NCBI GenBank assembly: GCA_002269645.1
Contig: NIVC01002930.1
Coordinates: forward strand, 1 to 64,000
DNA length: 64,000 nt
From: Macrostomum lignano
Taxonomy: Eukaryota
Direction: 5' to 3'
Shown: positions 1-64,000 of the stretch, in pieces
How the letters are laid out: each line of letters begins with the position of its first letter
Numbering within the stretch: the stretch's first letter is position 1
Made by a program: the position numbers and the translations under genes
The notes under the pieces: model-generated
What the model was told of the DNA's origin: nothing
The model's input: only the letters and a program-made list of their open reading frames with translations
The model's database searches: none

Positions 1-714
1 CTGCACATCAAGCTGATGCCCAGTGAAGCTGCATTTGCCATCCGAACCCCAGATGAGAACAACACAGCCTACCGAATTGAAATTTCCCATTGTATTCTGA
101 ACCTGCGCCGAGTCAAAGTGGCGCCTCACATCAGCCTAGCGCATGAGCAGGGACTTACCAATCAGAACGCACTTTACCCCATCGAGCGAACCGAAATGCA
201 AAACTTCATTCTACCCCAGGGAATTCAGTCAAAAAACATTGAAGGATTCACCCATGGCAAACTGCCGAAGTTCGTTATGCTGGTCTTCGTGAACCACCGA
301 GCCTTCAATGGCCATCACCATTCCAGCCCCTTCGAGTTCCAGAGCTTCAACCTCAGCCAGCTAGCACTAAAGAAAGGTGGTGAAGCCATGTGCCACGCTG
401 CATTTGCACCTGAGAATAATTCATTCGTGAGAGAGTACTTGCACTACCTGAAAAGCTGTCAGTCTGCCAGCCCTACCAACTCGGTTCCGTGGGTCCCCTA
501 CCAGTTGTTCTCCAACGGCAACACAGCTTTCGCATTCGATCTCACGCCTGAGGGAGCGGCCCTGTGGTACGGACAGAAGGAGGGAAATTTGCGGCTGGAG
601 ATTCGCTTCCGACAGGCCCTGGAGGAGCCTGTATCTCTGATTGTTATGTGCCTGTATGACTCACTGATTGAGGTCACGAAGCACAGGGAGATTCTGCTAG
701 ATTTTCCATCCTAG
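1..714 (+). CDS. Polinton double-jelly-roll major capsid protein, C-terminal part (5' truncated by the window edge)
   Basis: Frame is open from base 1 (LHIKL-MPSE...). Motifs LNLRRVKVAP, YPIERTEM, LPKFVMLVFVNHRAFNG, SPFEF, AFAFDLTP, GNLRLEIRF and IEVTKHREILLDF match the Polinton MCP C-terminal pattern. Confidence 0.9.
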   Translation: MHIKLMPSEAAFAIRTPDENNTAYRIEISHCILNLRRVKVAPHISLAHEQGLTNQNALYPIERTEMQNFILPQGIQSKNIEGFTHGKLPKFVMLVFVNHRAFNGHHHSSPFEFQSFNLSQLALKKGGEAMCHAAFAPENNSFVREYLHYLKSCQSASPTNSVPWVPYQLFSNGNTAFAFDLTPEGAALWYGQKEGNLRLEIRFRQALEEPVSLIVMCLYDSLIEVTKHREILLDFPS

Positions 715-737
715 GAGTACGCTGGCGCAACGCTAAT

Positions 738-1276
738 ATGGATGCTTTTCAACTGCTTAAACTGGCTAAAAGCTTTTTGCCACAAAATAACTATTTAATT
801 ATTGTCTTGAATTCAATAAATAAAACATCTTATGCTTTAAACTTTATTCAGCGAGCAACTCTCAAAAGAAATTTATCTCGATGTAGTTTATTTTCTTTCT
901 GCTTCAGTACGGCTCGTCCTTTGGTCACTGGGTGGTTTGTTATGCCAATAAGGAGAATTCCATAGAACTCTTTAACTCTCTGGGCTGGGACTCAAGCACT
1001 TTAGAGATCATTCACAGAGCACTGAAATCCTTTTGGTATTCTCCATTCTACTTACGTAGCAATGTGAATCGAATTCAGAGCTGCAACTCTGCTAAATGCG
1101 GTTTGTTCTGTCTCTTGTTTGCCTATCAAAAGTTTCGTTTCAAGCGCTCGTTTGAGTGGGTTCTGCGGCACCTCCATGCAAATCAGCAGAGCCACTTGAA
1201 TGAAAGAATTCTGCAAAGGTTTGAGAGTTGCTTAAGAAAAAAAAATTTAATTAGACTTTTAAAATCAAGGATTTAG
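738..1276 (+). CDS. Adenain-like cysteine maturation protease; N-terminus is not in frame with the catalytic part
   Basis: The frame of ORF 932 gives GSSFGHW (His codon 926-928), ELFNSLG and IQSCNSAKCG. The ATG at 738 (MDAFQL) is in another frame, and the catalytic frame has a TAG at 884-886. Confidence 0.8.
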
Positions 1277-1287
1277 CTCAACAGGCG

Positions 1288-1941
1288 ATGGAAACACGTG
1301 AGCGGATAAACTGTTATGATGTGCGCCTGCGACAAGGAAGCTGCATGATTGTCAGCGGGCCTACAAATGCAGGAAAGACAACCTTCGTGAAACATCTGAT
1401 ACAATACAAGGATGTCATGTTTGATGTGAAGCCTGGGAGAGTTCTGTGGTACTACGGAATTTCACAAGCAGCACACTCTGAGCTCAGCAGTCTCGGCGTG
1501 CACTTGCAGCAGGGATTTCCCAGCAGTATCGAGACCGCACTGAGACCCAATGACCTGGTTGTATTTGATGACCTGATTGAAGAAACTTCCAATTCTGCTG
1601 CAATGCGAAATGTTTTCACTGGAATTGCCCATCATTTGCCCTGCTTTCTGGTTATGCTGACCCAAAATGTATTTTTTAAAGGGAAGGAGTTGCGAACAAT
1701 GAGTCTGAATGCGATGTACTTTGTGATCATGAAGAACCCCAGAGACCAGCTGCAGATTGCGGCGCTGGGCAGGCAGTGTTTTGCTGAGAAGCCCGGCTTT
1801 CTGCTGTCAGTGTTCAAGCACGTGACATCGCACGGCAGGGGAGCCTACCTGCTCCTGGATTTTCACCCTTCCACCCCTGATGAGCTGCGGGTCCGGGCTC
1901 GAATCCTGCCCAATCAGCGACCCCACCTGGTTTACACTTAA
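1288..1941 (+). CDS. Viral DNA-packaging ATPase (A32/FtsK-HerA superfamily)
   Basis: Walker A GPTNAGKT, Walker B LVVFDDL, then AHH, TQN, RTMSLNAMY and KNPRD motifs typical of Polinton ATPases. Intact 217 aa. Confidence 0.95.
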   Translation: METRERINCYDVRLRQGSCMIVSGPTNAGKTTFVKHLIQYKDVMFDVKPGRVLWYYGISQAAHSELSSLGVHLQQGFPSSIETALRPNDLVVFDDLIEETSNSAAMRNVFTGIAHHLPCFLVMLTQNVFFKGKELRTMSLNAMYFVIMKNPRDQLQIAALGRQCFAEKPGFLLSVFKHVTSHGRGAYLLLDFHPSTPDELRVRARILPNQRPHLVYT

Positions 1942-1988
1942 GAATAACAGCCGAGATTTTGCCATTTGCTCTATATTCTGCAACACTA

Positions 1989-2306
1989 ATGATAATGGAA
2001 ACATTCGACTCACATGAAAGTTTGTTTGATGTTCTCGCCTCACCGAAATATTCCATCAGCTTTAAACGTCTGTTGATCAGAGCGGGTCCAAAAGCAGTAC
2101 ATGAATTTCTCATTGAGGCCTGCTATAACCTATTGCAAAACACTCTGTCGTTCTCACTCACTGAAAAGGCAGCGCTAGTGAAGCAAAAGCAAATAATCCG
2201 CAAAATTTCTACACATAGAAGAGCTGCGGATCTGCTAAATACGGGTTTTATCAAAATTCTCTACATTCTAATAAAGCTAGTGAAGAAAAAGAAACAAAAT
2301 GAATAA
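1989..2306 (+). CDS. Conserved small basic Polinton protein
   Basis: First ATG at 1989. LIEACYNLLQNTLSFSLTEKAALVKQKQIIRKIS resembles the small basic ORF usually next to the Polinton ATPase. Its end overlaps the next ATG by 8 nt. Confidence 0.65.
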   Translation: MIMETFDSHESLFDVLASPKYSISFKRLLIRAGPKAVHEFLIEACYNLLQNTLSFSLTEKAALVKQKQIIRKISTHRRAADLLNTGFIKILYILIKLVKKKKQNE

Positions 2307-2991
2307 GTTCTCAGAAATGGTTCTGATCCCCAAGTCAGAATACGACATGCTCACACAGAATTTGAAGCCAGTTGAGTCTGAACTCGACACTGCTGTGAGA
2401 TATGCGCAGAGGAAATGCAATGATATTTTGCTTGCCGAGGATTGCCCAGACGATGTGAAAGCTGCCATGTACCATGATGCGATGAAGAGTTTGCTGGCCA
2501 AGCGCAAGCGGACTGGAAAGGATGATGCGGTACCTGCGAGTGATGCAAAGATGCTGAAAACTGATATTGCACCAAGCAGCTGGGGGGAAAAGATCACCCA
2601 ATCCGTGCCGCAGAAGTTTAAAGCGAGAGCCCGCAGTCTATGGGCCATCCTATCTGGCAATCCTTCTCTGATTCGGGTGTCCGAAAATGGCGAGGCGCAA
2701 ATTTGTGGGAAGACAATACCCTCCTCAAACATCCTGGATTTGTTTCACAGTGCCGTGAGGGATTCGAAATGTGCCAGCGAGCCGGTGGGCTGGAGTGAGT
2801 TTGTCTCATTGCTCCAAGATAAAAAGCTTAACATCCCAGCTTCGGCCATAGGAAAGTCAGTTAGGCAGCTAATTTCTAAACCTGCTGTTTCTCCAGAGGC
2901 CGCCCCTGCTCATCATACAGTTAAAGGATTCGGGAGTGGGAGAGCTTGGCTACAGCTGAACAGGAAAAAACTATTTAAGAAGGGGAACTGA
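2299..2991 (+). CDS. Conserved uncharacterised Polinton protein
   Basis: MVLIP N-terminus and KARSLW, GEAQICGKTIPSSNILDL, PVGWSEF and NIPASAIG motifs recur in Polinton ORFs. Intact 230 aa. Confidence 0.75.
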   Translation: MNKFSEMVLIPKSEYDMLTQNLKPVESELDTAVRYAQRKCNDILLAEDCPDDVKAAMYHDAMKSLLAKRKRTGKDDAVPASDAKMLKTDIAPSSWGEKITQSVPQKFKARARSLWAILSGNPSLIRVSENGEAQICGKTIPSSNILDLFHSAVRDSKCASEPVGWSEFVSLLQDKKLNIPASAIGKSVRQLISKPAVSPEAAPAHHTVKGFGSGRAWLQLNRKKLFKKGN

Positions 2992-3031
2992 GTCGGCTTC
3001 CCGATATCAGGCATCTTGAAACCATCCGATC

Positions 3032-3545
3032 ATGAACTATATTGACTTCCAAGGCTTCCCACGCGAGAGATCGAGCAGAGATTTCGTTGTGAAGGAGCTA
3101 GCCATTGCCCAAGTCCGGGCAGGCAGTTACCATATCACTCATCACGTGTACGCCTCTCCGTTCTCATGGGAGCGAATCTCACCTGAGATGCAGGTGCATT
3201 ACAGAAAGCTCTCAAAGAATTTGCATCATTTCAAGTGGACAGATGGATCCCGATCGTACATGCATTTGGCAAATGACATTCTAAACATTGCTTACGGCCC
3301 CACCTGGACAAGCGGGGTGAAAAAGTCCATCTTTCTGACTGAGCTGCTTGGCAGACAGGTGTACAACCTAGAGGATCTGGGATCACCTTTGATTCAAGCA
3401 TCTGATACTGGTTGTGCAGTGAAAAATGTATTGCTCTACTACAACTGGCTGAAGCCAAAGTTCTGTATCAACTTAAGAAGCGAGGTGTGCCCGCACCACT
3501 CAAAGGCTCTCAAAGACAGCACCACTGACAGAAAGGACTCTCTAA
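3032..3545 (+). CDS. DEDD/DnaQ-like exonuclease-fold protein of Polinton type, probably catalytically altered; 3' end uncertain
   Basis: YIDFQGF, FVVKELAI, HHFKWTDG, VYNLEDLG and CAVKNV...W pattern. The frame has no stop of its own before 4109, so the end given is the start of the next gene. Confidence 0.6.
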
Positions 3546-4111
3546 ATGAGTACACCTGCGACAGCCCTGCGAGTGACCAATCTGGTTGGCGGCGTGGATC
3601 TGAGGCTGGCTGGAGGCAGGGGTGCCCAGTTGCCTCTGCGGGAACTGGCTCTCAGCATGGCTCATGTCATCTATCGCCCCGTCTGGCCCGAGTGCTCATC
3701 AAGAGGATGCGGAATCCCAGAGTGACTCTGTTGCTCTATCCGACTGGACAACTGAGTATCTGTGGCGCCCGGAGCTACTCGGCCTCAGTCAAGGCTGCCC
3801 GTCGCTTCGTGGCTATGCTGCATCGCAGAGTTCCGCCTCAACTGCTGCCTCGTCAATCCGTTTGTGTCCGAATTAAGACTATTACTGCTTATGGAAAAAT
3901 AGACTTGCCCAAGGCTCTATCACTAAGAAACCTCTGTGAAGTGCTACCGAATGCGAAATATGAACCTGAAAGTTTTACTGCTTTAGTTTGTCAGCTTCAA
4001 TACTGCAAGTGTACGCTTTTTCACAATGGCTCATTTGTGCTCAGCGGAGCAAAGTCTAAGCATATGCTACAATCAGACCGTTCCCTATTAGCTTGCTTGC
4101 TTTCAAACTGA
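3546..4111 (+). CDS. TATA-box-binding-protein-like (TBP/TFIID core) protein with a 1-nt frameshift at 3677-3680
   Basis: From ATG 3546: MSTPATALRVTNLVGGVDL...LPLRELALSMAHVIYRP. One extra C in the CCCC run continues as RLARVLIKRMRNPRVTLLLYPTGQLSICGARS...YEPESFTALV...TLFHNGSFVLSGAKS, giving two TBP repeats in about 188 aa. AATAAA follows the stop directly. Confidence 0.85.
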
Positions 4112-4671
4112 AATAAATAAAAAGAAAGAATAAATCGCGGCTTGTTTAATTAAAATATTCAAATTAATTCTCTCTCATGCACTAGCTTTTTTGTCTTCAT
4201 TTTTAATTGCAATGAAAAACCAGTGGTGAACATCTTGTAGAGATAAACAAATAGCAAGCTAAAAGCAAATACGAGCAAGCAGATAAACCACTACAAAAAT
4301 AGGAAAAAATAGTCCAAAAGCAGATGGAATATATTAAAACTTATAAAGCAATATCAGGATTCAAAAAACCAACCACAAAGTACAGGTAAAATTAGAAAAA
4401 AATAAAACTCTCACATGCCATCACCGCAAACACCACCACCACCACTAACGAAGCATTGGTTTCATTATCATCATCGCGCAATTGTAAGTAAATATTGTGA
4501 AGCAAAAAATTGTTGCTAGCCTCAGCAGATGATCAAAGTTTTTATTGCATTTGGAAAAAATCCTATTTAGATTAGCGGTTAACCTTTATTCAATGTCAAA
4601 GAAAGAAACTTTGAAATCGCAAAGAAATTATTGTTTTTGTTTAGCAAGCTTGTTGTACTCATTATTCAATT

Positions 4672-4720
4672 TCAAAGTAGTCGGCGCCGTTTTGATGATT
4701 TCTGCTGCTGTTGCTGCTGC

Positions 4721-4751
<31 letters not shown>

Positions 4752-4762
4752 GCTGCTGTTGC

Positions 4763-4831
<69 letters not shown>

Positions 4832-7800
4832 AGCAGCCGAATGTGACCAAATGGGAGACTATAGTTAGGGCTCAGCCAAGCGCGCTTGTCTTCCCAAATG
4901 CTTAAGGCACACTTCCGCTGCTGCAAAGTGTACAGTCGGTGATGGATGCTGGCAATACGATGAACAACGACAGAATGGCTGCAGAGCTCATTGAACACCC
5001 TTAGGTAGTCACTGTGAGCCAGCTCTTTCTTAACAATGCATCCTTGAACTCCTTTGGCCTTCTTCTTTTCCGCGGCTTGGCTACTCGCCTTGAATGAGTA
5101 AAGCTTCGGCCTTAGGAGCAGCCACTCCTCAAAGCGAGCACCGGCTGCTTCATCCTTAATGCAGCCAAGTCGCGCTTTTAAATCATTCGAGAATAGCGCG
5201 TGCTCTTGAGGATAGTTTGAAGTGTCGAGCAGCTGCTTCGACTTCAACAGCGGTAGAACTTTAGACTGAACGCTCATGTTGCTGATTGAGAGAAAGAAAG
5301 AATCGGTATCACCACCGCATAGCTTGATGACACCTCCATCGTTCTCTATCCAGGGCTTCAGTTTGTCGTAAAACAGCTCGTACATAATCATTTTCGAAAA
5401 GTCTAGGACGCATTGCCCGATAAAAATAGGCCGATCGAGCTTTAATTTTGTCTTTTGCAGTTCCAAAACGCTTAGTGAATCAGTAATTATGATAAAATTG
5501 GTAATTGTCGGCTTGGCAAGCAGTACCTTTACCTTTTCCACGTTGGTGCAGACTCGAATATCACGCCGCTTTCGCACATTCTCCATAGTTTTGCCGAATA
5601 GCGCGTTATTCTTTAACTTGTAGAAATCCTTTTCGAAGTTGGTTTTCGCTGCAGCCCGCTTCTGGCTATTTTTCTCGACGTAGGCAGCAAAGAGAGGCTC
5701 TTGGTGAAACTCAATCATGCGATTGATGCGTCTAACCCGCATTCCATGGTTCAGGTAGAACGCCAAAATAGAGGAATGAACCACATAGGAAGGCTTATCG
5801 TGACAAGTGAGCATCAGCTTCTCTGTCGGATGATAGGTGGAGTTCTCCGTACCGACCTTTTCCCACAGCTGCTGCATGTATTCAGGAAATTCCCTGAAAT
5901 TCGGGGCAGCCTTTTCCGGTGCAAATGGTAGGTCTTCGGTGGTTTCGTGAATCTCTGGGGGATACTCAAGGTCAACATCAAAGAGGTAGGCGAGTGGATC
6001 GGTTAGCTTGAGTCCTCGAATGCGATCTTCAGTCCACAAAAGCAGCTCATCATCGTCCAGCCAACGGAATCCTCCGACTGGTAAGTTCATAGTGAGCGCC
6101 TGTCCATACAGGTTGTTTGCATCCACAGCAAGAAGCTCGGTGAGGCCAGCATGAATAGTAGGAGTGCCACCATCAACATCCTCATTGCTGTCAACACCAG
6201 TGCTGGCGCCCGCTGCTGAGGTAGCCTGCACTTTGTGGATGTTAACAAACGACATGCCGCCGCGAATGCCGCGCTCAAACAGCGAATACATCTGCGCATC
6301 TGTTAGCAGTTCAATCCCTGACTTGATGGATTTCAATGCCGAAGCGAATGATAGGCCTGGTGTCGAAATAAAATGGACTGGATCAAGGCCATCCTCTTGC
6401 ATGCTGATCTTGCGAAAATTTTCAAAAATATCAGCCAACTGCCTGATGTCGAGCTCGAGGTAGCACAGCATGTACTCTTTTAGATTTGAAACCTGAAATT
6501 CTCGCCAGGCGCGTTGAGCATGCTCATAGTCAGAGTTGGTGCAGTGGCTCTTAGTCAGAGCATTGTAGAAGCTCTCTTGGCTGGGAAGCACGGCATCCTT
6601 CAGCACGTCTGAATTTTTAAGATAGTCATACGGGAAAACTCCCTTGCTGAAAAGCACTTCGGATGATAGCAGTGGGAATCTGCTGCTGCGTAGGCGACTA
6701 GTGATACGACATTCAGCCTCTGGTAAATTTTTGATGAGCTGTGAGAGGCTGGCATTAAGAAATTGATTCGAATCAATGAACTGAATAGTAAAATTTAAAG
6801 GCTTGATCTTGCCCTCACTCTCATACTCGCCGATTTTAAATTCGATTTTCATCGACAGAAACTGCTCTGGATTCAGAGGGATGACGGAGATTTTCCAACC
6901 CTCCATCAGACCCAAAGCGGATGACATCATGAGATGGAGATCGTACCCCTTGAAATTGTGGAACACGACGGGAAGGAAAGACCTCTTTAGTCTGGCCTTC
7001 ATATTACAATCAGCACACGCAGCTCCCCGAAATTCTCCGCTGAGGTGGTCGTGATCCCAATGTTTATTGGACCCTTCCGTGAATTCGCTTCTACAATAGC
7101 AGCAAGCTGTGGCTTCTCTGAACTGTCGCCCTGCCATCTCTGTTCTTATCGCTGCTTGTCGACTGAACTCCGTGTTCCAGCCGTAAACTTCACGAGCGAG
7201 CTTCTCCAGCGATTGCAGGAAATCGGAAATGCACTTATTAGGATCGTCGCTGACAAAAGTGCTCACTTTATCATCCGCTCCTCTGGGCGCTAGACCAGTC
7301 ATCCCTTCTCTGTGCAGCACGATGTAGCCAGCAGCAACAGCAATGTGCTCAGTTAACTTCTTCGTTGCTATACCAGCAATCGAATCTTCTTGGCATGGAG
7401 CATTCAATGCTTCGAAGTCGGCGTAAACAACAAATGGCGGACTAATTGTTTTTTCCCATGATGAGAATCGGAGAATATTATTCCTTTCATCTGGCAACTC
7501 TTCCTTGACGTTGATCACTCCAGGTTGACAAGGAGCTCGGCTGTGTTCTTCAAAGGCTGCATCACTATGAAAGGGCAGCAAGCAGCGCTCACACCACTTC
7601 CGCCGATGCAGAGCTGCCTTGCTATTAAGAAGCCTGTTGATGCTTGAAACAGCACACCAATGACCCGAGGCCTCGTCTTCTGATGGTGGAATAAATAAGA
7701 GTAGAACAACTTCTCGATCTTTAATTGTAGCTGCAGTAGGCAAGCGGAGGACTTGAGCGCTCTCTTTCTCCCAGATGAAAACCGTGAAGCAAAGTCTCGG

Positions 7801-8987
7801 GTTCAGTCTCTCAACAATGGAAAGGTCGGTGACATTGATTGGCAAGTCAATTCCACTCATGTTAAGTTCATCCAGCCAGTCAGTGTAGGAAGACTCGCGT
7901 TGCGCTGATTTCTTTATTTTGTTGTCTTCCTTGTGCAGAAAAGCAAGGCATGCGTAAAGAAAGCAATTTACACCATTGCTTGGAGGACAAATAACCGCCT
8001 TCTTCCGAAGAAGTGGAGTCGGTAGAATAAATTCCGCAGCATGCCCCGTGTAGTAGGAAACTCGTTCGACGAGAGCTGAGTAAAGTTCAAAAAAATTGAT
8101 TTTTTCAATTATCCAGCCACTACCGTTGGTGTTGTAGACATCGACTTTGCGCTCCAGCTCTGTAAACTGCTGTCTCCACCAATCATCAAACTCCTGTATA
8201 TCTACCACCAATCCGAGTTGTGTGCTCATCCATTTATCCTCCCCCTTGACAGCTTCTGACGCCTGCACTCTGACCATGCGCAAATTCAGTTTGATCTGAG
8301 CTTTAACAGAGCAATTATCCGAAGAGTCGAAGCGAATTTCAAGACACTGCTGCACTGCGATTTTGCAGAAATCGAGAAACTCGAATGTTTCAGTGGCAGC
8401 TCCAGGTGTAAATCGATGAACTTGAAGAACATCTTCGTGAGCGCTGGTTTTTAACGCCAGGGTGAATGAAGGTCCTACAATTGAAGAAGGGAAGATAGTA
8501 TTAAAAATATTTATGGAAAGTGGAAATGATGAGAAATGTCTCTGGGAGTTATGGAAGTCGAATATTTTATTGCCCTTTTTTACACTTACGAGTATACTAT
8601 TTATCCTACTACCTTATATCTAGATTTAATATTTTTTTATTAATCAATACGAGCTACGTATAAGTGTAAAAAAAGAATTTGAAGAGTTATTATTGAAGAA
8701 ATAGATGGAGTTCTGCTTTCGCATTTTTGTCAATTCATCTAATGAGGAATAAAAATGTCTCATTATTGTGAGTTCTCCGGCTTAATCCTGTTGGGAACCA
8801 TTTGGGAATTGTTGTGTAGGCGAGAAAAATATAAATAATTCCGTTGCTAAGAGACAGGAATGCAACAAACAGAAATGCATGAGTTCATAAAACCAGCAAT
8901 GGAATGAAAAAACTTACCACTCGGTCCAAATTCGTGGCTGACAGCTGGGTCCACCGGCTCGTCCTCTTGACTCGATGAGGTGGCCAT
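4672..8987 (-). CDS. Protein-primed family B DNA polymerase (pPolB); predicted exons 8987-8918 and 8474-4672
   Basis: ExoI YADFE, ExoII FHNFKGYD, KGVFPYDY, ExoIII YLELDI, motif A DANNLYG, motif B KLKNNALFGK, motif C DTDS, RPKLY and KAKGV. GSGW motif, OTU-like Cys/His pair and an EndoVII-like insert. GTAAGT donor at 8917 and pyrimidine-rich TAG acceptor at 8476-8475, both phase 1. Confidence 0.95.
4702..4830 (-). repeat. CAG/CAA trinucleotide tract encoding 42 Gln and 1 Arg at the pPolB C-terminus
   Basis: Read directly: (CTG/TTG)n on the + strand, in frame between GHIRLL and KSSKRRRLL*. Confidence 0.95.
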
Positions 8988-9686
8988 TGCAGAGAATTAA
9001 TATTAGAAATAGAGCGACATTTAGTGAAGAACTCAATGCTGCTGAAATTCCAGTGTAAAAGTGTTGTTTGATAAATTTAACCCAAGAGCGATTCTGTCAG
9101 AGATGTAGTGGAGTGATAAATTTCCAGCATTCAGAGCTCTATGGAGCAGAAATTGAATCTAACCAAAGTCATGCTTGACAAACCAAATTCATGTCATTCT
9201 AAACATTGGGTATCATAGATCATCAATCCCATATTATACTCATAGAGTTGAGTAGATGCTGTGAACCTAACGGTAATTCTATAAGCGAGTGAACCTATAA
9301 CTTCTTCGAAGATATTCACATGATTGAAAAAAAACAAGTAATGAATTCAACAAAGTCCAAGAAAGTGCAAAAGCTTTCATTAAAAGCAACCATCAATCCA
9401 TTATATTTCTGGTAAAGCATTTCGCAATGCAAAAAATCATGCTCGTTAGTCACCCTACTAATTAAAGCTGCTTATTAAAGCTTTATTATAAGAATAAGTT
9501 TGAACAGTAAGCCTAAATTATTTTCTTTTTCACTTTGTTTATGAGAAACCTGTATGAGCACGATGAGGTGCAACGTAATTAGTTAATATTTATGCAGGGT
9601 AGAATGCATTGGTTTTACCCTAAAAATCTACAAATCTCGTTTCCCCTACTTTTAAATACTTTGAACTGGGACACTTTAAGAGCTAC

Positions 9687-10907
9687 TTAAGCGAATGCGA
9701 GTTCCTCCCCAAGGTCAATAAAATACTCGCCCTCGACTCTGCTCGGTAGTACCAGCTGAATGCAGACTGACGGTGGCATCGGTGGCATGGCTTCTACGAC
9801 TGGGATGTCACCGGTTTGGATTTCTGGTGCAGCCGGTGGAGTAGGAGGTTCGAATTCTCGCAGGAGATCGGATAGGCTTGCTTCTGCCATCATTCTGGCT
9901 TGCTCCATATTTTTTCCTGCGACTGGAACAGGCCTGTAGGGTGGCATCTGTTGCTGCTCAGCTTCTTCATTTGCCAGCTCAACAGGCTCCAAATCGACAT
10001 CCTCGAAGAAGGCAGTATCCAACTCCGAAGGAGCTGCAAAACCAGTGGAATCGTCAGCTGGGAGGCCGGCATCAGCAGTTGGAAGGCCGGCACTGTCAGC
10101 TGGGAGGCCGGCATCAGTAGTTGGAAGGCCGGCACCGTCAGCTGGGAGGCCGGCATCAGTAGTTGGAAGGCCGGCACCGTCAGCTGGGAGGCCGGCATCA
10201 GTAGTTGGAAGGCCGGCACCGTCAGCTGGGAGGCCGGCATCAGTAGTTGGAAGGCCGGCACCGTCAGCTGGGAGGCCGGCATCAGTAGTTGGAAGGCCGG
10301 CACCGTCAGCTGGGAGGCCGGCATCAGTAGTTGGAAGGCCGGCACCGTCAGCTGGGAGGCCGGCATCAGTAGTTGGAAGGCCGGCACCGTCAGCTGGGAG
10401 GCCGGCATCAGCAGCTGGAAGGCCGGCACCGTCAGCTGGGAGGCCGGCATCAGCAGCTGGCGCAGCGGTTGAACCAAAAAAATCTGATTGCTGCTCCACA
10501 GCGGCAAGTGCAGCGGCAAGCAGATCAAAGTTTGCATCGGTAGCGTGCTGAAAATCTTCATCAGGCTGCTGAAAGACGCCCTGAATTGTCTGGCTGAGTG
10601 CGCTGACCGGTGCTCGACTGCGCTCGATAATGTTGAGCTGCTCTTGACGCTGGGCAGCCTCCAAGGCAGCAAAGCGGGCTCGTTTTAAATCTCCAGGTGA
10701 GCTCCAGTTAATAATAATGTGGTTTTTGTGAGCTCGAACTTGCTGGCGCACATTAAAGAGCTCACGCGTCTGGCACTCGTGGCAAAGCAGCCAGCGACTG
10801 ACATTGCAGCTGCTTTTCATTTTGTGACGTTTTAAGCCACCGAGCTCACATGAGTTGCATGAAATGCATACCTCGTACACATATGAAGGGCAGCGCGATT
10901 TATTCAT
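9687..10907 (-). CDS. Hypothetical Polinton accessory protein: Cys/His-rich N-terminus, acidic repeat-containing body
   Basis: 406-aa ORF with ATG, about 150 aa of non-repeat sequence before and about 120 aa after the repeat. AATAAA on the minus strand at 9487-9482. Confidence 0.55.
   Translation of the reverse strand: MNKSRCPSYVYEVCISCNSCELGGLKRHKMKSSCNVSRWLLCHECQTRELFNVRQQVRAHKNHIIINWSSPGDLKRARFAALEAAQRQEQLNIIERSRAPVSALSQTIQGVFQQPDEDFQHATDANFDLLAAALAAVEQQSDFFGSTAAPAADAGLPADGAGLPAADAGLPADGAGLPTTDAGLPADGAGLPTTDAGLPADGAGLPTTDAGLPADGAGLPTTDAGLPADGAGLPTTDAGLPADGAGLPTTDAGLPADGAGLPTTDAGLPADSAGLPTADAGLPADDSTGFAAPSELDTAFFEDVDLEPVELANEEAEQQQMPPYRPVPVAGKNMEQARMMAEASLSDLLREFEPPTPPAAPEIQTGDIPVVEAMPPMPPSVCIQLVLPSRVEGEYFIDLGEELAFA
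10056..10460 (-). repeat. In-frame 42-bp tandem repeat (two 21-bp subunits), about 9.5 copies, encoding ADGAGLPTTDAGLP
   Basis: Unit gctgggaggccggcatcagtagttggaaggccggcaccgtca read directly. Confidence 0.95.
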
Positions 10908-11529
10908 TCCAAATTTTTTAATGTTTGAATAGAAAAATCAAATTGAAGTTAAATTCAAATTAGAAGTAGAAACTTATGTCCCGTATTCAAGTATACGGTG
11001 TCTTATATACCTCGCTTATTCGAATCTGTGTTAATAAAAACATAGCCGCTATGTTTACAGCTTAGCTATGTTTACAGCTTAGCTATGTTTACAGTCAGTA
11101 ACCCAGCCGTCTCAGAAACCGGTTTTTTAAAATAATTTTATTAGAAAACCCAGATACAGAGCCTCTATTGAAAGCATACATGTACAAAAGTTCCTTTGCA
11201 CTTGCCGCCAACTGGAACTCCCGACCAGACTGGGGAGCAATAAAACTGATAATTATTGAGCGTCCAATTCCATTTAGCAACACACCCACCACCCCAAGAA
11301 AGGGGGAGATGCTTGGCTATTATAATCTTATTAAAGCAGCATCTTGTTATTGAAACTTTTGCCTAATTAATAGGCAAAAGTTTCAATTAATTCCAAAATT
11401 CCAAAATCCTTAAATTCCAAAATCAAGTGATTTTTCAACAGTTGGTAGCTCAAATTTTAGACATGAATTGCAAATTGATTTTATTGTAATCATTGAAATA
11501 AAGACACGCCCCTCCTCCTTTTACGATAC

Positions 11530-11844
11530 CCGATGGAATATTAAATGTCATTCAGAAGCAAAGCATTGCCTGGTTTTATGAACCGAACCGCCTGTGTCCG
11601 TCGTAGCAGAACACGCATTTGCCAATACTCATTCATTGCGGTTAACGGAATTCCCGCGGAGCCCCACCCCATTCGCAAATACTTGCACCAATGTACTCTC
11701 ACTAGGAGGTCTCACGGAATTTCCATGGCCTGCCCTGCGGCAGAGTCGCTCAATGGATTTGCATGGGCCCGTATGTTCACTCACTAGGGCCCATGGCTTT
11801 TCCACGGAAATTCCTGCGGCAGAGTTCTGTTATCCCATACTACT
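11530..11844. repeat. Candidate right terminal inverted repeat of the Polinton
   Basis: GC-richer non-coding stretch with internal repeats (ACGGAAWTTCC-like x3, CCTGCGGCAGAGT x2, CACTAGG x2) ending in ACTACT, the usual Polinton terminal pattern. The left TIR is not visible and the inner boundary is a guess. Confidence 0.45.
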
Positions 11845-11959
11845 TACGAGCTACATCAGTTTTTGATGCGTTTTCTAAAATTTATACAAGCTACGTGACC
11901 TGGTTGAGATTAGCGTACAGAACATGACGTGAAAAGTACCATAAACATTAACATTTTAG

Positions 11960-13397
11960 GCAAGCTGAGGGCATTCCTGGTATGCCGCAAGGAGTGCATC
12001 GCCAAATGCGACCGGCTTGTTTACGTCTACTCGGAGAAGAAGGTGCGTGATTGAGATTTGAACTCTTTCTGCCGTGCCCATATGTGCTAATTTTCTAACT
12101 TGAATCCTACACAATGCGCTACTTTGCAGGAGTTCTGCCACGAGTGCCTCAAGCAGTGCATCTCAGCTGTTGTGCAACAGGCCAGAAGCCTCGGGGTGAG
12201 TGATGAAGATTTGGCATCTTTGTGAACCTGTGGATTCATGGGCATGCTGATTAACTCTTGGTGCTTCCATGATGTGGAATCCACTGATTCTCTTCCGGTG
12301 GTTCCAGGATGTGGAATCCACTGATTCTCTTCCGGTGATTCCAGGATGTGGAATCCACTGATTCTATTCCGGTGGTTCCAGGATGTGGAATCCACTGATT
12401 CTCTTCCGGTGCTTCCATGATGTGGAATCCACTGATTCTCTTCCGGTGATTCCAGGATGTGGAATCCACTGATTCTCTTCCGGTGCTTCCAGGATGTGGA
12501 ATCCACTGATTCTCTTCCGGTGATTCCAGGATGTGGAATCCACTGATTCTCTTCCGGTGGTTCCAGGATGTGGAATCCACTGATTCTCTTCCGGTGATTC
12601 CAGGATGTGGAATCCACTGATTCTCTTCCGGTGCTTCCAGGATGTGGAATCCACTGATTCTCTTCCGGTGATTCCAGGATGTGGAATCCACTGATTCTCT
12701 TCCGGTGATTCCAGGATGTGGAATCCACTGATTCTCTTCCGGTGATTCCAGGATGTGGAATCCACTGATTCTCTTCCGGTGATTCCAGGATGTGGAATCC
12801 ACTGATTCTCTTCCGGTGATTCCAGGATGTGGAATCCACTGATTCTCTTCCGGTGATTCCAGGATGTGGAATCCACTGATTCTCTTCCGGTGATTCCAGG
12901 ATGTGGAATCCACTGATTCTCTTCCGGTGATTCCAGGATGTGGAATCCACTGATTCTCTTCCGGTGATTCCAGGATGTGGAATCCACTGATTCTCTTCCG
13001 GTGCTTCCATGATGTGGAATCCACTGATTCTCTTCCGGTGGTTCCAGGATAACAGCGATGGCCTTCCAATGAAATCCACGGTGACTCATTGACTGTCCCT
13101 TTATCCTCTCAGGTGGACTTGAACGCAGCGGACGGGGAGCCGGAGCGGCAGCCGCAGATGCAGGCAGACTCGGCGGGTGCCGCGATGGCTGGCAGCGGCC
13201 ATGGCAGTCGCCGGGATCGTCGCGGCAGGAAACGGCTGAGCAGGAAGCAGCGCGAGGAGCGACGCCGACGTCGCCGGCGCCAGCGACAGCGCAACAGGAA
13301 GCGGCGCCGCGGGGCCGACAGGTCGACCGGAAGTGGCGGAAGCGACGCTCGTGGCGGACAGACGGGTGGCCTGCTGAAGAACTGCATTGTGCACTGA
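11960..13397 (+). CDS. 3' exons of an unidentified host gene (11960-12042, 12130-12195, 13113-13397); Arg-rich C-terminus ending in CaaX-like CIVH
   Basis: Acceptors ttttag, ctttgcag and cctctcag with donors GTGCGT and GTGAGT give one continuous frame: KLRAFLVCRKECIAKCDRLVYVYSEKK-EFCHECLKQCISAVVQQARSLG-VDLNAADG...KNCIVH*. Confidence 0.7.
12262..13048 (+). repeat. 37-bp intronic minisatellite, about 21 copies
   Basis: Unit gatgtggaatccactgattctcttccggtgattccag. Confidence 0.95.
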
Positions 13398-14110
13398 TAG
13401 CCATAATGCGCGCAGTACATTATTGAGCTCGCTGGGAGGCCGAAATTGCCATAGACAATTCGGGCTGAAAGATTCGCTGGTGACGGGAGAAATTTAGTGT
13501 GTTCGCACATTTTTACCCGACTTAGCATATCATAATTTAATAATTCATTTTTTCAAGTAGGCTGTTCGACTTGTGAAGTAACCATTTTCAGTTTGTGTTT
13601 TTCTGTAGAAAATTCAACTAAAATATTGCTCCAAATGAAATCTCCATGGCTTCAGAAACAAGTCTGCTACAGCGCTACAATTTCAAAGCAAAATTTCGCT
13701 TTTGTACTTAAAAGTCTCGCGAAACTTCTTATTCGATATAAATAAAACATTGCAAGTAAAGTTCAACTTCCTTTAGATAGCATCGAAGTTAATTTGTAAG
13801 AAATTCGGGTGTAAAACTATGTCCAAAATTAGTTGTTTATTTGATTTCAATTTCTAAAAATTATCACGCGTAACTGGAGCGTATATAGCCATAGATACAC
13901 TGCAGCTGTGGCTCTTTAAAGATTTTAAAGAAAGATAGAGAAATAAAAAATTGATGAGCAAGTTTATATCAATAAAAAAGTCAGGAAAGATAAAAAGAAG
14001 CCGCGAGATTCGCAAGAAAAGGGATGCAAAATTTTACAGAAAAATTGATTGATTTCATTGAAAACAAATCAGAAGCTCTGCATCCTCGCAAGCTGCTCAA
14101 GAAACTGAGC

Positions 14111-15501
14111 TCAACCAGCACGCTGTTGAGATGACTTGAACGCCAAGTAATTCTCCTCCTCCAATTCCGTCATCAGCTTGTTCAGCGCGTAGATCTAAAG
14201 TTGCGATTAGAAATAGGTGACAGCGTCAAGGTGAAATGCATCAGGTTGGAGCCTGCTGTGTGTGGCATCATCAGCCATAATTTGTAAACAGCAACTGGAA
14301 ACAGGCCAGAATCATCTGGCATCATCTAGTATCCTCTCGCATCATCTAGTATCATCTGGCATCATCTAGTACCACCTGGCATCGTCTAGTATCATCTGGC
14401 ATCATCTAGTACCATCTGGCATCGTCTAGTATCATCTGGCATCAACTAGTATCATCTGGCATCGTCTAGTACCATCTGGCATCGTCTAGTATCATCTGGC
14501 ATCAACTAGTATCATCTGGCATCGTCTAGTACCATCTGGAATCATCTAGTACCATCTGGCATCATCTAGTATCATCTGGCATCATCTAGTATCATCTGGC
14601 ATCATCTAGTACCATCTGGCATCAACTAGTATCATCTCGCATCATCTAGTACCATCTGGCATCATCTAGTATCATCTGGAATTATCTAGTACCATCTGGC
14701 ATCATCTAGTATCATCTGGCATCATCTAGTATCATCTGGCATCGTCTAGTATCATCTGGCATCATCTAGTACCATCTGACATCATCTAGTACCATCTGGC
14801 ATCAACTAGTATCATGTCGCATCATCTAGTAGTATCATCTCGCATCATCTAGCATCATCTGGCATCATCTAGTATCATCTATTGCCATCTGGCATCATAC
14901 TGCATCGCCCAGAGCTACCCAGAATCAACTGAAACCATCTTGTATCCCTCGTAATCATCCAGTACGATCTAAAATCATAAATTTTCTAATCCTGCTCCAT
15001 CCAGCATCACCGCTAGCCATCATCCGCCACAACCGCTGTGAAGCACCCTGCACCAACCCGTCGCCTCTGCTGCGCCCGCTCCTCGGCCTCCCAAGCGTCT
15101 GCCGAGTCCATCGCCCAGTAGCCAGGCGCCACTCGAGTGGCAGCGGTCGAGCGTCGCATTCGAGACGATGACAATTTAAACAAGTCGTTCGATGTCTGCT
15201 GTCGCATCAGCAGAGACTTCGATGTTGTCGAGACTGCGCCAGGTCGAGACGGCCCCGGCGCTGGACAAGGCGTCTTCGTGGACCTTCGGGGCAGCGTCGG
15301 TACAGAAGGCCGCGTTGGCGGTTGTGGCTGCGGCTGTCTCTGCTTCAACTGTCCAGGCAGAGCCAAAGCGTAAGAAGTGACGGCTCTCTGCAGCGTCAAA
15401 TCCGCCTGCTTCCGGGACGCTGAAGGCAGAGCCGGTGGCTGCTGCTTCAGCTGTTGAACCGGTTGGTACTCCAGCAGCATGAGTCGCGTGGCACCGGACA
15501 T
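14111..15501 (-). CDS. SVBP/CCDC23-like (small vasohibin-binding protein domain) gene; exons about 15501-15058 and 14194-14111
   Basis: Last exon IYALNKLMTELEEENYLAF follows a ctaat...ctttag acceptor and resembles SVBP EIYALNRVMTELEQQQF. The upstream exon ends AEERAQQRRR at a phase-0 GTTGGT donor; that exon is less certain. Confidence 0.6.
14312..14895 (+). repeat. 20-bp intronic minisatellite
   Basis: Unit catctggcatcatctagtat with variants. Confidence 0.95.
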
Positions 15502-15636
15502 CGCATGCCAGATTGTCTGCGCGCTGGTTCAATGCACTGACCGGGACTTCCGGCATGCTGGCGGTATTTTAGTTGTAAAATATAATTATTTTAGCAGTTA
15601 AATACAAGCACCGTGCCACTAAAAAACGGAATTTCT

Positions 15637-16500
15637 AATGTCCCTCTACAGCAGGGATCACCTCTGCAATGTCCCTCTACAGCAGGGACCACCTCTGCAA
15701 TGTCCCTCTACAGCAGGGACCACCTCTGTCATGTCCCTCTACAGCAGGGACCACCTCTGCAATGTCCCTCTACAGCAGGGACCACCTCTGCAATGTCCCT
15801 CTACAGCAGAGACCACCTCTGTCATGTCCCTCTACAGCAGGGACCACCTCTGTCATGTCCCTCTACAGCAGGGACCACCTCTGCAATGTCCCTCTACAGC
15901 AGGGACCACCTCTGTCATGTCCCTCTACAGCAGGGACCACCTCTGCAATGTCCCTCTACAGCAGGGACCACCTCTGCAATGTCCCTCTACAGCAGGGACC
16001 ACCTCTGTCATGTCCCTCTACAGCAGGGACCACCTCTGTCATGTCCCTCTACAGCAGGGACCACCTCTGTCATGTCCCTCTACAGCAGGGACCACCTCTG
16101 TCATGTCCCTCTACAGCAGGGACCACCTCTGCAATGTCCCTCTACAGCAGGGACCACCTCTGCAATGTCCCTCTACAGCAGGGACCACCTCTGCAATGTC
16201 CCTCTACAGCAGGGACCACCTCTGTCATGTCCCTCTACAGCAGGGACCACCTCTGTCATGTCCCTCTACAGCAGGGACCACCTCTGTCATGTCCCTCTAC
16301 AGCAGGGACCACCTCTGTCATGTCCCTCTACAGCAGGGACCACCTCTGCAATGTCCCTCTACAGCAGGGACCACCTCTGCAATGTCCCTCTACAGCAGGG
16401 ACCACCTCTGCAATGTCCCTCTACAGCAGGGACCACCTCTGCAATGTCCCTCTACAGCAGGGACCACCTCTGCAATGTCCCTCTACAGCAGGGACCACCT
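15637..16500 (+). repeat. 31-bp minisatellite, about 28 copies
   Basis: Unit atgtccctctacagcagggaccacctctgca/gtc. Confidence 0.95.
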
Positions 16501-17294
16501 TGCTATCAAAATGGTCAGTCAAAAAAGTCTTACACAGAATAGGTATCAAATATATTTGCTTTCTGCAATTAACCGGAGGTGTAAAAACAATATTTAACGC
16601 CGATAAAGCTGCTCATAACTCGATGACAACAATCAGATAAAAAATCCTAGACTGCCTAGGAACAAAACATACTCGTACTGCAATAACTTTCAAAATACAG
16701 ACAGCGAAAAATCTGATATAACAAAAAACGCGCAAAATGTTAACAATGAGCGTGCAAATCTCTAGCCAGAGTTGGCAATATAAATTAAAACAACCAAATC
16801 AAAGGGATACTAACTAAAAATCACAAATTGACACTTATAGACTGAGTTAGATAACAAAGCAGTGCTTAAAATTTAATCTATATATTTCGTTAATGATTTT
16901 TAAGCGGAATACTCGCAAAATTCACACTACTGACCAGGCAATCAATAAGTAGACTAGTGCGAATATACCTTACTAAATAGAATTATATATATGAAAAAAT
17001 CAGCACGATAATGAGTGCAGAATAACAAACTAAATTTGTGAAAAACTCCTCTAGTAAAATTTTTCTTAACTAAAATTGCTTCTAAAAGCAGGAAATCGAA
17101 AAATTTTAATCGAAAGTCCTCAATAGAAATAAAGATAGAGGAGAAGAAGAGAGACATCGGCTTTTTGATATAATGCAACTGCGGCTAACAAATTAATTAT
17201 CCATTTCGAACATTTGAAATCAGCTGCTACTCAAAAAAATTATATATCTGATATTTTATTTATTTAATTCCGGAATGTTTTGAAGCCTCACAAG

Positions 17295-34936
<17,642 letters not shown>

Positions 34937-36420
34937 ATTCTTTAGCTCTAATCAGTTTATGAGATCATCTTGCTATGTAGTTGCCAATGTAATTCCAAAT
35001 TAATGACATGGCTTGGCCAGAGTGATGGTCAAACTCGAGGCGGCATGCAATTATTTGAAAAATGTAAGGCTGCATGAATAAAATAATAAGGGATTGAGGC
35101 TGGGGGCTAACCAATAGTGTACTTTTAATCAAGTTATGGGTGGCAGAGACGCGGCAGTCAGACCATTTCTACTATTGCTGCACTGGGTAAAACTATTTTC
35201 ATAGGCCTAAAACTCTTAAAGTTAGATTAGGTTACTAAGCCATATACCTGTATATAAATGTTTTTCATATTTCATTTTGAGGTAGTTTACAGTTCAAATA
35301 ATCTTGATTTAATCATATTAAAATAGTTTTCCTAAATAAAAATTTACTAAAAGGGTATAGTATTTACTAATAATAAGTTTTCCATCTCAAATTAAAATGA
35401 ATTAAAGTGAAAAACGAAGTAAGTCAATTAGAATTTAAAAACAACTTGTCAGTTTATAGAAGAATTGAATGGACTTATAGCTATAGTGGCAAATATAGTT
35501 ATAGTAACAGAATAAGTAATAGGTAAAACATATTTTTATTTCTATCTAGTATATACAGTATCCTAGGATGCAACAAATATCAGTTTTTACTGAAACATAC
35601 TGAATAAATAGTACACATTTAGTACATTTACATTGCATTCTACAATAATTAACCATGAAGTCATGAACACATAATTTGTTTGACAGTTTGTCTAACAGTA
35701 TCTGTTAGACAGATTTGTTTAGCAGTATCTTAAAGTAATTTTTCAGTCAAAATTATTTATAAATAGCTATCTCACTCTTCACGAGGCAAAATGGTCACTG
35801 GTGAGTCAAATTTTTATGAGATTTTCTAGTTTAAAGCTCAAACCAATATTTTTTTCTGTTGTACGAGTTAAAACCAGAAGTACGAGTATGCAATAAGAGT
35901 CTAAAACAGCAAATTGCTTCGTAAATCGAATTCTGCAGAGCGTTTCTTTGAACTTCTATGCTATTGTACTCATATAAATCTATATTGGCTTACCAGCTAC
36001 AGCCATCTAACAGGCTACGGTGTTTTAATATGCACATAATACAATATAAAAATGACAAAACATTCGAAAACAAAACTGTTGTTGAAAGCATATTTCGCGG
36101 AAAGTATTAATCTTGAATCCACCATAATCAAAATATTTGGGAAAAAGAACTTGTTGCGCATACAATGTTTCGTTAACAATTACAGTATACTGATATATAA
36201 GAACCAGATTGTCAACATTTTCAATAAAAAAAGATTTATCCTCATTTTCATTGATTAAATTTTTGATTTCTACTTTAAAATTTAAACTAGTGTATTACAT
36301 GAAAATCGGTAGCTAGCATTTCATTCCTTATGTATTCTATAACGCCAAATGATGCAGTTTACCGTAACATAAAGACATACTATATACATAAGGATCCAGG
36401 ATCGTCTACCGGACTATTCG

Positions 36421-36663
36421 TCTGCACTAGCTATATGGCCGGTGGTCTGTTCCTCTGGCGATGCTAAATTGTGGGTAGTAATTGATAGAATAATAATATC
36501 ATTGCAACTATGATTACCAATTTACCAATGGGCAAGTGCGGTTTTTTGTTGTAAATGGGAAAATTGGTAATCATTATTGCAATGATATTATTTATTTATC
36601 ATTTACTATCCACAATTTAGCATCGACAGAGGAATAGACCACTGGCCATTTAACTAGTGCAGA
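36421..36663. mobile_element. Foldback/MITE-like hairpin with ~105-bp arms
   Basis: The arm tctgcactag...ttaccaattt is nearly the reverse complement of aaattggtaa...ctagtgcaga, with a ~33-nt spacer. Confidence 0.75.
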
Positions 36664-36715
36664 AAGGCCTACTAGTACTAGGCCTAGTAAGTTACTAAGG
36701 TCTAAGGGTAGGGCC

Positions 36716-37015
36716 TAATGGCTAGAGTTCCGGCACTGGAACCCATTTTCTAACAGCTAGGGATCCGGCAGTGCCATATAGAAGCATATAAAGACTGCTA
36801 AGAACATATCTTAAGAAGTCTGAATAGTACTTTATGCTTAGAAGCATCTCGTCTTGAATCAAGTATCATATTGACATTGTCTTAAATTTTAATCTAGAAC
36901 AAAATCTCAATATCAGCCACCTGTAGAAAGAAAAATATTTTTTTTTATCTATTGACTATATTATAATGGCACTGCCAGATCTGTAGCTGTTAGAAAATGG
37001 GTTCCTCTAGCCATT
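36716..37015. mobile_element. MITE-like element with ~55-bp terminal inverted repeats
   Basis: taatggctagag...ggaacccattttctaacagcta...ggcagtgccat is mirrored by atggcactgcc...tagctgttagaaaatgggttcctctagccatta. Confidence 0.7.
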
Positions 37016-40000
37016 ATCATTACTAAGTTAGGTATTATTTTACTAAATAATTTAATTATATATGCCATATGGCGCAGGCTATTTTTTTATAGAATTATAA
37101 AAACTTGTTTCAAGGAAGAAAATATTGTTATTTGTTATTTTACTTAGGCCTAATTTGACCTGGGCCCTAATTATTTGATCTTTATCATTGATCTAAAAAT
37201 GACGTTTTTTCATTATTTTTTGTCACTGTATAAATAATAGACAAAAAGTACACATATTTAATTCATTTCAAAAAACATTTATTTGCAATTGCATTTTCAA
37301 AATTTCAATAGTATTAAACTATAGAACTATTAGGAACTTAAAAAATTGTATTGCAAGCTACCAAAAATACTATTGAAAATATTGGCTTGTGACTCTAAGT
37401 CTAACTATAGTAAAAAATGCAATAAGTTTCACTTAATTTTCTGGCATAAATAGGCTATTTCTTTGGTGCACTTGGCATATCTAGAGCAAAGGGAGAAATG
37501 AAGGCTTATAACTTAGTGCAGTTTGTAAGGAGTCAAGTGAGATTTTAAAAGTTTAGATTTTGTTGCTTTTTTTTCTTTCTATCAGATAAATCTAGTTTGT
37601 ATGAGTAAAATGAAATCTCATTTATAAAAACTAATCAAGGGATAAAAAAGTTATTCTTGTGTCCTTTTTGTCTATTTTTTTAATGCTTTTTTCCCATAAG
37701 GCCCTATAATCAATTGTGACAGGAAGACAAAAAACCTAGGAAAAGTGTTTGTAACTTAATGTTTAACTTAATGGATTTTTAAAATATAGTATAACTTTTA
37801 CCTATGCTATAGTATAGTGTCCTGCGCATATCCAAAAATAATGAGGAAACTTTTAAGGGAAATACGTGCATTATTGCATTCACCTCAAATGAAAAACTGA
37901 GGGAGGTTCATCTTAAAATTCATTTCTGAGAAAATCTGTACATGAGATACATTAATAAAAATTTGCTGCATCTTATTAAACATAAAATTCTACATTAAAA
38001 AACAATGCTAGCAAGGGGGAAGAGGGCACCAAAATGAACATCTGAAAAAAGTCACAAAGTTTTTAATGCAGTTTTGTAAGAGAAAAAAAATCTTCCTTAA
38101 AAAACTTTCAATAAATACTTTATTCTATGTTCTTTCTTCCTAAAAGTTTTGTTTCTCTATATTCCAATGCTTTGAAGAATTTCAAATTTGCCATAAGTAG
38201 TCATTTTTTTGTTTTGGTCACATGGGCATTTTATGTAACAAAATTCACAAACTTTGATTGTGTATAACTTTCAGACCACTTTACTGATTGGCCTGTGTGG
38301 CCACTCTTTGGAAAGTATAATTTGTGATCTTTTTAAATATATTTGGTTCTATTAATATGTTTGTTTTAACATTGATTTTTTTCTTCCAAAAGGAGTACCA
38401 TTTTGTCAATTTTTCCTTTTTTAGTTTTTTAATATAGCTCACAGGACTCCCTATAGTTAGGGCATGGTTAAGGTCTAAGATTCCTTTGATTAATAATTAG
38501 GCTTAATTTACAAATATTGCTGATTTTGTGATACATAATTATTTGCCTCTATGCTTATGAAAGTTTGTTATAATTTTAAAAATTTTATAATAATCATTAA
38601 TTTTATTATGAACATCCATATACTAAAAATGGTCTGTCTGTGGGTGTGCAATCAATTTTAGCAAAATGAGACCATTCTAAATTCAAATTCAATTCAATTT
38701 GGATAAAAATAATGCCATTGCAAATGTTTAAGTCTAGATTCTATAAGTAGGCACTAAGCCTAACAAATTTAAAAAGTTTTAAAAGTTTTTTAAAATTTGT
38801 TTTTTTTATATGATAATCATATTTTGCCACATGGTACAAGGAATAAAATTGCTTTGGCACATAGCAAATAAGCAAAAAATAAAGAAAATTTATTCTGACA
38901 CTGCATTTGCTTGACTATGGGCTTTTGATTCTCTAATACCCAAGAAGTATTGTCAATAGTATCGTAGCATTAAGACATTGGTAAAATTCCATTTTTGCTA
39001 TGGATATGGTTATAGGAAGTTATAGGTAGAGAGGTTTTTTTGTAAAACACAGATATAGATATGAATATGGTTATGGGAACACATACTTCCTTTATTTAGT
39101 TTCTATATCTAGTAATACCACTTAATTGAGAGTTGAGAGACCATTGGAGCTATTGATTTAATAGTGTTAGGGTAGTAAAAATAAATGAATGTGTTGCCAG
39201 CTTCAAAGTGAGGGGAACTCATAAGTCCCTAGAATTTAGGACTCAAGCATTAACATAGATTGTCAATACCATGTCCTTATGGTTAGGTGGTAAGGGCTAA
39301 AGAATTAAGATGAATGTTTTCACTTTCCAGGGGAAGCTCTTAAGTCCCTGCATAGATTTAGGGACTTATCAACAGAGTTTGGATACCATATGCACATTGT
39401 ATTTGGTTGGTAGGGGCTAATATTAAGATGAGTCTTTTCAATTTTAATGCAGGAGGAACTCTTAAGTCCTTAGGGTTGGGGACTTAAACAACAGAGTTTT
39501 GATGCAGTGTGCACATTGGGGTTGGTGCAACTAAAGTTAGGACATGAATGTTTTCACTTTCAATCGGAGTTCTTAAATCCCTGGGGTGGGGTTGGGATAA
39601 GATAATTTTTTTCATCTTCAATATGAGTAGAGCTCTTAAGTCCTTAGAATTGGGGACTCAAGCAACAAAGATATAAATGTTTGACACTACACAAACATTG
39701 ATGTTGGAATAGGGCTGGGGGTTAGAGAACATCCAAGATGAGAAGGCTTGAAAATATTACTGAGAGGTCATCAGAAGTAATGTTTAAAAATTAAGGGTAG
39801 TACTTGGCACTGTCAATGCTCTTTAAAGAAAAGAAAATTTGAAAAACTGATATAATCATATATCTAAAATTATCCATTGTAAAATGATTTATAACTGGCA
39901 AAGGCATGCATTATTTTCTAGAAAATGTATTTTAGCTCACTAAATGAAGTAAAATGCGAGAGTAACTATATATGTCTTAAGAGATGTAAACTCCTCGTCA

Positions 40001-40165
40001 GCTAAATAGTGCTATATTGCTAGTACTATAATAACAAACTTTTAATTTTATATACAAATAAGAATTTAAGCTCTAAAGCCACTAGTCATGAGCATTGACT
40101 GTTGATAACTTCCTACTTCAACCGTGGATTTGTTGCTAAATTTTATTAAAACCCCACAGCCAAAA

Positions 40166-43100
40166 ATGGCCGCCGCTAATCTTGAGAACCGCCTAGCCGG
40201 CGCACTGGACCCGGACATTGCCAGCCACGTGGCCGCTTACATGGCCAATATGTCCGATCGTTCGGACGCGCTCGAATATCTAGCCGAATTTATCGATCAT
40301 TCGAATCCTAAACACGCCGCTTTGCTAGCCGAACTTCGCACCGAATGGCTGGCAAAGCCGGCTGCTACTGCTGCTCAAGCGTCCGCTTCCATTCGTCTCA
40401 CCCCTCAAGTTGCTCAAGCTGCTTCTGTAGGCTTGGAGAAGAAACCTATTGACCCGGTTTCGTCTGCTGCCGGCTCCACTAGCCGCAGGAGTGGTGACAA
40501 GTTTGTGCCTTTATTCAGCGAACTGGGCGACCAGATTGCCGTAGCCATGCTGCCAGGCCGGCACAGATGCGACTGCGTTGCTACAAAGCACAGCCTAATT
40601 AACAATTGCCTTGGCTGCGGCAGGATTGTCTGCCAGCAGGAGGGCTCAGGGCCTTGCATGTTCTGCGGAGAATTAGTGGCTAGCAAGGCTGAGACTGAGG
40701 TGAGCAGCACGGGCTTTTCTAGCCTCAAATAGTATTTTTGGTTTCTCTAGGGCCAGGGGTTGTAGCCTAGTGGTTAGAGCGTCGGAATCGCTATTGAAAG
40801 GTCAGGGGTTCGATTCTCAACTCAATCGGACGCTTAACTCTGCATTGCTTCAGTTCACCCAGCTGTAAATTGGGTTACCTGCATTAGCTGGGATAATTGA
40901 GGGTATGTGTGGCGACCCTCCCCCCAAACCTCCCCCATTCCTTGGACTGAACAGCCGTACGCAGCCTTCAGATGCGTCGCGCAATAACTGCGGCTGAGCT
41001 GTCGGTTGCACATCAGGTCAGGTGTAGGGCAGGTGTAATAAATTATGTTATAATTAGTATTAGGGCCAAAAAATAAAGAAGCCATCTTAGAGGGGTCAAG
41101 CGGGTCAACTGCCTCCATGGTTACAATGTTTTCTAGAAAGGAGGTCTCGTTTAGAAGCCTGCGTCAATAATATGGGGCTGTATTGATGCTTTTAATGTTT
41201 CTTCTTTTTTTGGAGACCTTTGAAAATGGGCGTTGCCGCCCATTCCACCGCTAACCTCTGGCGACCACGGGCAGCAGCTGGTGCTGCGGTGACGCGCAGG
41301 GAGATCCGGTGGTACCGGTGTCTGCAGCCCTCCGGAGAATCCAGGAGGTGGATGGTCGCTCGCCCGGTAGCCCTCAGGTAGCGGACGAGCTGGCAGAGAT
41401 TCTCGGGGCTGAAAACGTCGGAAAGGTCCGGGTTTGGGCCGAGGTAGGTGAGCTGTCCTGAGTAAAGACGGAGCATTCACAGATGAAGTGCTCTGCATTC
41501 TCAACACCGAAGAGGCAGAATGGGCAAACTATAGCTCGTTTTTTCTTACTTGAAGTAGTTGAATTGTGTTAGACTAGCTGAGCTCCCTATTGCTGCATTA
41601 GTGTTTCGTAGGCTAAGAGCTATCGAATTATATATATATATTAAAAATTCATGACTTTTAGCTGCTGGTATGCAGCCAACTTATGCTGAGCAGTTTGTTT
41701 TTTTACAGCCAGTAGCCAGTTGATTCCGGAGAGTATGGTTTCTATCACTGAACTCATCCCATAACCCAGCTTTCCCTCTGCCCCTCAGTCCACATGAAGT
41801 TTCAATACTTTCGCCCTCTCCCGGCGTCACACTCTCTCCAACTCTTGGTCCGTTAAACCTCACTGTATAAATTTGATAGATTTAGCAGCTCAACTATCAA
41901 AGTCTTATGTGAGCAATTTTAACAACAAAGTTATACACAAAGCATGACTTTGACTGCAAGTCTGTCACTGGCCGAATCAACTGCCGCCTGCAGTGCCAAC
42001 AGTCGCTGGTGTGAATACCCAACTATCCAATGCTTGAATGCGAGCCTGGCCCTGATTAAATGGCATTCGATGACAAGCCTGTGATGTGTTCCTTACTACC
42101 AAGACCTTCTCAGCAATCAAGGAACAATCACGTCTAGCTACTTGCTAGGCAACCCAGTTATCAATCAAAGGTACTTCTTACCTTGACGTCGTTTGGAGAT
42201 ATCTCTTCTGTAGACTTCGAGTAGATCTCGCGTGGATCTCTTTGTGATCTCGTAGATCAGGCGCCTTGATTCTTCAGTTGCTCTGGTTCTGGTTCTTCTT
42301 GTACTTCCGATGAGGTTCCTTCCGGCCGGTGTCTTCAGTCAAGACCAATCAGAGGCCTCGTATTAACAATGGGATCCCTGCGCCAAATAGCGGTTTCTGT
42401 TAAGCCTTCTTCTTCTAGAAGTGCCTCTATGCACTCTAGGTAATGCGGATATCTCTAGTAGCTCCTCTAAGATCTACTAGGGTAGTCCTTCAGGCGACTA
42501 CAGCCAATAGAGTCTCAACAGACTCAACTAGACTCAAGTAACACTGGACTTGAGCGAGACGTCTCAACAACAGGCGCAAATAAAAAAGGCTTACCGCAAC
42601 AACTCGACCAAGTCTTGCCTTTGACTGGGCGACCAGGTAGTCTTCCTAAAGACAACCTCTTCGAAGCTTCTCCTATCGTCGGGAGTTGACTCCGGGTGCG
42701 CTTTGGACCGCTTATATTTATAGATGATTCGGTAGTCCAAAAATAACATCATGACTCATGTGTTGCGCTATAAGGGGTAACATGACTCATCGTGTGTTAT
42801 AAATAGTAACATGATTCATTGTGCTGCTATAAATAGTAACATGATTCATTCTGCTGCTATAAATAGTAACATGATTCATTTCTAAAGTTTAGGTGCGCAT
42901 GCGTGCACTTACTTACTTATAGTAGCATCCTACGATTGTCAATTTACTTTTTTTGTGGGAGGTAGAACACTCTACACCTGCAGAGCTGCTTATTTAAAGC
43001 TAGTTGCCAGCCAGACTCAATAGAAGATCCACTGTTGCAGTGGAACAGGCAGACAGGCGTGTGCTCGCTATTCCAATACCAGCAGATATGCAGAGCCGCT

Positions 43101-46100
43101 AGCAGTGCTGTGGTAAGCGACTGTTCAACTTATCGGCTTCAAGCACTGGCCACCTGCGATGCTTCTGTGTCAATTGGCTCTCCATTGATTGGCGTGTGGC
43201 TGGCTGGTAGGCGGCACAGGCTGAGCAATCTTGTGTGTGTGCCAGCCTGAGCCCAGCAACTATCAGTTTGAAAGCACCAATCTGCTTTGGACAGATGAAA
43301 GCGCCACATTTGACGGCTCAACTTCTTACGGTCTGCTGAGGAATGAGCACTTTGTTTCTAAAAATAGTTTGTCAAATTTCACCTGGCTGAAACGCGTGCC
43401 GAAAGTTCAACCGTTCATTGAGGCCGTGTCCTGCGCTGACTACTCCTTTGGACCTCATCTGTGGGAATTCGGCAAAGCTAATTAACTCTATTTTAATAAG
43501 AGCTGGACCAGTGTCTAAAGGCACCGATTTTGCATTGTTCTCGGATGCGTCTGCCTTGCCGCAACCTGCAGATTATCCCTCAGATGCAACCTGCAGATTA
43601 TCCCTCAGATGCAACCTGCAGATTATCCCTCGGATGCAACCTGCAGATTATCCCTCAGATGCAACCTGCAGATTATCCCTCAGATGCAACCTGTGTGCAC
43701 AAAAAAATCCCCCATTTGCAGCTCAAGGCCGCTCAGCCAACTCAGATCCAGCAGCGGACCAGTCCGGCTCATCCGCCGCTCCCAGCTGGTCAGTCGAGGA
43801 TTTCCCGCTGGCAAATCCCTCCATTGCCTGTCCGCCTCAGTTTGCCCGATGACCAGAATGCCTGGATTGATGTTGGCATAAGTGCCGGGCCTACCAATGT
43901 CACTAGTAGCCTGTTCTTAGGCCGAAGAATGCTCGAAGTCCTATCGCTTGACCGTACTCGTGTTTTTATATTGCTCTTGGCCACAGATTATCGTCCAACA
44001 ACCACTAATCTTGAGGGAGTTGTCAGCGCTGTGGCAATAGCCAATGTGTCCATGTCCCTCCTCTTATGTCTCCTTATCTTCTCTCTCATCATTTCTCTCA
44101 CCTCTCATCTCTTCCTCTTCTCTCTCTATACCCACCGACCCCTGGTTTAAGCAGCCTATAACCGAATAACGTGCGAATTCAACCTGTTAAATACATTATT
44201 CTTTTTTGGGACCCGTTATAATTGAAATTTGTTATTTTTCCCTAGAACTTAAATAGACGAAGCATAAAATAACTTTGTCTGGTCCAGTAGTGAGATTTCC
44301 TAACTAACTATAAGCTGATAAGTCTAACTGTACTTTTGCAACTAATATAACGCCTATATAATAAGACTACGAGTATATTGGTTGTAGTCTAGTAGTAGTT
44401 AAAGTGCCGGACTTACGACTTAAAGGGCGGGTGTTCGATTCACTCAGAACAATTTCTGTCCTTAAGCAAGACACTTAACTCTGCATTGCTTCAGTTCACC
44501 CAGCTGTAAAATGGATGCCAGCATTAGCTGGGGTAATTGAGGGTGTGTGGCGACCCCCCAGTCCTTAGACTGAACAGCCGTACGCAGCCTTCAGATGCGA
44601 TGCGCAATAGCTGCGGCTGAGCTGTCGGTTGCACATTTGGCCATTAGGCCGCGTATAATCAATAATAATAATTAATAATAATAATAATAATATTAAACTT
44701 CTACGTCAGATCCTGGCTCGCGGCTCTAAGAAAAGCGACCAACTGCGTCGCCAGCTAATGTCGGCAGTCTCGGCGTCGACGCCGCCTGACGATGCCGCCC
44801 TTGACGCCGCGCTGGCGGTGAAGCAGAAGCTGCTAGAATATGACCGGAATAGCGCCAGGCGTACCAAGGTTATCGACGATCAGATGGATTATTTTGAGTC
44901 CGACGGCGCCGTTTGGTTGTCGGACGCTGAAAAGTCGAAATTGCGCCAGCGCGAGTCGGAAATCCGGCAGCAGAGACACAAGTCCCGGCTGGAGCGTCGG
45001 CTGGTGTACGATTTTGCCGGCCGGTGTCTGGTTGACGATCCGGATCCCGCCGCGCAGGGCCACATCGACCCCGAGCAGGACGATGTGCTGCGCGAGATTG
45101 CCGAGGCCAGGACTCGTGCTGGTCAGTGGACACTGAGATTAACCCTCAGGTGCAACTGTAGAGATTAATCCTCAGGTGCAACTGTAGAGATTAACCTTCA
45201 GATGCAACCTGCAGACACAGAGATTAATCCTCAGATGCAACCTGCAGATTATCCCTCAGATGCAACCTGCAGATTATCCCTCAGATGCAACCTGCAGATT
45301 ATCCCTCAGATGCAACCTGCAGATTATCCCTCAGATGCAACCTGCAGATTATCCCTCAGATGCAACCTGCAGATTATCCCTCAGATGCAACCTGCAGATT
45401 ATCCCTCAGATGCAACCTGCAGATTATCCCTCAGATGCAACCTGCAGATTATCCCTCAGATGCAACCTGCAGATTATCCCTCAGATGCAACCTGCAGATT
45501 ATCCCTCAGATGCAACCTGCAGATTATCCCTCAGATGCAACCTGCAGATTATCCCTCAGATGCAACCTGCAGATTATCCCTCAGATGCAACCTGCAGATT
45601 ATCCCTCAGATGCAACCTGCAGATTATCCCTCAGATGCAACCTGCAGATTATCCCTCAGATGCAACCTGTGTGCACAGATTAACCCTCAGATTTGTTGCC
45701 AGGCTATCACAAAAAAATCCCCCATTTGCAGCTCAAGGCCGCTCAGCCAACTCAGATCCAGCAGCGGACCAGTCCGGCTCATCCGCCGCTCCCAGCTGGT
45801 CAGTCGAGGATTTCCCGCTGGCAAATCCTTCCATTGCCTGTCCGCCTCAGTTTGTCGCCACCGAGCCGGCTGGCAAGAGCGGCGGCAAGCAGCAGCAGTC
45901 CAGCTCAGCCCAGTCCAGCTCCGATGCTAAACGCGCGGCTCTCCGACTGCAGGATGCCGACTTGCGCGAGCTCCGCGATGACGGCCACTGTCTGAGCATG
46001 CACCAGCCTTGGGCTACCCTACTTGTGCGCGGTATTAAAGTACACGAAGGACGCAGCTGGTACACTGCCCACCGCGGCCGGCTCTGGATCGCCGCCACTG

Positions 46101-47931
46101 CCAGGCGTCCAAGCGACGAGGAGGTCGCCGCCGTGCTGTCCGAATATCGGCAGCGCCTGCCCGATGCCGAATTCCCGACAGCCTATCCGACTGGCTGCCT
46201 GCTTGGCTGCGTTCACGTTGACGATGTGCTGCCGCAAGATGAGTACAGGGAGCAGTTTCCCCAGGTAGGCGATGGTTCCGGGTTATTGTTGAGTGAGATG
46301 TGCTCATCATTGACTGAGATGTGCTCATCATTGACTGAGATGTGCTCATCATTGACTGAGATGTGCTCATCATTGACTGAGATGTGCTCATCCTTGACTG
46401 AGATGTGCTCATCCTTGACTGAGATGTGCTCATCATTGACTGAGATGTGCTCATCATTGACTGGGATGTGCTCATCTTTGACTGAGATGTGCTCATCCTT
46501 GACTGAGATGTGCTCATCATTGACTGAGATGTGCTCATCCTTGACTGAGATGTGCTCATCCTTGACTGAGATGTGCTCATCATTGACTGAGATGTGCTCA
46601 TCATTGACTGAGATGTGCTCATCATTGACTGGGATGTGCTCATCTTTGACTGAGATGTGCTCATCCTTGACTGAGATGTGCTCATCCTTGACTGGGATGT
46701 GCTCATCATTGACTGAGATGTGCTCATCTTTGACTGAGATGTGTTCATTCATGACTAAGATGTGACTCATCCTTGATTGAGATTTGCTCATCATTGATTA
46801 AGAGGTTCTCAATTCTTGGCTGAGATGTGGTCATCCTTGACAGAGATGTGCTCATCCTTGACTGAGATGTGCTCATCCTTGACTGAGATGTGCTCATCAT
46901 TGACTGAGATGTGCTCATCATTGACTGAGATGTGCTCATCCTTGACTGAGATGTGCTCATCCTTGACTGAGATGTGCTCATCATTGACTGAGATGTGCTC
47001 ATCATTGACTGGGATGTGCTCATCTTTGACTGAGATGTGCTCATCCTTGACTGAGATGTGCTCATCATTGACTGAGATGTGCTCATCCTTGACTGAGATG
47101 TGCTCATCCTTGACTGAGATGTGCTCATCATTGACTGAGATGTGCTCATCCTTGACTGAGATGTGCTCATCATTGACTGAGATGTGCTCATCATTGACTG
47201 GATGTGCTCATCATTGACTGAGATGTGCTCATCTTGACTGAGATGTGCTTATCCTTGACTGGATGTGCTCATCATTGACTGAGATGTGCTCATCCTTGAC
47301 TGAGATGTGCTCATCATTGACTGAGATGTGCTCATCCTTGACTGAGATGTGCTCATCATTGACTGAGATGTGCTCATCATTGACTGAGATGTGCTCATCA
47401 TTGACTGGGATGTGCTCATCTTTGACTGAGATGTGCTCATCCTTGACTGAGATGTGCTTATCCTTGACTGGGATGTGCTCATCATTGACTGAGATGTGCT
47501 CATCTTTGACTGAGATGTGTTCATTCATGACTAAGATGTGACTCATCCTTGATTGAGATTTGCTCATCATTGATTAAGAGGTTCTCAATTCTTGGCTGAG
47601 ATGTGGTCATCCTTGACAGAGATGCGCATATGATCATGACTGAGTGTCATATGATCATCACTCAGGGTCATATAATCATCACTGAGTGTCACATGATCAT
47701 CACTGAGGGTCATAATTATCACTGAGTATCATATTACCTCGTATCATCACAGAGTGTCACATTCCGTCAACCCCATTTCAGGGCGAGAGCGAGTCGCCAT
47801 TCGTGCTTTTGTGCTCAAATCCTCGCGAACTGCTGCTAAAGCTGCCGATGAAGGGGGAGCACAAAATCTACCGGCTGGACAAGCAGCTGCACAAGGCGGC
47901 TTTGGCCGGATTAGCTCGCGGCGGCGTCTAG
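40166..47931 (+). CDS. TRIP4: Activating signal cointegrator 1 (ASC-1/TRIP4); exons 40166-40699, 44710-45121, 45732-46264, 47782-47931
   Basis: C2HC5 finger (RHRCDC...[27 protein letters not shown]), [23 protein letters not shown], and ASCH domain ([24 protein letters not shown]...GCLLGCV...KIYRL). All junctions are GT-AG and phase-compatible. Confidence 0.95.
40751..41020 (+). mobile_element. tRNA-derived SINE, copy 1
   Basis: A box TAGCCTAGTGG and B box GGTTCGATTC; the core ttaactctgcattgcttcagttcacccagctgtaaa is shared with two other copies. Confidence 0.8.
43020..44050 (+). pseudogene. Degenerate LamG/concanavalin-like domain gene relic nested in TRIP4 intron 1
   Basis: Fragments [41 protein letters not shown] and [10 protein letters not shown] occur in LamG-like order. 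There are in-frame stops, and a TRIP4-derived copy interrupts the sequence. Confidence 0.4.
43560..43844 (+). other. Duplicated fragment of the TRIP4 intron-2 minisatellite plus the first ~120 nt of exon 3
   Basis: Near-identical to about 45530-45854, with a 33-nt deletion at CAC microhomology and one substitution. Confidence 0.92.
44385..44690 (+). mobile_element. tRNA-derived SINE, copy 2, with (AAT)n tail
   Basis: Same B box, core and 3' part as 40751-41020. Confidence 0.8.
45140..45670 (+). repeat. 25-bp intronic minisatellite
   Basis: Unit atgcaacctgcagattatccctcag. Confidence 0.97.
46290..47630 (+). repeat. 21-bp intronic minisatellite with a higher-order duplication of about 776 bp
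   Basis: Unit tgactgagatgtgctcatcmt; the variant block ttcattcatgactaag...gacagagatg occurs near 46745 and 47521. Confidence 0.97.
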
Positions 47932-48469
47932 TTATTCCAAGAAAGCGCTTGCCGCTCTCTGCGTTGGCTATTATGCTGCCCATGCATCGTTCTCTGCTTT
48001 CAGTTCCGGTTGCCAAGCTTTAACTGCTAAACTGTGTGATTTCTACTGCAGATACTACTATAGTGTCTATTAAGTAGTACGATAATACATTTTTATTATA
48101 ATGCAGAAGCCTGCAAACTCCATGTTTACAGATCTGCTCAAAGTTGACAATTGATAGAAGTCTTAAAATCCCAAGAATCCCTAAAACTGTACCTTAATTT
48201 CGAAAGAAAACCTTTGTTTTCTGTGGACTGCTGGTTCAATATTTCGTCTTACATTTGTTGTGCTAAATGCAATACAAAATATGGCATTTTTGGTAAATCC
48301 CTTTTGCAACCCCCCTCATGAAACTTATGGTGGAATGCTACTTTGTATGTCATATCCAGTACGTCATAGAGAAGAAATATATTGATTGATTTGTTCGCAA
48401 ATTGTTTCCTGCTGTTGTATCTGTTGACTTTTAATCTATTTTTTTATTTCACATTATATGTATCATAAC

Positions 48470-49200
48470 TTAGCTGTCAGGGTACTGGGTGCAGCTGTCA
48501 GGGTACTGGGTGCAGCTGTCAGGGTACTGGGTGCAGCTGTCAGGGTTGCAGCTGTCAGGGCACCGGTGCAGCTGTCAGGGTACTGCAGCTGTCAGGGCAC
48601 TGGGTGTAGCTGTCAGGGTACTGGGTGCAGCTGTCAGGGTACTGGGTGCAGCTGTCAGGGTACTGGGTGCAGCTGTCAGGGTACTGGGTGCAGCTGTCAG
48701 GGTACTGGGTGCAGCTGTCAGCACTCTGGGTGCAGCTGTCAGCACTCTGGGTGCAGCTGTCAGCACACTGGGTGCAGCTGTCAGGGTACTGGGTGCAGCT
48801 GTCAGCGCACTGGGTGCAGCTGTCAGGGCACCGGTTGCAGCTGTCAGGGCACCGGTGCAGCTGTCAGGGCACTGGGTGTAGCTGTCAGGGCACTGGGTGT
48901 AGCTGTCAGGGCACTGGGTGCAGCTGTCAGGGCACTGGGTGCAGCTGTCAGGGTACTGGGTGCAGCTGTCAGGGTACTGGGTGCAGCTGTCAGCACACTG
49001 GGTGCAGCTGTCAGGGCACTGGGTGCAGCTGTCAGGGCACTGGGTGCAGCTGTCAGGGCACTGGGTGCAGCTGTCAGGGCGCACTGGGTGCAGCTGTCAG
49101 GGCACTGGGTGCAGCTGTCAGGGTACCGGTTGCAGCTGTCAGGGCACCGGTTGCAGCTATCAGGACACACTGGGTGTAGCTGTCAGAGCACACTGGGTGT
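48470..49200 (+). repeat. 21-bp minisatellite
   Basis: Unit ctgggtgcagctgtcagggya. Confidence 0.95.
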
Positions 49201-49249
49201 CAGGACCCCAGCTATTATTAATCTACTTCTCCCCAATGCATGCTGAACA

Positions 49250-49891
49250 ATGGACGACGAGGCGGAGACCTACAAGCTGTGGAAGGTGCGGCGCACCATC
49301 AACCAGATGTGCAGAGACAGGGGCTACCTGATCCTGCAGGAGGAGTGCACCCAGACTCTGGAAGAGTTCAAACAGCAGTTCGGTGATCAGCCCTGCTCAG
49401 CGCAGAAGCCGTCCCGTTCCGACCTGACAATGCTGGTTGCTCACCAGGAGGATCCAACAGACCGGATGATTGTGTTCTTTGCCGACGAGCCCAAGCTGGG
49501 CATTAAACACGTGAAGACCTACGTGAACCGGATGCAGCAGGAGGGCGTTTACAAAGCCATCCTGGTCATCCAGGCCAGCGGAGGCATGTCGCCGTCTGCT
49601 AAGCAATCCCTGCTAGACATTCAGCCGAAGTACACTCTGGAGCATTTCTTCGAATCCGAGCTGATGATTAACATCACGGAGCACGAGCTGGTGCCGCGGC
49701 ACGAACTGCTGACGCCAGCGGAGAAGAAGGAGCTGCTGGATCGCTACCGATTCAAGGAGAGCCAGCTGCCAAAAATACAGCTGGGCGATCCCGTGGCTCG
49801 CTATCTGGGCTTGAAGAAGGGCGAAGTTGTTAAAATTATTCGATCCTCGGACACAGCCGGACGCTATGTCACCTATCGGATTGTTGTGTGA
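49250..49891 (+). CDS. POLR2E: RNA polymerases I/II/III common subunit RPB5 (RPABC1), intronless
   Basis: [26 protein letters not shown]...[18 protein letters not shown]...[41 protein letters not shown]. Confidence 0.98.
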
Positions 49892-50079
49892 CTTGCTCAC
49901 TGTGGAGTTTGCTGGGGCTTGCATTTCTATATCCGCCTTGCTTTATTATTAATACTAGTAATAATACGGGCTTAAATAATTTCTAAGGGGATCTGCTGGT
50001 GACGTGTTTCGTATTTATTGGCCAATTCTTGTTTTGTTATTTTCTTGTCTCTTGAAAATTTTATTTTAAAATAAGTAGG

Positions 50080-52400
50080 CGGTGAGAGGAGAGTAGAGTG
50101 GCTACTCAAAGTAGGCAGTGAGAGGAGAGTAGAGACGCTACACTTCTCCTTCGCAACAGTAGAGATGCTCAAAGTAGGCGGTGAGAGGAGAGTAGAGAGG
50201 CTACTCAACGTAGGCAGTGAGGGGAGAGTAGAGAGGCTACTCAAAGTAGGCGGAGATAGGAGAGTAGAGACGCGACTCAAATTAGGCAGTGAGAGGCGAG
50301 TAGAGAGGCTAGTCAAAGTAGGCAGTGAGAGGATAATGGAGAGGCTACTCAAAGTAGACAGGTAAGCGTAGAGGCTACTCAGAGTAGACAATAAATGTAG
50401 AGGCTACTCAAAGTAGACAGGGGAGTGTAGAGGCTACTCAAAGTAGACAGGTGAGTGTAGAGGCTACTCAAAGTAGACAGGTGAGTGTAGAGGCTACTCA
50501 AAGTAGACAGGTGAGTGTAGAGGCTACTCAAAGTAGACAGGTGAGTGTAGAGGCTACTCAAAGTAGACAGGTGAGTGTAGAGGCTACTCAAAGTAGACAG
50601 GTGAGTGTAGAGGCTACTCAAAGTAGACAGGTGAGTGTAGAGGCTACTCAAAGTAGACAGGTAGTGTAGAGGCTACTCAAAGTAGACAGGTGAGTGTAGA
50701 GGCTACTCAAAGTAGACAGGTGAGTGTAGAGGCTACTCAAAGTAGACAGGTGAGTGTAGAGGCTACTCAAAGTAGACAGGTGAGTGTAGAGGCTACTCAA
50801 AGTAGACAGGTGAGTGTAGAGGCTACTCAAAGTAGACAGGTGAGTGTAGAGGCTACTCAAAGTAGACAGGTGAGTGTAGAGGCTACTCAAAGTAGACAGG
50901 TGAAGTGTAGAGGCTACTCAAAGTAGACAGGTGAGTGTAGAGGCTACTCAAAGTAGACAGGTGAGTGTAGAGGCTACTCAAAGTAGACAGGTGAGTGTAG
51001 AGGCTACTCAAAGTAGACAGGTGAGTGTAGAGGCTACTCAAAGTAGACAGGTGAGTGTAGAGGCTACTCAAAGTAGACAGGTGAGTGTAGAGGCTACTCA
51101 AAGTAGACAGGTGAGTGTAGAGGCTACTCAAAGTAGACAGGTGAGTGTAGAGGCTACTCAAAGTAGACAGGTGAGTGTAGAGGCTACTCAAAGTAGACAG
51201 GTGAGTGTAGAGGCTACTCAAAGTAGACAGGTGAGTGTAGAGGCTACTCAAAGTAGACAGGTGAGTGTAGAGGCTACTCAAAGTAGACAGGTGAGTGTAG
51301 AGGCTACTCAAAGTAGACAGGTGAGTGTAGAGGCTACTCAAAGTAGACAGGTGAGTGTAGAGGCTACTCAAAGTAGACAGGTGAGTGTAGAGGCTACTCA
51401 AAGTAGACAGGTGAGTGTAGAGGCTACTCAAAGTAGACAGGTGAGTGTAGAGGCTACTCAAAGTAGACAGGTGAGTGTAGAGGCTACTCAAAGTAGACAG
51501 GTGAGTGTAGAGGCTACTCAAAGTAGACAGGTAAGCGTAGAGGCTACTCAGAGTAGACAATAAATGTAGAGGCTACTCAAAGTAGACAGGGGAGTGTAGA
51601 GGCTACTCAAAGTAGACAGGTGAGTGTAGAGGCTACTCAAAGTAGACAGGTGAATGTAGAGGCTACTCAAAGTAGACAGGTGAGTGTAGAGGCTACTCAA
51701 AGTAGACAGGTGAGTGTAGAGGCTACTCAAAGTAGACAGGTGAGTGTAGAGGCTACTCAAAGTAGACAGGTGAGTGTAGAGGCTACTCAAAGTAGACAGG
51801 TGAGTGTAGAGGCTACTCAAAGTAGACAGGTGAGTGTAGAGGCTACTCAAAGTAGACAGGTGAGTGTAGAGGCTACTCAAAGTAGACAGGTGAGTGTAGA
51901 GGCTACTCAAAGTAGACAGGTGAGTGTAGAGGCTACTCAAAGTAGACAGGTGAGTGTAGAGGCTACTCAAAGTAGACAGGTGAGTGTAGAGGCTACTCAA
52001 AGTAGACAGGTGAGTGTAGAGGCTACTCAAAGTAGACAGGTGAGTGTAGAGGCTACTCAAAGTAGACAGGTGAGTGTAGAGGCTACTCAAAGTAGACAGG
52101 TGAGTGTAGAGGCTACTCAAAGTAGACAGGTGAGTGTAGAGGCTACTCAAAGTAGACAGGTGAGTGTAGAGGCTACTCAAAGTAGACAGGTGAGTGTAGA
52201 GGCTACTCAAAGTAGACAGGTGAGTGTAGAGGCTACTCAAAGTAGACAGGTGAGTGTAGAGGCTACTCAAAGTAGACAGGTGAGTGTAGAGGCTACTCAA
52301 AGTAGACAGGTGAGTGTAGAGGCTACTCAAAGTAGACAGGTGAGTGTAGAGGCTACTCAAAGTAGACAGGTGAGTGTAGAGGCAACTCAAAGTACATGTA
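50080..52400 (+). repeat. 30-bp highly homogeneous minisatellite
   Basis: Unit gtgagtgtagaggctactcaaagtagacag; a variant block repeats near 50363 and 51531. Confidence 0.98.
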
Positions 52401-52476
52401 GGCAGGTGTGGTCACAAGACAAAAGCTTACCAGCATCGCCGTCCGTCGCTTTTCCAGCTGCTCGTCAACCGCGACC

Positions 52477-55400
52477 ATGTCGCCGTCGTTTCGACTCGCC
52501 AATCGGGCCGGCTGGCTCTCCGCCGCGGTGCTGCCTCTGTCGTTGCGCCGTAGCCTCGTCGCCTCCGCGCGATGCTACTGCGCCTGCGCCACCACCAGCA
52601 CGCCCGACTCAGCCGGCGATAGTCGAAGCCGCGTAGACCTAAGCCGGCTGCGGATTCGCCGTGTCGGCCTTGACGACCTGCCGCAGCTGCGCCAGCTTCA
52701 GCCGCAGGCTCACGGCGGTCTGGACGATGTCGATCAGCTTCTCCGATTGATGCCGTCGGCTGATGCGGACGTCCAGGGATTCCCCCGTCGGGCCTACCTG
52801 GCCGAGACGCTGGACAGCGCTGGCGTCGGCGAAGCTGCCGCCTTTTTAAACGTTGTCCTTGTCGACAACTGCGAATCGGCCGTGCTGACCCACGGCCGGG
52901 CCCGCTCCGACCTGGTCGGCAGCGGCGTGTTGGCCCGCCTGGCCGCCGCTGCCCTGGCCGACGTCAGCGTTGGCGAGGGCCGCCTGCCGATCAGGCGCAC
53001 CCTCGGCTCGCTCTGCATGCCGCGCTACTCGCGCGACGCCCTGGCCAGCCGGTCCGGCGCCTTCACCGTGCTGAGCTCGCTTGGCCAGCTGGGCTTTCAC
53101 TTCAATTCGCTCTACTATCGCACCGAATTGGCGCCGAGGCTGTTGGCGCCACAATCGGCGCCGAGTGAACCGATTGACGCGGCGGAGCCCGGCGATTTGT
53201 GGCGCCTTCTGGCTGACAGGCCGGCTACTCGGCAGCGACTGTTTCCTAGCGGCCATCTGCAGGTTTGCCGCCTGCCCATGCGACTCGATGAGGACAATTT
53301 AATGCGGGTAAATTGATTCGCGTCCTTTTGTTTAAGCACTCTTATTGTAGTATTGAGTATTGATATATGTAGCCCGGGGTATTGGGAATAAAAATAGGGT
53401 TTCGTAATTTACAGACGAGGTATTGGGATCTCAGGATGGGGTATTGGGATTTCTAGATGGGATATTGGGATTTTTAGATGGGATATTGGGATTTCTAGAT
53501 AGGATACTGGGATTTCTAGATAGGATACTGAGATTTCTAAATAGGATACGGGATTTCTAGATGGGATATTGGGATTTCAAGATGGGATATTGGGATTTCT
53601 AGATGGGATATTGGGATTTCTAGATAGGATATTGGGATTTCTAGATAGGATACTGAGATTTCTAAATAGGATACTGGGATTTCTAGATGGGATATTGGGA
53701 TTTCAAGATGGGATATTGGGATTTCTAGATAGGATACTGGGATTTCTAGATAGGATATTGGGATTTCTAGATAGGATATTGGGATTTCTAGATAGGATAT
53801 TGGGATTTCTAGATAGGATATTGGGATTTCAAGATGGGATATTGGGATTTCTAGATGGGATATTGGGATTTCTAGATAGGATATTGGGATTTCTAGATAG
53901 GATATTGGGATTTCAAGATGGGATATAGGGATTTCTAGATGGGATATTGGGATTTCAAGATGGGATATTGGGATTTCAATATGGGGTATTGGGATTTCAA
54001 GATGGGATATTGGGATTTCCAAGATGGGATATTGGGATTTCAAGATCGGATATTGGGATTTCAAGATGGGATATTGGGATTTCAAGATGGGATATTGGGA
54101 TTTCAAGATGGGATATTGGGATTTCAAGATGGGATATTGGGATGTCAAGATTGGGTATTGGGATGTCAAGATGGGGTATTGGGATTTAGGAGATATAGGC
54201 AAAACTGGTTCACAATGCACGGACACAGGCCGGCAGCGACCCCGTCCTTGGCCCCGGCGCTCGGCCCTTCGTCAGCGGGCTGAACGGCACGGACAGCGGC
54301 GGCGATGAGGAAGCCGGGATCAGCTTCCGCTGCCAGCACCGCGCCAGCCTGGGCCGCCACCTGCTGGTGACCGCCTACACCACCTCGGAGGCTGAGGCGG
54401 TTGCCCACCTGGTCGCTCAGATGCGCCGAGTTGCTCAACAGCCCGGCAGCCTTCTGTCGTGCGAGCCCGGAGCTCGGGACGCCGATGACGACTCCGACGC
54501 TGACGATGACGACGTGTTTGTCAGCCTGTTCTTTCCACTGGAGCTGGGCATCCCCTCCCTGCTCAACCTGATTCAGGTAAGGCTCTTAGGTGTGCCGCCT
54601 ACCTGGGGGCCTATTTACTAATCCCATGCTAATCCGCTTCCGTAATTCCATTGCAACCCACTTGACTAATTCCATTATAATCCACTTTGACTTCCCTAGT
54701 CCCAGGAGGGTTGTAGCCTAGTGGTTAGAGCGTAGAGCTTACGACTGGAAGGTCGGGGGTTCGATTCCCGATCCCACTGGAACAATTTGTGTCCTTACAT
54801 GTAAGCAAGACACTTAGACTTAACTCTGCATTGCTTCAGTTCACCCAGCTGTAAAATGGGTGCAGCATGTGTGTGGGTCCTTGGACTGAACGGGTCTATG
54901 AAATTGCTTGCGAGCTTGCCGAACTTTACTTGCCGAAGTTTGCTTGCAGGAAATTTGCTTGCCGAGCCAAAGTTTTCTTGTGGAACCTTAAAGAACCTGA
55001 GCGTAAATTTTCATCCATTATACTAAATAATTTTCTAAGATTCATGGAAGTCGCCTATTTTGTATGAGGATATGGCGGATTGGCGTAACGCAGAAATGGA
55101 ATAATTTAGTTTTTTACTTACAAATAATCAACTTCCAACTTCACAAACTTCGCAAGAAATTTCTAGGAAGCTCAAAATTCCTGCAAGCAAACTTCGGCTA
55201 GCAGCAAGCAAACTTCCCGCCGACTCCCGGTAATTAACCCACTCCGCTGAAATCTTAATACTATTTACTATGCCTACCTTAATTCCGAAACCCAAAAAAA
55301 CTCTGCCGCAATGCAGGCGCACCCGGTGCTGCATAATCTGCCTCTGTCGTCGAACCCGAAGCTCAACTGCAAGCTGCACGCTGTTGAGCACGCCTACGTT

Positions 55401-55481
55401 GGGCCGCTGTCAGATCTCACCCTGGCCAGCCCGGAGGACGCTATCCCGGACGATGTAACCAATATTGATAAGACGCAGTAG
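52477..55481 (+). CDS. NAT16/histidine N-acetyltransferase-like GNAT protein; exons 52477-53307, 54229-54576, 55317-55481
   Basis: HGGLDD and AFLNVVLVDNCESAVLTHGRARSDLVGSGV resemble NAT16 YGGLDY...VNVIDAGETVLVEGLRV..RGKGV. Three phase-0 exons with GT-AG junctions. Confidence 0.7.
53420..54190 (+). repeat. 21-bp intronic minisatellite
   Basis: Unit gggatattgggatttctagat. Confidence 0.95.
54703..54895 (+). mobile_element. tRNA-derived SINE, copy 3 (3'-truncated or deleted)
   Basis: A box, B box and the same core as the other two copies. Confidence 0.8.
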
Positions 55482-56009
55482 GTTATTAAGGCCTGGCAAA
55501 GGTTGATAATTTACAAAAGGACAAGTAGTTTAACTATCGGATTAATGCGTAAATTTATTATTAATAATTTTCTGATATCACTATGGTATGCGTCTTAAAA
55601 GTTCGATTTGTAATGCAAGCTTGTAATTACTGAACTAACTGTCTGTGCTACGTTCAGCGGTGCGTCTCGTCTCGCGTGTGTTGTGCGCTTAATACTACAT
55701 TATGATTTTATTTTGTAAATATTTTTCACTTCTTTCGCTTTAATCAGTTTTAAAAAGATTTTGCTTGTCATTAATTATTTAGAGTATATATTCACTTTGT
55801 AGCACGGATGCTAGAATAACGGGATTTCGTCACTCGCAATTAAAGTTGTGAAAAAAGCAGTGCTTCTACTATTTTCTGTCTTTGCAGTGTCACTTAGACT
55901 TAATGTGGCCGCTAAGAAATCCTTTCCTTTCTCGGGGTTTGCGGCCTCAAGAGCATAAGAGGTCCAGAATGAACTACAAGCAATTAATTCCATGTACACA
56001 AGTGAGTGC

Positions 56010-56325
56010 AAGACGGATGAAACTCAGCCTAGAAATCTAGCTCAGCCAATGAGAGAGCTGTAAGGAGAGAGGTCAGAGTCAGACAGACGAAACTCAGCCT
56101 AGGGGGGAGGCCCAATCTGGCTCAGCGAATGAGAGAGCTGTAAGGAGAGAGGTCAGAGTCAGACGGACGAAAATCAGCCTAGGGGGCAGGCCCAATCTGG
56201 CTCAGCCAATGAGAGAGCTGTAAGGAGAGAGGTCAGAGTCAGACAGACGAAACTCAGCCTAGGGGGGAGGCCCAATCTACCTCAGCCAATAAGAGAGCTC
56301 TAAGGAGAGAGGTCAAAGTCAGACG
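56010..56325 (+). repeat. About 77-bp tandem repeat, about 4 copies
   Basis: gaaactcagcctag...ctcagccaatgagagagctgtaaggagagaggtcagagtcagac. Confidence 0.9.
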
Positions 56326-57336
56326 CAAGCGGGCAAGAGGAAAGCCATACTGTTTGTCGGTCTCTTTGGACGCTGAGCCACCCTTTTCTCTCTTGCTCGC
56401 TATGCACACGCAGTGAATTTGGATTTAAATCTAATTAAAATTTGACTATTATTAAAGCAAAATCTCTAATTTTGCTACTCAAAATGTAGTAAATAAGTGC
56501 ATATTTGCGTGTGACATTTCTAGTTTTAGTATCTGTATTCTAAACAGACGTTTTGGTGCGAAGGTTTACCCGCCTCTCTTATACATTGACTCAAACGTTT
56601 CTTGTTATATCATGAAAAATAATGTAAGTTTCTAAGGGTGCTTCTGGTTATAATGTATTTTAATAGTAGGGGTCTTTCTTGTAAATAAATCTACTATGCC
56701 ATTATAGTTGAACTCTAATCAGCACTAACTGCCGAATGCGTCTAAATTGATTTTTAACATTGTCTTTGTGTTCTTCCATTGTCACTTTTTATTCTACATA
56801 TTCGCTAGCCTTAGTAGCCTTAGTAGAATACGTAAGTTTGATAATTGAAATGTTAAAAGTTTCTCCGGTTAATAAATTTTATTAGGCTTCATAAGATTAA
56901 TTCATATAAACACAGGTAAACATGCGTTATATTATCTGTGGTTAAATATAAGCTCATTTATAGCGGAATGTTCTGCAGTCGCATCGCCTCATTTTTTCAT
57001 CCTATAATATGTCTTTTTGTCCTGTCTTTTACTATTTCAATGTTGAAATTAGTATTTGTAAATAGGATGGATTAAGAGCAGTAGGCATGAACTTTATTAT
57101 TGGCGGAACAATTTAGCTTTGGTTTATTTAAACAATTCCAATTTTACTTATTAGAGTAAAGATAGCAGAGACACTTTTTGGTATAAAAATGTGCCATTAT
57201 AGTAAGGATGTCAATTTATATCGCTCAATAGATATTGTTTACTTTGACTTGTGTATACGGATAGAGGGATTATTCGTTTTCGAAGGGTCAGAATACAAGC
57301 GTTGCGACATCCTCGTTAGAGTTATCTGGTCGAAGA

Positions 57337-58163
57337 TTACTCGGTGATAGCTGGCAGATCGCTGCGTCTCTTAAAGTACTCGTTGGCGTCCTGTTCCTGT
57401 TTGCCCAGCATGAAAGTATAGGTGCTGTGGTGGCGGTCCCTCCTGCCGCGGTTGATTCTCTTGCCCTGGTTGAAGACCGGAGTTGGGAACTCGCTGCACA
57501 CGCTGGTGCATCGGTGATTCATAAAGAATTCAGCCATACCCGTTGCACCGAGGTCGGTAGGACCGAACTTTCCCTGCTGTCTGGACAGCACGGCCGGGTC
57601 AGTGAGTATGTAGCCAGTCGGTGTCCTGACGCCCTGGATGTCGCACACGAGGAACTGACTTTCAGAAAACCAGTAGGTAAAGTGCGAGAATGTCGGGATT
57701 GCCGCCACTTCTTCGCTTTGCCAGCCGCCGTTGCTGTTAAACTTCTCATAAATGCCTTGAATAAAGTCTTCAACCAGGATTCTGTCGCCAACCTTGGCAT
57801 GCTCATATTTGTCTCCTGTGGGAATTTGCTTCACCGTGGCTAGCTTTGGGACGATGAATTGCAGCGGCTAGCTGCTAGCATATCCAGAATTGAATGCCAT
57901 TGCAAATTCGTTGGCCTTCTGGCTTGCTTTTACATCCGGCATGTAGTTCTTGTATTGCCGCGCCGCTTCTTCAATGAACACCTTGGTGACGCACGGTTTA
58001 CCATCCAGCCGTTGCCTTTGTAGACCCCTTTGAAGGCATATCTGCATTGTCCCTTATCGAATGGTGCGAGTTCAAATTCGACAGTGTACTGAACTCCGTC
58101 AATCTTTCTATCTAGCTTGGCCGTTGGCACCACCGTTTTATTCTTGCTGCCGCTGTTTCCCAT
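57337..58163 (-). pseudogene. Alpha-kinase (MHCK/eEF2K family) with a frameshift and a premature stop
   Basis: MGNSGSK..PFDKGQCRYAFKG, then a frame change near 58010 to LDGKPCVTKVF. TAG at 57870-57868, followed by LVEDFIQG.YEKFNSN, FSHFTY, LVCDIQG, LTDPAV, GPTDLG and HRCTSVC. Confidence 0.88.
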
Positions 58164-58799
58164 TGTCAATTGTTGTTGCGATGCTTCAATCTACTTTTTT
58201 AGTAGGTAAAAATATCAATTACTCGCATACAAAGATTGACTTATATATATATATATAAATAAGAAACGGAACTTCGCATCTCGTCGCTTCATACAACCCC
58301 ATGCCAGGGTTGTACAATTAGGAATAAGAAGCTATTGCTTTGAATAACTGATACGCGCAATTACTGTATGCTAATAGCGTACAATAGTAAGTACGGACGT
58401 GTAGCGCACACGCTAGTCCTTGCCTTGTGTCATTTTCGTCTTGCTATTTTTATATCTGACGCTTCTTTAGCCGCCAGATTTCTTTGAAATTTTTAATATT
58501 CTCTATACGAGCGTACTATTCTGGCCACGGGCCGCTCTATCCATAAATAGTATGGAAAATGTCAGTGGAATTTTAAATCTCTAGTTAATTACTCAATTAT
58601 CCTTAATAGACTAGTATACCGCGAAAAAATTCCCGTAGGAAGTTCCTTGGATTGAAATATTATGTGAAGGCAACAAGATGCGCTGTCAGGGGCACAGAAG
58701 GGTAGCGCGGCGCCGGCGTCAGAGAGCAGGCTTTCGATGAGTTCTGCGAGTTCTGTCTTTGCCAGTATGGTGCCAGCAGCGCCACACAGATCGCAGATA

Positions 58800-58926
58800 C
58801 CGATGGCGTAGCAGATCTCAGGTACCGATTGCGTAACAGAATTTGGGTACCGATTGTGTAAAAGATCTCAGGTACCGATTGCGTAACAGATCTCAGGTAC
58901 CGATTGCGTAACAGATCTCAGGTACC
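58800..58926 (+). repeat. 25-bp repeat, about 5 copies
   Basis: cagatctcaggtaccgattgcgtaa. Confidence 0.85.
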
Positions 58927-59119
58927 AACAACTCTACAGGTCGCATATCTAGAATAGCTAAATGTATATTGTATAACGGTAGTAGTTTGGGTGCTTGACT
59001 GCTTAGGTTAAAAGCAGCAATATAGCTAATAAAAGTGCGAGACTACTTACTATTCATAGTACCAAGTTCTAATGCCACTAAAAAACGTTTCCACTGCTCC
59101 AGAGCAGCCCCACTAGACA

Positions 59120-59815
59120 ATGGCCGAGAAACCTGCCGGTGACATGGCGCGGCAGTCGCGCCAAGTCGAAGAGACCAATGTTGTTGTGCCGCAATTTGAA
59201 GAGCTGGACACAGAAGGTCAGCAGGTGTTTGAAATATCCAACGCACTACTCAACCTCAACCTGGAGCAGCTGCATGCTAATTTGGACACCAGAAGAGCCG
59301 TGCAAGCCGCCACTGGCGAGCTGGTGCACCCGCCTGAGCAGCTTTTGACCGCGCAACCCCAGGCTGCTCTAAACAACTCCGGCTCGTTCGGTCGCAACCT
59401 GCTGCAAATCGCTAATGAGTTTGCTCGATCACGGCAAGCCGACAGCACAAGGCAGCTGGCGGCTAGCATTCGGTTGGACAGCCTTAATTACGAGAGCTTC
59501 CATCAACAGTTAAAAGATCTGTTTGAGCACGGGCTCAGCCTTGAAGCTTTTGTAGCACTGTTCTACTTTATGGCCTGTTTGCTAGCGAAATGCTTTGTTG
59601 AGCAAGGCTCCGAGGCTTTCATTCAGTTAGGCTGCAAATTGCTGCGTTGGTTTCTGGCCTACCTGCTCCTAGAGCTGGTCCAGTTTGCCACCAATTACAT
59701 TCGGTCTCTGAGCAGCACAGAGAGGAGCAGCTTTCTGTACGGATTCGTCACTGGCTCCGCGGCCACCGCTGCTGTCATGCTGTTTGGCATCCATGCCTAC
59801 AGGAACTGGCTGTAG
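59120..59815 (+). CDS. Divergent multi-BH Bcl-2-family protein with a C-terminal membrane anchor, intronless
   Basis: BH3-like FGRNLLQIANEF, BH1-like YESFHQQLKDLFEHGLSLEAFVALFYF, and a C-terminal hydrophobic helix FLYGFVTGSAATAAVMLFG. Confidence 0.75.
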   Translation: MAEKPAGDMARQSRQVEETNVVVPQFEELDTEGQQVFEISNALLNLNLEQLHANLDTRRAVQAATGELVHPPEQLLTAQPQAALNNSGSFGRNLLQIANEFARSRQADSTRQLAASIRLDSLNYESFHQQLKDLFEHGLSLEAFVALFYFMACLLAKCFVEQGSEAFIQLGCKLLRWFLAYLLLELVQFATNYIRSLSSTERSSFLYGFVTGSAATAAVMLFGIHAYRNWL

Positions 59816-60154
59816 GGGGGCTGACTGTGCGCTGTGAGGGATCTGCACTGATCAACTGATTATTCCAATATTAGATAATCTTCCGTACTACTGTGCACTC
59901 GTATGAATTTTGTGTGCTAATTTTTTATGTTGAACATTTACAGGCCAGAATCTCCCCTCAGTTTTTTCCGCTGCTCTCATTCCATCCGATGATATTGAAT
60001 GCTTTCTGTTTAGCTGCCTAACGTTGCTGCCTTTACCTGATGTTTCCATACTTGTACACTGTTTATGGCTGATTTTGTGGCTAATACATATGTATTTTTT
60101 AAATCTTATTATCGTGTGCCGTTTCTTAAACAGCCTTCAATCTAGTTATTTTAA

Positions 60155-60320
<166 letters not shown>

Positions 60321-60450
60321 TATCCATCTATCAATTAATGTTATCGCAAGCCGCAGTCTGGCCACAATCCAATCAGTGACGATTCATTCTCATTTAAATT
60401 TCTGCCCCCAGTCTCGAGCAGCTGCCACTGCAAAGTCATCTCAATCAGCA

Positions 60451-60891
60451 ATGCTCCGCCTACCCCATAATGCGCTGCTAGCTGCTCTCATTGCGGCCAT
60501 CGTCAGCGCCGGCTCCTCGGTCTGGGCCCACAGCGTGCAGGACCCCATGGGTGTGCACAGCCCCGAGCACCTGGCCCAGCACATGCGCGATGTCCGGCTG
60601 AGCGATTCGGCCGGGCCGGGCTCGCAGCAGGAGCAACAGGAGTATTATTATTTTAAGCTGCACGATTTCGATAACAACGGACGGCTGGACGGCGCCGAGC
60701 TGGTCAAGTCGCTGCTTGACCACGGCAGTCGGGGACACTCGGACAGCGACAATTCCGCCTCTGTGGTGAGCGATCACAATCTGGAGAGCACTGTTGATCA
60801 AATCCTGCGGGATGAGGATACTAATGGCGACGGATACGTTGACTATACGGAGTTTGTGGCCGCTCAGCGTCGGAACTCGAAGGATCATTGA
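60451..60891 (+). CDS. MCFD2: Multiple coagulation factor deficiency protein 2-like (secretory EF-hand protein), intronless
   Basis: Signal peptide, EHLAQHM, YYYFKLHDFDNNGRLDGAEL and VDQILRDEDTNGDGYVDYTEF. Confidence 0.92.
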   Translation: MLRLPHNALLAALIAAIVSAGSSVWAHSVQDPMGVHSPEHLAQHMRDVRLSDSAGPGSQQEQQEYYYFKLHDFDNNGRLDGAELVKSLLDHGSRGHSDSDNSASVVSDHNLESTVDQILRDEDTNGDGYVDYTEFVAAQRRNSKDH

Positions 60892-60951
60892 GTTGGCCGG
60901 CGAAGTCGTGACCTTTAGGATGAAAGTCCGGAAGTAGGCTGGTATGAATTC

Positions 60952-61560
60952 AGGGACTGATATCTCAACCGGAAGTGTGTTAGGTGTGTATCTAGGGACT
61001 GGGATCTCAACCGGAAGTGTGATAGGTGTGTATCTAGGGACTGGGATCTCAACCGGAAGTGTGATAGGTGTGTATCTAGGGACTGGGATCTCAACCGGAA
61101 GTGTGATAGGTGTGTATCTAGGGACTGGGATCTCAACCGGAAGTGTGATAGGTGTGTATCTAGGGACTGGGACCTCAACCGGAGGTGCGTTATGTGTGTA
61201 TCTAGGGACTAAGATCTCAACCGGAAGTGTGTTAGGTGTGTATCTAGGGACTGGGATCTCAACCGGAAGTGTGTTAGGTAGGTGTATCTAGGGCCTGGGA
61301 TCTCGACCGGAAGTGTGTTAGGTGTGTATCTAGGGCCTGGGACCTCAACCGGAAGTGCGTTATGTGTGTATCTAGGGACTGGGATCTCAACCGGAAGTGT
61401 GTTAGGTGCGCATTTAGGAACTGGGATCTCAACCGGAAGTGTGTTAGGGGCGTATCTAGATATTTAGGGACTGGAACCTCAATCGTAATTGTCTTAGTTG
61501 TACGTGTATCTAGAGACTGGGATCTCAACCGGAAGTGTGTTAGGTGCGTATTTAGAAACT
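60952..61560 (+). repeat. 42-bp minisatellite
   Basis: Unit gggactgggatctcaaccggaagtgtgataggtgtgtatcta. Confidence 0.95.
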
Positions 61561-62182
61561 TTTGATTGATAATTTGATAATTATAGTTGTGTCCATGTGC
61601 CAATAACTGCGACATTCAATTCTTCCTTATTTCCTGTACTTACTAGTGTTTGAAGTTGACCACCGATTTTTAATGAATTTTCTGTCGAAATTTTGCCGTT
61701 ACCTTTTTTGACGATGGGTGATGGAGAACTGTGTATGCTACTATGCTACTGCTAGTAGTTTTAACTTAGGTGCCTTTAAATTTGCTCAATATTTCTCATT
61801 TTGATTTGGATCGGGAATCTCTTCTTTTTGTTGTTTTATTGTTTTAATTTGTTCTCTTTTATCTAGTCGAATTCGGAGTTTTTTCTTCAAATTAGAGTTT
61901 CAATATACCGATTAACTTTTGTTGAAGTCTTCAAAATTTAAACTTCGATGTGTTGTTTTTTCGACTAGTCTTTCTGCATACTTAACTTGATTCGAAATTC
62001 GAAATTATGATTCGGTATTGGCAAATGTTGGATGCCCTGGACTGGGTGCCACTCCAGATGTTGCACTAGCAAACACAACAACTCAGCATTTCTGGGCTCT
62101 GGCTGGACCCCTCACTGGAGCCGGAGTGTGCGAGTACAAATACGAGTATGCAAGGACTACTTACAAGGACGCAACATGGTAT

Positions 62183-62793
62183 GTAAGGACGCAACACTCG
62201 AAATCTAAGGTAAATGTTTTGTAGGCCACTTTTCGCCGAAAAACACACTACGGAGATAGGAAGTTGTCAATTTTTCAGCACAAAAGTTGTTATTGCTTTC
62301 GATAGGAGGCAGATCCAATGTTCATCTTTTGATATTTTGTGCCTTTCTTATAGCTCTATCGATATATCTATAAAGCTTTTCGTTCGGAAAATTATGTTAA
62401 TTTTTTATCCTACGTACATTTCCTGTACTTAAAAATCATTAAAATGCATGGCACAGCTCCAATCCTTGGTTTTATGAATCTATTTTATCATCTCTGTTAC
62501 ACATATTGTTACAAAGTCAGCTAAGAATGACAAAATAGATTCATAAAACCAATGAGCTGAGCCGTGCTGAGCCGACATAATATCCTAATTTTCTGAACAA
62601 AAAGCTTTATGAATATCGATAGAGCTATAAGAAAGGCACAACACATCAAAAGATGAACATTGGGTCTGCTTCCAATCGAAAGCAATAACAACTTTTGTGC
62701 TGTAAAAATGAGAACTTCCTATCTCCGTAGTGTATTTTTCGGCGAAAGGTGGCCTTCAAAACATTTCCATAGATTTTGAGTGTCGCGTTTTGT
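62183..62793. mobile_element. About 610-bp foldback palindrome, probably a non-autonomous DNA transposon
   Basis: 62183-62390 is the reverse complement of about 62590-62793, and 62445-62490 pairs with about 62525-62570. Confidence 0.8.
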
Positions 62794-63285
62794 ATAATAT
62801 AGTAAAAGCTTTATGAAAATCGGTTGAGCCGTTTTCTATAAAATCAATCACACACAAACGCAACATATACACATATACATAGGTCGTATTTATATTTACA
62901 TGTATAGGAGATAAATAGATAGAGAAAAACCATTTTAATATGATGGATTATTGCTTGAAATGTAGACTAAGTTGATTAAAATCTAAGGTGTGAACTAATT
63001 GCAGTAGTACAATAGATTGTTTTCGCGTTTCTAATCTTTATTATCGAAAAGTACAAAACATCGATAAACGTAAAGCCATCGAAAGAAAAGCGAAATTCAA
63101 AAGAATTTTTAAGATTAGAAAACAAAAATACCTGATATTCAATCGAAGGCGATTTAAAAATCGAATTATATGAATGAGTCTAAAAATTGCAACACTATAT
63201 GCATATAAGTTGCCAAAGTATGCAAGTACAAGTGAATTAATAATTGGGGATAAAATCGAAATCCATCAATTGAAACCCTGCAACA

Positions 63286-64000
63286 TCAGGCCGCCAGCAG
63301 GTGTCTGGCGCCAATCATCGCGACTTCCATATGGTTAGACGCAGTTTTCTGGCAGCCAAAGCACCTAGTCAAACAGGCAAAAACTTTCAGAAAGAAGTTG
63401 CCAATCCTCTTTAAAACTCTGACCAAGCAGCAGTCGCTCGTCTGCTCCCTGTGGTTTCCATTGCTGGCCCCTGGACTGATGCTGATCCCGCCTTGGCGGT
63501 TGACTAAGCGCTGTCGGATCTCCACAGAATCGTCAGTCTGACCGCTGCTCGCGCTGTCCACTGCGGACTGCGGCAGGAGCTCCGGGAATTCGCCGCAGGC
63601 GCAGTTGTGCGTTTCAAAAAACTTTATCTGGCCAGACTTTCCCAGATCAGTTGGACCGTACTGGCCTGGCCACTCCGAGTGCACTGCCGGATCAGTCATT
63701 ATGTAGCCGCCAGCTGTTCTCACGCCCTGCGCATCGCAGACCAGCTCCTTTCCGCCACTGGCGGCGTACGAAAAGTGCGAAAACTCCTGCATGGTCTTCG
63801 AATCGGTATTGTCGATGACGTCACCGTAGTTGAAGTTAAACTTATGGAAACGACCTTCGATGTAAGGCTCCACAAGGACCGGGTCGTCGACAGCGGCGTA
63901 TAGGCCGGACTGCGGATTGGCCTCCGTCACTTTAGCCAGGATCGGCACGATGTAGCGAACCGGCTTCGGATTGTTCGGCCGATCTTTCCGCCAGTCATTG
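63286..64000 (-). CDS. Alpha-kinase (MHCK/eEF2K family) paralogue, 5' truncated by the window edge
   Basis: Frame open to the edge. VLVEPYIEGRFHKFN, FSHFSY, LVCDAQGV, MTDPAVH, YGPTDLG and HNCAC. Confidence 0.92.
   Translation of the reverse strand, partial: NDWRKDRPNNPKPVRYIVPILAKVTEANPQSGLYAAVDDPVLVEPYIEGRFHKFNFNYGDVIDNTDSKTMQEFSHFSYAASGGKELVCDAQGVRTAGGYIMTDPAVHSEWPGQYGPTDLGKSGQIKFFETHNCACGEFPELLPQSAVDSASSGQTDDSVEIRQRLVNRQGGISISPGASNGNHREQTSDCCLVRVLKRIGNFFLKVFACLTRCFGCQKTASNHMEVAMIGARHLLAA

Follow-up and report, generated by a model that had tools for sequence, protein, structure and literature searches.

A conserved TBP-like gene in Macrostomum lignano Polintons and a variant TATA-like box upstream of their virion genes

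A Polinton of Macrostomum lignano carries a gene for a TATA-binding-protein (TBP)-like protein, and this gene is a real, conserved gene of the element. What is new here is a variant TATA-like box that precedes the virion genes in TBP-bearing families, which the original prediction, made from the DNA letters, had not seen. Sequence comparisons suggest to us that the element TBP probably binds this box and recruits host TFIIB and Pol II, which would provide the element with a late transcription switch of its own. Were this true, it would show directly that the element has a regulated late programme independent of any helper virus, and it bears on whether animal Polintons are real, self-sufficient viruses and on the timing of capsid production.

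The window, by which we mean the whole 64,000-nucleotide stretch of contig NIVC01002930.1 that was analysed, carries the right-hand 11.8 kb of a ~16-kb Polinton (Table 1). That the gene lies in a Polinton, as predicted, is supported by a PF03175 PolB in the window, a PF00665 rve integrase in a sibling copy, terminal inverted repeats (TIRs), and target-site duplications; both of the two whole copies of subfamily A1 examined have a 132-bp TIR and a 6-bp target-site duplication. The genes follow the order PC4-like, rve integrase, putative minor capsid, core, putative major capsid, protease, ATPase, two unknown ORFs, DEDD-like gene, and TBP, with pPolB and one further ORF on the opposite strand. 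The capsid ORFs have no Pfam match, and their putative assignment follows gene order and size. The protease, scored in a sibling, reaches 23.8 bits against Peptidase_C5 (cut-off 21.3). The PC4-like ORF of families A and B (L049:2130-2858; L042:3502-4188) has a TATA-like box in front and falls just below the cut-off for PF02229 (E 8e-5 and 3e-5); it may encode a coactivator or merely a single-strand DNA-binding protein. A long poly-Gln tract occupies the PolB end in A1 (window 4675-4841) and does not occur in those PolB ends of A2 and A3 that were seen.

Table 1. Positions of element genes, boxes, and repeats within the window
Feature	Position	Strand	Comment
Putative major capsid protein gene, 3′ part	1..714	+	427 aa in siblings; assigned by position and size
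Adenovirus-type cysteine protease gene	738..1254	+	Frameshifted here; 172 aa in siblings; 3′ end approximate
CTTAAGAA box	1231..1238	+	Upstream of ATPase gene
Putative packaging ATPase	1288..1941	+	P-loop; Pfam matches weak
CTTAAGAA box	1937..1944	+	Across ATPase stop, upstream of 105-aa ORF
Conserved 105-aa ORF	1989..2306	+	Without Pfam match
Conserved 230-aa ORF	2299..2991	+	Without Pfam match
TTTAAGAA box	2974..2981	+	Upstream of DEDD-like gene; TATAAGAA or CATAAGAA in A4-A9
DEDD/Maelstrom-like domain gene	3032..3545	+	Lead only
CTTAAGAA box	3472..3479	+	74 nt upstream of TBP ATG, inside upstream gene
TBP-like gene	3546..4111	+	Bare two-lobe core; 188 aa in unbroken siblings; frameshifted here
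AATAAA	4112..4117	+	Immediately 3′ of TBP stop; likely poly(A) signal
Protein-primed DNA polymerase B	4672..8277	-	PF03175
Right-end ORF	9687..10907	-	Internal tandem repeat; without clear family
Canonical TATA box TATATAAG	11002..11009	-	Upstream of right-end ORF; candidate early promoter
Right terminal inverted repeat	11713..11844	.	~132 bp; inner edge approximate

The ATG at 3546, two TBP-like halves, the stop codon (4109-4111), and the AATAAA were all claimed from the letters and are all present in the sequence, with the two halves in different frames. The downstream frame by itself matches Pfam TBP (E 1.4e-19) and solved TBPs (E 2e-17). The claim of a bare core of ~188 aa holds without any repair of the sequence: among the 150 of 209 candidates scored in a search of the animal's own genome, 11 are full-length at ≥98% identity, and in 9 of these the 188-aa ORF is unbroken. 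The single-nucleotide slip proposed to hide the gene corresponds to a frameshift at about 3686-3690, which occurs at the same place in one other contig; it had been placed a few codons too early, so the junction peptide given with it is found in no unbroken copy examined. Because the contigs of all three public runs that cover the slip site show the unbroken state (a fourth run has no cover there), the slip is an assembly error or a rare broken copy. Our protein analyses are based on natural unbroken copies.

The predicted TBP fold is well supported (Pfam E 1.3e-22). An AlphaFold2 model of the 188-aa protein has a pLDDT of 95.4, though this model is not independent of cellular TBPs because its input alignment contained them. 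Foldseek returns TM scores of 0.75-0.84 to solved cellular TBPs and lower scores to viral TBPs, with giant-virus TBPs among the matches. We surveyed the residues through which TBP contacts DNA, in human numbering, in 18 sequences from family A, family B, and environmental data. F197 is replaced by Pro in 17 of the 18; in every sequence, A198 is Arg, F214 is Tyr, V220 is Ser/Thr, T222 is Cys, Q256 is Lys, N257 is Thr, and V259 is Thr/Ser. Invariant in 18/18 are N167, F288, F305, E284, and E286, and of the canonical DNA contacts two of the four intercalating Phe and one of the two paired Asn are retained. The altered, asymmetric DNA specificity put forward originally is matched by an altered, asymmetric DNA face, with the N-lobe Phe pair replaced and the C-lobe pair kept across the 18 sequences. 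Both repeat 2 Phe are retained in the unbroken copies, as first read; for repeat 1 the earlier reading of Ala and Tyr stands at the second site, but the first is Pro, with a Trp just before it.

On the protein-contacting side, the Glu pair of the acidic C-lobe stirrup is described as the TFIIB contact in the accessible part of PMC7221094. Families D-H have Asp-x-Glu or similar at the stirrup, and they keep Pro289, which family A has lost. All 10 element-type TBPs in the D-H alignment have Tyr at F214 and Ser/Thr at V220. A Pro is also present in the same N-lobe loop of D-H and was not counted because MAFFT placed it outside the F197 column. The pattern in the 18 sequences is that of a reshaped DNA face above a preserved TFIIB socket rather than of decay. 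A search with the TFIIB profile PF00382, which could miss a very divergent TFIIB, yielded 23 candidates, of which 15 matched; these lie on 7 contigs and none is at element copy number, and no RNA polymerase was found among the element genes seen. We note that an intron filled with repeats divides the TFIIB gene of the host and that the host TBP and TLF cores are single-exon, each on three contigs (L031:1210-1866; L032:842-2014).

Comparison of dN/dS among copies, which the original prediction had proposed, shows purifying selection in family A, with values well below 1: 0.14-0.48 for the whole gene over 36 subfamily pairs, 0.07-0.27 for codons 1-111, and 0.07-0.33 for the 3′ part where computable, which is near saturation. 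Young copies of family B, compared in three pairs, diverge too little to be informative (pS 0.05-0.07, pN 0.03-0.05). TBP synonymous divergence is lower where the DEDD-like frame overlaps the gene; in siblings this frame extends across the first ~110 TBP codons, and in the window copy the slip joins it to the TBP 3′ part. A genuine DEDD-TBP fusion protein was rejected, since the fused frames stem from slips at three different places in four copies checked and the TBP is a separate ORF in most copies. In families A and B the DEDD-like frame is open across the first 110-130 TBP codons (173 and 42 of 5000 synonymous shuffles; window 3032-3876, L003:843-1688, L042:4825-5706). The overlapping upstream frame was likewise dismissed as a protein, since its pN is higher than its pS and it shows no sign of amino-acid constraint.

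At least eight families of Polintons are present in the genome, namely A, B, D-H, and the TBP-less C, which has at least 150 ATPase matches. Family A comprises at least nine subfamilies with TBPs 66-100% identical, and family B, whose TBP is ~35% and whose ATPase is ~46% identical to A, has the gene in the same position. Families D-H, with an ATPase ~33% identical to A, have a more divergent TBP-like frame before PolB, which a profile detected in every family and in 7 of the 10 loci overall; the remaining three loci are cut or rearranged at the TBP site. Against the Pfam cut-off, three of the five frames pass, one falls just short, and one has no match. In this one animal genome, TBP was found in all seven families of this capsid type examined; in family C it was absent from 6/6 loci. 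The TBP-like frames of D-H are without an ATG at the core start (L115:1745, L133:3232, L127:1216, L120:7789), and for this reason they are probably spliced to an upstream exon. In family E a deoxynucleoside kinase domain (PF01712, E 7e-24) is joined in frame to the TBP-like frame, and in families F and G a kinase-like ORF directly follows it; these arrangements were noted at L120:6371-7789 on the minus strand and L127:1216-2503.

Relatives at 94% and 75% identity occur in Macrostomum lignano database entries, as does a sequence matching the host TFIIB exon at 99%, and relatives of families A and B also occur in Logan, ENA, and JGI data; for the environmental relatives, metagenome and viral scans confirmed no locus. 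Families A and B and the environmental relatives form one clade apart from host TBP and TLF (SH-aLRT 93 and 89), in two trees that are both quick searches with long branches, the first built without 7 matches too short for the core and with 19 of the 34 canonical eukaryotic rows omitted, and the second using 35 picked outgroups. A single clade uniting A/B with D-H is not supported by these trees. Separately, we observed a sharp mosaic boundary at the junction of the two TBP lobes (window ~3875-3900, codons ~110-118) in L003, L012, L019, L033, L035-L037, and L048. Members of a subfamily group mostly share 90-100% of their DNA on the upstream side, which comprises the capsid module and N-lobe, but 55-78% in the first bin past the boundary. 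Because identity drops so sharply at the lobe junction, it appears that different versions of the C-lobe and PolB have been exchanged repeatedly at one intragenic site.

The variant box has a G at position 6 and reads CTTAAGAA, or TATAAGCA in distant families. All seven families with a TBP have it, and it mostly precedes the capsid, ATPase, and integrase genes by 35-110 nt. The form (C/T)TTAAGAA stands before the ATG of the integrase, both capsid genes, the ATPase, the 105-aa ORF, the DEDD-like gene, and TBP. The box is on the coding strand, mostly within the preceding gene and in varying reading frames, with a spacing to the ATG of mostly 40-60 nt. Before TBP it is kept in all of subfamilies A1 and A4-A9, and it persists across subfamilies though the gene that contains it has a synonymous divergence of 0.45-0.64. 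The box is often the rare codon pair TTA-AGA, for which the expected share is 0.02.

Counts were made in upstream intervals 30-115 nt before the ATG, ~3% of the sequence. Of the box matches, 6/10 lie in such intervals in A1, 7/9 in A8, 6/11 in A9, and 4/7 in B, as against 1/6 in each of two copies of family C, which is the sole TBP-less control and a distant Polinton class. The P values for A1 and B are optimistic because the motif was first read off these two, and related families are not independent in the counts. A fairer test comes from families D-H, which were not used for motif definition: in a de novo count, TATAAG is the top 6-mer, present in 19/41 intervals and usually as TATAAGCAA. 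With the boxes of A and B, this makes G at box position 6 common to all families. The D-H intervals with a box are thus under half, with none before the MCP gene, and the intervals of the protease, the core gene, and the 230-aa ORF also contain no box. The raw motif count is not above shuffles (9 versus a mean of 7.3 in the whole window; 2 versus 1.25 in one 10-kb locus), so the signal of the box is positional only.

Position 1 of the box differs between families. A Pro at residue 289 of TBP favours T at this position. In D-H, which keep Pro289, 19 of 42 TATAAG matches lie in the upstream intervals as against 0 of 23 C-forms; in family A, which has lost it, 16 of 67 C-forms lie there as against 2 of 11 TATAAG matches, and family B is mixed. 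The pattern fits the Pro rule, in a residue-base match that covers three lineages and a count in which 5 of the 35 A and B start coordinates missed the ATG.

Two further observations were set aside. Contig starts at 1269 and 1272, just past the ATPase box, were not taken as transcription start sites because polymorphisms at 1236-1242 explain the k-mer break. None of the runs holding the gene is on record as RNA, and three runs guessed to be RNA were rejected as expression evidence: they cover 28-30 of 30 bins with non-coding parts included, and so say nothing on transcription.

Canonical TATA-like boxes occur elsewhere in these elements, before the terminal genes of family A and, in D, E, F, and H, before the ORFs that open the PolB-side unit; the family B TBP gene also has a canonical TATAAAAG upstream. 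In the mechanism that we propose, host TBP would start the terminal early genes from canonical TATA boxes, and the element TBP would then bind the variant box before the capsid, packaging, and integrase genes. Through its retained acidic stirrup it would recruit host TFIIB and RNA polymerase II, and the virion genes would thus be driven late. The box would serve as a promoter element ~30 nt before the start site, and it would be read by the element TBP and poorly by host TBP, giving an order of early transcription via host TBP followed by late transcription via the element TBP. Host TBP can bind TATAAG boxes, less efficiently. That no element TFIIB was found and that both Glu are invariant in A and B points to host TFIIB as the partner. 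In family A the TBP gene stands behind its own box, which would give positive feedback; this arrangement fits such feedback and not a simple early-to-late relay. A more ambitious version, which we offer tentatively and would not yet favour, is that animal Polintons run an autonomous two-step programme around a minimal orthogonal TBP with a host TFIIB socket. Its DNA face would co-evolve residue by residue with the box (G6 everywhere, C1 only without Pro289), family A would have a self-reinforcing latency switch, and the lobes would be shuffled between capsid and polymerase modules at the intragenic crossover.

The same observations can be read in other ways. The box might be a weak TATA that host TBP or TLF reads, leaving the element TBP to another job such as binding the termini or an origin, or relieving repression by soaking up Mot1/NC2. 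The TATAAG forms of B and D-H are indeed one base off canonical, the TBP gene of family B has a canonical box, and family A keeps most of the basic H2 patch, the site of TBP that host regulators bind. We nevertheless consider this unlikely: the CTTAAG of family A departs from canonical at three positions, the TBP-less family C has no box enrichment, and position 1 tracks Pro289 of the element TBP, not of host TBP. There is a small chance that the protein is instead a decoy with little DNA binding of its own, which sequesters host TFIIB or Brf1 and so dampens host transcription or defence. An invariant TFIIB stirrup next to changes at both N-lobe Phe, N257, and V259 is what a decoy might look like, but between families only ~35% identical the changed DNA-face residues are fixed and do not drift, A and B retain N167 and the two C-lobe Phe, and the box is left unexplained.

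It is improbable, to a similar degree, that the box is something other than a TBP site and travels with TBP by ancestry, either as an RNA-processing signal (a trans-splice acceptor or a 3′ end signal of the upstream gene) or as a TAAG late start for a helper-virus polymerase; TAAG is the late start of baculoviruses. All box forms contain TAAG, some boxes overlap stop codons, and with genes so tightly packed a site upstream of one gene is also near the end of the preceding one. Against this, the last gene of either strand in A1 has no box after it and has AATAAA there instead, AAG is an unusual splice acceptor, and a distance of mostly 40-60 nt from box to ATG is what a TATA at -30 followed by a short leader would give. 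A functionless passenger, that is, a recent retrocopy of host TBP, can be regarded as refuted. The broken window copy, the likewise single-exon host TBP core, and a pN close to pS in 1 of the 3 young family B pairs would suit it; however, the element TBP is about 25% identical to host TBP, is unbroken in most copies, holds the same position in two distant families, and falls in a clade separate from host TBP and TLF. The purifying selection seen in many copies, with dN/dS well below 1 in family A, also argues against a recent retrocopy. We therefore prefer the reading in which the element TBP would itself recognize the variant box and bring in host TFIIB.

Compared with cellular and archaeal TBP (PF00352), the element protein is alike in its two-repeat saddle fold, C-lobe Phe pair, N167, and acidic TFIIB stirrup. 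It differs in being ~25% identical and without the N-terminal extension, in having Pro and Tyr for the N-lobe Phe pair, and in changes at N257, V259, V220, T222, and P289. TLF/TRF2 (TBPL1) is a paralogue of TBP that has lost intercalating Phe and uses promoters differently, and a TBPL1-named cluster among the Atlas look-alikes is weak evidence for a likeness. Unlike the element protein, which has Phe at F288, host TLF has His there, and the two do not group in either tree.

With Polintons, adintoviruses, and MELD viruses, as described in the accessible portion of Starrett et al. 2021 (PMC8502044), the element shares pPolB, rve integrase, ATPase, protease, and two putative capsid genes, as well as TIRs and 6-bp target-site duplications. 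The same portion of that paper has the label 'TBP' in the legend of its Fig. 5, for a MELD virus or related element, and says nothing of what that gene does, how widely it occurs, or which promoter it has. With this label, and with a late TBP already established in herpesviruses, the novelty is lower than originally claimed; beyond the label, we find seven families with TBP in one genome and a matching box. No account of Polinton TBP function or of a late box was found in the open-access literature searched.

The divergent two-lobe form of the protein resembles giant-virus TBPs (Ravarani et al. 2020, PMC7221094). According to the available text of that paper, almost all large dsDNA viruses with a TBP also have a TFIIB gene of their own, and conservation of the first stirrup Glu is just ~40%. 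The element is the opposite of these TBP-TFIIB pairs, with no element TFIIB found and both Glu invariant in A and B. Beta- and gammaherpesviruses encode a TBP mimic (KSHV ORF24), have TATTWAA before late structural genes, and use host Pol II; ORF24 has extra domains, is without the TFIIB-binding Glu, and acts in a six-member viral complex, as given in the accessible parts of PMC12529657 and PMC6541308. As with ORF24, a variant TATA-like box is enriched before the virion genes of the element, with a putative role as promoter. Unlike ORF24, the element protein is a bare 188-aa core with both Glu. By analogy with these accounts, it would work like ORF24 yet stand outside the ORF24 family. If this is true, the Polinton TBPs would be a natural series of altered-specificity variants that still plug into host TFIIB, and such a series would differ both from herpesvirus ORF24 and from the TBP-TFIIB pairs of giant viruses.
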